This document shows positions 1 through 64,000 of a DNA stretch of 64,000 bases, piece by piece; the stretch's first letter is position 1; every line of letters begins with the position of its first letter. The stretch covers positions 112,706-176,705 of the forward strand of contig JBCCYL010000003.1 of the NCBI GenBank assembly GCA_039189765.1, read 5' to 3'. Source of the DNA: Cyanobacteria bacterium P01_F01_bin.150. GTDB lineage: Bacteria; Cyanobacteriota; Cyanobacteriia; CAKZMO01. The notes beneath the pieces are model-generated. The model was given only the letters and a program-made list of their open reading frames with translations, made no database searches and was not told the origin of the DNA. Both the position numbers and the translations under genes were made by a program.

Positions 1-1435
1 CGCCCACCCATATTTGCGTATGTCCCCCTGGCAAGACCGTCCCCATAACTATGCTGCTGTCCTGAGCGATCGCGACTGATGTCTGCATCTGATTGCCCGA
101 TAACTGACGCCGCAATAGTTGTCCTTGATTGATCCAGTATTGGGATTGGGAATTTACGTCAAACTGGGCGATCGCGCCGTAACTCTCTACGGCTAAGCGG
201 GACTGCGGTGAGACCAAACAAACCACCTGTCCCTGTTGACCAATAAGCGTAGTTCCACCCTGAATTCGCCAGCGGAGGTTGGGCATTAAAGAACCATTTA
301 GCAACACCGTGCCATCCTCTCGCTTAAACGCATCCTGCTCCCAATAGATCCAAGACAGCTTTCCAGCCTCAACCGTAGCCGATAAGATAATACCTTCGGT
401 GGTAAAAACAGGCGTAACGGTAACATTCCCATAAACCGTTTCCGTTGGTATGGCGGACGCTTGACGAGACGCCTGAATAGGTGAAGACACCGTGCAGTTA
501 GGACAGTGCGATCGCGCATGGTCAATCCCGCAGGTGGTGCAGGTGGTCCACCGAAGGCTTTCGAGGAGCGATCGCGGCAGCATACCCCGCCAATCCTGTT
601 CAAACACTTGATGAAAATGCTGCAAGAGTTCATCCGGCAGGCAGTCGTACGGTAAAGCAGGCTTGGGATAGCGCACCTCTGGGTGAAACACAGTAATCCG
701 CTTCAATGACCGGGCACTTTGGGGAACGCGCTGACTTTTATCCTTGGGTTTATGCACACCACCATAAGGATCGACAAACAACAAACACTGCATCAGCATT
801 ACCGAAAAGGCATACCAGTCGGATTCCACCGTATGGGACTGCTGTAGTATCGGTTGATTCGCATCAGGGTCACAAAGTAACGGATCGACAAAGCGGGCCG
901 TAAACATAGGACAGGAAAACGCTCCAAACTGAAAGGAATCGGTATCAATAATGTACGCTGACCTATCCTTGACCAGCACGTTTAAATCATTAAAATCGCC
1001 AATTACAACGTTCTGCTGATGTAGCTGGGTGATAGTGCGGTGCAAATCCAAGAAGATATCCACCACGGTTTGAGCCGCAATCCCCTGGCGGAAAGCGCGA
1101 TCGCCATACCTCAACAATACCTCCGTATCCTTTACCAACGGCATGGTGTAGCCTAATATCTGCCGCTCTCGCTTATCCATCGCTAACTCTTGGGGACTAA
1201 TCACTCGTTCCGGTAAGCCCACCGGAAACTGACGGAGCTTTTGCTGATGCTGGCGGAGGCGATCGCGTGCGGCTTGCTGAGCCTCTGGCATCCCCGCAAA
1301 GTCTGGGTGGTCAGGGGGCTTAAAGACCTTTATGGCGCGATCGCGTCTCCATTGAAAGACGTCTGCTTCTCCTCCCTTGCCAATGGCATTTTTTGCAGTG
1401 AGCCGAACTTTTTGCTGATTAACGTAAATATCCAT
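1..1435 (-). CDS. Ser/Thr protein kinase-like protein of TerY-P-triad type with a Zn-ribbon; C-terminus runs off the window
   Basis: Not in the ORF track because it has no stop in the window. Manual translation from ATG 1435 gives MDIYVNQQKVRLTAKNAIGKGGEADVF...AIKVF...VVIGDFNDLNVLV...IIDTDSFQF...SDWYAFSVML, then CTTC...HCPNC. The start overlaps the PP2C stop. Confidence 0.88.
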   Translation of the reverse strand, partial: MDIYVNQQKVRLTAKNAIGKGGEADVFQWRRDRAIKVFKPPDHPDFAGMPEAQQAARDRLRQHQQKLRQFPVGLPERVISPQELAMDKRERQILGYTMPLVKDTEVLLRYGDRAFRQGIAAQTVVDIFLDLHRTITQLHQQNVVIGDFNDLNVLVKDRSAYIIDTDSFQFGAFSCPMFTARFVDPLLCDPDANQPILQQSHTVESDWYAFSVMLMQCLLFVDPYGGVHKPKDKSQRVPQSARSLKRITVFHPEVRYPKPALPYDCLPDELLQHFHQVFEQDWRGMLPRSLLESLRWTTCTTCGIDHARSHCPNCTVSSPIQASRQASAIPTETVYGNVTVTPVFTTEGIILSATVEAGKLSWIYWEQDAFKREDGTVLLNGSLMPNLRWRIQGGTTLIGQQGQVVCLVSPQSRLAVESYGAIAQFDVNSQSQYWINQGQLLRRQLSGNQMQTSVAIAQDSSIVMGTVLPGGHTQIWVG

Positions 1436-2360
1436 AATTTTTCCTCATCACTACCAACGTCGTGTCGTCTGGCAGCAATCCTCCAGTTTTAATAAGCTGT
1501 TGGCTAGCCCAGTCTGGCGTTGTCCGCTCACGATTAATTAGGGCCAACCGTCGTCGAACCATGTCAGGATTTTGAAAGTAGCGATCGCCCTGCCAAAACT
1601 GACTGAGATCGCCAATCGGTTCAGGGTTATTCGATAGTTTGCTTGGAAGTGAATGAGAAGCGATTGCCCTCAGATCCTCTACGCCATCGCTACCAATCAG
1701 AATCGATCGCACCTCTGATGTTGGCGCTTGATAATGCATGGCAAATTGTAGTTTTTCAGGGATAAAGGATGTGTAGCCTTCCGGCATCAGACCATAGGCT
1801 AAATAAGGCGGTGCATTATTGGAAAATGGCCCAATGGAGAACACGTCATCATTGACGGCAAAGACACCATCGCCGACCCCAAACACAAGGGTTGTCTCAG
1901 GAGTCATAACGGCCCCAATGACGGTGAATAGTAAATAGGATTGAATAATTGACCAGTTGGTGATGTCAGATGAGGACGGCTGGAGGGTCGTAATCAGCGA
2001 TCGCATCTTTCCCAACACATCCTGCTGTACCCGACGCCATAATTGAGGGTCTGTAATATCAGCACGAACTTGGAGCTGGGCAGCAACGGCATTTACAACC
2101 CACTTTGCGCCTAACCTTGCGCCGACCTCGCTAAAGGGACCGCTCCCACAGCCATCACAGACAACGGCGATCGCCCCGGTATTTCCTGCTTGCTGCGGAT
2201 AACTAGATGACTCGACACTGTCTTTATCTTCAATCGTCGGCAGCTCTAAATAACGCCAGGCAAATGCGTCCTGATTATTCTGGCCTTTACGTCGATGGAC
2301 GTGCCCCTGGACAGAGCCAGCGGCAATCTCAATATGTTGTTGAGTAGGGTGCTGCTGCAT
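1419..2360 (-). CDS. PP2C-family (PP2C_2) protein phosphatase
   Basis: Motifs NQDA, VCDGCGS, GVGDG, GSDG and DDTT. The start is moved from 2399 to ATG 2360, which has an AAGGAG RBS at 2371-2376. Confidence 0.88.
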   Translation of the reverse strand: MQQHPTQQHIEIAAGSVQGHVHRRKGQNNQDAFAWRYLELPTIEDKDSVESSSYPQQAGNTGAIAVVCDGCGSGPFSEVGARLGAKWVVNAVAAQLQVRADITDPQLWRRVQQDVLGKMRSLITTLQPSSSDITNWSIIQSYLLFTVIGAVMTPETTLVFGVGDGVFAVNDDVFSIGPFSNNAPPYLAYGLMPEGYTSFIPEKLQFAMHYQAPTSEVRSILIGSDGVEDLRAIASHSLPSKLSNNPEPIGDLSQFWQGDRYFQNPDMVRRRLALINRERTTPDWASQQLIKTGGLLPDDTTLVVMRKNYGYLR

Positions 2361-2382
2361 AGGAATGCGGCTCCTTTTTGAA

Positions 2383-2444
2383 TAGTGTAAATAAAACACT
2401 TATCCCGACGCTTCCATGTTAGTGTTCAAAATACACTATGTCAA
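2383..2444 (-). promoter_or_regulatory. Sigma70-type promoter TTGACA-N17-TAACAT with two TAGTGT-N7-ACACT(A/T) operators (NrtR-like)
   Basis: -35 at 2439-2444 and -10 at 2416-2421 on the minus strand. Palindromes at 2420-2438 (covering the spacer) and 2383-2401. Confidence 0.72.
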
Positions 2445-2519
2445 GATAGAGTTTTGCTATTCCTCTGTTAGAAGTCTGTATGCGTTGAAATAATTGGGGG
2501 ATAGCCTATAGGTTTAAAT

Positions 2520-3587
2520 TTAAGAGACCAGAATATGGCCCATGCAAAGTCCAATCAGCAGACCAACAGCAGCACTGATAGCAAAGACTTGACTTCTTGC
2601 CCGCTGCGTATATCCCAGAGTTTTCATTTCAACCCAGCCAATTGCCCCTAATCCAAGTCCTCCGATGCCCAAAAACAGCAAAATAGCCATGGGAAAACGA
2701 CCAGACACAATTACCGTACGGCCATAGCCCGCAAACAGCCAGTTGGCGCTACTAATGAAAAGAGTTGCAATTCCTGCGACCCATAAGCTGTCAGACAAGG
2801 CTTTGCGCCAAGACCACCCTAAAAATTTCAAACTGACGATAAGGGTTAACAGGACCAACCCAGCAAACAACAGCGCCCAGAGAGAAAGGCCAATACTGAC
2901 TAGGGTGGCGATCGCACCACACACTGGCAAAAACCAAACCAGCGCCTCATCCCAAGCCACAATCAAGGCACTACTCCAAACCAAAAGTCCTGCCCCCACT
3001 CCCGTCTGATATAGTCCCAGCAAAATTCCCAAACACACATACCCCAGGATTAATAGTGCGAGAGGAGGGCGGGGAAGTTTTGTCCAGTGCTGTAAAGTAA
3101 GACGAGTGTAAGCAGGAGTAGCGAGAGTTTGTGGCCGCGAAAGCGTTACGGAAGCTGGGATCTGGGATCTAGGCAATGTAGCTTCAGGGTTATCAGGCAC
3201 AGGAGTAGACAACGGGGTTGCAGTTGATTCTACGACCGGGATTCTTAATTCATCAGGGCGTACAGCCTCGGGTAAGTGCTCAATATCACTCGGCGAAAAT
3301 TGAGCACCGTCTAATTGTGCCTGCTCCCAAACAATGCCCTCCAACTGGGCACCACGAACGTTGGCCTTTTTTAGATTGGCTCCCGTGAAATTTGCGTGGC
3401 TGAGGTTTGCTTTATACAGATTAGCGGTGAAAAGATTGGCCTGTTCAAACTGAGCATGGGAGAGATTGGCTCTGCTAAAATCGGCCCCCACCAACTCTGC
3501 GCCTCTTAAATCAGCGTGACGTAAATCGATCCATTTAAAATTGCGCTTGCCCGTTTTATACAAGTCTAAAAATTCCGCCACATTCAT
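2520..3587 (-). CDS. Pentapeptide-repeat protein with a multi-TM C-terminus
   Basis: A(D/N)LxxA pentapeptide repeats at the N-terminus, a Pro-rich linker and several hydrophobic helices. Confidence 0.85.
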   Translation of the reverse strand: MNVAEFLDLYKTGKRNFKWIDLRHADLRGAELVGADFSRANLSHAQFEQANLFTANLYKANLSHANFTGANLKKANVRGAQLEGIVWEQAQLDGAQFSPSDIEHLPEAVRPDELRIPVVESTATPLSTPVPDNPEATLPRSQIPASVTLSRPQTLATPAYTRLTLQHWTKLPRPPLALLILGYVCLGILLGLYQTGVGAGLLVWSSALIVAWDEALVWFLPVCGAIATLVSIGLSLWALLFAGLVLLTLIVSLKFLGWSWRKALSDSLWVAGIATLFISSANWLFAGYGRTVIVSGRFPMAILLFLGIGGLGLGAIGWVEMKTLGYTQRARSQVFAISAAVGLLIGLCMGHILVS

Positions 3588-3764
3588 ATTGTGCCTCGTG
3601 ATGCTGCTATCCTATGGCAAATTATGGCGTAGCATCTGCACAGCGTGAAGGGGAAGGGCGATCGCCTTCATAGAGCTATAGACTTCTTCCAGGATTACTG
3701 GGAGTCTGCGATCAGGAAAGGCTTCCAGTAAGCTTAAAAGGATTACTAATATAGTGAATGCTCT

Positions 3765-4643
3765 GTGGTATCTCAATTTGTTCAATTGCTGGTCCGCTCT
3801 TCTACCACCCTAATGAAGAGATTAATGTCTTTGACTACGGTTTGGGTCGTGCTGGTTTTAGCTGTTGGGATGCTGAGCGAGCCAGCGTGGGCCGGAGCAT
3901 TGCCTCAACTACCGCTGTTTAGGACCCAACATGAATTGAGCGATCGCATTGCATCGTTTCCAAACTGGACCACTAAGCCACCAGTAAAAGACTCTGAAGG
4001 AGATTTGGTCTATCCTGACTGGTTTGAAGGGGAGTGGCAGATGACGTCAACCCTCGTGAATATGGTAGCTCCACTGGCACCTGACGTGATCACGCCAGGG
4101 TTTGAGGGAAATCGGCAGTTTTTAGACCGACCCATTACAGCTCCCATTCGATTTGTCAGAAAGCCGGTGGAAAGCGGTCGGTTTTTGGGCCAAAGCATTA
4201 AGGCACAAGAAAAAGTGGTCTCGGATCGGGCCTTTAATGGGTTAAGTTTGGCGCGGGCTTACCTGGGGGATGAAGCCGTAGATGATGTAAAGGTCGATCC
4301 GGATAATGCTAATCGTCAGATTACGTTTCTAAATGATGGACAACAGTTAAGTTCTACTGTAACGGGACGATTAGTGGAGCAGGCGGCTGACGATAGATTT
4401 ACTACGACAGAGATTTTTCAGCAGTTTTTTGGGGGCGATCGCCCCACCATCTACCTAAATGCAGTCGAAAATACAACCGCCTATCATCAGATTGATTCCG
4501 AAGAGGATGTCCAAACGTCTCCCGTAATTACGGCGGATCAAATTACTGCTATTTACCTATCGCCTCAAGACCCAGACTACTTTAAAGCTAGGGATAAACC
4601 CGTGGCTCTTTATCGTTATCGCCTGGATCTTAAGCGAGACTGA
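3765..4643 (+). CDS. Conserved cyanobacterial exported hypothetical protein (DUF6816-like)
   Basis: 292 aa ORF with a signal-peptide-like N-terminus and an LVYPDWFEGEW motif. Start uncertain. Confidence 0.65.
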   Translation: MVSQFVQLLVRSSTTLMKRLMSLTTVWVVLVLAVGMLSEPAWAGALPQLPLFRTQHELSDRIASFPNWTTKPPVKDSEGDLVYPDWFEGEWQMTSTLVNMVAPLAPDVITPGFEGNRQFLDRPITAPIRFVRKPVESGRFLGQSIKAQEKVVSDRAFNGLSLARAYLGDEAVDDVKVDPDNANRQITFLNDGQQLSSTVTGRLVEQAADDRFTTTEIFQQFFGGDRPTIYLNAVENTTAYHQIDSEEDVQTSPVITADQITAIYLSPQDPDYFKARDKPVALYRYRLDLKRD

Positions 4644-4669
4644 GGGGCTTGCAAAAAAATGGACTAGCT

Positions 4670-4703
4670 GGTGCGTTACGGCTGTCGCCTACACGCACCC
4701 TAC
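4670..4703 (-). repeat. GTAG-type REP-like palindrome
   Basis: Minus strand reads GTAG-GGTGCGT-GTAGGCGACAGCCGTA-ACGCACC, between convergent genes. Confidence 0.65.
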
Positions 4704-4717
4704 GCGAGCTGATGCTT

Positions 4718-7700
4718 CTAGACAAAGTCAGCACTGGTGATTTGGTTTACGTCAACTCCGACTAGAATAGCGACTTGATTTTGTCCTTGGGACAGGATGG
4801 TATTGTTGCCCTCTTGAGTCAGGGTGAGTTTATTAAATTTAACGCCTCTCAGCAAATCAGTGCCATCTTGGAATTTGCGAATGGTATCGGGTCCTCCCTT
4901 CTTAGAAAGAACGAAAATATCCTTTCCTCCGCCACCAATTAGCAGGTCTTCCCCTTTACCTCCAACTAATTTATCGTTGCCGCCGCCCCCTTTAAGAACA
5001 TCGTTGCCCTTACCGCCTTTGAGAGTGTCATTACCGCCGCCGCCGATTAGGACATCGTCTCCATTGCCGCCCTTAAGATTGTCTCGACCCTGGCCACCTA
5101 CTAGACGATCGTTGCCGTTAAAACCCAGCAATTTATCGTTCCCTCCTTGTCCTTTAATCGTGTCGTTAGCATCGCTACCGACTAGGCGATCGCCACTGGC
5201 ACTACCCACAAGATCTAAGGAAGCAGAAGCACCATCATCGCTTTTAGGGGTAAGAACATCCGTTGAGGTATCCAGGTCATTAGCGGTTGGAGATGTCGTT
5301 GGTGTAGTCGGCGTTATTGTGGCCGTATCATCACTGGGAGTCGTTGTCGGCGTTGTCGGCGTTGTTGTTGGCGTTGTTGTTGGCGTTGTTGTTGGGGTGG
5401 TTATGGGAGGCGTTACTACGACCGGAGCCTCTGCGATGGTGAGAACCATCTGGTTGGCCACGCTTAAGCCAGCTCGGTCTGTGGCCATAACCTCAAGCGT
5501 TAGCTGTCCTACATCACTATCTGTGGGGGTACCGCTAAAGGTTTGGGTATTTCCATTGAAGACTAGCCAACTGGGCAAAGCTGCACCGTTGGATTGTTTT
5601 GCACTAAAGGTTAGGCGATCGCTTGGGTCCACATCTGCAAACGTACCGTCAGGCACAGTCGCCGTAAAGGCAACGGTTGCGGTGGCAGAGGCATCGGCCA
5701 GAGGACTGGCGACAGTGGGGGCATTGTTGGCAATCACATTCAGTTCAAAGGTGTCTTCTGTGGATTGATTATCTTGGTCCGTGGCGGTAACTGTCACCCG
5801 AATGGTTCCCACATCGCCATCGGTGGGTTGACCACTAAAGGTTTGGGTCATGACATCAAAGGTAAGCCAGCCGGGCAAAACGCTGCCATCGTCAAGATTT
5901 GCCGTATATGTCAATTGATCATTAATATCCACATCTTGGAACGTAAGCGGGTCAACGGCCATATCAAAAGTGGCTCCAGCGATCGCCACCTGGTCGGCCA
6001 GCGGATTGATAGTGGTAGGCGCATCGTTTAATGGTTCCACCAGTAATTCAAAGGTTTCTACTGTGGACACGGTACCATCACTAACGCTAACGCTAATGGT
6101 GGCTGTACCGACCTGATTAGATTGTGGCGTGACGGTAAGAGTACGACTATCACCACTGCCAGTTATAGCAAGTCCATCCACTGTCACTAGATCGGGATTT
6201 GAAGAGGTAGCAACAACCGCAAGCGCCCCAGAGGGGGTTTCAGTATCGCTCAAATTGTTAATCTCAACAGTGACGCTGGTGTCCTCATCAAGGGTTTGGT
6301 CGCTGATGGCATCCATTTGAGGCGCATCATTGCTTGCAGCAACAGTGACATCAAACTGGGTAGAGACCTCATCGGTGCCATCACTGGTAGTAACGGTGAC
6401 AGTCGCACGTCCTGACTGGTCCGCAGCAGGGGTAATGGAAAGGCTGCGATCGCTCCCCGTCCCGTCTAAGACCAAACCGGATTGGGGCAATAACGCTGAA
6501 TCGGACGAAGTAACACTTACCGTCAGATTGTCAGGATCGAGTTCTAAATCATCCAATCGAATGGCGATCGCATCAATCACCCCATCTTCATCCACCGTCT
6601 GGTCGGCGATCGCCTCGATCATTGGCACATCATTTACGGCTTCTACATCCACCGTAAAGCTATCGGTAGTGATATTTGTGCCATCATTTACCGTTATCGT
6701 TAGTGTCGTTGTGCCAAAGGCATTCGCGACAGGTTCCAAACTGAGAGTGCGATTTTCGCCATTGCCGCCAAGCATAATATTGGCATCGGGCAAGAGCCCA
6801 GGATTGGAGGACGTAACCGTCACCAGCAAGTTGTTGGCATTAGTTTCCAAGTCGCTAACTGTAAATGGAATATTGGTAAGGGGGGTATCTTCTAGTGTTG
6901 TTTGGGCGATTGGAACCTGTAGCGTTGGCGCATCATCAACCGGATCAACAACAACATCAAAGATTTGGGTGGCGGTAGCAAAGCCATCACTGAGGGTAAG
7001 GGTAATGGTGCTGGAACCAATAGCATTGGCGCTAGGAGTAATAGATAGAGTGCGATCGCTGCCTGAGCCTTCCACCACAATATTATTGACGGGAATCAGT
7101 TCAGGATTGGAGGACGCTGCCGTAATCGTCAACGCTCCCGCTGGGCTTTCCACATCAGATACTTGAACCGAAATATTGGTAAGGGATGTATCTTCCGCCG
7201 TGCGTTGAGTGGCGATTGGCCCTAAAACTGGCGCATCGTTATCCGGCACCACCGTAATTTCAAAGGTTTGGGTAGAGATATTGGTGCCGTCGCTAACCTT
7301 TACGGTAATTTCAGTGGTGCCAAACTGATCGGGGGCAGGCAGGATCGTCAAACTGCGATTGGCGGTTGTCCCAGTAATCGTGATATTTTCGTCAGGAATC
7401 AACACCGTATCGGTGGACGTAGCACTGACCAATAAGGCACCAACTGGGTTGTCAGAATCCGCAACCACAAACTCAATGGGGGCAGAAAGCGTATCTTCTA
7501 AGGTGCTCTGTGCATCAATAACCGACACAATGGGCGCATCGTTATCGGCTCCAACGGTCACAGCAAAAGAGGTCTCTGTGGTTTTATCTCCATCAGTGAC
7601 CATTAGGGTAACAGTGGTGCTGCCGGACTGATCAGCCTCTGGGGTAAGCACTAGGGAGCGACTAGTGCCAGTCCCGCTGATAGCGATGCCGTTGGGCGTC

Positions 7701-10700
7701 AGCAGATCTAAGTTAGAAGAGGTCGCAGTAATGCTTAACCCGCCGATGTCGGAGTCAATATCATCCACGGTAAAGGGAATGGCATTGGAAAATCCATCTT
7801 CAGAAATCGCCTGATTGGAAATAGTTGAGATGCTGGGAGCATCATTGACGGGAGTAACCGTTAACTCAAAGTCTTGGCTGCTGGATGTAATTCCATCACT
7901 AACCGTCACGGTAACCATGGTGGTTCCAGATGCATCTTCGGCTGGAGTAATGGCGATCGCCCGTTCACTGCCCGTGCCCGCAATGGTAATATTTTCGTCC
8001 GGAACCAAAGCACCGTCAGCCGCTGTGGCCGTAACGGTAAGCTCCCCAGCGCTATGGTCAAGATCAGAGATGGTAACCATGATTGGAGAAGTTGTGCCGT
8101 CTTCTGCAACCGACTGATCTGCTATTACAGATAGGGTAGGAGCATCATTTTCAGCAGCGACAATCACCTCAAACATCTCAGTTGTTGTAATGTCGCCATC
8201 GTCCACCAAAAGAGTAATAGTAGCCGTGCCGCTGCTGTTGCTGACGGGAGAAATGCTTAGGGTGCGGTCATTTCCCCTACCGCCAAGGATAATTTGGCTG
8301 GAGGGAATTAAAGCCGAATTGTCAGAGGTGGCCGTAACCGTGATCGCCTCAGCATCCGTTTCCAAATCATCAACGGTAAAGTTTAAGGCTGCAACGGTGC
8401 CATCTTCTGCAATTAGCTGGTCGGCGATCGCAGTAATCGTCGGCTGATCGTTGACTGCATTGACAACCACATCAAAGGTCTGGGTGACGGTGGCTTCTCC
8501 ATCATTAACGGCAATAGTAATCGCCGTAGTGCCGGACAAATCGGCATTGGGAGTAATAGTTAGAAATCGCTCGCTGCCTGTGCCCGTAATGACAATATTG
8601 TTGTTGGGGACTAAGGTGGTGTTAGAAGACGTAGCCGTGACCAGTAGGTTTTCCGCTGCCGTTTCAATATCACCAATGGCGATCGCCAGCCCGTCTATGG
8701 GAGTGTCCTCATCGGTTATTTGGGTGGCGATCGCCGCTAACGTGGGTTGATCATTATCAGGGACGACCACAACTTCAAAGGTCTCTTCTGTCAGTAGGCT
8801 GCCATCATTGACGCCAAGGGTAATCATGGTAGTGCCAAATTGATTCACCGCAGGGGTGACGGTGATCGTCCGATTTGCGCCGTTGCCACCTAGGGTAATC
8901 GCGCCATTGGGAATCAGCGCTTGATTGGAGGATATAGCCGTAACCACCAGGTCTTCAGTTAGGGTCTCCACATCACCAATGGTAAAGCTGATCGCCTCAC
9001 TCCGGCTATCTTCGACGATGATCTGATTGCCAATGGAGCTGAGGGTCGGTGCATCATTCTCCTCTCCCACTGACAAATTAAAGGTTTCCGTTATCCGATC
9101 AACCCCATCGTTAACGGTGATAGTGATAATAGCTGAACCAGAGGTATTGCTGGCAGGGTTTAGGGTCAGCGTTCGATCTTGACCCGAACCGCCTAGAACA
9201 ATGCCATTAGCTGGCAGTAAATCGGGGTTGGAGGATGTCGCGGTAATGATTAGACTATCCGGAGCCGTCTCCACATCACTAACGCTAAAGGTCAGCCCTG
9301 AGACCGTCTCGTCTTCTCCGATCGCCTGGTCTTCAATGGCCGTAATCGTGGGCAAATCGTTTTCGGGAGAGACAACCACATCAAAGGTTTGAGAAACCGT
9401 ATTATTTCCGTCATCCTCTAGCTGAACCGTAATGGTTGCCGTGCCAAAAGCATTGGCCACAGGGGTAAAGGAAAGCGTTCGAGCGGTACCGCTACCGCTG
9501 ACCACAATGGCGTCATTGGGCAATAGATCCGTATTATCTGAACTCGCGGCAATGGTGAACAAACTGGTGGGAGTATCCACATCATTGACGCTAAAAGGAA
9601 TGGATACCGTATTGCTATCCTCCAAAAGCTGCTGGTCGTTAAAGATGGACAGCACAGGGGCGTCGTTTTCTGGAGCTACCACTACATCAAAGGTCTCGGT
9701 AGTAGTGTTCAGCCCATCTTCAACCGTTACGGTAATCGTGGCGGTGCCAAACTGATCGGCGGCGGGGGTAATGGTTAGGGTGCGATCGCCCCCAATCCCC
9801 GATAGCTGAATATTGTCGTTGGGAATCAGGGTTGTATCAGAGGACATGGCCTGAACCGTCAACGTGTGAATGGCATCATCCACATCATCGATTTGAACGG
9901 CGATCGCCTCCGTTACCCCATCTTCAGCAATTGCCTGGTCGCCAATACTGCTAATAGTAGGGGCATCGTTTTCCGGCGATACGGTGACGCTAAAGGTCTC
10001 AGTGGTGGTGAGGTTTCCATCCCCCACAGTAATCGTAATATCGGTAGTCCCCGTTTGATTGGCTATCGGATCAATGGTGATAGTGCGGCTATCTCCCGTC
10101 CCCGTGGCCACTAAGCTATCCACCAGCGTCGTATTGGAGGAGCTAACGTTAACAGTTAACGTATCGCTGGCGGTTTCAGCATCACCAATGGTAAACGTAA
10201 AGGCATTATTGGTGCTGTCTTCAAGGATGACGCGATCGCTAACCGCACTAATGGTGGGGGCATCGTTTTCTGGATCGACCGTAACCGTAAAGGTTTCTTC
10301 AGTTGTGTTTTCCCCATCCGTAACGCTGAGGGTAATTATGGCAGTCCCTGACTGATTTGGCTCAGGGGTGATAGAAAGGGTTCGAGCGTCGCCAAACCCC
10401 AGTAACTCAATATTGTCATTGGCAATCAAAGCCTGATTATCCGAGACAGCGGTGACCTGGAGAGCAAGGGACGGAGATTCAATATCACTGATGGTAAAGG
10501 GAATCGCCGTAATTGCTGTGTCTTCCGTGGTTGTTTGATCGCTAACGGCATTGATAGTGGGAGCATCATTATCAGGCGTTATGGTGACATCAAAGGTCTC
10601 CGTAACGGCATCAGCGCCATCATCCACTGTCAGAGTAATCGTGGCCGTGCCGTATCCATCGGCGGCTGGGGTCACGGTGATGGTGCGATTCTCCCCGGCT

Positions 10701-13009
10701 CCATCAATTTGAATATTACCATCGGGAATTAGGGTGCCATTGGAAGAGACTGCGGTTACGGTCAGATTTGCCGCAGCTGTTTCCAAATCACCAACCGTAA
10801 AGGCTAGCGCAGCAGTGCTACCGTCCTCGATAATCTGTTGATTATCAACGGAGCTAATCGTCGGTAGATCATTTACGGGCGTCACGGCAACCTCAAAGGT
10901 CTCCGTGGAACTCTTGTCGCCATCGCTAATGGTTAAGGTAATCGTTGCCGTGCCGTTAGCATCTGCCGCTGGGGTCACGGTAACCGTGCGGTTCTCTCCG
11001 GTTCCAGTGACGACGATGTTACCGTCAGAGATTAGCGTGGTATCCGAGGAGCTACCCACAACCGTTAAGCCGTTGACGTTGGAATCAATATCGCTGAGGG
11101 TAAAGGCGATCGCCCCCGTATTTCCATCCTCGTCAATTACCTGATCCGCAATAGTTGTACTGATAGGCGTATCATTAACCGGATCCACGGTAATCGCAAA
11201 CATTTGACTAGCGGTTTTATCCCCATCACTTACAGTCACGGTAATATCGGCAGTTCCGACCCCATCCGTAACGGGATTCACCACTAGGGTGCGATTGGCC
11301 CCCGTGCCAAACACCTCAATGCCCGCATTGGCCACCACCGAGGAGTCAGAGGAGGTCGCGGTAATCGTTAATTCGCCCGAATCGTTGTCGATATCCCCCA
11401 GAGTTAGGGCAATGGCTTGGCTGGGGGTGTCTTCATCGGTATTTTGATTGGCGATCGCTGCAATAGTCGGGGCATCGTTATCTGGATTAACCGTAACCTC
11501 AAAGGTTTGCTGAGTGGTATTTACACCATCGCTAACGTTAACCGTAATTACCGCAGTTCCAAATTGATCAGCGGTCGGGCTTAAACTAATGCTCTGATTA
11601 GCCCCCGTTCCGTTGACCGTAATAGCATTGTCAGCAATTAAAGCCTGGTTGGAGGATGTCGCTGTTACCGTCAAGCTATCGGTCAATGTTTCCTGATCGC
11701 CAATAGTAAAGGCGACATTTGCAAGATCCGTGTCTTCTAGAGTTTCCTGATTGGCGATCGCACTCACCGTTGGCGCATCGTTGACCTCATTGACCTGGAC
11801 ATCAAATGTCTCCGTTGTAGTATTTACACCATCACTGACCTGGAGCGTAATTGTGGCTTGCCCTGACGCTTCAGCTACGGGGGTGACAGTAACGCTACGA
11901 TCAGCCCCAGTACCGCTGATCACAATATCACCGTCGGCCACAATCCCCTGATCGCTGGATACGGCAGAAACCGTTAAATTACCGGCATTCGTTTCTTCAT
12001 CACCAACGGTAAAGGATAGGGCTGTCGTACTGCCATCTTCGTCAATGGCCTGATCCGCAACCGCGCTAATCGTAGGCGCATCATTTTCCGCCGTAACGGT
12101 AACGGTAAAGATTTCTTCTGTGACGTTAATGCCGTCGCTAACGGTAACGGTAATAATGGCCGTCCCAGATTGGTTCGCAGCGGGGAGAAAGGCAATGGAT
12201 TGATTGTTGCCTGTTCCTACTACCTGGATATTCTCATCAGGAAACAGGGCCAAATTACTGGATGATGTGGTGATAATCAGGTCATTGGCATCGATAGTCT
12301 CAGTATCGGCGATGGTAAAGGCCAAAACTGTTGCATTAGCATCTTCCGCAATAATCTGATCGTCAATGGCACTAATGGTCGGCGGGGTGTTGAAAACACC
12401 CGCGTAGGTTTGTTGTGTATCGGGGGCGATCGCAATGCTCGATTGTAAATCAGCCGCCAGTTCTCCAATACGATGCTCCAGCCCCCACACGCCTCCAAGC
12501 AAGGCATTTCCAACCTTATACGCCGATGCCGCAATGCTAGCTCCAGTCAGTTGGTGTAGTGTCCTCAGAAAAGATGGAGCAGACAATTGAGAGGCATGCT
12601 CAAGGGATGCAGCCACTTCACAGGCATAAAGGCAAATTTCAACAACCCCCCAGGATTGCAGCAACAGGCGGTACTGCTCTAAATCCGCAGAGGTAACCGT
12701 CTGTCCTCCTAAAGACAACTGCCCTGGAGCACCGTGACAGAAAATATGGAGATGGGTAATGGGATTGCTTTGAAGGGTAGCAGTGGCGATCGCATCGCTG
12801 ATCTCCTGTAGACCACCATTTGCATTTAGAACCAGCGAAGTCGCATTTGAAGAGAGGCCATTAACCAGCGCTTGAGGGTCGTCTACAAGGGAATCAATCA
12901 CGACCAAAAGATTGGGCGTGGGTTTGAGATTTAAAGTTGAATAAGAAGCAGTTCCGGAAAGAGTCTGGCCGAAATTTAGAGTATTGGTAGTCTGACCCAC
13001 AAGCGCCAT
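4718..13009 (-). CDS. Giant RTX adhesin: DUF4347, ~21 tandem ~100 aa cadherin/Ig-like repeats, 2 He_PIG-like domains, Thr/Pro linker and Ca-binding RTX repeats
   Basis: N-terminal LHIFCHGAPG/LYACEVA motifs, 21 NDAPTI..DQ..ED repeats, two LPxWLxF..TFSGxP domains and C-terminal GGxGND nonapeptides. Confidence 0.92.
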   Translation of the reverse strand: MALVGQTTNTLNFGQTLSGTASYSTLNLKPTPNLLVVIDSLVDDPQALVNGLSSNATSLVLNANGGLQEISDAIATATLQSNPITHLHIFCHGAPGQLSLGGQTVTSADLEQYRLLLQSWGVVEICLYACEVAASLEHASQLSAPSFLRTLHQLTGASIAASAYKVGNALLGGVWGLEHRIGELAADLQSSIAIAPDTQQTYAGVFNTPPTISAIDDQIIAEDANATVLAFTIADTETIDANDLIITTSSSNLALFPDENIQVVGTGNNQSIAFLPAANQSGTAIITVTVSDGINVTEEIFTVTVTAENDAPTISAVADQAIDEDGSTTALSFTVGDEETNAGNLTVSAVSSDQGIVADGDIVISGTGADRSVTVTPVAEASGQATITLQVSDGVNTTTETFDVQVNEVNDAPTVSAIANQETLEDTDLANVAFTIGDQETLTDSLTVTATSSNQALIADNAITVNGTGANQSISLSPTADQFGTAVITVNVSDGVNTTQQTFEVTVNPDNDAPTIAAIANQNTDEDTPSQAIALTLGDIDNDSGELTITATSSDSSVVANAGIEVFGTGANRTLVVNPVTDGVGTADITVTVSDGDKTASQMFAITVDPVNDTPISTTIADQVIDEDGNTGAIAFTLSDIDSNVNGLTVVGSSSDTTLISDGNIVVTGTGENRTVTVTPAADANGTATITLTISDGDKSSTETFEVAVTPVNDLPTISSVDNQQIIEDGSTAALAFTVGDLETAAANLTVTAVSSNGTLIPDGNIQIDGAGENRTITVTPAADGYGTATITLTVDDGADAVTETFDVTITPDNDAPTINAVSDQTTTEDTAITAIPFTISDIESPSLALQVTAVSDNQALIANDNIELLGFGDARTLSITPEPNQSGTAIITLSVTDGENTTEETFTVTVDPENDAPTISAVSDRVILEDSTNNAFTFTIGDAETASDTLTVNVSSSNTTLVDSLVATGTGDSRTITIDPIANQTGTTDITITVGDGNLTTTETFSVTVSPENDAPTISSIGDQAIAEDGVTEAIAVQIDDVDDAIHTLTVQAMSSDTTLIPNDNIQLSGIGGDRTLTITPAADQFGTATITVTVEDGLNTTTETFDVVVAPENDAPVLSIFNDQQLLEDSNTVSIPFSVNDVDTPTSLFTIAASSDNTDLLPNDAIVVSGSGTARTLSFTPVANAFGTATITVQLEDDGNNTVSQTFDVVVSPENDLPTITAIEDQAIGEDETVSGLTFSVSDVETAPDSLIITATSSNPDLLPANGIVLGGSGQDRTLTLNPASNTSGSAIITITVNDGVDRITETFNLSVGEENDAPTLSSIGNQIIVEDSRSEAISFTIGDVETLTEDLVVTAISSNQALIPNGAITLGGNGANRTITVTPAVNQFGTTMITLGVNDGSLLTEETFEVVVVPDNDQPTLAAIATQITDEDTPIDGLAIAIGDIETAAENLLVTATSSNTTLVPNNNIVITGTGSERFLTITPNADLSGTTAITIAVNDGEATVTQTFDVVVNAVNDQPTITAIADQLIAEDGTVAALNFTVDDLETDAEAITVTATSDNSALIPSSQIILGGRGNDRTLSISPVSNSSGTATITLLVDDGDITTTEMFEVIVAAENDAPTLSVIADQSVAEDGTTSPIMVTISDLDHSAGELTVTATAADGALVPDENITIAGTGSERAIAITPAEDASGTTMVTVTVSDGITSSSQDFELTVTPVNDAPSISTISNQAISEDGFSNAIPFTVDDIDSDIGGLSITATSSNLDLLTPNGIAISGTGTSRSLVLTPEADQSGSTTVTLMVTDGDKTTETSFAVTVGADNDAPIVSVIDAQSTLEDTLSAPIEFVVADSDNPVGALLVSATSTDTVLIPDENITITGTTANRSLTILPAPDQFGTTEITVKVSDGTNISTQTFEITVVPDNDAPVLGPIATQRTAEDTSLTNISVQVSDVESPAGALTITAASSNPELIPVNNIVVEGSGSDRTLSITPSANAIGSSTITLTLSDGFATATQIFDVVVDPVDDAPTLQVPIAQTTLEDTPLTNIPFTVSDLETNANNLLVTVTSSNPGLLPDANIMLGGNGENRTLSLEPVANAFGTTTLTITVNDGTNITTDSFTVDVEAVNDVPMIEAIADQTVDEDGVIDAIAIRLDDLELDPDNLTVSVTSSDSALLPQSGLVLDGTGSDRSLSITPAADQSGRATVTVTTSDGTDEVSTQFDVTVAASNDAPQMDAISDQTLDEDTSVTVEINNLSDTETPSGALAVVATSSNPDLVTVDGLAITGSGDSRTLTVTPQSNQVGTATISVSVSDGTVSTVETFELLVEPLNDAPTTINPLADQVAIAGATFDMAVDPLTFQDVDINDQLTYTANLDDGSVLPGWLTFDVMTQTFSGQPTDGDVGTIRVTVTATDQDNQSTEDTFELNVIANNAPTVASPLADASATATVAFTATVPDGTFADVDPSDRLTFSAKQSNGAALPSWLVFNGNTQTFSGTPTDSDVGQLTLEVMATDRAGLSVANQMVLTIAEAPVVVTPPITTPTTTPTTTPTTTPTTPTTTPSDDTATITPTTPTTSPTANDLDTSTDVLTPKSDDGASASLDLVGSASGDRLVGSDANDTIKGQGGNDKLLGFNGNDRLVGGQGRDNLKGGNGDDVLIGGGGNDTLKGGKGNDVLKGGGGNDKLVGGKGEDLLIGGGGKDIFVLSKKGGPDTIRKFQDGTDLLRGVKFNKLTLTQEGNNTILSQGQNQVAILVGVDVNQITSADFV

Positions 13010-13186
13010 AGATAAAAGATCCCCTTAGTTAGTCTTGCAGCTCCCTGAAAAGTATTCAGACAGTTTGCATCTGGAGACCAGACCACCTATTGCTCAATGG
13101 ACGTCACTTATTCGGGGTCACGAAATCGACTGCATTAAAGAATCTAATACGCAGTAAGGCTATTTCTGAAAAAGAATTTACCGCTT

Positions 13187-13217
13187 GTAGGATGGGTTAG
13201 CGATAGCGTAACCCATC
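13187..13217 (+). repeat. GTAG-type REP-like palindrome
   Basis: GTAG-GATGGGTTA-GCGATAGCG-TAACCCATC, related to the 4670-4703 element. Confidence 0.7.
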
Positions 13218-13486
13218 TGCGTTGGTATATTTATTTCAAGAAATCACTTAAGTGCATTTAATCCTACATTGCAGAGTGCTATTCGTTGGTTCTATTGCAA
13301 TCGACAGAAGCCAACCAATGCTTAGCGCTCAAACCTGTTCCTGATTCAGTGATAGTACGCGATTAGCAGATAGACAGTTTGATCTGAACATCAAAAAGTA
13401 TGGCACCACGTAAATTACTTCCTAATCAGAAAAATCACCGATTTGAGTTCAAAGCCAGATAGATATGGGGGCAGAGGCAGGTTAGA

Positions 13487-14512
13487 TTACGGATTAGCAA
13501 CAGCAACAGATAGTTCGTTGGAAAAATTCTGGCGAATCCATTTGAGGCTGAGGTTTGCCACCTCCCGTGGAACTTCATCTTGGGGACAATGGCCTGCATT
13601 ATTCAGCACAACAAAGTCATCCACTGAATCAAAATCCGCCCACGGCTTAGCCATATCCATCGGTTCCCATGGATCGTCCTGGCCCCATAAAATCAAGGCT
13701 CGACAGGGGAGCTGAGAATACAGGTCCTCCGGTAACGGCCCTTGGGAATAGCGAGTAAAGGCGGCAAATACATCCGCTGCACCGGGGTCTGCGGCTGGCC
13801 CCATCAGAATATCCACCAGTTCATCCGTCACCGCATCCGGCTGAGCATAGGCCTGGAGCAAGACTTGTCGTACCGTTCGGGGACGGGCCAGGGCGCTAAA
13901 AAACAAACGGCTAAACCAGGACATTCCCAGCATCGATTGAATAATCGGCGTACTAAGCTGCTGATGCCATGGAATTTGGCTGCGTCGCCGTTCGTGGAGC
14001 ATCCGCACGGAGCAGTTAATGGTAACAACGCCTTGGAATAGATCTGGGTAGGCGATCGCCGCCTGCATTGCCGCAATACAGCCAATGGAATTGCCAATCA
14101 AGAAGGCGGGAGTCTGCACCACTTCCCGACAAAAATCTCCAAGCTGCTGGCCCCAGGTTTCAAAGGTATAGGGCAACGGGTCCCCCGGCGTGGGCTTATC
14201 TGAACCGCCAAATCCCAGCAAATCAATGGCATACACCCGACAGGACTCAGCCATCAGTGGCATAACCTTACGCCAGTGCCCCCATGAGGCCCCAAAACCA
14301 TGCACTAAGATCACTGCAGGTTTCTGAAGCTCCTGGGATTTATCTTCTGAGCCATTTTCCCCATGGTTCTCTTCTCCCTGGACCTGATAGCAAATATTAA
14401 AACCTCGCCACTGCCAAGACTTTGCAGGGGGAAACGACTCGATGGACGTCGAGTATCTAGTTAAGTCGGTAGCGTTTGTCAAAGAATCGGAAGTCGCAGG
14501 CATAGAACTCAT
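13487..14512 (-). CDS. Alpha/beta-fold hydrolase
   Basis: HGFGAS oxyanion motif, GNSIG nucleophile elbow, WGQDD and AGHCPQDE. Confidence 0.92.
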   Translation of the reverse strand: MSSMPATSDSLTNATDLTRYSTSIESFPPAKSWQWRGFNICYQVQGEENHGENGSEDKSQELQKPAVILVHGFGASWGHWRKVMPLMAESCRVYAIDLLGFGGSDKPTPGDPLPYTFETWGQQLGDFCREVVQTPAFLIGNSIGCIAAMQAAIAYPDLFQGVVTINCSVRMLHERRRSQIPWHQQLSTPIIQSMLGMSWFSRLFFSALARPRTVRQVLLQAYAQPDAVTDELVDILMGPAADPGAADVFAAFTRYSQGPLPEDLYSQLPCRALILWGQDDPWEPMDMAKPWADFDSVDDFVVLNNAGHCPQDEVPREVANLSLKWIRQNFSNELSVAVANP

Positions 14513-14576
14513 ATCGCACGCCGAGAGTAACAGTCAGAATTTTACAATATGTTAACGCAGGACAGGATTAGTCCCC

Positions 14577-14740
14577 ATAATGGAGCTTAGGAATGGATGA
14601 GTTTTGAGTTTTGAGTTTTGAATTTTGAGTTTTGAGTTTTGAATTACCCGTACGACTTAGGATTTCTTCTACGGAGACGCTGCGCGAACAAGACTCAAAA
14701 TTGATAACTTATCAAATGCCCATTCCTTAGCCCCGTTTAT
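14577..14740. repeat. MITE-like fold-back element containing (TTTTGAG/A)n heptamer tandem repeats
   Basis: Imperfect terminal IRs GGAGCTTAGGAATGG / CCATTCCTTAGCCCC. About 6 heptamer copies at 14599-14645, with an inverted ACTCAAAATT copy near 14693. Confidence 0.6.
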
Positions 14741-14843
14741 CGATAATTGCTTATCGACAATAATGTCCCAGTCACAAATCTATTGTACTAGTATTAAGTA
14801 ATCTGCTACAGTGAAGCCAAAGCGCGGTTTTGGGAGTAGGGCA

Positions 14844-15034
14844 ATGGTTTCTCAAGCGCAATCTAACATTCTGCAAGGTTCAGCGTCCGCTCAAAAATAT
14901 CCGCCTCTGCAAAGTGGCGATCGCCTCTATTGTTAGATGAGGATGCCTTGCTAAACGATCGAATGACAAAAGTGTTAGAGGTCGTGCAGGCAGTACTACA
15001 GTCAATGGAGCATAAAACAATGGCGCTGACGTAA
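14844..15034 (+). pseudogene. Internally deleted Uma2-family endonuclease remnant
   Basis: N-terminal ...YPPLQSGDRL joined out of frame to C-terminal LLLDEDALLNDRMTKVLEVVQAVLQSMEH. Both pieces resemble the termini of cyanobacterial Uma2 proteins. Confidence 0.6.
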
Positions 15035-15048
15035 GCTTCTGGTGGGCC

Positions 15049-15081
15049 AGATCCCAGGGTTCTTAAAGAACCCTGGGATCT
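15049..15081. repeat. Near-perfect REP-like hairpin upstream of the RAYT gene
   Basis: AGATCCCAGGGTTCTT-A-AAGAACCCTGGGATCT, 16 bp arms. Confidence 0.7.
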
Positions 15082-15126
15082 AAATCCGCCTGTGGGTTGG
15101 GGGAATCATTATCGTGAGAATTAGAG

Positions 15127-15918
15127 ATGATTCCCTCTGTGTTGAATATGCCAAGACAACCGCGAGACTTAAAACCAGGGTATTGCTATCACATCACGAC
15201 AAGATGTAATAATCGAGAATTTCTTCTCTATCGGCAGGAATGCAGGGAAGTATTTCTCTATGCTATTAAGCAGGCCCAAGAGAAATTTGACTTCAAGCTT
15301 TATGGACTATGCATTATGAGCAATCATGTTCATTATTTGCTTGAACCAAAAGCCCCGAACGACTTGCCTAAAATTATGCATTGGCTCAACTGGTACACGG
15401 CCATGTGCTTTAACCAAATGCTGGGGCGTACTGGTCACTTTTGGGAAAAACGATACTTCAGCGCTGGATTCCCTAGCTCAGACCATGCAAGAGTGCTCAA
15501 TACACTGCGCTACATCCATGCCAATCCCAAAACGGCAAAAATGCAGCATGGGTTTTTCTATGACTTCAGCAACTACGGTTCCCATGAACGAATGACCAAT
15601 GACGGGATTACCCAATGGCATTCTGCATTTCTATCGCTGGGTGAGTCACTTGAAGACTGTGCAGAAGCCTATAAACAGTTCTGTAATCGCTATAAACCCA
15701 AGGAAAAACCCGCTAAGAAATCAAGTTGGGGTGGTCGGCTTCTCGCCAAGATGGAAGCAGCGGTGAAGACCAAGAGGAAAAAAGCTAAAACATCACCGGG
15801 TCAGACTAAGCTATCGCTTCCGTGGGAGCAGTACCAGGTATTGAATTGCCCTGAAATTCAGTCGATCGCTAGAACCTTTATCAGCGCTAACTCTTATCCA
15901 ATCAGCGGATCACCTTAG
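15127..15918 (+). CDS. HUH Y1 transposase, REP-associated (RAYT/TnpA-REP-like)
   Basis: YHITTRCNNRE N-terminal motif, HUH motif MSNHVHYL, GHFWEKRY, catalytic Tyr in LRYIHANP and a Lys-rich C-terminal extension. The start may be 15148. Confidence 0.88.
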   Translation: MIPSVLNMPRQPRDLKPGYCYHITTRCNNREFLLYRQECREVFLYAIKQAQEKFDFKLYGLCIMSNHVHYLLEPKAPNDLPKIMHWLNWYTAMCFNQMLGRTGHFWEKRYFSAGFPSSDHARVLNTLRYIHANPKTAKMQHGFFYDFSNYGSHERMTNDGITQWHSAFLSLGESLEDCAEAYKQFCNRYKPKEKPAKKSSWGGRLLAKMEAAVKTKRKKAKTSPGQTKLSLPWEQYQVLNCPEIQSIARTFISANSYPISGSP

Positions 15919-15971
15919 TAAATTTGTTTTTTTAGGGGTTGTTGAATTCGAGGGCGATCGCTAGAATGCAC

Positions 15972-16234
15972 GGTAAAGCTGAAATTCCAGTTAAAGGAGA
16001 CCACTGGAAAGCTAATTCCAGTTTACCTTTGGGCCGTATGCTTGGGCCGTATGCGAGGTAAAGCATCAATAGCAGGTTACGCAGTTCGATTTAATTGAAT
16101 ACGCACGAACAAGAATTTTGATGTACCAGTCCTGACAAATTAAGTTCGGCATTGTTTTATCCCAGTGGATTGCTGCTTTGGTGCGGTTATCCTATCTTCT
16201 CTTCGTATCTGGGTTGATGCAGTGCCGAATTTTT
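15972..16234 (+). ncRNA. Candidate structured ncRNA downstream of the RAYT gene
   Basis: TTGTTG-N17-TAGAAT promoter-like signal (15939-15967), three stem-loop domains and a final stem followed by a T-run. No ORF of 60 aa or more. Confidence 0.5.
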
Positions 16235-16347
16235 GGTTTTTAAAGCCAAGCCAATTGGTTTTTGGAACCTAATTCAGGCCAACTCAGCCTAGCTCTGTGG
16301 AGAGGATATCTTCTGGGAATTGTAAACCCTAGTAGGAGAAAATCCTC

Positions 16348-16662
16348 ATGGCTCTATTTGATTGGCTAGGAAATAAACCTAAGCCAGAACCGGACAAAAC
16401 TCCATTGCTCCTTCTGGTTGAAGTCCCTGGACTGAAGCTTGAAATCAATGGAAAGCTGCTTGAAACCATTAAGGCATTGATGCCACTACTGTTGCGTGTG
16501 AAATCCCTCTCATGGATTGCCACACCTCTTACAGCACTGTGGTTTCTGTCTAGTGGAATTGGGGTAAATGTGCAGAGTAAGTTGTGTCACCAGCCTGTTC
16601 TGCCAAATACCCCACGGATTGCTGAGGATGTCACTCCTCAAAAGGGTGATCTATCGCTTTAA
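16348..16662 (+). CDS. Small hypothetical membrane protein
   Basis: AGGAG RBS, ATG start, a hydrophobic segment and a downstream terminator. Confidence 0.6.
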   Translation: MALFDWLGNKPKPEPDKTPLLLLVEVPGLKLEINGKLLETIKALMPLLLRVKSLSWIATPLTALWFLSSGIGVNVQSKLCHQPVLPNTPRIAEDVTPQKGDLSL

Positions 16663-16700
16663 ATCAAGAACGCTCAAAGTAATCTTGATTTAACAGTTTC

Positions 16701-16740
16701 AGCCTGGATTCCTGGTCAGAGGAGTCCGGGCTTTCTTGTT
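16701..16740 (+). terminator. Intrinsic terminator
   Basis: AGCCTGGATTCCT-GGTCAG-AGGAGTCCGGGCT followed by TTCTTGTT. Confidence 0.6.
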
Positions 16741-16840
16741 GTAGCGTAGCCCTGCCCTCACTTCTCTGATCATACTCCTTTTTCCATAGTGGTGTGTGAC
16801 GAAAGAAAACGTCCGCCAGATTATCTCCATCACTCGGTAA

Positions 16841-17062
16841 CTAATCAGCAAGAACCAGTTTTTGCAGTTTAGATAGCTGCTTTTCCAAACTGCTGACGCG
16901 CTTGCTAGTACTAGCGCAGCTATCAGGTGTCGTCTGTCCCAGAAATTGAGCAATTGCCTCACGTACCAACTCACTCTCCGATTTCCCAGTTTCTTCCTGA
17001 ATAGACTTAAGCTGGATTGCATGAGCTTCAGGGACTCGCCCGCCCACATGAATAAGGGCCAT
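16841..17062 (-). CDS. Ribbon-helix-helix (CopG-like) DNA-binding protein with a coiled-coil tail
   Basis: MALIHVGGRVP...TGKSESELVREAIAQFL is a typical RHH pattern. Start placed at ATG 17062. Confidence 0.75.
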   Translation of the reverse strand: MALIHVGGRVPEAHAIQLKSIQEETGKSESELVREAIAQFLGQTTPDSCASTSKRVSSLEKQLSKLQKLVLAD

Positions 17063-17298
17063 AAATTGTGAACTCCGTGAACGCGGTTGACGCACTCTGG
17101 CTATAGGAGTGCGTCTTTGTTTTTAGGATAAATTCGTTGACTTTGTTGACCGCGTTGACACTGTTTTGTCAATACTTATAAGAATTTTTGATCAGTGATT
17201 CTGCTGGTGAATTTGGTCGATTTTCTTATCAATAGGGTGAACCCCCATCAAATATAGGAAAATGAGTTCGTGTTTTCAGCAAAGACGAACTCGGCACC

Positions 17299-17850
17299 AT
17301 GGCTAAGCAAAATCGGCAGGGCAAGGCACTGATTCTGGAATTAGGACAGATTGAGGAGATAGTGAGCAATCTTGCTTATCCCCACAGCGCGATTGCTGCG
17401 TTGTGTTATTGGTCCGCTTCTCGTGCCGGTGAAATCGTTGCACTGGAATTTAGTGCTATCGGTCCCAGCTCGCTGTCAATCAAACAGAGCAAAACTAAGG
17501 CCGTGAAAGAAATTGGTTACTACAGCCAACTAACCGAGGCTATAGATTTAATTCACCAACACTCTGGGCAATATTGTTTTCCTAGCCGTAATGGCACTAC
17601 TCACCTCACTCTCAGGGCATTTCAGAAACAACTCGACAATTGTTTTGATTGGCTAGGGATTAGTGGGGCATCGTCTCACTCGTTCCGCCGCTCGATGGCT
17701 ACCCATCTATATGAATCAAAGGTCGATTTGCAATCGATTAGACAAATGACTGGGCACAAGTCGCTAGACTCACTGACTGAATATATTGATATCCCTCGAT
17801 TAGAAGCCCAAAGTAGGATTAGTGACGCTATCGCCCAGTGGCGTTCCTGA
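17299..17850 (+). CDS. Small tyrosine recombinase/integrase (catalytic domain only)
   Basis: R in SRAGE, K in QSKTK, HSFRR, GHKSL and the Tyr in TEYID: full catalytic set. Confidence 0.9.
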   Translation: MAKQNRQGKALILELGQIEEIVSNLAYPHSAIAALCYWSASRAGEIVALEFSAIGPSSLSIKQSKTKAVKEIGYYSQLTEAIDLIHQHSGQYCFPSRNGTTHLTLRAFQKQLDNCFDWLGISGASSHSFRRSMATHLYESKVDLQSIRQMTGHKSLDSLTEYIDIPRLEAQSRISDAIAQWRS

Positions 17851-18025
17851 TTGCCCCGCTCACCGCCCCAACAGCGTCCAGCGATCGCCCCCCTTCCCCG
17901 CCCCTTTCATTCCCTCCCGCCTGGCCCTTCTCGTCTGGGTTGATGTGGTGAGTGCGTTTGATGCGAAAACAAGGCACGCTCTGATCGTAGATTCCTGCTA
18001 CGTTTGGAACGGATGCGATCGCCCT

Positions 18026-18467
18026 CTATTCCTGCCCCTCCAATTCCGCCAATTTCTGCTGCTCCTCAACCCAAGCCTGCAAAGTGCTGGACATATCCAG
18101 GAGCTTTTGAGAATCAGGGTCTTCAGATCTCAGTTCTTCTAACAGCTATTGAGCGAAGGTTTTGAGCTGATGGTCGTAATTCTTCCAATATCTCGATTAA
18201 TCGCCGATTTTGCTCCCGAGTCCGATCCAAGCCCAAAGCCAGCTCCAGAATCCAACTCAGACCCAGCTTCCGAGCAAGAGCCCGATCCAGCTCTAGCTCC
18301 TGAGCCAGTTTCTGAGGCAGCATCAGAGCCCGATATTGAGTCCGATTCAGCTCCCGAGCTAGCTCCTGAGCCCGAGCATGGTCCCGATATTGAGCCTGAT
18401 CCAGAACCAGCTCCCGAGCTAGATTAGCCGCCTTATCTAATTTCTCTAGAAATTCTGCCTTGTTCAT
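18026..18467 (-). pseudogene. Degraded LARELxL-repeat helical protein resembling NACHT-associated C-terminal repeats
   Basis: ORF 18123-18467 has LAREL/LAQELELDRAL repeats. A plausible C-terminus (LEELRSEDPDSQKLL...EGQE*) continues in another frame to 18026. Confidence 0.4.
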
Positions 18468-18649
18468 ACTTCACCTCATATGCCATTAGGGTAGCAATAC
18501 CGAGCTAAAAGCGATTATGAAAGTATTGAATCCCTTAATACAGTGAGTGACGCCCACTTGCAGCCGAATTGGCCCTGGTCTACGCCGTTAGCGAAGGGCG
18601 TCCAGCGCCCCATAACTCGCCAAACCTGGGGGCGCTACGCACTCCTTGA

Positions 18650-18839
18650 GCTGTAGGATTTGAGAGATTCTCTACACCATTCGTTCTGACGCACTGTTCT
18701 GCCACAAATGTCTAATGTGGGTGTGCATTTGCAGGGAATACCGAATATTGCTGGATACCTTAGCTTGGCTGTGTTGCAGAAGTATTTGGCCGTAGCTGAG
18801 AAGTAGGTGGAAGAAGCGATCGCCTCTTTTAGTCGCTGA
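18650..18839 (+). pseudogene. Decayed C-terminal fragment of a second tyrosine recombinase
   Basis: Translates as HSF*RTVLPQMSNVGVHLQGIPNIAGYLSLAVLQKYLAVAEK*VEEAIASF, matching the HSFRRT...SGHxSL..LQxYL pattern with two in-frame stops. Confidence 0.72.
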
Positions 18840-19035
18840 TAGTAGAAGCTCAGAGCAGGATTAGTGAGGCGATCGCATCCACATTGCAGATCTGAAGCTG
18901 AGGCAGGCTGATTTGGAGAGATAGTGGTGGGAAGTGAGTGGGACAATCTAACGTCATCGATCTGGGACTGAAGTGGGCGCAGCCAAAAAATACGTTTGTT
19001 CTTTCTCTGGTCCCCAAAGCTGCTACAGTAGCATC

Positions 19036-20079
19036 ATGGCAAAACAGTCTTCTCTTTTTCCAGATGACAACTACGCCGCCTTTCTGGACGGTTTAAAGCA
19101 GCGTATCCGAAAAGCCCAAATTAAAGCAGCCCTAGCCGTCAATCAGGAGTTGGTCTTACTGTATTGGACCATTGGTAAAGATATCCTGGCCAAACAGCAA
19201 ACAGAAGGCTGGGGCAGTAAGGTCATTGACCGATTAGCAAAAGACCTAAAGCAATCCTTTCCAGATATAAAAGGATTTTCTGCCCGAAACCTAAAGTACA
19301 TGCGGAGTTTTGCTGAGGCATGGCCCGACAAACAAATTGTGCAACAGCTTGTTGCACAAATCCCATGGGGGCATAATGTGCGTCTGCTCGACACTGTTAA
19401 AAGCTCGGAAGAACGGCGCTGGTATGTGGAAAAGACCATTAAGAATAGTTGGAGCCGTAATGTCCTGATGATGCAAATCGATAGCGATTTATACGAGCGC
19501 CAAGGCAGAGCGATTACCAATTTTGAACAGACCCTTCCTGAACCACAGTCAGACTTAGCTCAAAGCCTGCTGAAGTCTGAATACAACTTTGACTTTCTTA
19601 GCTTGGGAGAAGAGGCCCAGGAAAGAGAACTGGAAAAGGCCTTGGTGGAACGGATTAAAGAATTTCTGCTGGAATTGGGTGTGGGTTTTGCCTTTGTTGG
19701 CAGTCAATACCATCTGGAGATTGAGGACGATGATTACTACCTTGATCTCCTTTTCTATCATCTACAGCTCCGCTGCTATGTGGTGATTGATCTCAAGGTT
19801 ACAGAGTTCAAACCTGAATACACAGGCAAGATGAACTTTTACGTTTCTGCCGTCGATGACCTTCTTAAACATGCCGATGATCAACCCACCATCGGCATTA
19901 TTCTCTGCCGATCCAAAAAGAAAACCGTTGCGGAGTATTCATTAAGAAACGTCAACACCCCCATTGCGGTCTCAACCCACAAACTGCCTAAAACGCTGCG
20001 CGATCGCTTGCCTACAGCAGAGCAATTGGAAATGGAGATTGATTTAGTGATGAAAAAAATTGAGGGAGAAAAACCATAA
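19036..20079 (+). CDS. YhcG/DUF1016 family PD-(D/E)xK nuclease
   Basis: AVNQELVLLYWTIG, GFSARNL, ELGVGFAFVGSQ and YLDLLFYH...VIDLK. Likely start ATG 19036 (the ORF track gives 18973). Confidence 0.92.
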   Translation: MAKQSSLFPDDNYAAFLDGLKQRIRKAQIKAALAVNQELVLLYWTIGKDILAKQQTEGWGSKVIDRLAKDLKQSFPDIKGFSARNLKYMRSFAEAWPDKQIVQQLVAQIPWGHNVRLLDTVKSSEERRWYVEKTIKNSWSRNVLMMQIDSDLYERQGRAITNFEQTLPEPQSDLAQSLLKSEYNFDFLSLGEEAQERELEKALVERIKEFLLELGVGFAFVGSQYHLEIEDDDYYLDLLFYHLQLRCYVVIDLKVTEFKPEYTGKMNFYVSAVDDLLKHADDQPTIGIILCRSKKKTVAEYSLRNVNTPIAVSTHKLPKTLRDRLPTAEQLEMEIDLVMKKIEGEKP

Positions 20080-20222
20080 AACCAGGATTTATATCTGTAA
20101 ACGTGAGCAGTGAGATTTGCTGTAAGCGACGGGGAGTAGTCCTGATTTTATGAAAGGAATGCTGTCTTTGATTCGTGAGGATGAGATGATAGGGTTGCTC
20201 AATACCAGATTGGAGAACTGCC

Positions 20223-21047
20223 ATGTCTGTTTCCGGCTCTTACTCTGCGAGTACGTTTCATCGTGACCTGGAAAGTGAGCTACACCGTTTACAAGTACAA
20301 GTAGAGTTGGTCTGGAAAAAAGAATCTCGTAATCTGGCCTGGTTCGGCTTAAAAGATGGCATGTCCATTCTGGAGTTAGGCAGTGGTCCAGGTTTCAGCA
20401 CTGAGAAACTATTAACGCTGGTGCCCAACGGTTCGGTGACTTCGGTAGAACGTGATCCGATGATGGTGAAAGAAGCCTCAAATCGGTTGCATCTCTACCC
20501 CAAAGAGCGATTCACTATCATCGAAGCGTCTGCGTCGGATACAGGATTACCCGACAATTCTATGGACTTCGCGATCGCCCGCCTGTTATTCCAACATCTC
20601 CCCGATCCGATTGCGGTGGCCAAAGAGGCGTTTCGAGTCCTGAAACCAGGCGGAAAAATTGCGATTACTGACCCCGATATTGACTTGTTTTGGCTGCTTG
20701 ATCCGCCGCTTCCAGAAGCTGATCTGATTTGTGCGCGATTGAGCCAGGGGCAGGCTGCTCAGTCAGGCGATTTCCACATTGGTCATAAGCTGTGGCGTAT
20801 TCTCAAATCGGTTGGCTTTGAAGATATGAACCTAGAGATGATTACAGCCCATAGTGATGAGCTGGGTATAGAATCCCTCTTACCTCAATTCGAGCCGGAC
20901 TTATTACTGAAGCTTATGGAGGCAGGGTTACTTAGTAAGGCTGAATTCACTCAAATTAAGCAATCTAGGGAAGCATTTCTCAATTCCCCTGATCCGTTTC
21001 TTCTCTATATGTGGTGGATGGTGAGTGGTTCCAAAGGTGCTGTTTGA
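20223..21047 (+). CDS. Class I SAM-dependent methyltransferase
   Basis: ILELGSGPG motif I and RVLKPGG. Confidence 0.9.
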   Translation: MSVSGSYSASTFHRDLESELHRLQVQVELVWKKESRNLAWFGLKDGMSILELGSGPGFSTEKLLTLVPNGSVTSVERDPMMVKEASNRLHLYPKERFTIIEASASDTGLPDNSMDFAIARLLFQHLPDPIAVAKEAFRVLKPGGKIAITDPDIDLFWLLDPPLPEADLICARLSQGQAAQSGDFHIGHKLWRILKSVGFEDMNLEMITAHSDELGIESLLPQFEPDLLLKLMEAGLLSKAEFTQIKQSREAFLNSPDPFLLYMWWMVSGSKGAV

Positions 21048-21097
21048 ATAAGTTGTTAATAGATTACCTGAGGGCGATCGCCAAAGGCACAAATAGT

Positions 21098-21121
21098 AAA
21101 ACCCCCACCAAACGGTGGGGG
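21098..21121 (-). terminator. Intrinsic terminator of the small-peptide gene
   Basis: Minus strand CCCCCACC-GTTT-GGTGGGGG-TTTT. Confidence 0.75.
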
Positions 21122-21169
21122 CTATCTTTCAACATGTCATGAAAAAGGTAAAGCTTTATGAGAACGGTT

Positions 21170-21292
21170 CTAACGAGCAAGGACGCGGTTCAAAAGAGGA
21201 ATGCCGCGATAGGTTTCCTTAACGCTTCCGGGCTTAGTTTGCTTCTGGGAAGAAACAGTGTTGTGCTTGATGCCGCGATAAGTCATGGTCAT
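21170..21292 (-). CDS. 40 aa DUF4278-like small protein with two YRG motifs
   Basis: MTMTYRGIKHNTVSSQKQTKPGSVKETYRGIPLLNRVLAR*, with a GGAGG RBS 7 nt upstream. Too short for the ORF track. Confidence 0.8.
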   Translation of the reverse strand: MTMTYRGIKHNTVSSQKQTKPGSVKETYRGIPLLNRVLAR

Positions 21293-21329
21293 GGATTTGC
21301 CTCCAAAAAGTTGTATAGATTTGGTCAGA

Positions 21330-21388
21330 GGCGCGTTCCTTCGGAAAAATTCCTACTGCCGTCTTCCCTACTTGAGAAGATGAACGAT
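21330..21388 (-). ncRNA. Glutamine riboswitch (glnA RNA motif)
   Basis: ATCGTTCATCTTCTCAAGTAGGGAAGACGGCAGTAGGAATTTTTCCGAAGGAACGCGCC: CGTT/AACG P1 stem, a P2 hairpin and an AGUA/GAA E-loop in P3. Confidence 0.82.
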
Positions 21389-21396
21389 TTATTTCT

Positions 21397-21410
21397 GTAT
21401 CTATTGTTAC
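21397..21410 (-). promoter_or_regulatory. NtcA-binding site (GTA-N8-TAC)
   Basis: GTATCTATTGTTAC, 8 nt upstream of the riboswitch. Confidence 0.65.
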
Positions 21411-21510
21411 TGTTTTTTCAATAAAAGGCAAGGGGTAACCCAAAATTTTTGTTAGCAGTTGATGATAATTGCTGCTCGATGAAAGCTGTATACTATCGTG
21501 CGCAAGCCTC

Positions 21511-21955
21511 CTATTCCTCTGGGCAGGGTTTAGTCGAAATCTGAAATTCTAAATTGCTGTAGGGATCGTAGGGAGAAAAGCCCTGTTCGTTAAGCTCATA
21601 GAGACTTGGTCGAACAACGCTGAAATTTATAGAGTCGCTCTTATTTAAATTACCGACAGCTTCAGCAATGGTGTCTTTGTTAGAGAGTCGATTCCCATTA
21701 ACGGCAATAATCATATCTCCCTCCTTCAAGCCAGCATCTTGAGCAGAGTAGCCTGGCAATGTGGAGAGAACAAGGGCAAATTTAGCAGGATACTGATCGG
21801 CAAATTTCTGATCCAAGTAGAACGTATAGCGAATACCCACACATTGCTTAGTCGGAATGGCTGGGAAGGAAAGTCAACAGGAATAATGCTGCGACAACAG
21901 AAAAGTTTCGCCGAAGTAAGGGATGAAAATCTCGCTTTGAGGCTTTGAATATCAT
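21511..21955 (-). pseudogene. Secreted PDZ-domain protein, frameshifted after the signal peptide (or a sequencing error)
   Basis: PDZ motif AQDAGLKEGDMIIAVNG in ORF 21511-21840. The upstream ATG 21955 encodes a signal-like MIFKASKR...VVAALFLLTFL that is one base out of frame. Confidence 0.55.
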
Positions 21956-22203
21956 TAAATTTTAACTATCTACTGTTTAGTCAATCAAATCCTAAAGTAA
22001 ATGAGCATGGGGAGCTACGGTGCCAAAAACAATAAATACCCATACAGTGATGGGTATTGCATCTAAACTTTACATAGCGGTCCGCCGCAATTCGACTTTA
22101 AATCAGGTCAGCTAAATGTTGATGTGAGGGCTTCATGCCCACATCATCCGCCGAAAGTTGGTGCTTATCCGACGCAAGATTGATAAATTCTAGCGTGTTT
22201 CCT

Positions 22204-23052
22204 ATGCTCGATCTCCACTGTCACACCACATACTCAGACGGGACTCTGTCACCACAGGAGCTGGTGTTAGCAGCGGCAAAGGCAGGGCTGCAAGCGCTGG
22301 CAATTACCGACCATGACACAATCGCGGGTTGGGACGAGGCGATCGCCGCTGCCCAAGCTCTGACTATATCGACGGGAAACCCAATGGAAATCGTCCCCGG
22401 TGTGGAGTTGAGCACGACTTATAAAGGGCGATCGGTTCATATTTTAGGCTTCTATCCTGACTCTTATATTTTGCGGCCTTTGCTGGAAAAGCGCTTAGAA
22501 GGTCGAAGACGACGGGCAGAGCAAATGGTGGAAAAGTTAGCAGAGCTAGGCTACCCCATCCACTGCCCCGAATTGGACGACGACCCAGACCAAACCAGTA
22601 GAGGAATGGCTCCCGGTCGGCCCCATATTGCCAGAGCCCTTGTGAAAGCAGGATATATCGATCGCACTCAGGATGCCTTTGATCGATGGATTGGGGAAGG
22701 AAAGCCTGCCCATGTGGCCTACGAAGAGCTATCGGTAGAGGACGGTCTGGCCCTGCTGAAATCAGCCGGAGCGATTCCCGTTTGGGCACATCCCTGGCTG
22801 TTTCGTGGCGGGAATATTGAAGGCATGGTCTACGAAATGGCGGAGGCCGGACTAATGGGATTGGAGGTCTATCATCCTGGCCACACTCCATCCCAACAAG
22901 CTCGGTTAACGGCATTGTGTCGAGAATTGGGACTGATTAAAACTGGAGGAAGTGATTATCACGGTCCTGCTCAGGATAAACGCCATCCTTTGAATATTTT
23001 TAATTTGCCATTGGGGCTTTTGCGACCACTACGAGAATTAAAGACGTCTTAG
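22204..23052 (+). CDS. PHP-domain phosphoesterase (TrpH/YciV-like)
   Basis: DLHCHTTYSDG, AITDHD, GVEL, AHP and GGSDYHG. Start at ATG 22204. Confidence 0.92.
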   Translation: MLDLHCHTTYSDGTLSPQELVLAAAKAGLQALAITDHDTIAGWDEAIAAAQALTISTGNPMEIVPGVELSTTYKGRSVHILGFYPDSYILRPLLEKRLEGRRRRAEQMVEKLAELGYPIHCPELDDDPDQTSRGMAPGRPHIARALVKAGYIDRTQDAFDRWIGEGKPAHVAYEELSVEDGLALLKSAGAIPVWAHPWLFRGGNIEGMVYEMAEAGLMGLEVYHPGHTPSQQARLTALCRELGLIKTGGSDYHGPAQDKRHPLNIFNLPLGLLRPLRELKTS

Positions 23053-23125
23053 AACCACTGAGCTACGGTAGAATGCAGCCGTAGCTGAATTATGGAATCA
23101 GGGGACTCAATAGAGTTCAGGCATC

Positions 23126-23683
23126 ATGGCAGAAAAAGACTCCTACACTGACTTTTTGAAAAAAGATTTCCAGCAGTTGTTTGAATCGATGGAACTACAG
23201 CCCAGGCAAGAGCACTTTATGCGATCGCGCTGGCTTGACCAGGTACTATGGATGGAAAAGAAGGCTGGAACCTGTCGCAAGCGCCACCAATTCTTACGTC
23301 TTACGACAATTATCCTAGGGGTTATTGTTCCAATTATTATTGGCTTTAACTTTGCTGACAATACCCTAAATAAGCGCCTGAGGGCCATAACCGCCATATT
23401 GAGTGGGGTTGTTGCCGTTAGTGCAGCAGTGGAAGAATTTTTCCATTACGGCGAACGCTGGTATCACTATCGACGGACTGCTGAATCTCTGAAGCAGCAT
23501 GGCTGGCAGTTATCCCAGCTTACTGGCCCCTACAAGAAATACATTGCCTGCGACACCGCCTTTCCAACGTTTGCCGAAAATGTAGAAGAAATTCTTCAGA
23601 AAGATGTGGAAGGCTACGTTACCCAGGGAAAGCAGGCTCTAAGTGAAGAAGAGAATTCAAACCCTAAGAGTGAAACGACATAA
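23126..23683 (+). CDS. DUF4231 (SLATT-like) two-TM protein
   Basis: RWLDQVLW, two TM helices and WYHYRRTAESLK. Confidence 0.75.
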   Translation: MAEKDSYTDFLKKDFQQLFESMELQPRQEHFMRSRWLDQVLWMEKKAGTCRKRHQFLRLTTIILGVIVPIIIGFNFADNTLNKRLRAITAILSGVVAVSAAVEEFFHYGERWYHYRRTAESLKQHGWQLSQLTGPYKKYIACDTAFPTFAENVEEILQKDVEGYVTQGKQALSEEENSNPKSETT

Positions 23684-23730
23684 GGTTGATTTCAGGAACT
23701 GTGTCAGGCAGGCAGCCCTTGATGAGTATT

Positions 23731-25035
23731 TTATTCCCAATCAGATTGGAGCAAGCGACGTATGAGCTCCGTCACCTCCGTGGCCATCCGCGCATCCAGT
23801 TCTACGGCTTCCTTGTCAAAGTCACCGTAGTCTTTAGCCGATAGCATCGTAAAGGCCATGCTATGCATCACTGATGGGTTGCCGCTGGAACAAGGGCGTT
23901 TATCCACCAGTTGCACCAGGGCTGTGTAAGCCAACTCGGCGCGATCGCGAATGCTAGTGCGGCCATAGCCCAGCTTTGAAATAATTACGGGCGATCGAAT
24001 AACTGAGGCTAATCCTAGCTGGGCGATCGCCTCATCAATATACCGAGCCGAATCACAGCCCATCGCTCGTACTACGCCTTCTAAACTGTTCCAACTAACC
24101 CCTGGCAATTTTGCCCTAGCTGGCAAATGTAAATGCCATCCAATCATCGACACAAGCCGCGTCAAGTCATACACCGAAATTGTATTGTCGCTCCATTTTG
24201 GCACTGGATTGCTACGGAGCAACACTTGATTAGTGGCAGGGTGCCAAAGTTCAGGCTGGTCAAAAAACGGTGGCTCTCCGTAGCGGCCCCGAAATTCTAG
24301 TTGCTGATGTCCGGTAATCGACTTTAGCCAGTCTTCTAGCCCCTGTGGCGTCTCAAACAGCTTGAACATGGCGGCGATCGCATTGGATGTGCCAATGGTC
24401 TCGTCATAACTCATAATGTCTTGAGCCAGCTTATAAAAAGAATAGCCTGTAGCCTCTCCCTGCTGACGAATCTGACAGTTATCCGTGTCAATGCCAGGAA
24501 ATTGAGTGTTGGTCCGGGCAATCACATTTAGGATTGGCACCAGTTTTGTGGTGCTCCATAACTCGATTGGCTGCATGGCATTTCGTCCCAGCCAATAGGT
24601 CTTTAGTTGATCTTTAGCGTCTTTTAAAGGGTCACTATTATCATCTGCTGCCTGCTGCCACTGGCTGATACAAACACAGGCTTGCTGAATATCATTGTGT
24701 AAAAACGATAGACCAGATTCGTTAATCGTGGGTAATGTTCCCAGGGTTGGATAGGGCTGGGACGACCAAGAAATAGGAACAGAACCACTCACCACATCAT
24801 TACCATTGGGTCGTTCCTTGAGACGATCGGCAAAGGTAATTAGCTGTTCGTAGTAAGGAGAATTGGCAACACCTTGGTCGAGGATAGCCAGGTTTTCCGC
24901 ATTGCAATTTGCTTCGAGAGCTAAAAAACGCTGAAAATGCTGCTGACGCAAGTCTTTTGTCACTGCATCTTGGAGAATCACTGCATCGTTACTGGCCTGT
25001 TGCGCTTGTTCAGGCTTGGAATTTGACTTGACCAT
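23731..25035 (-). CDS. Hypothetical protein with a possible serine beta-lactamase/PBP-like fold
   Basis: 434 aa ORF with WSTTK (SxxK), TSN and SKLG motifs in the order seen in penicillin-recognising enzymes. Confidence 0.55.
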   Translation of the reverse strand: MVKSNSKPEQAQQASNDAVILQDAVTKDLRQQHFQRFLALEANCNAENLAILDQGVANSPYYEQLITFADRLKERPNGNDVVSGSVPISWSSQPYPTLGTLPTINESGLSFLHNDIQQACVCISQWQQAADDNSDPLKDAKDQLKTYWLGRNAMQPIELWSTTKLVPILNVIARTNTQFPGIDTDNCQIRQQGEATGYSFYKLAQDIMSYDETIGTSNAIAAMFKLFETPQGLEDWLKSITGHQQLEFRGRYGEPPFFDQPELWHPATNQVLLRSNPVPKWSDNTISVYDLTRLVSMIGWHLHLPARAKLPGVSWNSLEGVVRAMGCDSARYIDEAIAQLGLASVIRSPVIISKLGYGRTSIRDRAELAYTALVQLVDKRPCSSGNPSVMHSMAFTMLSAKDYGDFDKEAVELDARMATEVTELIRRLLQSDWE

Positions 25036-25215
25036 ACTTAAACTCCATACTGCAACGGCCCAGGAATCACGCTACAATAGCTGCGGTCTATCTACTTTAC
25101 AGTCTTTAGTAGTCGCATTGGCGATCGCTTAAGCTTTGTTCCAATTTCGGATGTATACACATTGGGATGTATACACTGAGCTATTGCAATCACTGACGTC
25201 GCAAGGAGAAAACGG

Positions 25216-26055
25216 TTGAAGAGCGCACAGCCACCAGGTATATCCCTCATCCTTTCAGGATTTTTCGCCTTTCTAGTTCTGGTTCTAGGACTTAATTCTT
25301 TTGTGGTGATTAATCCTGGTCAAGCTGGGGTGATCAGCATTCTAGGAAAGGCACAGGAAGGTGCATTACTGGAAGGTATTCACTTTAAGCCGCCGTTGGT
25401 TTCCTTGGTGGATGTTTATGATGTTACGGTGCAAAAGTTTGAAGTGCCAGCGGAAAGCTTGACCCGTGACCTTCAAAGTCTTCAATCTAATTTCGCAATC
25501 AACTTCCGAATTGACCCAACTCGAGTTGTGGAAATTCGCCGTACTCAGGGCACCTTAAGAAACTTGGTGGCCAAGGTGATTGCACCCCAAACGCAAGAGG
25601 CATTTAAAATTGCCGCTGCCCTGCGTACCATTGAAGAGTCTATTACCAAGCGGACTGAACTTAAGCAAGATTTTGACCAAGCGTTAACGGAACGCCTACA
25701 GCGCTATGGCGTTATTGTGCTGGATACAAGCATCATTGATTTGAATTTCTCCCTTGAGTTTGCCCAGTCCGTTGAAGAGAAACAGATTGCTGAACAGCGC
25801 GCCCGTCAAGCGGTCTATGTTGCGCAAGAAGCGGACCAGAATGCTCAAGCTGAGATCAATCGAGCCAAAGGTAAAGCTGAGGCCCAGAGATTGTTAGCAG
25901 AGACCCTTAAGGCTCAAGGCGGCAGGCTGGTATTACAGAAAGAAGCTATTGAAGCATGGCAGGAAGGTGGCGCTCAAATGCCTGAGGTCCTTGTAATGTC
26001 CGGTGACTCTGGAGAAGTGCCCTTTCTATTTAACTCCGCAGCTAAAGCCAATTAA
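25216..26055 (+). CDS. SPFH/prohibitin (Band 7) protein
   Basis: N-terminal TM helix, EGIHFKPP and an EEKQIAEQ coiled coil. Confidence 0.92.
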   Translation: MKSAQPPGISLILSGFFAFLVLVLGLNSFVVINPGQAGVISILGKAQEGALLEGIHFKPPLVSLVDVYDVTVQKFEVPAESLTRDLQSLQSNFAINFRIDPTRVVEIRRTQGTLRNLVAKVIAPQTQEAFKIAAALRTIEESITKRTELKQDFDQALTERLQRYGVIVLDTSIIDLNFSLEFAQSVEEKQIAEQRARQAVYVAQEADQNAQAEINRAKGKAEAQRLLAETLKAQGGRLVLQKEAIEAWQEGGAQMPEVLVMSGDSGEVPFLFNSAAKAN

Positions 26056-26124
26056 TAAGAGCTTAGGTGGCGCTGTATATTTATGGTGCAAGCTAGGTTT
26101 TATAGGTTTTAGGAGACTTCAAGC

Positions 26125-26706
26125 ATGGAACGCCCATTTGTTGTTATATATCTGCTGGGCGTTTGCATTGCTGGAGGTATCCGCGTTACCCAAAGTCGCA
26201 AGCATCGTCGTTCTCCCAAACCCCCCATTCCAACGAAGGAATTTTGGTTAATGCTGTTTTGGTTTTTGGCCTCACAGCTCTTGCCTGCTATATTTGGATT
26301 CCACTCTATTCTGTCTTTTGCTAATTATCCGTTACCAATTTCGATTTCGGTCATTGGTATTGGCGTCATGGCGATCGCCCTCTGGCTGTTGCGCCAGTCT
26401 CACCTTGATTTGAATCGAAACTGGTCGCCAATCGCAGAAATCCAACCCAATCAAGTCCTTATTACCCATGGAATTTATCGATACATTCGTCATCCAATGT
26501 ATGGTTCCCATCTGCTCTGGGGCGTAGCGCAAGGCCTGCTCATTCCAAATTGGCTGGTGGGCTGGGCTGGACTGCTGGCATCTGCAATGTTTTGTGGAGT
26601 TCGGATTCCGAAAGAGGAAGCATTAATGCAAAAGTACTTTGGTAATGCTTACATGGACTACCGAAAGAAGGTAGGGGCAATCGTGCCTAAATTATTTAGC
26701 ATCTGA
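26125..26706 (+). CDS. Isoprenylcysteine carboxyl methyltransferase (ICMT) family membrane protein
   Basis: GIYRYIRHPMY and RIPKEEALM...FGNAY. Confidence 0.88.
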   Translation: MERPFVVIYLLGVCIAGGIRVTQSRKHRRSPKPPIPTKEFWLMLFWFLASQLLPAIFGFHSILSFANYPLPISISVIGIGVMAIALWLLRQSHLDLNRNWSPIAEIQPNQVLITHGIYRYIRHPMYGSHLLWGVAQGLLIPNWLVGWAGLLASAMFCGVRIPKEEALMQKYFGNAYMDYRKKVGAIVPKLFSI

Positions 26707-26904
26707 AATTTCACGAAAATTGACGTCGTGATTTGTTTCTCCTTTCTTTGTTCTTAAAAGATTCAACGATTACTCCATTACGTTCCAGGTGCAAGAGTCC
26801 CCTCAGAGGGCATAGGCAAATGTACGATGTTCTTTTCATAATGGAGTAATTAACGACTTTTCCAGCCCCATTAATCTGCTTATTAATCCGTGAGGTTATA
26901 CGTT

Positions 26905-29823
26905 ATGCTTGCCCGTCCCTCGATCTTTGCCCAATTTCCCCAACTGTTGGTAACGTTGGCGGAAGCGTGTAGAGAAAACCTCGCGGATACGGTTTTTGCA
27001 GCGAAGAGGAGCCGTCGTGAAAGGAAAGCTGCAAAGCGTCGTGCCAGAGAGGCCAAAGCAGCAACCGAATCATCTAAAACCACTCCAGCTTCCACTCCAG
27101 CGGATCCAAAGGGATCTAAGCCGCCAGAACCAGAGAAGAAGAAAGAGAAGTCTACACCATCTGATGCTGAACCAGATTCTATATCCTCAGAATCCCTCGC
27201 ATCTGAGCCTTCCAAGTCCGAGCCTGGGCAGTCAAAGCCCACTGCATCTGAGAAGCCTAAGCCCGAGCCTGAGGCGGCAAAGTCTATTGAGTCTGAGGAA
27301 CCCGAGCCTGAAGCTGAGGCGGCAGAACCCGCTGCGCCTGAGGAGCCTAAGCCCGTGTCTGAGGTAGCAGAACCCACTGTTGCTGACGAGTCCGAACCTG
27401 AGGTGGCAGAGCCTATTGCATCTGACGAGCTTGAAGCTGAAGCGGAGAAACCCTCTGAGTCTGAGGAACCCGAACCTGAGGCGGCAGAGCCTATTGTATC
27501 TGAGGAGCCTGGGCCTGAGGAGGAGAAACCCTCTGAGTCTGAGGAACCCGCCGAACCCGAATCTGAGGCGGCAGAGTCCACTGTTGCTGAGGAACCCGAG
27601 CCCGAACCTGAGGCAATAGAGCCCACTGCGTCTGAAGAACCCGAACCTGAGGCAGCAGAACCCAGTGCATTTACATCATCTAAAGTGGTTCCCGAATCAG
27701 CTCCCGTTCTTTCGGAACCCAATATATCCGCGCCATCGGAAACTGAGTCCGTCCCAGAACCCGCTCCCGCAGTCTCTGATGAGTCGATTCCTTCCGTAAC
27801 TATTCCTGGTAACGTTCCTACGCCCTCAGAATCCAGTGCGCCTACGCCGCCAGAGCCCGAAAATGAGACAGCTCCCACATTTACAGAATCCCCTATTGGG
27901 TCGGCACCCCCCGAACCCGATGTGCTTTCCACCGTCGAACCAGAAGCAGAGACACGAAGAACATTTACACCCAAACCACACATTGTTGATTCTTCAGTTA
28001 CTTACTCTACCTTGGCGTCAGCATCGTCTTACAATTCAGACAATCCCCCCGGTTTGTATGATCCTGCACAGATCGATACGGAGCGCTTTAATACGTTGTT
28101 AGGCGATGCTCACATCCTTGGGTGGGTGGGGAAACCGATTGCGGACATTAATGATTTGTTTGTAAAGCATGTGGTGCTATCGGATAGCGTGGCAGAAGCT
28201 ATTGCCACTTTCCAAACCCCTGGTTTCATCGGCATACATGATTTGGACCTGGTAACCGCTCCATCTGGACAATTGGTATCTGGCCATAACCATCTTGCTC
28301 AGATTCTAGAACGAGATGGGTTACTGCTTTGCACCTTTCAATGGGACAAAGAGCGCTACGGTGAGATCTATGATACGCGGCGTCCCATTGCTGAAGAGCA
28401 GTTCAAAGAAGGGTTTATTAAAGGAGAGGCACATCATGTCGGAGCCTTAGTTCCCGCTCAGCGTCTGGGTTCCGATGGCCAAATTGTGCAGTCTTTTGCG
28501 GCCCATAATGAACCCGGAAATTACCATAACGGCATGTATGGCGATGAGGGATTTGTCACCCTCGCTCAGCGGCTGGTATTTCCCGATTTTCTAACGAGGG
28601 AGCAGGCAAGAGGCTACACCGACAGTATTATTTGCTGGATGGGCTTTTTAAATCCCTTTGTCAAATTTCCCGAGAACTATAATGGAGGAGATCCGACTAA
28701 GGTACTGGATTCTCAAAGCTTACGCACATTTTTGAAAACGGGGTTATTGGCCGCCTTGGGCGATCGCGATGCTATTGCATTTTTGAATGATCCGCTGAAT
28801 ATGACCTATTGTGCTGAGTATATGTACATCACAGTAAACTCGGTGCTGTTTCCCTTTAACCGTATTGGCCTGATGGATTTATTGGAAAATGAAGCCCAGG
28901 TCGCCCGTATTCTCAAAATACAAACTCAGCATAATCGACGTCAGCCGACTATTTTGACCCAAGCAGGCGATGATGCATTCGAAGCTGTCCTCAATCGTAC
29001 GCCCAGCAATCCTCAATTTGATGCATTCAACATTGCACTACCTGTGGTGCCTGAAGATTTACCGTCTTTAGCTCAGATGATGACAGATCATGGCCATGCC
29101 CCAGAACCCAATAGCTTACCATTTCCCTGTTTCACCATTTCTCAAATACTTCGACGGGCATTTCGAGTATTGCTACCTCGCCATAAAACCCAGCATCCCA
29201 AAGAAATGGCTGCGGCTCAAGAGCGCATGTTTCAGTATGTGGGCATTGCCCTAGGGCAACAGCTAGGGCTAGATTCTGGTCCGGAGGCCCAAGCCAGTGA
29301 TCCGGCCCTATTACGGGACAAACGACAGATGGTTCAGAAATTTATGGCGATCGTTAGCCAAGTGCTAGGACAAACTTTTGACAGAGATGAAGCCTTTGAC
29401 GCTGCCATTGATCGGCTTATGACTCAGGCCGATTCTCTGTTGGTGGGAGCAGGCGATCGCACTCGTTTTGTTCCCCCAAGGATCTATGCTGATTTAGGTC
29501 AGCAAGATGGAGATCGCAACATGCCCCAAGGATGGGGATTTAAACTAGAGACCGTGGGTGCAACCATTTCTCGCAGAGTGGTAGGAGATTTAAACCAGCG
29601 TATTCCCATTGAATGGCGCAACATCAAACTAGAAACCCCATTTATGCAGGGTGATGATGTCAAGCTATTGCAGGGAGCAATGATTCGGGCAGGGGTTTCG
29701 GTGGACGCAGACGGGTTCTTTGGACCAGCATCTGAAGCCGCCGTTAAATCCTATCAGTCGGCTTATCAGCTTCCTGTTACCGGTGTCATTGATACACAAA
29801 CTCGTCAATTCTTACTGAAATGA
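26905..29823 (+). CDS. Peptidoglycan-binding protein with a Pro/Glu-rich repeat N-terminus and a possible permuted papain-like domain
   Basis: EEPEPEAAEP repeats, HHVGAL...YCAEY motifs and a C-terminal PG_binding_1 pattern (GDDVKLLQ...DGFFGPASEAAVKSYQ...TGVID). Likely start ATG 26905. Confidence 0.75.
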   Translation: MLARPSIFAQFPQLLVTLAEACRENLADTVFAAKRSRRERKAAKRRAREAKAATESSKTTPASTPADPKGSKPPEPEKKKEKSTPSDAEPDSISSESLASEPSKSEPGQSKPTASEKPKPEPEAAKSIESEEPEPEAEAAEPAAPEEPKPVSEVAEPTVADESEPEVAEPIASDELEAEAEKPSESEEPEPEAAEPIVSEEPGPEEEKPSESEEPAEPESEAAESTVAEEPEPEPEAIEPTASEEPEPEAAEPSAFTSSKVVPESAPVLSEPNISAPSETESVPEPAPAVSDESIPSVTIPGNVPTPSESSAPTPPEPENETAPTFTESPIGSAPPEPDVLSTVEPEAETRRTFTPKPHIVDSSVTYSTLASASSYNSDNPPGLYDPAQIDTERFNTLLGDAHILGWVGKPIADINDLFVKHVVLSDSVAEAIATFQTPGFIGIHDLDLVTAPSGQLVSGHNHLAQILERDGLLLCTFQWDKERYGEIYDTRRPIAEEQFKEGFIKGEAHHVGALVPAQRLGSDGQIVQSFAAHNEPGNYHNGMYGDEGFVTLAQRLVFPDFLTREQARGYTDSIICWMGFLNPFVKFPENYNGGDPTKVLDSQSLRTFLKTGLLAALGDRDAIAFLNDPLNMTYCAEYMYITVNSVLFPFNRIGLMDLLENEAQVARILKIQTQHNRRQPTILTQAGDDAFEAVLNRTPSNPQFDAFNIALPVVPEDLPSLAQMMTDHGHAPEPNSLPFPCFTISQILRRAFRVLLPRHKTQHPKEMAAAQERMFQYVGIALGQQLGLDSGPEAQASDPALLRDKRQMVQKFMAIVSQVLGQTFDRDEAFDAAIDRLMTQADSLLVGAGDRTRFVPPRIYADLGQQDGDRNMPQGWGFKLETVGATISRRVVGDLNQRIPIEWRNIKLETPFMQGDDVKLLQGAMIRAGVSVDADGFFGPASEAAVKSYQSAYQLPVTGVIDTQTRQFLLK

Positions 29824-29858
29824 GTGTGAGTCTCTTCATCTTTCTGTGAACACTAGAG

Positions 29859-32798
29859 GTGTCCCAGGCAACAAAGGTATACACATCAATGAATCAGGCA
29901 TGGTTTCATATACGGAGATGGTGGACCCAACATCGTCTAACCAAGGGAACTAGCCCAGATTGGGAAAGTGTTGTGAGATGGCGACTGCTGCCCGGGGCAA
30001 TGGCTTCAGGGATCACGGCGATCGCCATTGTTAGCGGCATTTTAAATCCCTTAGAGAGACTGGCCCACATTGCGTTGTTTCAAATTCGAGGGTCTGTACC
30101 TTGGCATCAAGATATTGTAGTAGTTGAAGTTGATGAACCCAGTCTTAATGCGTTGGACCACTTTCCACTGTCTCGACGTCACTACGCCACCCTTTTAGAA
30201 AAAATCACCCCAGCTAATCCAACAGTAGTTGTGTTCGATATTCTTTTTATTGAACCCAGCGATGATGATGATATCTTAGCCCGAACCATGATTCATCAAG
30301 GAAACGTAATCTTGGCAGAAGCATGGGATATAGACATGAATCGGTTGCGCCCCACCTCTACCCTTAACGACGCAGCCATTATGACGGGGCATATTCTGCG
30401 AGATGATGACTCTGATGGCATCAATCGCAAGGTCCGGACAGTTGCTGGGGCTCGGCCATCCTTGGGTTTAGCCAGCTTTAATGTCCATCAGTGGGCACAA
30501 GGAACTCTTAGGCAATCTGCACATCCACCAGTTTCATTATGGATTAACTGGCCTGGCCCTGTACAAGAAGCTCCCCACTATTCGTTTACAGAGGTCATTC
30601 AGGGAAAAATTCCCACCGATGCATTCCAAAACAAAATTGTCCTAGTTGGGGTGACCGCTATCGGCCAAGATCCCTTAAAGACCCCCTATGATTGGAAACC
30701 TCCAACAGCGGGGGTCTATTTTCATGCTGCCGTATTGAATACTCTATTGCAAGACAATGGGTTACAGCTAATTGGTCATTCGAGATGGTTTATTGCCGCC
30801 TTTCTCTTTGTCGGTGGACCCAGCCTAAGTTGGCTGCTCGTGGGATGGGGACGAGGTCAACAATTTTTGGCTAGCCTTGGATTAGCAGTGGCCTGGTGTT
30901 TGCTAAGCATTGGTTTATTCCATGGTCATTACTGGATCTCCACAGTGACCCCAATGGTCTTATGTGGCTTAACTGGAGGATTCGTGACAGCGAGTGAGCA
31001 GTGGCGCACCTACTTAAAACTGCGTGACAGTGAAGAACGCTATGATTTGGCAGTCACTGGCACTAACGAAGGAATTTGGGATTGGCATGTAAAAAACAAT
31101 ACTCTATATGTTTCTCCTCGGTGGAAATCCATGGTAGGGTCTGGTGCTCAGCTATCCTTGCCCACATCTATCCCAACCAATCAGCCACCACAACGGCTCA
31201 GTTCAACAGAGCAGTACCAAAGTATGAACGATTGGCTTAATCATGTTCATCCCGATGATCTGGAGATGTTTCAATTGGCTCTTACGCGCCATTTAAATGG
31301 AAAAACCCCTTTTTTAGAGCAAGAGTACCGATTGATACATCACGATGGCTCAATTCGCTGGATGCTGATTCGAGGTATTTTGGCCCGTGATCGCCACGGT
31401 GCACCTCTACGGATGGCAGGGTCCCAAACCGACATTACTCGGCGTAAAGTGGCTGAGGCCCAGCTCGTTCAACAGGCATTTTACGATCCATTAACAAATC
31501 TGCCCAATCGGACGCTATTTTTAAAGCGATTGGAAGACGTAATCGCCGATCGTCAGTCCTCTAATAATCAGCCCTCCAATAAATGGATTAGCGTATTTTT
31601 GATCGATATCGATCGGTTTCAACTGATTAACAATAGCCTGGGTAACCAATGGGGCGATCGCCTTCTGATTGCTTTAGCCAATCGTTTCCAAGACTACTTG
31701 GAGGAAGGCGATTTAATTGCCCGTCTTGGCGGTGATGAATACGCTATTTTATCCATCCGGTTTAATCAACAGTCAGCCCAAGCCTTTGCCCAAGATCTCC
31801 AAGATAGCCTTTCCGCGCCTTTTCTAATCAATCACCGTGACGTATTTGTATCCATGAGCATAGGAATTGTGGTCAACTCTCGTCACTACAACCAGCCAGA
31901 ACATTGGCTTCGGGATGCAGATACGGCTCTATCCAATGCCAAAGCGCTTGGTAAAAGCTGCTGTAAAGTCTTTCAAAATAAAATGCGTACTGTCTTACTG
32001 AAGCGATTGGACTTGGAAAATGATTTACGACGCGTTCTTCTCCAGCCTGAATGTCCTGGTCTTTTGCTTAACTACCAACCGATTGTTTACCTGAAAACAC
32101 GAGAGATTCGTAGCTTTGAAGCATTGGTTCGATGGCAACATGCTGATCATGGTCTTATTCCACCGGGACAATTTATTCCGATGGCGGAGGAAACAGGCTT
32201 GATTGTCCCCTTGGGAGAATGGGTGTTAAGAACCTCTTGTGCTCAAATGAAACAGTGGACAACGAAGTTTTTCCAAAAGTCTTTCTTTACCATGAGCGTT
32301 AACTTAGCTAGTAAACAATGTGCATTGCCAGATTTCCCAGAATTGGTGCAGGAAATTTTAGATACGACCCAACTTGCCGCATCGTATCTCAAACTGGAAT
32401 TAACAGAAAGCGCCATCATGGACAATGCAGCTTCATTGATTGACATGCTCCATCGCTTGCGCAGTATGGGCGTACAATTAGCCATTGATGATTTTGGTAC
32501 GGGCTATTCCTCATTAAGCTATTTGCGTCGCTTTCCTGTCCATAATCTTAAAATCGATCAGTCTTTCGTGAGCAATATGGAAAATGAGGCGGATAGCGTC
32601 AAAATTATTCAAACTATTGTGGATTTAGCCCATAGCTTGGGCCTTGATGTCACCGCAGAGGGGTTAGAGACCTTAGAACATTCATCCCAGCTCAAAAGTT
32701 TGCAGTGCGAATATGGACAAGGCTATTTTTTCTCCAAACCCGTTGATGCAGCAACAGCAACTCAGCTCTTAGAAGCAGAAGCTTGTCGTGTCGCTTAG
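29859..32798 (+). CDS. CHASE2-PAS-GGDEF-EAL c-di-GMP signalling protein
   Basis: CHASE2 (DSDGINR; GVYFHA) with TM helices, PAS (VHPDD), RLGGDEY, FEALVRW and DDFGTGYSSL. Confidence 0.93.
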   Translation: MSQATKVYTSMNQAWFHIRRWWTQHRLTKGTSPDWESVVRWRLLPGAMASGITAIAIVSGILNPLERLAHIALFQIRGSVPWHQDIVVVEVDEPSLNALDHFPLSRRHYATLLEKITPANPTVVVFDILFIEPSDDDDILARTMIHQGNVILAEAWDIDMNRLRPTSTLNDAAIMTGHILRDDDSDGINRKVRTVAGARPSLGLASFNVHQWAQGTLRQSAHPPVSLWINWPGPVQEAPHYSFTEVIQGKIPTDAFQNKIVLVGVTAIGQDPLKTPYDWKPPTAGVYFHAAVLNTLLQDNGLQLIGHSRWFIAAFLFVGGPSLSWLLVGWGRGQQFLASLGLAVAWCLLSIGLFHGHYWISTVTPMVLCGLTGGFVTASEQWRTYLKLRDSEERYDLAVTGTNEGIWDWHVKNNTLYVSPRWKSMVGSGAQLSLPTSIPTNQPPQRLSSTEQYQSMNDWLNHVHPDDLEMFQLALTRHLNGKTPFLEQEYRLIHHDGSIRWMLIRGILARDRHGAPLRMAGSQTDITRRKVAEAQLVQQAFYDPLTNLPNRTLFLKRLEDVIADRQSSNNQPSNKWISVFLIDIDRFQLINNSLGNQWGDRLLIALANRFQDYLEEGDLIARLGGDEYAILSIRFNQQSAQAFAQDLQDSLSAPFLINHRDVFVSMSIGIVVNSRHYNQPEHWLRDADTALSNAKALGKSCCKVFQNKMRTVLLKRLDLENDLRRVLLQPECPGLLLNYQPIVYLKTREIRSFEALVRWQHADHGLIPPGQFIPMAEETGLIVPLGEWVLRTSCAQMKQWTTKFFQKSFFTMSVNLASKQCALPDFPELVQEILDTTQLAASYLKLELTESAIMDNAASLIDMLHRLRSMGVQLAIDDFGTGYSSLSYLRRFPVHNLKIDQSFVSNMENEADSVKIIQTIVDLAHSLGLDVTAEGLETLEHSSQLKSLQCEYGQGYFFSKPVDAATATQLLEAEACRVA

Positions 32799-32875
32799 CA
32801 TCAAAGCTCGTGTCTTTTGTAATGTCAGGGTTTTGGCTTCGTTGTAAGACAAAACAACATTAGCCATCGTGTATG

Positions 32876-32919
32876 ATTTTCAGAGGCTTGTGAATTTTCA
32901 GAGGCTTGTGAATTTTCAG
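32876..32919 (+). repeat. 18 bp tandem duplication (about 2.4 copies)
   Basis: ATTTTCAGAGGCTTGTGA x2 followed by ATTTTCAG, ending at the RBS. Confidence 0.8.
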
Positions 32920-32924
32920 GAGGA

Positions 32925-33656
32925 GTGAGGCGTAGTATGACTGATTGGGTGAGGGTAATTGTCAAAACCCCGTTTATTCAAAAATTAGAAAGTTTAGTGC
33001 CTAAATATTCGTTGGTAGGAGAATCAACCTTCTTTACAACGGAGCAGTTTCCTTGGTCAAACGATCTGGAAGCCAACTGGACCGTCATCCAACAAGAGCT
33101 GGAGCAGGTGTTTGAACATGTCAACGAACTGCCAAGCTTTCAGGACATTATGCCGCGCCAAAAGCGCATCAGCCCTGATAGCGGCTGGAAAACTTACTAT
33201 TTTTGCGCCTTTGGATTTATTGCTCAGAAGAATTGCGATCGCTGCCCTGAAACATGGAAACTGATCCAAAATATTCCAGGTCTAAAGGTCGCTTTTTTTT
33301 AGATTCTTAGTCCAGGTAAACATATTCCGCTTCATACTGGTAAGCATAAGGGGTTAATCCGCTATCATCTTGGGCTAAAGGTCCCTGAGCCAAAAGAACA
33401 ATGCCGCATTGAAGTTGGGGGCGAAATTGCCCATTGGGAAAACGGTAAAAGTCTTATTTTTGACGACACCTACCCCCATCAAGTTTGGAATGATACGGAT
33501 GGGTATCGAGCGATTCTCTTTTTGGATATTGCTCGACCCATGCGCTTTCCCATGTCACTCGTCAATTGGATTGTGTCTCAAATCCTTGCCTTCTCTCCCC
33601 TAGCGCAAGAGGCCAAAGCGAACTATCGCAATTGGGAGAAGCGGTTCGAACCTTAG
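32925..33656 (+). pseudogene. Aspartyl/asparaginyl beta-hydroxylase family (LpxO-like) gene with one in-frame TAG
   Basis: AFF*ILSPGKHIPLH...IRYHLGL...FDDTYPHQVWN...LFLD continues in frame past TAG 33300-33302 to the stop at 33654-33656. Confidence 0.85.
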
Positions 33657-33793
33657 GAAAAGTGTACAGAACCCAAAATCTATAGGAAGAGTCAGCATAG
33701 GAAGGCGATCGCTCTCTATGCTAAGTGACGAACACCCTGTAAATGCTGAACTATCACTATCACTCATCACAATTAAGCCATAAGTCAACATCA

Positions 33794-34855
33794 ATGGATT
33801 TATCAACGTATAACTGGTCTGCCCTGCTCCAACAGCTATTAGACAAAGAATCTCTTAGCAATGAACAAGCCTCAATCCTTATGCAGGGATGGCTTGCAGA
33901 AGCCGTTCCTCCAGTACTATCTGGAGCCATTCTGGCCGCCATTCAAGCCAAGGGCGTGTCGTCAGTGGAACTGGCAGGTATGGCAACGGTGCTGCAAGGA
34001 CAGTCGCGGGGCGATGCATTAGATATGGAAACACCATCTTCGCCGCTTATTGACACCTGCGGCACAGGAGGAGATGGGGCGTCCACTTTTAATATTTCCA
34101 CCACCGTTGCCTTTGTGGCGGCAGCGGCGGGTATTTCTGTAGCCAAGCATGGCAATCGTGCTGCATCCAGCAAAGTTGGCTCAGCGGATGTCCTGGAAGC
34201 CCTGGGGATTAATCTGCAAGCCCCCATTGAGACCGTTCGAGCAGCGTTGGAGCAAGTAGGAATTACCTTTTTATTTGCCCCTGGTTGGCACCCAGCGATG
34301 AAATCCGTCGTTCCTATTCGTAAAATCCTGAAGGTGCGGACAGTCTTTAACCTATTAGGTCCATTGGTGAATCCAATGCCCATTACAGGTCAAGTTATCG
34401 GAGTCTTTGATTCTAATCTTGTTGAAATTTTAGCGGGGGCGTTACAACAACTGGGGCGATCCCAAGCAATTGTGCTTCACGGCCGAGAGAAATTAGATGA
34501 AGCAGGCTTAGCGGATAAGACAGACCTTGCGATTCTTGCCAATGGCCAAGTGCAGCCCTTTATCCTCGATCCTTCAGCCCTGGGCATTACCAATGCTCCC
34601 ACCTTGGCATTAAAAGGAGGAGATGTTCCCGATAATGTTGAAATTTTATCCGCTGTTCTTCAAGGGAAAGGAACACAGGCCCAGCAGGATGTGGTGGCAC
34701 TTAATGCGGCCTTAGCGCTTACCGTCGGCCAAGCAGTTCAAGGGGATGATGTTTTAACCACCTACGCCCAAGGTGTGGCCAAAGCCCGAGAGATTCTCCA
34801 AAGCGGGGCGGCATGGGATAAGCTTCAGGAGCTTGCAGCCTTTTTTAAGGAGTAA
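33794..34855 (+). CDS. trpD: Anthranilate phosphoribosyltransferase
   Basis: [29 protein letters not shown] and [13 protein letters not shown]. Confidence 0.97.
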
Positions 34856-34882
34856 GAAATTTTGAGCTTCCATTGCAAAACA

Positions 34883-34915
34883 AAATACTGGAGAGTGCTG
34901 CACTCTCCAGTATTT
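34883..34915. terminator. Bidirectional terminator-like hairpin between trpD and crhR
   Basis: AAATACTGGAGAGTGC-T-GCACTCTCCAGTATTT. Confidence 0.7.
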
Positions 34916-35017
34916 CATAAAGCTCTCTCGGCTTGTCTTTTGAGGCAGCTTTGTGGAGCGTTCTGTGCCCCACAAAACCGTTGAGTTCGTTCTGGATTAA
35001 GTGATAAATCGGCTGCA

Positions 35018-36478
35018 TTAAGTCGATACTGACTCTGAAGACCGACTGCGCTTTTTCAAAATTGGCGCGGGCGCAGAGCCATTGCGGCGATCGCGCCCCC
35101 GGTAATTGTGGGAACGACGACGACGACGCTGACCACGATCAAAGTCATCTTGGAAGAGATTATCCTTATCATCCCCTTGCATCCAAGCAGGCCGATCCTT
35201 GTCATACACCATCTGCAACGCTGCTGCTGCAACAGTATGGGGTTCATAATTTTCAGCCAATTCAGCCACAATGGGTAGGAAGGAGGCAACTCGCTCTCCA
35301 GTCAAAACTTCCTCTAACTTTGTTTTTAATTTCTGAATATGGTGTGCTTCGATTTCAGCTCGGGTTGGAATCTTACCCCAATCAAGTTTCTGACGAATAT
35401 GCCGCTCAATAGTCTTCAGCCGATGCTTATCCAAAGGATGAACAATCGAAATCGCCATCCCTTCCTGGCCTGCCCGTCCAGTACGACCAATACGGTGAAC
35501 ATAATTTTCCACACTGTCAGGGAGGTCGTAGTTCACCACGTGGCTCAAATTATCCACATGAAGACCGCGGGCAGCAATGTCCGTAGCCACAACCCACTTC
35601 ACCTGACGCTGACGGAATCTCAACAATAGTCGTTCTCGCTGAGATTGGCTCAAATCACCATGATATTCATCAACGCTGTGACCAGCAGCCTGGAGTTGAC
35701 GGGTCAGTTCAGCCGCAGAACGCCGGGTTCGGACAAAAATTAACGCCGAGTCCGGATCCTCCATCTCAAGAATAGGGAGCAATGCCCGCCCCTTAGACCA
35801 TCCCCGAGGCACAATGTAAGCAACCTGGTTAATTCGAGTAGGTGCAGCTTTGGGCTTCTTCACTGTTACAGTGACAGGAGAGCGCAAGAACTTGGTTGCT
35901 AATGCTCTGATCTGGGGTGCCATCGTTGCTGAGAAAAAAGCCGTTTGGCGCTCAGCAGGTGCCTGGGAAAGAATAAGCTCTACGTCCTGAATAAAGCCCA
36001 TATTGAGCATTTCATCTGCTTCATCAAGCACTAGCCAACCCAAGTCATCTAAATTGAGTTCGCCTCGATTCAGGAGATCAATAACTCGCCCGGGAGTTCC
36101 AACAACAACTTGCACACCCCGACGCAGGGATTGAATTTGGCGCTCAATAGACTGTCCACCATAGACAGATAGTGTAAACAATCGGCGATCATCATTAAAA
36201 CTACGAATCGCCTGATAAACCTGTAGGGCCAATTCACGAGTAGGAGTTAATATCAGTGCTTGTACGCACTTCTTTTTGGAATCAACTAGTTCTAATAAAG
36301 GGAGTGAAAAGGCGGCTGTTTTTCCGGTTCCGGTTTGGGCTTGTCCAACCACATCTCGACCTGCCAGGATGTGGGGGATTGCCTGAGCCTGAATTTCAGT
36401 GGGGGTTGTAAATTCTAATTTTTCCAAAGCCGCAACTCTGGACTCTGATAAACCTAAGCTTTTAAAAGAAAGCTCCAT
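35018..36478 (-). CDS. crhR: DEAD-box RNA helicase
   Basis: AQTGTGKT, PTRELA, DEAD, SAT and HRIGRTGR. Lies downstream of rimO, as in the cyanobacterial rimO-crhR operon. Confidence 0.9.
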   Translation of the reverse strand: MELSFKSLGLSESRVAALEKLEFTTPTEIQAQAIPHILAGRDVVGQAQTGTGKTAAFSLPLLELVDSKKKCVQALILTPTRELALQVYQAIRSFNDDRRLFTLSVYGGQSIERQIQSLRRGVQVVVGTPGRVIDLLNRGELNLDDLGWLVLDEADEMLNMGFIQDVELILSQAPAERQTAFFSATMAPQIRALATKFLRSPVTVTVKKPKAAPTRINQVAYIVPRGWSKGRALLPILEMEDPDSALIFVRTRRSAAELTRQLQAAGHSVDEYHGDLSQSQRERLLLRFRQRQVKWVVATDIAARGLHVDNLSHVVNYDLPDSVENYVHRIGRTGRAGQEGMAISIVHPLDKHRLKTIERHIRQKLDWGKIPTRAEIEAHHIQKLKTKLEEVLTGERVASFLPIVAELAENYEPHTVAAAALQMVYDKDRPAWMQGDDKDNLFQDDFDRGQRRRRRSHNYRGRDRRNGSAPAPILKKRSRSSESVST

Positions 36479-36606
36479 CGTATCTCCTACCATATTTTAT
36501 ATAGTCTAGAAAGTCAGTCAGTTAGTTTGATTTCTCAATAGATAACGGTAAAGTTTGGTGACAACACCCATCAAGCCCAAAGGAGGCAATGGACTGGAAG
36601 AGGCAC

Positions 36607-37974
36607 CTAGGGAACAGAGACACGACGAAGCGCGCCTCTTAACTGCGCCTGGGTATCGGCAACGTGACCATACAGGTCATATACGTCAGCGTCTGTAATC
36701 AAGACAGGCAGAATTGTTCCTAGCCTGATATCACCATCGCCACGCACGTAAACCACCCCATCGACCTCAGGGGCAAACCGAGCAGATCGTCCAATGAATT
36801 CACCTGTGGACGGGTTCTCTTGCTCAATTAGGACATCTGTAACACGCCCTATTTCCGCTTGATTTTTACGCTGGGAAATGGACTGCTGAAGCTGCATCAA
36901 TCGATCCCGCCGGGCATCCATAACCGCTTGTGGGATCTGATTTGGCATCTTAGCTGCGGGTGTTCCTTCCTCCGCAGAATAAGTGAACACGCCTACATGA
37001 TCAAACTCATGCCGCTGAATAAACTGGGCCAAATGCTCAAACTGGTCGTCGGTTTCTCCTGGAAATCCAACAATTAGGGTGGTTCGCAAAACTGCATTGG
37101 GTAATGCAGCCTTGATGGACTCAATAATTTGATCATTCACCTTTCCCTGCCAGGGCCGATTCATCGACCGCAACACATCAGGATGGGAGTGCTGTAGTGG
37201 CAGGTCCAAATACGGCAGAATATTTGGAGTTTCTCTAATGACTTCAACCACCGCTGGCGTCAATCCCGTGGGATATGAATAGTGAATACGAATCCATGGA
37301 ATATGCACTTTCCCCAAAGCTCTCAGGAGTTCGGCCAAATAAGGTCGCCCGTACAAATCTAATCCGTAATTAGTGGTGATTTGAGAAATTAATACAATTT
37401 CCTGGACGCCCTCCAGAACGAGTCGCTCTGCCTCCGCAACAATGGACTCAACGGTGCGAGAACGTTGCCTCCCTCGAAGATGAGGAATAATACAAAAAGC
37501 ACAGCGATAATTACAGCCCTCTGCCACCCTTATATAAGCAGTGCCTTCCACAGTAGTGCGATAGCGAGGCACCGTCTCATCAGCAATATAAGTGGGCTTC
37601 TTAGATACCTCTGCAACACGCTCCCCAGACTCAGCTCGCTGAATAACGTCAACGATTTTGTGGTAGTCACCAGTTCCGACAACAGCCACTGCTTCCGGCA
37701 GCTCTTCCAACAGCTCCTGCCGAAAATGCTGTGCCATACAACCCGTGATAACAATCTTTTTGTTTGCTTCCGCTAAGCTAACAAGCTCCCTCACAGACTC
37801 TTCACGAGCAGCCTGAATGAAACTACAGGTATTGACAATAACGTAATCGGCTAACTCTTCATTATCATTAATCTGATACCCAGCTTGTACCAGAAGGCCC
37901 AGCATATGCTCAGTATCAATTCTATTCTTTTCGCAGCCCAGATGTGAAACAGAAACGGTTGGCTTACTACCCAT
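36607..37974 (-). CDS. rimO: Ribosomal protein S12 methylthiotransferase
   Basis: LGCEKN, NTCSFI, radical-[11 protein letters not shown] and TRAM-domain APEVDG. Confidence 0.96.
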
Positions 37975-38961
37975 AAACTAAGTGCAAGAAATGCCAATAG
38001 GATGAACATGAAAGCGCACAAACGCTTTCAAAATAAACGTCTAAACACGCTACTCGTCTGGTGCAAGTAACTTAGCCGCTACGATCCCTTGGCTCAAAAA
38101 CAATTAATCTTCTTAAAAAGAGTTTAATCGCTTTCGCGCACTCAAACTATGGGAAGCATCTGCCTATCGTAATCAAGACAGGAGAACACAGCTGTCGCTT
38201 GCAACCGCATATCACAATGTACTTGCGTAAATATATTATCGCAAAAATGCATAATATATCTACACATTTAGAAAATTTATATTGAATTTATTGAGCTTAT
38301 TCACGCAGCTCTCTCTTCTGTATTTGTCTTCTAATGTAGATGATAATATGAAAGCCGCGAATGAGCTAGCATAATTTGACATGAAACGCAACAACATCAC
38401 TAGTTATAAGTTGTGCACATTCAATTTATGTCGTTAGGAAATCACCCTGAATGGGTTTCCAAAAACAACGAGTCTCGTCATGGGACCCATTGCTGTTAAA
38501 GTTAATCTAAATAAAAAGATGAAATCAGGCAGAATAAGAATCATTGTTCTCATATTTCACTTTTTGTACTTGTCTGTATCGTTTGCTTCAGTTTGATGTA
38601 AAGCGACTCAAGTTTTAAGGCTAGTAGTAAGAATATATTATTCTCGTTACTCACTTAAAAGGGATACTCGAAACGATCAATCCTGGGATTTAGCTGATGT
38701 ATTCAGCCCAGGATTTTATTGTGATGAGTTTTGCTTCAGGTCAAATAGATTATGAGGTTCAGAAATCTTTGAACTCGATAAATCTTATCTGGAGTCTATA
38801 TTTTGACGGGCTGAAATGGGTTTTACTTTAGTCGAAGTGAGACAAAGTCAACGATAGTGAGGACTCGACGTCCCCACTATTCATCCTAAAGTTGATAACC
38901 ATTGCGATAGTAATATGTTGTTCTAGGGATTTTAATAGGGTCCAAAACAGAAGTAAGGTAC

Positions 38962-39783
38962 GTGGACTTAACGCAAATATTTGAAACCACTCATCCCGTT
39001 ATTGGTGTTGTACATCTTCAACCTTTACCTTCCTCCCCCCGCTGGGGCGGTAGCTTTCAATCTGTGATTGATCGGGCTGAACAAGAAGCAACAGCGTTGG
39101 CCTCTGGTGGGGTCAACGGTATTGTTGTAGAAAATTTTTTTGATGCACCTTTTACCAAAAATCGTGTAGATCCTGCGGTGATTAGTTCTATGACATTAAT
39201 CATCAAGCGTTTGATGTCAATGGTCTCCGTTCCAGTTGGATTAAATGTGCTTCGCAATGATGCTCACAGTGCCTTGGCGATCGCCACCTGCACTGGAGCG
39301 CCTTTTATCCGAGTCAATGTCCTAACCGGGGCAATGGCTACGGACCAAGGCATCATCGAAGGACAAGCGCATTCAGTGATGCGGTACAGAAGAGAGCTAA
39401 ACAGTGATGTCAAGATTTTTGCAGATGTTTTAGTGAAGCATGCTTCTCCTTTAGGCAATCCAAGTCTGGAGACGGTTGTCAAAGACACGATTGAACGTGG
39501 ACTCGCTGATGGTGTGATTATTTCCGGTGGGGCGACAGGGCAAGCTCCCAGCACTAGCGACTTAAAAAGTGCAAGACTGGCTGCTGGAAATACGCCTGTT
39601 TTAATCGGAAGTGGCGCAACTTTGGATAATATTTCAGAGCTAATTCAGCATGCCCATGGAGCAATCGTATCTAGCTCCTTAAAGCGGAAAGGTAAGATTG
39701 ACCAGCCCATTGACCCAATTCGGGTCCGGCAGTTTGTGGAAGCGATGGAGCAGGGCGTATCCCGTAAACATCAACTATTATAG
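38962..39783 (+). CDS. btpA: Photosystem I biogenesis protein BtpA
   Basis: IGVVHL, VENFFDAPF, NVLRND and ADVLVKHA. Confidence 0.95.
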   Translation: MDLTQIFETTHPVIGVVHLQPLPSSPRWGGSFQSVIDRAEQEATALASGGVNGIVVENFFDAPFTKNRVDPAVISSMTLIIKRLMSMVSVPVGLNVLRNDAHSALAIATCTGAPFIRVNVLTGAMATDQGIIEGQAHSVMRYRRELNSDVKIFADVLVKHASPLGNPSLETVVKDTIERGLADGVIISGGATGQAPSTSDLKSARLAAGNTPVLIGSGATLDNISELIQHAHGAIVSSSLKRKGKIDQPIDPIRVRQFVEAMEQGVSRKHQLL

Positions 39784-39906
39784 TGATTGGGTTTCTCTTT
39801 GAGGCGAAACAATATCAAATGATGGTAGAGGCTTTTTGCGTCCCTACTGTTCGTCCAAAGTTGATACCCTAGCAAGTGGACTTTTGAAGACGCTTAGGTT
39901 AAACCC

Positions 39907-40833
39907 ATGAGACGCCGACGCCAACAATTGCCGTGGATTCAACGTAACTCTCGCTTTCTGCTGGGAGCGATCGCTTCGATTGGAGCGATTGGAACTGCTT
40001 ATCTTACTTACATTAAGCTATCTGGAGACAGTGCGGCTTGTCCCATTAGTGGATGTAATCAGGTGCTGTCTAGCCCCTACGCAACGGTCTTTGGTCTGCC
40101 ATTAACCTTATTTGGCTTCCTTGCCTATGCAAGCATGGTGACATTCGCTCTGGCTCCTCTGGCCGTAAAAGAAGAAGCTAACAAGGCTCTCCGCAGCAAG
40201 TTAGACAATATAAGTTGGCTGTTTCTCTTTATTGGAGCTTCAGCCATGACCGTATTCAGTGGTTACCTGATGTATATTCTAACCACTGAAATTCAGGCCG
40301 CTTGTATTTATTGCATTGGCTCTGCTGTGCTGAGTTTAAGCCTACTCACGATTACTTTGATAGGACGGGCCTGGGATGACTTCGGGCAGTTAGTCTTTAC
40401 CGGTTTTGTGGTCTTTATGGTCACCTTGGTGGGCACACTGGGAGTTTATTCAGGGATCACGTCTGCCGGAGAAGCTACAGGCGGCCAAGTAGTAGCAGAT
40501 AATGCACCTCCTCTGATCGCCACTACCTCAGGGCCATCAGAAATTGCATTGGCTCAACATCTTCAATCCATTGGGGCTAAAAAATTTGGAGCCTATTGGT
40601 GTCCCCACTGTCATGATCAGCAGGCTCTTTTTGGACAGGAAGCGTTTAGCTATATTGAATACGTAGAATGTGCCCCAGATGGATATGAAACTCAAACAGG
40701 TCTTTGTCAGTCAACAGGGATCACTGGATTTCCGACTTGGGAAATTAACGGAGAGCTGTATGATGGCGTTCAGCCTCTAACGGCGCTTGCCGATATTTCA
40801 GGCTATACCGGACCTCGCGATTTTCAGAACTGA
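39907..40833 (+). CDS. VKOR-thioredoxin fusion (DsbAB/LTO1-like)
   Basis: CxxxGC, CIYC in the membrane domain and C-terminal GAYWCPHC. Confidence 0.93.
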   Translation: MRRRRQQLPWIQRNSRFLLGAIASIGAIGTAYLTYIKLSGDSAACPISGCNQVLSSPYATVFGLPLTLFGFLAYASMVTFALAPLAVKEEANKALRSKLDNISWLFLFIGASAMTVFSGYLMYILTTEIQAACIYCIGSAVLSLSLLTITLIGRAWDDFGQLVFTGFVVFMVTLVGTLGVYSGITSAGEATGGQVVADNAPPLIATTSGPSEIALAQHLQSIGAKKFGAYWCPHCHDQQALFGQEAFSYIEYVECAPDGYETQTGLCQSTGITGFPTWEINGELYDGVQPLTALADISGYTGPRDFQN

Positions 40834-40914
40834 TCCTTGCTTAATAGTGTTGTATTTTTATGGGCGATCGCTTTTTTCGACCTCAGCGCTTGAGGTAGAG
40901 GAGCGATCGTTTTA

Positions 40915-41775
40915 TTGAGTCTGTCAGCTTTATTCCCTATTAGTATTGTTTACGCTCTTATGCCGTCGTTAGAACCATTGCCGCCAGATTCGTTACGAAC
41001 CCTTTTAGCATCGGTTGCCGCTGGGTCTGTAGATTTAGACACCGCCCTGATCAAACTGAAGCACTTTGGGGTAGAGTCAGTCGGCGATTTTGCCAAGATC
41101 GATCACCATCGTCGCTTCCGTACAGGTTTTCCTGAATTTATTTGGGGAGCGGGAAAAACCCCTGAGCAAATTGTCCAAATTATGGCGTCCATGCAGCAGA
41201 ACCATGCGGTAACTGAGCCGTCCTTACCTGTAGTTGCGACCTTAATTGAGCCAAACATATTTGAGCTAATCCAAGCCAAATTACCCGACGTAGTCTATTA
41301 TCCAATGGCTCGAATTTGTGCTATGGTGCCTGAACCGATCACACCCAAATATTTAGGAACCATCACAATCTTAACGGCTGGAACGTCTGACTTACCGGTA
41401 GCAGAAGAGGCTGCAGTCATCGCTGAATTATCTGGATTTAACGTTAAGCGGCTATGGGATGTGGGTGTTGCAGGGATTCAACGACTGCTTAATCATTTAC
41501 AAACCCTAGAAGATGCCGATGTCATTATTGTGGTAGCAGGAATGGAAGGGGCATTACCCAGTGTGGTGGGTGGTTTAGTCGATTGCCCCGTTATTGCCGT
41601 ACCCACAAGCGTGGGCTATGGAGCAAGCCTTAATGGTCTTGCACCGTTGCTAACAATGGTCAATTCCTGTGCGGCAGGGATTGGGGTTATGAATATCGAT
41701 AATGGATTTGGGGCAGCGATTTTAGCAGGCAAGATATTGATGATGGCTCAGAAATTACAACCCAAGAAACCCTAA
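40915..41775 (+). CDS. larB: LarB/CpmA family (AIR-carboxylase-like) protein
   Basis: AGTSDLPVAEEA, DVGVAG, AGMEGAL, PTSVGYG and NIDNGFGA. The start may be 40960. Confidence 0.88.
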   Translation: MSLSALFPISIVYALMPSLEPLPPDSLRTLLASVAAGSVDLDTALIKLKHFGVESVGDFAKIDHHRRFRTGFPEFIWGAGKTPEQIVQIMASMQQNHAVTEPSLPVVATLIEPNIFELIQAKLPDVVYYPMARICAMVPEPITPKYLGTITILTAGTSDLPVAEEAAVIAELSGFNVKRLWDVGVAGIQRLLNHLQTLEDADVIIVVAGMEGALPSVVGGLVDCPVIAVPTSVGYGASLNGLAPLLTMVNSCAAGIGVMNIDNGFGAAILAGKILMMAQKLQPKKP

Positions 41776-43208
41776 TTAAAGCTGGAGCGATCGCCATATC
41801 CTAAAATTCCTGATTGCTGGTCAAAGCCAGTACTCGCTTGATACGATTCGTGATGGCTGCGTTTGCGAAACTGATGGAGCTGACGCGATCGCAAGTCAGT
41901 TTCCAGGGCCTCCAATGCAACCACCTCCAGCTCTAAACTCTGGGATTGAGGAGTATTTAGGATAATCGCCTTGGCCTTCTGAAGTTTCACTTGGGCTGCA
42001 TCATAATCTTTGCGATCGGCCAAGGCCATTGCCTGGCGTTTTAGCCGTGCTGCCAACATTAGGGCGATGTTCTGCTCTACATCAGGATTACAACGAGAAC
42101 GTTCTATTTGTTGGGCAACCATCAACGGCAAAGTTAATGTCGTTTTAATAGCTTGGTGCCTGGATAACTGAGTCATTGCGCTGACGGGCTGCCAGTGGAG
42201 TCGAAATTGGCAAAGACGGGCCAAATAATCCAATCGGCGCTGGCGAGCCTGATTATTGCAAGTATCGCGGCCTGCAACATATTCAGCATATTCAGCCGTA
42301 TTTTTGGGATCGATCGCGGGAACTTTTAGGCGCATTACTAGATTAAACGTAAAGCCACTCACCAGATTCGGCAGCTTAAAGCGCCCCTGTCGGGTTAACT
42401 CTAAATCATTTAATACATCTTCTATTTCCACATCGCCTTGGGGCTGAATATCTAAGGTGACCTGTTGCCCAACTGTGGCAATCAACGCTAGCATCTCTCG
42501 CTCAAAGGCTTTGGGCAGTTGGCTAGGCGTATTGATGTAGTAATAATTTCCGTCCCCTTGGATGGCGATCGCTTCCAGGAGGTCTTCATTGTAGCGATTG
42601 CCCACCCCCACTGATGTCGTAGTAATGCCCACCTGCGCCATTTCCTGAACGTGAGAGATAATTGTGGACCGGTTCTTTACTCCTGCACTCACCCAACCAT
42701 CCGTCAGCAAGATAATTCGGTTGACCGTATCTGGATAGATATGACGGTTGATTTGCTCTCCCCCCTCTATCCAACCACCGTGAAGATTGGTCCATTTCCC
42801 CACTTTAATACCCTGGATAGTTTGAATAATTGAAACCGGATCATCTACAAACGTGCTAGGTACCAGAACTTGAGGGTGTCGATCAAAGGTAACAACACTG
42901 ACGCGATCGTGGGGAGAAAGATGCTGAACAATATGACGAGCAGCGGCTTTTGCAAACAACAGGCGCTGCTGAGAGGCCATGGAACTAGAGCGATCAATAA
43001 CAAGACTTAAATTTAGGCGATGATGCAAACGAACGACATCATCATCAACAATTGATCGCTCCCGAGCGGCTAACCGCTCTTCAGAAGCAGATGAGTATGG
43101 AGAAACAATCTCAGGTGGTACAACTCGAACTAACACATCGAGAATGCTTGACTGATGTGCTGGAATAGCTGCCCGAAGGGGGATAATATGCAGATTAGGT
43201 TGAAGCAT
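41772..43208 (-). CDS. vWA domain protein
   Basis: MIDAS motif DRSSSM, WTNLHGG and LLTDG. Confidence 0.9.
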   Translation of the reverse strand: MLQPNLHIIPLRAAIPAHQSSILDVLVRVVPPEIVSPYSSASEERLAARERSIVDDDVVRLHHRLNLSLVIDRSSSMASQQRLLFAKAAARHIVQHLSPHDRVSVVTFDRHPQVLVPSTFVDDPVSIIQTIQGIKVGKWTNLHGGWIEGGEQINRHIYPDTVNRIILLTDGWVSAGVKNRSTIISHVQEMAQVGITTTSVGVGNRYNEDLLEAIAIQGDGNYYYINTPSQLPKAFEREMLALIATVGQQVTLDIQPQGDVEIEDVLNDLELTRQGRFKLPNLVSGFTFNLVMRLKVPAIDPKNTAEYAEYVAGRDTCNNQARQRRLDYLARLCQFRLHWQPVSAMTQLSRHQAIKTTLTLPLMVAQQIERSRCNPDVEQNIALMLAARLKRQAMALADRKDYDAAQVKLQKAKAIILNTPQSQSLELEVVALEALETDLRSRQLHQFRKRSHHESYQASTGFDQQSGILGYGDRSSFN

Positions 43209-43524
43209 AATGATGAATCAACAGGGGAGGGCCTGTAGGCAGATTCTAACCTTCTTATCGCTTCGGTTAGTGATTTTCCTGCCCTCTTCATCAATCATTT
43301 GTAAAAGCGGAGTTCACTTTAATCCGAACAGAGATTAGCAAATATTGGAATCACTCCATACTGCCATAAAAAGATTGTCTCTGAAATGTACGACATACGG
43401 CTTAATCTGTGATTGTATTGGCATTTAATACATGTAAACCATTACAGACCTCAAATAAGGTGTTCAAAATTTGCCCAAAGTAGGGAACAATGGATTATCC
43501 CTCATTAATTGGGGGAGCGATTGG

Positions 43525-43558
43525 AAACCCCGGTCTTATAGACCGGGGTTTATTTTTT
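43525..43558. terminator. Perfect hairpin with a T-run (terminator, or IS200/IS605-end-like remnant)
   Basis: AAACCCCGGTCT-TAT-AGACCGGGGTTT followed by ATTTTTT. Confidence 0.5.
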
Positions 43559-43870
43559 AGGGTATTAACTTTAGGCGGATGATGTGGGCGATTCCGCCAA
43601 TATCATCGTTGAATCTTCCCGCATTAATGCAGATGAATTATTGTAGAGATAGTAAGAGTGACACTTCAAATCACCAACTCAGATTTAGCGATTAGATAGA
43701 TTCTGCTTTCGAAGAAACTGATGGGGGAGCTGATTCAATCGCGGCTGGATTAGCCATCGTCTGATACAATCAAGAGCTGGCAGGTTTGAACTATTGTTTA
43801 GTCTGAATCAAGATTCTCTGCAAGCGTATTTAGTGGAGAGTTTTAAGGACAAAGGACACCCCAAAATTAA

Positions 43871-44950
<1,080 letters not shown>

Positions 44951-45230
44951 GTTAGCCTTCTAGATTAATAGGCTAATAGATGATTTGCAAAGGCTCTGAT
45001 TTTTAAGGATACAGGGCCTTTAAGCATGAGGTTGGACTCTTTTTAATCAGCCACTGGATGCTTGTGGGAATAAGTCATAGTGGCGTCATGCTGTATCACT
45101 CACATAACGTCACTGTGATACAAAGGAAATCAGCGATCCCCAACAAAAACATCTGTGTAAACACAGACAATGAGCAGACACGCATCTTAATATCTATGCA
45201 CTGGCAACCAAAGCTTTGAGCTGCGATGGA

Positions 45231-46076
45231 TCACCTGAACCCAGAAATATCAGAAACATCTTTTATGATGGGAGAAACGTTCCTGACATATCTAACATAT
45301 CGTTTTGGGGCATGATGATAATAATCTTCAGAATAATCGGGAGATGAAGGATATTGAGGAAAATCATCATTGGATGGAAGCAAAGCTAATCGTGCCGGAA
45401 CATGGTGTGTACGGTGAATAGTTCTTGGGCGCTTCCTTGCCTGCACAATAAGAGCAATAATCAATAAAACCATAATCCCAACTAGCACAGCAATAACTAC
45501 TACCGCCACTGTGACGGTAATAATGATTGGTACTGAGTTCCACTGGGATCGATTAGTAACAATCTGCCCATCCTGTTGGCTTGCGGACTCACCCAATGAA
45601 GTAATAAGCCCTTGCTGATCCGCCATTAAAGTCTCAATTTGATCAGTTCGAGAACGCTGTTCCTCAAACAAACCAGCAATATCTCTAGTATTGGAGTGTT
45701 GCTCCTCAAACAAGCCAGCAATTTTGTTCGCGTTTTCTTGTTGCTCTTTTAAACCCGTCCCTTGCTCTTCTAGCTGTTCCACTAACCTTTGAGTAACAGC
45801 CTGTTGCTCATCCAGTCGACTGTAGAGATCCTCAGTCACCTCCTGCTGCTCTTCAAATTCTTCTAAAAACCGATCCCACTCACGATCATAAGCTCCTGGT
45901 AATGCCTGAGGATAGGGTGGTGAGATGCTCACAGATGATTGAGGGATACCCGATACCTGAGGCATAGGCTGCTGAACCGGCGGCGAGTCTGCCCTTTTCA
46001 GGTCGCCTCCGACAAATAGAACGATCGCGACTCCAACCGTAGCACAACCCGCGAAAAATGAAGCTGTTTCACTCAT
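45231..46076 (-). CDS. Membrane protein with a Gln/Glu coiled coil (PatN-like architecture)
   Basis: Hydrophobic N-terminus MSETASFFAGCATVG, a coiled coil and a long TM helix followed by basic residues. Confidence 0.5.
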   Translation of the reverse strand: MSETASFFAGCATVGVAIVLFVGGDLKRADSPPVQQPMPQVSGIPQSSVSISPPYPQALPGAYDREWDRFLEEFEEQQEVTEDLYSRLDEQQAVTQRLVEQLEEQGTGLKEQQENANKIAGLFEEQHSNTRDIAGLFEEQRSRTDQIETLMADQQGLITSLGESASQQDGQIVTNRSQWNSVPIIITVTVAVVVIAVLVGIMVLLIIALIVQARKRPRTIHRTHHVPARLALLPSNDDFPQYPSSPDYSEDYYHHAPKRYVRYVRNVSPIIKDVSDISGFR

Positions 46077-46525
46077 GCAAAACCAACCTTCACACCATAA
46101 ATGAGCCGATATTGAGCAGGATGCAGAATTAACATTTTGTTGATTGAACTAAACCTAGCTCTAAATCTTGAACGTGTTAAGGCATCTAATATAACATTGC
46201 GATCCAAGGTAACTGAAAATCAGCAGTCTGGCAAGAAGACTGACAGCCCCCTTTCAAGAAGACCCTAGAGGCATAATCTTGCTCTCAAGCTGTTTAGTTA
46301 AATTCGGATATATTTGACCCAAACTCCTCTGTTTCAAGGAGTAGAAGCAGAGGGGGCCTTCGGACATCGATATGCCAAGATTAGTGAATTTTGAATTTAT
46401 GTCAAATCTTTTGTTATATTTCGTACGAATTGTAGTTTGTATTTTTACCATAAAGATTAATGAGAGAGGGGATTGGCAAAAAGGTCAAGAAGGGTCTCAA
46501 CATTAACTCTGTAATCTTGGAGTAT

Positions 46526-48304
46526 TCAAGCTAACTTTATGGCTTCCAAGGTTTGGGTGAGTTGATCACTACAGCTCCGCAACAATTTCAGTTGATGCAC
46601 TTGAGGATTTTGATTAGATACATCCAGAGCGTCATCAGTGGGTGCCTCTGGCAAAGGAAAGTGAATCATCGGGTTGGCCGCAGTGACATATTCATCCAGC
46701 GCTTTGAGGCCAGCCACACTAGTCTGCCTCAGATAGGCTTGAACAGAGGCAAGATACCATGTACTGATCTGTTCGGCAGTCCATCCCGAGGAAGAGGAGC
46801 CGCTGTTAAAATCTGGCCCACCATCTAACTTTTCCAAAACGTAACTGGTTCCCCCTAAAAGGGCCGCACCAACCGGTCCACCCATTAGAAACCCTAATCC
46901 GCCTGCTACCATTGTCGGGACTTTTCCTTTTGTCAATGTATCTGCTACATCAGAAGAAAAAGAGCCAGATGAAGAGTCATTCGGGAATATATCAGGCAGG
47001 GTGGCATCAGGTGTTGGCGGCCAAGAAAGGCTCAGGGTAACGGGACGAGGACAATCAAAAAAATCACAGGCTTTATAAACCCAAGCCACAATATTAGCTT
47101 GATACTGCGCCCATACCGGTTCTAGCGCAAGTCGAACCCATGAGTCAAACTCCAGTCTTTGCAAGGCATCTGCGGCTTCCACTTGATACTCTTCTAGAAA
47201 GGCGATCGGCGATAGCCATTGACGTGCTTCATCAACACTATCTCTAAATCCCTTTTTAATAAGAGTTTGGGCTTTGTGAAGGATATCCAGCTTTTGGCGA
47301 TCGCGTTCTACTGTGGCCTGTTTGACGACAGTATCTAAAACTTGGATGTGGGCCTGAAGCGATCGCTGTACCTGAGGAACTAGTTTCAACACCCTTGGAA
47401 AACGATTTTCAATAACCTGATGGGGATGTTGTTGCATGTAGTGGGCCAACGTTTGAAGAGCTGTCTCAAATGTAGGTAGTCCTGTTGTTTGAACCGTTGC
47501 CCCGTCCCCTTTAAGCCGTGCCCGTAGTGCTGGTAATGCATCTACTCGATACAAATTACTGATGGTAGGCGGCAGATTAGCCCGAAAACTTTCAGCGACA
47601 AACCGAAGCCGACGGGTGACCTCCTGCTGATCATCTGGCTCCAGTAAATTGAGAAAATTCACCACAAAAATCACCTGGTCAATGCCCCGATCCAACAACC
47701 AATCCCGCAGTTGCTCCCGCTCCATCAAAGTCATCAGCCTACGCCCATCCAGCACCTGAACAACCACATCTGCCGTCAGCAAATATTCTCGCACTAGGGC
47801 ATCCTGAGCCTCTTGGTCATCAGTTCCTGGCAAATCCACAAACTCAAGCCCTGCTTTGAGCAATGGATGGGCACAGGTAACCGTCACCGATTTTACATCT
47901 CCTCTCATCTGGCGTTGATCATCCAGCACCGCAAACTGCTTCAGAATATCGGTGCCATTTTCTTGGGTAACGGTACCATCGTTGAGGCGAATAGTGGTCG
48001 TCAAAGTATCGCCATAGACCACCCGAATAGCCGCTCCAGTGGTCGGAATTAAGTCAATAGGCAGGGCCTTATGGCCCAAGAGCGCATTGAGGAGGGTGGA
48101 CTTACCGTAGTTAAAAGGGGCAAAGACCGTTACTCGCAGGGTGGAATTTTGGAGGCGATCGCTCACCAACTGTATCCGTTGGCGGACCTCAGCCGCACCT
48201 GGGTCCAAACTCGGATCAAGCACCCCTACAGCTGTCAACAGTGCTTGCATAACATCTTGTTGGGGAGAGGCGAGAGCTAATGCAAGATTGGGTTGACTGT
48301 CCAT
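46526..48304 (-). CDS. Bacterial dynamin-like GTPase
   Basis: APFNYGKST, PTT, DLPG and VVNF, plus a hydrophobic GG-rich paddle. Confidence 0.88.
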   Translation of the reverse strand: MDSQPNLALALASPQQDVMQALLTAVGVLDPSLDPGAAEVRQRIQLVSDRLQNSTLRVTVFAPFNYGKSTLLNALLGHKALPIDLIPTTGAAIRVVYGDTLTTTIRLNDGTVTQENGTDILKQFAVLDDQRQMRGDVKSVTVTCAHPLLKAGLEFVDLPGTDDQEAQDALVREYLLTADVVVQVLDGRRLMTLMEREQLRDWLLDRGIDQVIFVVNFLNLLEPDDQQEVTRRLRFVAESFRANLPPTISNLYRVDALPALRARLKGDGATVQTTGLPTFETALQTLAHYMQQHPHQVIENRFPRVLKLVPQVQRSLQAHIQVLDTVVKQATVERDRQKLDILHKAQTLIKKGFRDSVDEARQWLSPIAFLEEYQVEAADALQRLEFDSWVRLALEPVWAQYQANIVAWVYKACDFFDCPRPVTLSLSWPPTPDATLPDIFPNDSSSGSFSSDVADTLTKGKVPTMVAGGLGFLMGGPVGAALLGGTSYVLEKLDGGPDFNSGSSSSGWTAEQISTWYLASVQAYLRQTSVAGLKALDEYVTAANPMIHFPLPEAPTDDALDVSNQNPQVHQLKLLRSCSDQLTQTLEAIKLA

Positions 48305-48374
48305 TCTCCTGTCCTTAGTGATTTATGGGTCGATTTCTTTCTAAGATAGCAAGGGACATCTCGGGTAATCAGGT

Positions 48375-48743
48375 ATGGTCATTCATCTTTGTGTGGGATT
48401 TATTGCATTGGCAGTAGGGTTAGGAAGCTTTGGCCTATACATGGTGCCTTTCTTTTTTCCCGAGGTTTACCGAAAATATGATTTGATCTGGAGTGGAGTG
48501 GGAACGGCATATGCGATTGTCCTATGGCTCTGTATGGATCAAATAACAATACTCTTCCTTCTTAGTCAGCTTGCCATCGTTTTCCTATTGGGTCGCTTTG
48601 TTTGGCAAAATTTGGAATTACGACGGGCGATCACCCCAAATAACGAGAAAACTGCCTTCCCTGATGCTGGAGTAACCATAGCGGCAGTCATCCAGTTCAA
48701 GACAAGGCAGTTAATTCGGTATCTTAGCCAGGCAGATGCTTAA
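48375..48743 (+). CDS. ycf66: Ycf66-family membrane protein
   Basis: FFFPEVYRKYDLIWSGVG pattern and three TM helices. Confidence 0.65.
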   Translation: MVIHLCVGFIALAVGLGSFGLYMVPFFFPEVYRKYDLIWSGVGTAYAIVLWLCMDQITILFLLSQLAIVFLLGRFVWQNLELRRAITPNNEKTAFPDAGVTIAAVIQFKTRQLIRYLSQADA

Positions 48744-48759
48744 GACTTGGCACGAGGTA

Positions 48760-51700
48760 TTATTGCAAGATAAAGTTTTGAGCGCCAAGAGCCTCGGCTT
48801 GAATCCCCCTCAATTTAGCCAGTGAGGTAAATTCAGTTGCCGTTTCATCAAGCGCAACTTGAACCTCGGTTGCATTCCCAACTTGGACAAGGGATACATA
48901 TTTTTTGAATTGGTCAAAAGTACTATCTGCTGGATAGCGGTCTCCAGAGAAAATCCCCCTTAAATCAATCAAATCTTCAGTTAGCTCAAATCCCTTAACG
49001 ATATCAACGCCTTCTTTAAGGGAGTTGAAGATAATCGTGTCCTGCCCACCACCACCTTTAATCTTGTCCTTTCCTTTTCCACCCGTAAGGAAATCATGGC
49101 CCCGACCACCAATCAGCGTATCGTTTCCGTTGCCTCCTAATAATTCATCAATGTTTTTGCCGCCTTTGAGGCGATCGCGACCTGCGCCTCCAGAAAGAAA
49201 GTCTCTACCGTTTCCACCTTTTAATAGATCATTACCTGCTTCCCCAAACAACTCATCTCGACCATTGCCGTCATCTCCTTTACCTGCGATCAGAACATCA
49301 TTACCTTTGCCCCCTCGCATAATGTCTTTGCCACGGGTACCAACTAGCCGATCGTTGCCCAACGTACCTTTAAATTGCTTTGTGGGTCTGCCATTACCAT
49401 TACCATTACCTGCTGTATCGCTCAGAATATCTAGGACAGCAGCGACCCGTCCCGTTTCCCAGCTTTGAACCACCTGTGTGATGGAATTTCCAGCAGCATC
49501 AGTAATATCATTGGGGACAACCATTAGTTGATACACCCCTGCTTCCGTCGTTACGGCATCTAGGTTACTGAGAACCCAATCTAAGGATTGAAGCTGGGTT
49601 AAGGTGACTCCAGTTAATGGGACGTCTACTCCATTGCGAGTCAATTTCAAATCATTGATATCAAAGTTGGCGATCGCTTCTGTAAATTGAATTTGCACCT
49701 GATCCAGAGCCGTGTCCCGAACGTTTGGAGTAATGGCTGGGATAGACACCTGAGAGGGCTGAGTATCAATCGTCAGAGAGGTTCCTACTGAGACAGTGCT
49801 GGTTTGACCATTGACAGTGACTACCGCCGTCAGGGTGTATGTGCCATCGGCCAGCGCCTGTGGAGGAACAAAAGACCATTGGCCATTGGCATTTACAGTG
49901 GTGGTACCGAGAGACTGACCGTTGGCAAACAGATTAAGGATGCTATTGGGTTCGGCGGTGCCACTCAATTCGGGTTTGTTCTGGTTGGTGAGGCCATCGC
50001 TACTGGAGATTCCTTTATCAAATCCACTTTTTAACTGGGGTTGAGGAGGTTGAGATGGAGGAGTTGCAGGAGTGGGCGTCGGTATAGGAGTGGGAGTGGG
50101 CGTCGATGGAGGAGTCGGAGTCGGACTGGGAGTCGGAGACGGGCTGACTAAGCTAAGACCAATCAGCACCGGATCATGGTCAGATGAACGGTATGGATCA
50201 GCATTGTATAGACTGAGCAACTGCCCTGCTGACTTATAGTCTTGGTCATAGCCCAGAACCAATGGTTCATCCGCGTTAATATGCCACGCAGTCGATCCAG
50301 TCACCTGAGCTGCCAGGCTGGCAGAGGACAGAGCATAGTCCAGTGTGCCTCGCTGGCCCTCGTAGACGTAGGTATAGTCAGTGGAATGATTGGTATAGCC
50401 TGCGGTCTCCAATGCTGTAATTGGGTCTTCCTGGGCGTAGCTATTCAAATCCCCCAAAATCAGCACGTCCGGATCGTCAGTGCCTGTAGGATTAGTGGCT
50501 AGCCATTCATTTAGAGCCGTCACGCCATTTACCCGCATCTGATTCCAGAAAGACTGACCGTCATTTTGGTCATAGTTCGGATCAGATGAGTCTATTAAAC
50601 CACTATCGCTTTTTGACTTGAGGTGACTCACGGCAACCGTGAACTGTTCACCACTGTTGTTTTCCTCAAAGGTCACCGCCAGCGGTGCACGGTTAGTATT
50701 GACACCATCAAAGACATTGCCTAACCCATTTAGGCCTAATCCAGACAGCTCAGCATCATCCAAGATTTCAACGGTGGTTCCTGCGACGATGCTGACAGCA
50801 TCTGGTTTAAATATGACCCCAACCGCAATTTCATCATCGCCAACGGTTGCAGTACTGGGTTCCACATATGTATAGGTTCCGGCTCCCATAACGCTATTAA
50901 GGGCAAGCACAAGGGACGCGATCGCGCTATTGCTCCCATCACCGTAATCATTTTCCAACTCCTGAAGTGCCAATACGTCCGCGTCAAGGGCGGCGATCGC
51001 CGCCACTAATTTTTCCCCCTGTTGGAGTGCTTCAGCAAACGAATCTGCTCCCCGTGAAGTAGGGAATCCTCCGCCAACGCCGTCGCCATTGAAAAAATTG
51101 CCAAGATTAAACGTCGCCACCGTTAGTGAGCCGCCCACATCATCAGGAGCAACAGGGCGAAGGTTATTGGCAGCAAACGTCGGGGCTTCAGTGGGGAACA
51201 CTCGATAGGCATCTGTATCCGACCATCCAGACCAGGCTTCCGAAATAATGCCGGTAATGCCAGTGGCTGTATCACCGACTCTCAGGGTATTTGTTGCGCT
51301 GAGTCCCGCTCCTGGATAAGAAATTGGATCGGGATTTGGGGTATCTGAGCCATCATCAATAATCAACCGATTGAGATGGAGATCCATCTCTTGATAGGCC
51401 GCATCACCACCAGGCATCATAGTATTAGTGGGGGTTTCAAGGGGACCTCCTGATGCAACCTCTATCAACCCACCGCGTCCTAAATCATATACATCGGTAA
51501 CGGTTAAAGACTGGGGTAAGACAATCCGCATTCCCTCATAGGGTTCCAGCGCATTAGTGCTTGTCAATGGCAAATTGACTGATAATGCGGTGGGTAAAGC
51601 ATTGTTAGAACTTTGAATCGTCACTGCACTGACACCAGCCAGTCGAGTCAAATTGTCGTCTTCTTCAACGGTTCCGGTGACTTGAACGCGATCGCCCACG

Positions 51701-54700
51701 GTAACCGTTTCATTACTAAACACAAAGATGCTTTCAGAGGTTGTATCGTCGCCATCAGCATCACTGTCTTCCTCTTGCACAAAGAATCCATCGCTTTTGA
51801 CATAAGTGACAATGCCTTCAATCGTATGGACATTGCCATCTTCAGGACTGGCAGAACCATTGCCTTGAATCTCATGAATCGGCGTGATGCCACCCGCAAC
51901 AAAGCTAAAGGTGAAATTATCCCCCGCAGTATCGTCACCATTGCCGTCAAGCAAATCTGCTATCCCATCCTGGTCAGTAATTTGGGCTGCATTTAGAGTA
52001 ACTGTAACGGTTTCTCCTGGGGCAAAATCAGTACTGGGATTTAGAGTGTAGCTAGTTCCAGAACCATTAACAAGTGCAGTGATCGCACCGCTAGTGGAAC
52101 CGGACAGGGCAAACCAAGCATCAGTAGCGTCTACCGCCTCATCAAAAGTAATGGCAATATCCGAGGCCAGGGCAATATCGGTGGCGGCATCGCTAGGACT
52201 AATCGTGGAGACTTGAGGTGCGGCATCATTGTGGCTACCCAAGCGGTCTACATTGTCTATGGGGAAGCTATCCCATTCCAGAGCCGGGTCAAAAACATCC
52301 AACGTATTGGTATCACCGGATGTCACGGTCGATTTACGTCGTAGGGTTTGATCTTTGGTACTGATGGCCCCGCTGATCCAGGCATCGCCGGGATCAAATC
52401 CCCGCTGGCCGAATGAGTCGATAAGGATGCCATCTTTGTAAAGAGCGATCGCATCATTACCATTAAAAAATGTCCCTCCATTGCTTTGATCCTGAACATC
52501 AGTAATGCTAGTATTTGCGGCATCATCTGCGACAACAAAGACTTCGCCGCTGGCAATGGTTCCACTTAACTGAATAGTGTTAGCGGGGGTGAGAGAGCCA
52601 TTGGAGTAAATTTCAATGGTGTAGTCATCAGTGGTCAGATCAACTGGGCTGCCTGTAGGGTTATAAAGTTCGATCGCCTTATTATCACTGCTGCCCTCAA
52701 CATACTCTGAAATAAACACCGTTGGCCCCACAGGAGCCATGTCATTATCCGTAATATCCACGGTAACCGATGGAATCGCCAGAGCCACACTGTAGTTCGG
52801 ATCAGTACTACTCGTAATTGAATGACTGATAATGCCGCTATGGCTACTGGCCTCCATATCTGCATCATCAAGGGCTTTGACTGCAATTGTTTGGGGTGTT
52901 GTATTGGTAAGATTAATGCTGAGAGAATTAGCAAAAGTAGATCCACCGTCAACGCTAATTTCGGTTTGGATATCCGCCGTAAGTTCAATGGTAACAGTAC
53001 TAGTGGGGGCAGTATCCAACGCAATAGTGTAAATATCGATTGCACCTTCTGTGAGGGAACCGTTAAGCGGAGTGGTAGTAATGCCGCTGTCGTTTTCAGT
53101 TGTAACGTTCCACGTTGAGTTACCAGAGATACCAGCATAGGGATTGTTGGCAAGGTCTAGCAGTGCTCCATCGTCGATTTCAATATAGTAGCCAGTTTCA
53201 TAAGCTAAATTAGCAGTAGGATCGATGGTAACGGTTGCCCCATTGACGGTAACGGCCCCAGAGGTCACATCAATGGTTTCCACCACAGCATTATCAGCCA
53301 TGGCTTTGATCACAATATTGCCCGTCCCTTTTTGGATATCTTCGCTCAAGGTAAGGCTAAAATTTGAGTCAATCGATACGCCCGTAGTATCGTCTGCTGG
53401 CGACAAGGGAGACACCGCAGCCAGAGTCGGTGCGGCGACATCAGGGGTTGTAAAATTCCATGTTGTTGCATCGACGGTTCCGCCGTAGGCATTATCCGCC
53501 AAGTCACGGAACGCATCGTTGGGAATTTCGAGATAGTAGTCGGTCTCACCCTCCAAGTCCATTGTGGGGTCAATCGTCACAGTGGCACCGTTAATGGTCA
53601 CTGCCCCGGACGTCACGTCAATTGTCTCAACTAGCTCATTTCCATTGCTTTTCTTCAGCAAGATATTGCCTACATTGGCTTCTACAGCTTCGCTAAAAGT
53701 GATGGAGAGGTTTGTATTGAGGGCGATCGCCATCCCGTCATCTGCTGGGCTAAAACTATTGACGCCTGGAGCCGTATTATCAGCCGTCGTAAAATTCCAG
53801 ACCGTATTCCCCAATAGCCCCGCAAAAGCATTTCCCTCCAAGTCGGTAAAGGCTGTATTGGGAATTTCAACGTAGTAATCAGTATCTTCATCAAGGGAAC
53901 TGGTGGGGGCAATGGTTACGATTGCTCCACTCACCGATACTTGAGCATCCCCTACTGGAATAGTGGCCGCGACCGAGTCATCCCCAACCTTTTTGATTAA
54001 AATATCGCCCATGCCTTTTTGAATATCTTCGTCAAAGGTCAGACTTAGGTTAGCTCCAACTGCGACAGAGGTCCCATCATCGACTGGATTTAAGGTGATA
54101 AGTGTGGGAATCGTATTATCTTCGGTGATAAAGTTCCATGTATCCGTCCCAGTGATTCCGGCAAAGGGATTACCTGCGGAATCAGTAAAGGCACTCCCTG
54201 GGATTTCAATATAGACACTCGTTTGATCGCTTAAAGCTGAAGTTGGATTAATGGTAACGGTATCAGAATTAACACTGACTTGAGCATCCGCTACTGGAAT
54301 CGTAGCGATAATCGAATTATCTAATCCATTTTTAATTAAGATATCGCCCGTTCCTTTTTGAATGGGTTCATTAAACGTGAGGCTTAAAGAGGTATCGACG
54401 GTTACTTGGGTTGCACCATCAATGGGTGTATCAATGGTAAATGTAGGAGCGGAAACATCTGCCGTTGTAAAGCTCCAGGCAGCTGGTCCTGATAGCCCCG
54501 CAAAGGAATTACTCGATAGGTCTGTAATGACGCCAGAGGCAATTTGAACATAGTACGCGGTTTCGTCATCCAGGTCCGCAGTGGGATTGATGGTCATCAC
54601 CGCGCCAGAAATACTGACTTGACTACTATCCCCGACAGAGATGGTTGCGACGACAGAATTATCTGATACCTTGTGGATAGTGATATCGCCTGTCCCCACC

Positions 54701-56094
54701 TGTATCGCTTCATCAAAGGTCAGAACCAGATCTGCCCCCGCCGCAATCTGAGTGGCATCCAGAGTGGGGCTGTAGATACTGACAGTGGGAGCCGTTACGT
54801 CGGGAGCCGCCTCAGTAGAGAAATTCCAGGTCGCACTATCAGCAATGCCGCTGTAGTCATTGCCAGCTAAATCTTGAATTGACCCTGAATCAATCTGGAC
54901 GTAGTAATCAGTTTCATACTCCAAGGATACACTGGGATTAATCGTAACCGTGTCGTTGTTGACCGTAACCTGAGCAGTGGCAACATCAATGGTTTCCACA
55001 ATGCCATTGGCATCATAAATCGTAATATTGCCTGTACTGGTTTGAACCGTCTCTGCAAACGTCAGTACCAAATTATCGTTTAGGCCGACATTGGTGCTAT
55101 CGTCGCTGGGACTCAAGGCTGGACTGGTGGGCGCAGTGGTATCAGACGCAGCAGCAGTAGTAAAATTCCAAATTGCCGGATTTGAAATCCCAGCATAGAA
55201 ATTGCCTGCTAGGTCAGCGATCGCCGTACTATCAATTTCGATATGATAGGTTGTCCCATAAGCCAAATCGACACTTGGATTAACCGTCAAGGTTTGATTA
55301 GATAGACTTACTTGATTGCTAAAGATATCAATCTCTTCAACTAGCTCATTCGTAGAGTTATTTTTAATCCGAATGTTGCCAGAGCCAAGCTGAATCAACT
55401 CATCAAAAACAATAACCAAGTCATCGGCAATTTGAACATCTAGAGCATTATTTCCAGGGGTTAAGTTTGTAGGGATGGGCGCATCGGTATCATCACTGCT
55501 GTTGACCGTAAACGATGCAGCACCTGATTGAGATGTACTGTCGCTGCGCAAAGTCCAGTTAGTATGATCATTCAGTTCTGCCAGAAGGGTTTCTCTAGTA
55601 CCCGTTGTGGGACCATCATATGCAACGTTATCGATTTCGTCGATTGAAAGTGCAGTACTCCCGTGCGTAAGCCCTTCAGGAAGATTAGATACATGCTCTG
55701 AATCTGCATCGCCAGTCCAAATGTTGGTTCCAAAGTGATTGTTGTTATTGATAGCGGCAAGGAATGTGGACGGGGTATCGACATCACCCTGATAGGCCAG
55801 GATCTGATCCCCACTGGTCGAAAGACTGAAGAGATTACTATCAATGGTGCCCGAAGAGGCCGTAGAACCTGATATGGTTACGACAGTGCCCGCAGTGACG
55901 CCTCCAGTGGGTGATGTCCACGTTAGCGTACTATCATTTGTCGTATTGAAAAAACCAGAGTTATCGCTTAGCCAGCCTCGATCGGTAAAGTGAATGGATT
56001 CGTTAGCTGTAATCTCTACAAGTGCAACAAATGCAAAACTCGGCCCGTCCGCATTGTATGCGACAAAACCAATATCCCCTGAATTGAGGGCCAT
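48760..56094 (-). CDS. Giant RTX-secreted ExeM/NucH-family extracellular nuclease with SbsA-type Ig repeats and a lamin-tail domain
   Basis: About 8 D..AP...SP.D Ig repeats, LTD (FISEYVEGSSDNKAIEL), OB fold (GFFVQE), EEP motifs (LQELEN, HLKSK, GDLN, SSDHDP), a PT linker and RTX repeats. Confidence 0.92.
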   Translation of the reverse strand: MALNSGDIGFVAYNADGPSFAFVALVEITANESIHFTDRGWLSDNSGFFNTTNDSTLTWTSPTGGVTAGTVVTISGSTASSGTIDSNLFSLSTSGDQILAYQGDVDTPSTFLAAINNNNHFGTNIWTGDADSEHVSNLPEGLTHGSTALSIDEIDNVAYDGPTTGTRETLLAELNDHTNWTLRSDSTSQSGAASFTVNSSDDTDAPIPTNLTPGNNALDVQIADDLVIVFDELIQLGSGNIRIKNNSTNELVEEIDIFSNQVSLSNQTLTVNPSVDLAYGTTYHIEIDSTAIADLAGNFYAGISNPAIWNFTTAAASDTTAPTSPALSPSDDSTNVGLNDNLVLTFAETVQTSTGNITIYDANGIVETIDVATAQVTVNNDTVTINPSVSLEYETDYYVQIDSGSIQDLAGNDYSGIADSATWNFSTEAAPDVTAPTVSIYSPTLDATQIAAGADLVLTFDEAIQVGTGDITIHKVSDNSVVATISVGDSSQVSISGAVMTINPTADLDDETAYYVQIASGVITDLSSNSFAGLSGPAAWSFTTADVSAPTFTIDTPIDGATQVTVDTSLSLTFNEPIQKGTGDILIKNGLDNSIIATIPVADAQVSVNSDTVTINPTSALSDQTSVYIEIPGSAFTDSAGNPFAGITGTDTWNFITEDNTIPTLITLNPVDDGTSVAVGANLSLTFDEDIQKGMGDILIKKVGDDSVAATIPVGDAQVSVSGAIVTIAPTSSLDEDTDYYVEIPNTAFTDLEGNAFAGLLGNTVWNFTTADNTAPGVNSFSPADDGMAIALNTNLSITFSEAVEANVGNILLKKSNGNELVETIDVTSGAVTINGATVTIDPTMDLEGETDYYLEIPNDAFRDLADNAYGGTVDATTWNFTTPDVAAPTLAAVSPLSPADDTTGVSIDSNFSLTLSEDIQKGTGNIVIKAMADNAVVETIDVTSGAVTVNGATVTIDPTANLAYETGYYIEIDDGALLDLANNPYAGISGNSTWNVTTENDSGITTTPLNGSLTEGAIDIYTIALDTAPTSTVTIELTADIQTEISVDGGSTFANSLSINLTNTTPQTIAVKALDDADMEASSHSGIISHSITSSTDPNYSVALAIPSVTVDITDNDMAPVGPTVFISEYVEGSSDNKAIELYNPTGSPVDLTTDDYTIEIYSNGSLTPANTIQLSGTIASGEVFVVADDAANTSITDVQDQSNGGTFFNGNDAIALYKDGILIDSFGQRGFDPGDAWISGAISTKDQTLRRKSTVTSGDTNTLDVFDPALEWDSFPIDNVDRLGSHNDAAPQVSTISPSDAATDIALASDIAITFDEAVDATDAWFALSGSTSGAITALVNGSGTSYTLNPSTDFAPGETVTVTLNAAQITDQDGIADLLDGNGDDTAGDNFTFSFVAGGITPIHEIQGNGSASPEDGNVHTIEGIVTYVKSDGFFVQEEDSDADGDDTTSESIFVFSNETVTVGDRVQVTGTVEEDDNLTRLAGVSAVTIQSSNNALPTALSVNLPLTSTNALEPYEGMRIVLPQSLTVTDVYDLGRGGLIEVASGGPLETPTNTMMPGGDAAYQEMDLHLNRLIIDDGSDTPNPDPISYPGAGLSATNTLRVGDTATGITGIISEAWSGWSDTDAYRVFPTEAPTFAANNLRPVAPDDVGGSLTVATFNLGNFFNGDGVGGGFPTSRGADSFAEALQQGEKLVAAIAALDADVLALQELENDYGDGSNSAIASLVLALNSVMGAGTYTYVEPSTATVGDDEIAVGVIFKPDAVSIVAGTTVEILDDAELSGLGLNGLGNVFDGVNTNRAPLAVTFEENNSGEQFTVAVSHLKSKSDSGLIDSSDPNYDQNDGQSFWNQMRVNGVTALNEWLATNPTGTDDPDVLILGDLNSYAQEDPITALETAGYTNHSTDYTYVYEGQRGTLDYALSSASLAAQVTGSTAWHINADEPLVLGYDQDYKSAGQLLSLYNADPYRSSDHDPVLIGLSLVSPSPTPSPTPTPPSTPTPTPIPTPTPATPPSQPPQPQLKSGFDKGISSSDGLTNQNKPELSGTAEPNSILNLFANGQSLGTTTVNANGQWSFVPPQALADGTYTLTAVVTVNGQTSTVSVGTSLTIDTQPSQVSIPAITPNVRDTALDQVQIQFTEAIANFDINDLKLTRNGVDVPLTGVTLTQLQSLDWVLSNLDAVTTEAGVYQLMVVPNDITDAAGNSITQVVQSWETGRVAAVLDILSDTAGNGNGNGRPTKQFKGTLGNDRLVGTRGKDIMRGGKGNDVLIAGKGDDGNGRDELFGEAGNDLLKGGNGRDFLSGGAGRDRLKGGKNIDELLGGNGNDTLIGGRGHDFLTGGKGKDKIKGGGGQDTIIFNSLKEGVDIVKGFELTEDLIDLRGIFSGDRYPADSTFDQFKKYVSLVQVGNATEVQVALDETATEFTSLAKLRGIQAEALGAQNFILQ

Positions 56095-56477
56095 ATTATT
56101 CTCCTTTCCGGTAAACGCAGTGTGTATCTCAAAACACTTGGCGGTCAGTTCTATTCGTCACCCGTAGATACAGTGTTTATTTCTATCAAGGCCGTTCAAT
56201 AGCCTAATCATGGCTATTCTTAATCACATCCAATAGGAAACAACACAAAATGCTAGAACGACGCCAACCCTAGGGTTAGAGTTCCCATCCCAAACAGTTC
56301 ACCAACGCGTAGTACTACGGAAAAATGTAATGATAGCTGTTGGCTATACCAACTGATTTTAAAGCGGATCCCATATTCATAAACTTCTTGTAGAGTCTTG
56401 TTTTTGGGCAATCTCAGTTACAACTAAGTAGGTTAGTCTTAGACGATGGTGCACGATATACCCAGAGATAGCCATTT

Positions 56478-57674
56478 ATGAATATTGCTTATTTCGTTAA
56501 TCAGTACCCTAAAGTTAGTCATAGTTTTATTCGACGAGAAATACAGGGGTTAGAGTCCCAGGGTTTTTCGGTCCAGCGATTTGCGTTGCGTTCCTGTGAG
56601 GAAGAACTGGTGGATCCGGATGATCAAACCGAGCTAGAACAAACGAAGCTGATCCTAGGGGTTGGCTTACTGGGATTGTTTTGGCATATGCTTTGGGTGG
56701 CGATCGCTCGTCCCCTCAAGTTCTGGAAAACCTTTTCAACAACCTGGACTCTGGGCCTATCCTCAGATAGAGGTCTGCCTCTATATATCATTTCCTTGGC
56801 CGAGGCCTGTGTACTGCTGCGTTGGCTTAACCAAGGCAAGGTAGACCATTTACATGTCCACTTCGGAACAAATTCCACGACCGTTGCCCTCCTTTGTTGC
56901 CAGCTTGGCGGACCACCCTACAGCTTTACGGTCCATGGTCCAGAAGAATTTGATCGGGTCAAAGGCATTGAACTAACTGAAAAGATTAATCAGGCAAAGT
57001 TTGTGATTGCCATCAGCTCCTTTGGCCGCAGCCAGCTCTATCGCTGGTGTGACTACACCCAGTGGCCCAAAATTCACATCGTCCGTTGCGGAGTCGATGA
57101 TAAGTTTTTGCAACAAGGCAACACTCCTATTATGGATACGCCCACCCTGGTGTGTGTAGGTCGGCTATGTGAGCAAAAAGGCCAGTTACTTCTGCTAGAA
57201 GCGACCCATCGATTGATTCAAGAAGGCACACCACTCAACTTAATTCTGGTTGGAGATGGAGACTTGCGTCCAGAAGTGGAAACCCGCATTGATGATTATG
57301 GTTTAGCTAAGCATGTCACCATAACAGGCTGGTCCAGTGGTTCAGAGGTACAAAAATATCTAAATCAGTCACGGGCATTAGTACTGCCTAGTTTTGCAGA
57401 AGGATTACCTGTGGTCATTATGGAAGCACTTGCCCTGGGTCGCCCAGTAATTAGCACCTACGTGGCGGGCATCCCTGAGCTGGTGACATCTGGTGTTTGT
57501 GGTTGGCTTGTGACCGCTGGTTCGGTGGATGATTTAGTTATGGCAATGCGAGAAGCTCTGACTCAACCCGTAGAAGCCCTCCAAGAAATGGGGCATGTAG
57601 GTTCGCAACGAGTCCAGGATCGTCATAATGCGCAAACGGAATCAAAGGTATTGGCGCAGCTCTTCAAGACCTGA
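56478..57674 (+). CDS. Glycosyltransferase family 4 (WcaL-like)
   Basis: YPKVSHSFI, VGRLCEQKG and EGLPVVIMEA. Confidence 0.92.
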   Translation: MNIAYFVNQYPKVSHSFIRREIQGLESQGFSVQRFALRSCEEELVDPDDQTELEQTKLILGVGLLGLFWHMLWVAIARPLKFWKTFSTTWTLGLSSDRGLPLYIISLAEACVLLRWLNQGKVDHLHVHFGTNSTTVALLCCQLGGPPYSFTVHGPEEFDRVKGIELTEKINQAKFVIAISSFGRSQLYRWCDYTQWPKIHIVRCGVDDKFLQQGNTPIMDTPTLVCVGRLCEQKGQLLLLEATHRLIQEGTPLNLILVGDGDLRPEVETRIDDYGLAKHVTITGWSSGSEVQKYLNQSRALVLPSFAEGLPVVIMEALALGRPVISTYVAGIPELVTSGVCGWLVTAGSVDDLVMAMREALTQPVEALQEMGHVGSQRVQDRHNAQTESKVLAQLFKT

Positions 57675-57710
57675 GGTGTGTTCCCTGCTGCGCAGCAGGG
57701 AACACACCTC
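57673..57710. repeat. Perfect 38 bp palindrome
   Basis: GAGGTGTGTTCCCTGCTGC|GCAGCAGGGAACACACCTC. Confidence 0.85.
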
Positions 57711-57758
57711 CAAATCTCAGCCGTTGGCAGTATAGGTTTGAGATTGAAAGAACTTAAC

Positions 57759-57790
57759 GGGATACTGGGACTATCTGAACCCAGTATCCC
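57759..57790. terminator. Hairpin between convergent genes
   Basis: GGGATACTGGG-N10-CCCAGTATCCC. Confidence 0.6.
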
Positions 57791-57810
57791 ATTTAAAATA
57801 CAAACCAGCT

Positions 57811-58860
57811 CTAGTTTGGACAGTCAACGGGTTTAGCGACGTCCCCAACATTTAGGGTTGCACTTGACCCAGACGTGATTTGACCAACGCTAGAACGACC
57901 ATCAACATCGGTTAATTCGATTTGTCCAGCAGACTCTGTGATCTGACGAATCACTTCTTGAGTTTCTGGATCGCGCACTTCCCTGACCACCCGCTCAACA
58001 GAGAGACACATCCCCGAGCGGTAACCATCGGTATTCCCTCGATTTAGAACCAAAGTTGACCCGGTAATGTCAGCAATGACAGCAGTTTGCGTAGGCAAGG
58101 CAGCAGGAAGTGCGGCGACATTGCCCGCTGCTGAATTGAGACTTGTGGCGACCTCTTCAATCGCCATAGTGTAAGCATCTGAAAGCACTTGACGTACATT
58201 GTCAGGCTCTGAATCTTGGCCAAATACCCCTGAAACACTGACTGAACTTGCCGTATCTGAGGCCTGACCATTGCCTTCTGCTGTTCGAATAATTTCGGCA
58301 GTGCTGGTGTTTACCATACGAACATTGAGCTGCACTTCCGCTTCGACGACATCTCGTCGAGTGCCGACCCCAAATACTCGGACTCCCTTATCTTTGACAT
58401 CGTAGTTGAATTTGGTGACCGATCCAATAATTACAGATTCAACCCCCAAGATCCGACCAATTTGAGCCGCCGTGCTGGCATCAACCCGACCAGACGCGCC
58501 AAAGTTTTGTTCAGCTAAAACAGCATCAATCTGACTACGTTCAACAACGGTGTACTGGCCACCATTGACTAAACGATCCACCAAAATGTCACTGGAACCT
58601 GAGGCAGAGCCACCGTAGTACCATAAATAATACTGACCTACGTCAGGAGTATAGTCAAAATCTAGTACGGCAATTCTAGGGCGATTTGTCGTTTGAGCAA
58701 TCATTGTTGTTACATCAGACTCCAAAGAGCTGGTTGTAGCGTGCGCTTGTGAGAGCAGTGATTGGTCTGATGATAAAGCCCATACAGCCCCTGGGGAAAA
58801 GACTGCTGCCATAAAGCCTGAAAGCGCTGCCAGGCGAACGAATGCGTTATTCAACACCAT
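57811..58860 (-). CDS. CsgG/HfaB family protein
   Basis: Signal peptide, IAVLDF, VVERSQIDAVLAEQ and AAQIGRILG...GSVT. Confidence 0.88.
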   Translation of the reverse strand: MVLNNAFVRLAALSGFMAAVFSPGAVWALSSDQSLLSQAHATTSSLESDVTTMIAQTTNRPRIAVLDFDYTPDVGQYYLWYYGGSASGSSDILVDRLVNGGQYTVVERSQIDAVLAEQNFGASGRVDASTAAQIGRILGVESVIIGSVTKFNYDVKDKGVRVFGVGTRRDVVEAEVQLNVRMVNTSTAEIIRTAEGNGQASDTASSVSVSGVFGQDSEPDNVRQVLSDAYTMAIEEVATSLNSAAGNVAALPAALPTQTAVIADITGSTLVLNRGNTDGYRSGMCLSVERVVREVRDPETQEVIRQITESAGQIELTDVDGRSSVGQITSGSSATLNVGDVAKPVDCPN

Positions 58861-59053
58861 AATATCGATTTCCTCAAAAATGGGAGCTAGTTAAAATGTA
58901 GTAACTTTTACGTGGACAAAAAATAATCTCTCTAATGTTACTTAATATCCATCACTATAATCATCGTTAGTTCCGGGAATTTATACAAATCTAATTTGTA
59001 CTTTTTGACTTGAGCTAAACTCACCGATATGGCATGGTTGATTTTGCTCTCTC

Positions 59054-59899
59054 ATGTCTTACTTATTACTACGTTTTATGCCATCCTTTAATCCCGATAT
59101 CTTTTGGCCACGAGTTTTATCCTTCTGTCAAGCTACCACTGAGCAAGTAGGGCAAAAGCTACTCGCTGATTTTGGATCGGCAAGTCCAGAAGAGAAAGAG
59201 GACGGCAGCTTAGTTACAGCGTCCGATCAGTGGGCCGATGCGGAATTGCGAGGGGCGATCGCCACAACGTTTCCTGACCACGGTGTCCTGAGCGAAGAAG
59301 TAGAGCATATTTTTCCAGCGACCGACTGGTGCTGGATCATCGATCCCATTGACGGTACGACCAACTTTTCCAGAGGCATTCCAGTGTGGGGGATCTCCCT
59401 GGGACTTCTTTATAAAGGGACTCCTATATTTGGCTATGTTTATATCCCTCCAATTCAGCAAGCCTACTACGGTTACTGGTACGGAGAATCAGGCTTAAGT
59501 GGACCCACTGGTGCCTTTGCCAATGGCCAACCGATTCAAGTGCGCTCTGATCCTCCAGCCCCTAACCAATTTTTTAGCCTTTGTGCCCGCAGCACCCATG
59601 TTCTTAAATCAGATCAGCCTTTTCCCTGCAAGATTCGCATGGTAGGTGCTGCCACCTATAATTTGCTCCTAGTCGCCAGTGGAGTCGCGATCGGAGCCAT
59701 AGAAGCGACCCCAAAAATCTGGGATATCGCTGCCGTTTGGGCTATCGTTCAAGCTGCTGGAGCCACCTGGATTGCTCGAGATCCAGATCCGATCTTCCCT
59801 CTCTCCGTTGGTAAAAACTATGGCCAACAGTCTTTTTCCACCTTTGTCATTAGTCGTGCTGACCTCGTCCCCACATTTGCGCCCTGGTTCCAGGCGTAA
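59054..59899 (+). CDS. Inositol monophosphatase family protein
   Basis: SEE, WIIDPIDGTTNF and WDIAA. Confidence 0.93.
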   Translation: MSYLLLRFMPSFNPDIFWPRVLSFCQATTEQVGQKLLADFGSASPEEKEDGSLVTASDQWADAELRGAIATTFPDHGVLSEEVEHIFPATDWCWIIDPIDGTTNFSRGIPVWGISLGLLYKGTPIFGYVYIPPIQQAYYGYWYGESGLSGPTGAFANGQPIQVRSDPPAPNQFFSLCARSTHVLKSDQPFPCKIRMVGAATYNLLLVASGVAIGAIEATPKIWDIAAVWAIVQAAGATWIARDPDPIFPLSVGKNYGQQSFSTFVISRADLVPTFAPWFQA

Positions 59900-60048
59900 G
59901 GAATCTGCCAGAAAATAAAGTACCAGCCTAGGGCGGGCAAAGGATGTTAGGAGGGGCCAACCAAAGCCAATCCCTGATGGGCCCATGTTCGTTTTGCCCA
60001 TCCTACGTAAGCGGTATGTTATTTTCATGCAAGTCCCTAATCTACGAG

Positions 60049-60840
60049 CTATTGTTCTGCTGTGCCAGTCTCCTTTTCCTCAAGCTGAACACACTCAAAA
60101 TTCACATCCAGTTCCACTCCACTCAGAGTGCGCTCTACTATCCTCACATCGCCATTGCTTGTACACCGAGTTTGCTCTGCCTTAAACAGTCCCGGCGGCT
60201 GAGCAGCATCAACGACGGATTGCAGTGGAGCAAAACGACGCTGCAATAGCTCATCCCGATGCACACTCGCATCACGGATAGTGGGCATAGCAGCAGAAAG
60301 AACAACCAAAATTGCCTCTTCCTTCTTCGTATCCTTGTCCACAAACTGAGGAATTCGCTGGATACAATTGTTTAGGCGCTGAATACGGTTCGTCACTGAT
60401 GAAAGGCCATCAAAGTCAATGTCCAATGCTAAATCTATTTGGCTCGTATACTGGTCCCCATCCCATCGAAAATACTTACCCGCAGGTTGAGTCGGCTGAC
60501 GATAGTCTAGAATTCTTGCCACACATCCATCGCCTTCTCCGACCTTGGTGAGCAGTAGGTCTGCCTTCTCCTGGAGTAATTGGGTTGATGCAGAAAATGA
60601 GGATTGGGTGGTACTTAAGCTGACCGTCATCACTGCTAAATCCGGTGGTATAAGAAAAGGCTGTCGAGCCGGATCGTTGGGAACAACAGCCTCAGCGTAA
60701 CCCCGAGAATCGTCAGAACGGGATGATTGAGCGATGACCGAGGAGGGTGGCCCAGAAGCTCTGCCACAGGAGAAAAAGAGCACTAAAGTTCCTGCTAATC
60801 CCACCAGCTTTGCTGCTTTATTGGCTGAGTTTTGGACCAT
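60049..60840 (-). CDS. Hypothetical lipoprotein (possibly SIMPL/DUF541-like)
   Basis: Lipobox-like LFFSC after a hydrophobic stretch and PPDLAVMTVSL. Start uncertain (60840, 60885 or 60981). Confidence 0.5.
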   Translation of the reverse strand: MVQNSANKAAKLVGLAGTLVLFFSCGRASGPPSSVIAQSSRSDDSRGYAEAVVPNDPARQPFLIPPDLAVMTVSLSTTQSSFSASTQLLQEKADLLLTKVGEGDGCVARILDYRQPTQPAGKYFRWDGDQYTSQIDLALDIDFDGLSSVTNRIQRLNNCIQRIPQFVDKDTKKEEAILVVLSAAMPTIRDASVHRDELLQRRFAPLQSVVDAAQPPGLFKAEQTRCTSNGDVRIVERTLSGVELDVNFECVQLEEKETGTAEQ

Positions 60841-60945
60841 CTGCTTTTTTCTGGAAATTATTCTACGATTCTTTGAAAAATTCATAATTTCTTTAAAGTT
60901 TAGGTTTAGAGGTACAATGCGATCGCATATTATCTCCACATCATT

Positions 60946-61590
60946 GTGTCTACTACATCTATCCATTCCGTCGTAGCGCAACGCCAGCAGACCATACGGC
61001 GCGAGTTAGACAACTGGAATCGATATCTGAATCTAAATCCCCATCTTCCCCATATTTACATTCGTCGAGGCATGGCTAGGTTTAAGCTTGCCCAAATTAA
61101 TGCCTCAATTTACGACTTTGATTGTGCTGAACATTTAGATGCAACCCTGACGCCATTTTTATGGCAGCGGGGGATTGCGTATTACTTTTCAAACCAATTC
61201 GAAGATGCGGTCTCTCAATTTGAAGTAGGACTTACCATCAATGGCAGTGACCTAGAGCAAACTATTTGGCACTACTTATGCTTAGTTAAACTCCACGGTA
61301 TTATCTATGCTAGAAAACAAATGTTTCCCCTTGAAGGCGAGCGAGCACCGACTCTTACCGCCATTTATCAGCTCTGTGCTGGACATCTAAAGCCAGAGCA
61401 TGTTCTAATCATTGGCAAACGAGGAGGCGATCGCGGCAAGTTTTACAGCCATTTTTATATTGGTTTATATTGCAGCGCTCGCGGCTATTATGAATTGGCC
61501 AGACAGTACATTACTAAAGCTGTTACGAAGTATCTGATTGACGATTATATGTGGTATGTCGGGATGGTTTATCAAAACCTATGCGCCTAA
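60946..61590 (+). CDS. TPR protein (NlpI-like)
   Basis: TPR motifs YIRRGMARFKL, LWQRGIAYY and FYSHFYIGLY. Confidence 0.8.
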   Translation: MSTTSIHSVVAQRQQTIRRELDNWNRYLNLNPHLPHIYIRRGMARFKLAQINASIYDFDCAEHLDATLTPFLWQRGIAYYFSNQFEDAVSQFEVGLTINGSDLEQTIWHYLCLVKLHGIIYARKQMFPLEGERAPTLTAIYQLCAGHLKPEHVLIIGKRGGDRGKFYSHFYIGLYCSARGYYELARQYITKAVTKYLIDDYMWYVGMVYQNLCA

Positions 61591-61835
61591 CATTAGTGCC
61601 TACTCCTGTTGATAAACAAAACCTATGCCCATTAGACCGTAATGGCCTTTAACAGTGTGTCGCTTAGAAATGAAAATTTAAAGGCCCTGGAGCACTTTGT
61701 TAAGGGTAGGCACTTCGCGTCTGCTTTCAATAAAAGAATCCCAATTCTATTTCATGACCGTTCTCCAGAAAAAAGAATTCGATAGAATAGTGGGGCTAGC
61801 TTCCCACTGTCAACTCTTCTTTATGCTTAAAGCCT

Positions 61836-62813
61836 ATGGTCTTTATTCGTACTCCCCAACCTTGGTATCTGTCTGAAAATCGTATTACTGCAGAGAGGTC
61901 GTATTTTAACCGTCGCCGATTTCTGAAGACCGTAGGTGGAGCCAGTATTGGTTTAGCCCTGGCAAGTTGTCAAACATCCAGAGGCGCTAGCGATAATGCG
62001 GATCCATTAATAGGCTTAATGGATTTAGCCGCGACTCCCAATCCTGATTTTACTGATGTGGGCCGCCCCCTTACAGGCAGAACTTTAGCCGCAACCTACA
62101 ATAACTTCTATGAGTTTGGTGGCACCAAAAATGTTTGGCAAGCATCTCAGGCATTGCCCACCAATCCTTGGACCGTTGAAGTAGGCGGATTAGTCAAAAA
62201 CCCTCGGATCTATGACCTTGACGATTTAAAGACGGTCTTTCCACAAGAAGAGAGGGTCTATCGATTTCGTTGTGTAGAAGCGTGGGCAATGGTGGTACCT
62301 TGGACGGGATTTCCCATGCGGCTGATGTTAGAAGCGGCAGAGCCAACTTCAGAAGCTAAGTTTGTCCGCTTTACGTCTTACTATGATCAAGCAGTGACTA
62401 CGGGGCCTGGGGGATTTTCAACGCGATCGCTTCCCTGGCCATACACAGAGGCCTTGCGGATAGATGAGATGGCAAATGAACTAGCCTTTTTTGCCCTAGG
62501 AATTTATGGTCAAACGTTGCCAAAACAGCATGGTGCCCCTATTCGTATGGTAGTGCCCTGGAAGTACGGATTTAAAGGGGCAAAATCCGTTGTCAAGGTT
62601 GAATTTGTCGCCGAACAGCCTGCCACCTATTGGAATACTCTCAGCCCCAACGAATATAAGTTTGAATCCAATGTTGAACCAGATGTAGCACACCCTCGCT
62701 GGTCTCAAGCGGAGGAAAAGCTACTCGGGGCTGGTCCTGATTTTGAAGTCGATATTGTGCCAACGCTACCCTATAACGGCTATGGCGACTACGTAGCTCA
62801 GCTATACGTATAG
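61836..62813 (+). CDS. msrP: Protein-methionine-sulfoxide reductase catalytic subunit
   Basis: Tat signal RRRFLK, YNNFYEFG, YRFRCVEAW and PWKYGFKGAKS. Confidence 0.95.
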   Translation: MVFIRTPQPWYLSENRITAERSYFNRRRFLKTVGGASIGLALASCQTSRGASDNADPLIGLMDLAATPNPDFTDVGRPLTGRTLAATYNNFYEFGGTKNVWQASQALPTNPWTVEVGGLVKNPRIYDLDDLKTVFPQEERVYRFRCVEAWAMVVPWTGFPMRLMLEAAEPTSEAKFVRFTSYYDQAVTTGPGGFSTRSLPWPYTEALRIDEMANELAFFALGIYGQTLPKQHGAPIRMVVPWKYGFKGAKSVVKVEFVAEQPATYWNTLSPNEYKFESNVEPDVAHPRWSQAEEKLLGAGPDFEVDIVPTLPYNGYGDYVAQLYV

Positions 62814-63865
62814 TTAAGAGCTTTTGGGGTGACGAGCAGTAATATCTGTTCCTTGCTTTTCCAATAAATAAATTCCCTCTGATTTTACATGACTGACGAC
62901 TTGAGGTGAATGGGTGGTGACAATAAATTGGCAGTTGGGAAAAGTTTTTGTCAGAGAAGGAATCACTCGCTGTTGCCAGCCAGGGTGCAAGTGGAGTTCA
63001 ATTTCATCAATTAAAATAATGCCGCTGCCTTGGAGCGGATCGTCTCGGTTAGGATTGGCGATCGCCAACCGTCGTGCAATATCGCCTACCATTGCCATCA
63101 GGCATTTTTCACCGTCTGATAGCTGGGTAATCACCAAATCTTCGCTGTCCTTGGAAATGGTCATCCGCAGGGGCGATTGCCGCACCTGCAAGCTAGAAAA
63201 TCCTGGCAAAAGACTAGCAATTGCCTGACGAACGGCTTCAAGTTGGCGATCGCGATACGCTGAATTATCTCGCCGCTCCTCATTTTCCAAATCTTCCAAC
63301 GTCCTAAACCACCTAAAAAATTCGCTAAATCCAGCTTTAACAGTTAACGACAATGTCTGAGGTATACCTGAGGGTTTCGGATAGCCAAACAAATTATTAT
63401 GTTGATTTTCAACAATATCTAGTGGAATAGTTGAAACTGCTCGGTCTACAGAATAATGAAGAACTATAGGAATCTCTCTTCTTTGTGAGCGTTCAGAACG
63501 AGAATCAACTGCATTGATAACCTGTTTAGGCAGATCTGGATAATGGGTCGTAATTTGACCTGCATCGTCCTGCCCCAGGATCGACCATTGAGCGACATTT
63601 TGTCCTAACTCAATTTGAATTTGACTCTCAATCTTTTATTTGCCTGTTTTTAAGTCCTCTACGGCAAATCTTTTTGATCGAGATGGATATTGATTTTTTG
63701 CTAGCAACCTTCTACGAGTTTCCTTCCATGATTTTGATGAAGAGAGAAGGAATAGGTCAACCAGCGAACTTAAAAGCACGACGAGGCACTCTAATACACT
63801 TGATTTTCCTACTCCATTAATACCGATGAAAACAATTGGGTTGTTAGGGTTTCGTTTTAACGCGA
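62814..63865 (-). pseudogene. ABC/AAA ATPase (PtuA-like); interrupted and probably C-terminally truncated
   Basis: Walker A GINGVGKSS near 63800-63826, an in-frame TAA at 63636-63638, then LSDGEK, LIDEIELHLHP and TTHSPQ. The N-terminus is lost in low-quality sequence. Confidence 0.7.
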
Positions 63866-64000
63866 AACAATATTAACGGTAGTGGGGGGGGGCCGCGCCC
63901 CCCCAAACCCCCCAAAAAGGTATAACCCGTGTTTGTTTAAAAAAAAATGTAAAAATAAATTTATAATAGGAAGATAAAAAAATTAAAATTTTTAAAAAAA

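Follow-up and report, generated by a model that had tools for sequence, protein, structure and literature searches.

The window, the whole 64-kb stretch of cyanobacterial DNA analysed here, carries a 33-nt palindrome and, on its + strand, a RAYT-like Y1 HUH transposase gene, a stretch of non-coding sequence with several potential stems, and an orphan ORF; the coordinates given for these features in the original prediction all agree with the sequence. The transposase gene spans positions 15148 to 15918, ends with a TAG stop codon (15916–15918) and encodes a protein of 256 aa. The longest in-frame ORF begins at 15127, and the start codon was set at 15148 because the homologues begin at MPRxPR. 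The protein matched the Pfam family Y1_Tnp at 4.6e-20, and its top NCBIfam model was REP_Tyr_transpos (NF047646), whose 65.2 bits lie below the equivalog cut-off of 80; consequently, we name it RAYT-like and not an equivalog. The transpos_IS200 model reached 27.4 bits, under its cut-off of 55. When the AlphaFold model was compared with the PDB, the best match, at E 1.7e-7 and a target-normalised TM of 0.67, was 4er8_A, in which E. coli TnpA-REP is complexed with a REP hairpin. The HUH motif reads SNHVHYL and the catalytic-tyrosine motif RYIHANP, with H67 and H69 (the HUH histidines) and Y129 invariant across 25 aligned family members. The gene is, as had been proposed, that of a RAYT-like Y1 HUH enzyme, with a model nearest in fold to E. 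coli TnpA-REP.

A homologue search found the RAYT-like family spread throughout the cyanobacteria. The nearest protein relatives of the window protein show 79% (P0002) and 70% (P0003, P0004) identity; their loci lie outside the set that was compared, which consists of the best 80 of the 496 homologous loci found and derives from 69 assemblies. Within these best 80 loci, 60 of the 69 assemblies hold one copy, eight hold two and one holds four. Some family members are fragments, and some are carried by plasmids of Nostoc and Cylindrospermopsis. In a quick tree with SH-aLRT support only, from which L012 and L070 (ORFs <230 aa) were omitted, the clade of the window gene comprises five other, taxonomically scattered loci. 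RAYTs being of low copy number and vertically inherited, these copy counts and the GUN4-domain synteny described below agree with such a pattern, but the plasmid-borne and fragmentary members and the scatter of the clade do not. Taken as a whole, the family looks largely domesticated, and so does the window gene.

The closest known system is E. coli TnpA-REP (YafM, 4er8; RAYT/REPtron), which shares the Y1 HUH chemistry and provides both the closest fold and the top NCBIfam model. As in that system, the family is present, among the best 80 loci, mostly in one or two copies per genome. The window protein is, however, about 110 aa longer than TnpA-REP and has a conserved Lys/Arg-rich C-terminal extension. 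In the classification given by Quentin et al. 2018 (PMC6006769), TnpA-Y1 subclass 2.1 (group 1 of Bertels; RAYT groups in Bertels et al. 2017, PMC5581495) is characterised by a length of 238 aa, the motifs NHVH, W[EQ] and Y[IV]HLNP, C-terminal domains and the entry 'no' for REP. The subclass is described there as mostly proteobacterial, and the cyanobacterial subclasses 2.4, 2.7 and 2.8 as having WQ or W[YH] together with different variants of the HUH motif. Likened by motifs alone, and with respect to those descriptions, the window protein resembles subclass 2.1 (NHVH, WE, YIHxNP and a length near 240–260 aa).

The palindrome (15049–15081) is perfect and REP-like, and lies 66 nt ahead of the start codon at 15148. 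Its 16-nt arms (15049–15064 and 15066–15081) are 100% complementary around a 1-nt centre, and an outer GGTGGG/TCCGCC helix extends it to about 15041–15090. Folded as RNA it reaches -35.1 kcal/mol (z -7.21, equalled by 0 of 200 dinucleotide shuffles), and as ssDNA z -6.34, which bears out the upstream hairpin with 16 bp arms that had been described. The best 80 of the 496 loci together with the window (675 kb) hold a family of 15 such palindromes sharing AGA...TCT ends, seven of which lie within 150 nt of the ends of homologue ORFs, a zone making up 3.6% of the sequence, where about 0.5 would be expected. The palindromes of L044, L051 and L067 look like a single inherited event; counted in this way, 5 of 13 still adjoin the genes. 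In this respect the upstream hairpin behaves like a REP, its family adjoining the homologues far above chance expectation, and the RAYT/REPtron likewise combines a gene with a short perfect palindrome whose family is enriched near homologues. Unlike the REPtron, the window has no GTAG-type tetranucleotide adjacent to the palindrome foot, and none was read from the sequences of the other family copies; a GTGG at 15042–15045 belongs to the outer helix and is absent from those copies. High copy number is the hallmark of REPs, and one copy of the palindrome was seen in the 64-kb window. This single copy, and the absence of flanking palindromes from the five other clade members, weigh against the REP-like reading.

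Downstream of the stop codon, a promoter-like site TTGTTG-N17-TAGAAT is present on the + strand (TTGTTG 15939–15944, TAGAAT 15962–15967), as had been reported. Only three of the six bases of its -35 hexamer agree with TTGACA, which is why a consensus scan did not call it. The looser pattern TTG-N20-TANAAT has one instance in the 64-kb window (15939–15967), against 3.1 expected in shuffles. The site is thus a possible promoter, nothing more. The stretch that follows had been described as free of ORFs; this holds for ORFs of at least 60 aa, whereas ORFs of 20–45 aa occur on both strands. The next longer ORF (16348–16662, + strand), from the ORF list, encodes 104 aa and has AGGAG just before its ATG; the homologue search found no relatives of it among 5.8 billion proteins.

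Of the multi-stem structure proposed for this stretch, one stem out of three stood up clearly when each hairpin was compared with 200 dinucleotide shuffles. Stem 1 (15972–16027; arms 15972–15986 and 16014–16027) contains an inner TTCCAGT/ACTGGAA helix and is a region of competing helices: AATTCCAGTT is present twice, at 15983–92 and 16014–23, and ACTGGAA once, so alternative pairings are possible. Its stability is marginal on the + strand (z -2.01, 5 of 200 shuffles as good; z -2.97 on the - strand). It is followed by an exact tandem duplication of the 13-nt unit TTGGGCCGTATGC (16029–16054, repeat scan). Stem 2 (16064–16126), the folded GCATCAA/TTGATGT hairpin, does not rise above chance (z -1.28, equalled by 25 of 200 shuffles). 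Stem 3 (16142–16241; arms 16142–16165 and 16209–16232) is a long G.U-rich hairpin followed by the U-run TTTTTGGTTTTT at 16230–16241, and folds on the + strand with -39.6 kcal/mol (z -6.93, equalled by none of the 200 shuffles), compared with -20.7 kcal/mol (z -3.53) on the - strand. The hairpin spans 91–97 nt, includes internal loops and departs from the canonical form of an intrinsic terminator; its loop exceeds the length that the terminator scan allows, so that it was not called. Over the whole stretch 15960–16250, z was -2.36 on the + strand and -0.21 on the - strand, indicating that the structure is strand-specific and owed mainly to stem 3. At this locus only the upstream palindrome and stem 3 with its U-run are clearly above chance. 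That stem 3 could be a degenerate copy of the palindrome was considered and rejected: the best local alignment of the palindrome with the 3' flank was equalled by 116 of 500 shuffles, and no palindrome of this kind was found on the 3' side of the gene.

We then turned to the conservation of the flank. The 429 nt following the gene gave no blastn match below E 0.73 against the best 80 of the 496 homologous loci, the five clade mates included, and neither the flank nor any other part of the locus has a second copy in the 64-kb window. A search of plasmids in distant mode likewise returned no match. The Rfam 15 gathering scan of the window gave no match in the 3' flank, and an E-value scan of 14500–17000 returned eukaryotic miRNA models as its best entries (E 0.7–1.2). 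The sole gathering match in the window is a glutamine riboswitch at 21330–21388. Alignment of homologous downstream regions for covariation, which had been suggested earlier, was unproductive: the flanks of the five clade mates cannot be aligned and yield 0 consensus pairs. Of three clade-mate flanks folded over 332 nt, those of L002 (z -4.26) and L056 (z -3.74) are more structured than their shuffles, so a non-homologous but structured 3' flank may be a trait of the clade; L046 gave z -0.53. Since the next ORF is also an orphan, the entire 3' neighbourhood is specific to this lineage.

We consider it somewhat more probable than otherwise that the RAYT-like gene at this locus is accompanied by a 33-nt palindrome of REP-like character and followed by either a 3' UTR or a small transcript, specific to the lineage, that ends in a terminator-like hairpin. 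Judging from what is known of its family, the enzyme would use its HUH/Tyr site to bind and nick folded ssDNA of the palindrome type. The approximately 430 nt past the stop codon, specific to the lineage, would be transcribed on the + strand, either as the 3' UTR of the RAYT-like gene or as a short transcript initiated at the weak TTGTTG-N17-TAGAAT site, and transcription would end at the G.U-rich hairpin and U-run at 16142–16241, insulating the orphan ORF. Stems 1 and 2 have no demonstrable function, and the multi-stem region, unique to this genome among the loci compared, is most simply a transcript end. A 3' UTR of 310 nt would be long. Understood in this manner, the window contributes a further RAYT-like gene, accompanied by a REP-like palindrome and by a transcript end of ordinary appearance, a useful but unsurprising annotation.

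An unlikely, if still plausible, alternative is that the region encodes an independent sRNA unrelated to the RAYT, of about 270 nt from near 15974 to the stem 3 terminator, or an attenuator-type leader, made up of the terminator and the competing stem 1 helices, that controls the orphan ORF at 16348. The + strand specificity of the fold and the location here of the window's single TTG-N20-TANAAT site fit such a transcript, but the -35 hexamer is weak and Rfam offers no match. Similarly, the mutually exclusive helices afforded by the repeated AATTCCAGTT and ACTGGAA would suit an attenuator, yet the stability of stem 1 is marginal and that of stem 2 at chance level. A strong hairpin and U-run stand about 105 nt ahead of an ORF that has AGGAG as its ribosome-binding site, although this target gene is an orphan and putative. 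Furthermore, none of the best 80 of the 496 loci has a homologous flank from which covariation could be obtained.

Small RNAs are described for the IS200 locus in the available accounts (PMC4513863, PMC5435999, bioRxiv 10.1101/2024.06.26.600842), namely the art200 antisense sRNA and a 5'tnpA-derived sRNA, which arise antisense to the 5' UTR or from it and regulate expression. As far as these accounts go, an ncRNA linked to an HUH transposase thus has precedent, and IS200, like the window, has a hairpin in the 5' flank of its Y1 transposase gene; the window candidate differs in lying 3' of the gene and in being unconserved and predicted only, and its protein scores 27.4 bits with the IS200 model. 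It is improbable that 15041–16241, about 1.2 kb, forms a mobile unit of the IS200 kind, with the palindrome as left-end and stem 3 as right-end hairpin, both bound by the encoded Y1 transposase. The gene does have hairpins on both sides, but these are unrelated to each other according to the alignment above, and the clade mates have no flanking palindromes. Mobility would also accord with the plasmid-borne and fragmentary family members and with the two to four copies in 9 of the 69 assemblies (best 80 of 496 loci); against it stand the lack of a second copy of any part in 64 kb, the sub-threshold IS200 score and a gene neighbourhood in most family members, described below, that fits a resident gene and not an insertion sequence.

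In contrast to the RAYT/REPtron, most family members are tied to another arrangement. At 66 of the 80 homologous loci (best 80 of 496), the gene is followed by a conserved non-coding element of invariant length, 122 nt, that opens with GTGCCAGGTA, and then by a convergent GUN4-domain gene; synteny with the GUN4-domain gene was observed at 65 of these 80 loci. The GUN4-domain genes carry variable N-termini (TIR, NACHT or CHAT). Nearly all family genes have the GTGCCAGGTA motif at their 3' end or beyond it, and its nucleotides are constant whether they are read in one frame as VPGIG, in another as CQVS, or left untranslated. In the window, nhmmer placed the copy of the motif, GTACCAGGTA (15831–15840, + strand), within the ORF at a distance of 87 nt from the end of the stop codon. 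A profile built from 55 sequences of the 122-nt element matched the window at 15828–15859 only (E 0.056, model positions 3–32), and the window retains just the motif of this element. A homology of the window flank with the element, plausible by eye (CAGTTTAC..., ATGCGAG), was rejected, nhmmer finding nothing in 15919–16347.

The 122-nt element was also considered as a structured RNA and rejected, RNAalifold giving 0 pairs on the 55 sequences. Folding of 14 of these 55 (every fourth, with 30 mononucleotide shuffles each) gave mean z values of +0.04 (+ strand) and +0.76 (- strand). A scan of 10 of the 80 loci gave no Rfam match, and inspection by eye of both strands of the consensus revealed no convincing sigma-70-type promoter. 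A full-text literature search with four motif strings of the element returned nothing relevant, only unrelated cancer papers. The element tracks the GUN4-domain gene and occurs without a RAYT, as in L070; in L070 and L049 each GUN4-domain gene has its own element. Local tandem duplications in L032 and L049 begin at or near the motif.

The clade mate L057 presents a different array 3' of its gene, consisting of four units of about 510 nt that are 98–100% identical outside a variable segment of 17–24 nt (90 nt in one unit). On the - strand, this segment is the core of an anacyclamide/piricyclamide precursor (TIGR04446, 69.6 and 68.5 bits versus a cut-off of 35). The array adjoins a LynF/TruF/PatF prenyltransferase, and each of its cyanobactin precursor genes starts 5 nt before a copy of the motif. 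The paired elements of L070 and L049, the motif-led precursor genes of L057 and the duplications of L032 and L049 would fit a family of domesticated HUH nucleases acting on a conserved site, GTRCCAGGTA, at the 3' end of their own genes, with opposite-strand units arrayed or duplicated from that site. The window flank and orphan ORF would then be such a unit, or the flank a nucleic-acid partner, a proposal in which we place little confidence. The phylum-wide family with its constant motif, mostly accompanied by the 122-nt element and a GUN4-domain gene, is more interesting than the window itself. If the motif were the working site of the enzyme, it would give a domesticated HUH transposase a testable function.

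TnpB and IscB are accompanied by the omega-RNA, a transposon-encoded guide RNA that overlaps the 3' end of the nuclease gene. The position is alike in the window, with non-coding sequence in or just past the 3' end of a transposon gene; the window protein is, however, a Y1 HUH enzyme without RuvC or HNH, its flank is unconserved and the element of the sister clades is unstructured. The conserved position and structure beside homologues that mark omega-RNA or bridge-RNA types were not found in the best 80 of the 496 loci. In the original prediction the multi-stem region was seen either as a partner RNA, serving as guide, scaffold or regulator, or as an unusually elaborate ssDNA substrate for the HUH enzyme, and the Lys-rich C-terminal extension could bind it. 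The region does follow the gene immediately on its 3' side, shares its strand and has a strand-specific fold, the flanks of L002 and L056 are structured too, and the strongly conserved non-coding element of sister clades at the equivalent position suggests that the 3' flank of the family is functionally loaded. With no conservation downstream of the homologues in any of the best 80 of the 496 loci, clade mates included, no Rfam or in-window match, an orphan as the next ORF and a terminator-like stem 3, the partner RNA is unsupported and very improbable; the sister-clade element itself follows the GUN4-domain gene. Nor can the C-terminal extension be a specific adaptor for a window RNA, since it is kept family-wide, also in clades with a wholly different 3' flank. 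Finally, the L057 units, at first sight an array of repeats and spacers or of guide RNAs, turned out to be cyanobactin precursor genes in tandem.

The gene under study encodes a RAYT-like Y1 HUH transposase, and the coordinates in the original prediction agreed with the sequence of the window. Its longest reading frame spans 15127–15918 (+ strand) and ends with a TAG stop codon (15916–15918), the real start being placed at 15148 because the homologues all begin with MPRxPR and the database copy consists of 256 aa. The protein matched the Pfam Y1_Tnp model (4.6e-20) and scored 27.4 bits with the IS200 NCBIfam model (cut-off 55). Its 65.2 bits with NCBIfam REP_Tyr_transpos lie below the cut-off of 80; the protein is therefore RAYT-like, and outside that equivalog. 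No PDB chain matched it by sequence. Twenty-five family sequences were used to build an AlphaFold model (mean pLDDT 69.9), which exceeded a pLDDT of 80 in the core and fell below 50 in the Lys-rich segment 217–237. The structure nearest to this model was 4er8, the E. coli TnpA-REP with bound REP hairpin (E 1.7e-7), with the ISDra2, IS200 and IS608 transposases ranking behind it. Both HUH histidines and the tyrosine were invariant in the family alignment. The predicted gene call was thus borne out by the Y1_Tnp match, the higher bit score of REP_Tyr_transpos over IS200, and the fold.

Relatives at E ≤ 0.001 comprised 727 proteins among 800 candidates; among the 120 matches listed, identities were 60–100% over approximately 95% of the length, and all named ones were cyanobacterial. 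Species-representative genomes contained 496 stretches encoding a relative, and flanks were compared in the best 80 of these loci, from 69 assemblies. Nostoc and Cylindrospermopsis plasmids also carry family members, some only fragments. The C-terminal extension, including a Lys/Arg-rich stretch, is kept family-wide. The protein appears, by motifs alone, to resemble subclass 2.1 in the TnpA-Y1 classification by Quentin et al. (PMC6006769), a group described there as carrying C-terminal domains and lacking REPs. In a quick 86-row maximum-likelihood tree (loci L012 and L070 were omitted as too short), the window protein fell within a 13-row clade (SH-aLRT 97) whose members are proteins P0001–P0005, P0007, P0012 and P0107 and loci L002, L046, L056, L057 and L068.

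The anticipated upstream hairpin with 16-nt arms is a perfect palindrome (15049–15081) located 66 nt 5' of the start codon, with a folding energy of −35.1 kcal/mol and a z-score of −7.21 (0 of 200 dinucleotide shuffles as good). In four homologous loci (L051, L044, L067 and L038) the same sequence recurs 4–5 nt past the stop codon of the homologue. A systematic scan of 675 kb identified a palindrome family of constant length (33 nt; AGA..CC....TCT) with 15 members, seven of them within 150 nt of the ORF ends, a zone representing 3.6% of the sequence; when L044, L051 and L067 are counted as one event, five of 13 remain, still about 10 times the expectation. This placement resembles the REP-beside-RAYT pattern, with a single copy rather than a high copy number in the 64-kb window, and no such palindrome was found at the remaining clade members. 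Another palindrome family, TGTAGAGACG...CGTCTCTACA with GTAG at its foot, recurs in many Nostocales loci (for example L030, 2886–2917 and 6456–6487; L078, 5402–5433; L029, 7177–7208); it probably represents classical REPs with a GTAG tag and has no relationship to the palindrome of the window.

A separately promoted, multi-stem ncRNA had been proposed 3' of the gene. The promoter-like site (+ strand) consists of TTGTTG (15939–15944), a 17-nt spacer and TAGAAT (15962–15967). Its -35 hexamer is weak (3 of 6 positions), and a consensus promoter scan did not call it; the looser pattern TTG-N20-TANAAT occurs once in the 64-kb window, at this site, compared with an expectation of 3.1 per window from shuffled sequence. 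At most, it is a possible promoter. The stem 1 region (15972–16027) contains AATTCCAGTT twice as a direct repeat together with a single ACTGGAA, and is followed by an exact tandem duplication of a 13-nt unit (16029–16054), by stem 2 (16064–16126) and by stem 3, a long hairpin with arms at 16142–16165 and 16209–16232 and then TTTTTGGTTTTT. When each piece was folded against 200 dinucleotide shuffles, stem 3 reached −39.6 kcal/mol (z −6.93, 0 shuffles as good), compared with z −2.01 for stem 1 (5 as good) and z −1.28 for stem 2 (25 as good). The complete 291-nt stretch gave z −2.36 on the + strand versus −0.21 on the − strand. Stem 3 is weaker on the − strand (−20.7 kcal/mol), which indicates G·U pairs and therefore an RNA-level structure of the + strand. 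Consequently, the multi-stem RNA comes down to a single, very strong hairpin followed by a U-run, together with a marginal stem 1 region in which helices compete and a stem 2 that is noise.

Across the 80 loci, conservation of this flank downstream of homologues was absent. The best blastn match of 15919–16347 against the 80 loci had an E value of 0.73, and the flank was unalignable with those of the five clade loci, giving 0 consensus pairs; among these five, only L057 and L068 resembled each other. No similar sequence was found in the rest of the 64-kb window or in PLSDB plasmids, nor any match in Rfam. The next ORF (16348–16662, + strand, 104 aa) is preceded by a good ribosome-binding site and encodes one hydrophobic segment. 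A search of 5.8 billion proteins gave no relative for it, so the whole 3' neighbourhood is lineage-specific.

The most economical reading, to which we give slightly better than even chances, is that a REP-like palindrome accompanies a RAYT-like gene whose lineage-specific 3' UTR, or a lineage-specific small transcript after it, ends in a terminator-like hairpin. Against it, 332-nt folds of three clade-mate flanks showed more structure than shuffles in two cases (L002, z −4.26; L056, z −3.74) but not in the third (L046, z −0.53). A small RNA or leader unrelated to the RAYT is appreciably less probable. An IS200-like unit is doubtful. The partner RNA originally envisaged is unsupported on the evidence obtained and very unlikely; the gene identification and the hairpin observation remain valid. 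The window finding is itself ordinary; the part deserving dedicated study is the conserved motif, 122-nt element and GUN4 module of the sister clades.

The ten-base motif GTGCCAGGTA, with which the element starts, is present in 68 of the 80 loci, always on the + strand, and recurs elsewhere in those loci only in the L057 repeats. Relative to the end of the stop codon, its position varies between 93 nt upstream and 248 nt downstream. Frame 0 gives VPGIG and frame 2 gives CQVS, and some copies are non-coding; its retention across all three amounts to nucleotide-level constraint. The window's copy, GTACCAGGTA (15831–15840, within the RAYT-like ORF), is convincing solely because of its homologous position, since one match compares with 0.18 expected and at least one occurred in 17 of 100 shuffles. 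Tandem duplications of 21–33 nt begin at the motif in L032 and L049.

A nhmmer profile located the conserved element, running from the motif to GCGAGAGAAGAG, directly past or overlapping the gene end in 66 of 80 loci (for example L011, 4754–4875; L077, 4784–4906); it is absent from the window. It is non-coding, and is exactly 122 nt long in 43 of 56 measured copies and 117–126 nt in 55. Its consensus RNA structure has 0 pairs, its stability was no higher than chance on either strand (14 of 55 sequences tested), and no Rfam match was obtained in the 10 of 80 loci scanned. Beyond it lies a convergent GUN4-domain gene in 65 of 80 loci, counting L039, where the tblastn match spans the TIR part only. 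The N-termini of these genes are variable (TIR, NACHT or CHAT), and in L082 a separate kinase gene adjoins the GUN4 gene in the NCBI annotation. L070 (2296–6173) carries a second full element and a second GUN4-domain gene without a second RAYT, so it is the GUN4 gene that the element tracks. The second copies in L070 and L049 (4776–8737), 2.7 and 3.8 kb past the first, suggest arrays of element-plus-gene units. In L023 (4797–7036), an insertion of approximately 2.2 kb splits the element near model position 50, and its ORFs look reverse-transcriptase-like and group II intron-like on reading of the translation.

In L057 (Limnothrix sp. BL-A-16; 3062–6951), the RAYT-like gene lies within a cyanobactin cluster, with a LynF/TruF/PatF prenyltransferase upstream. 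The gene is followed by four tandem units of approximately 510 nt, 98–100% identical outside a segment of about 20 nt; the array adjoins the prenyltransferase, and each unit begins 5 nt ahead of a motif copy and repeats the final 99 nt of the RAYT ORF. A guide array was considered and rejected, as the variable segment is the core of anacyclamide/piricyclamide precursor peptides on the opposite strand; the four precursors all have different cores. L068 holds the beginning of such an arrangement.

Elsewhere in the window, a small ORF with a weak RelB-antitoxin-like match (16841–17095, − strand, E 0.007) and a 183-aa ORF matching tyrosine recombinase models in its C-terminal part only (17299–17850, + strand) suggest mobile-element remnants just downstream of the RAYT-like locus. 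A glutamine riboswitch (RF01739) lies at 21330–21388 (− strand; 54.1 bits, gathering score 35). A 2763-aa ORF (4718–13009, − strand) with many repeats of approximately 95 aa and a Gly/Asp-rich repeat region at its end is read as a putative giant repeat-rich surface or secreted protein.
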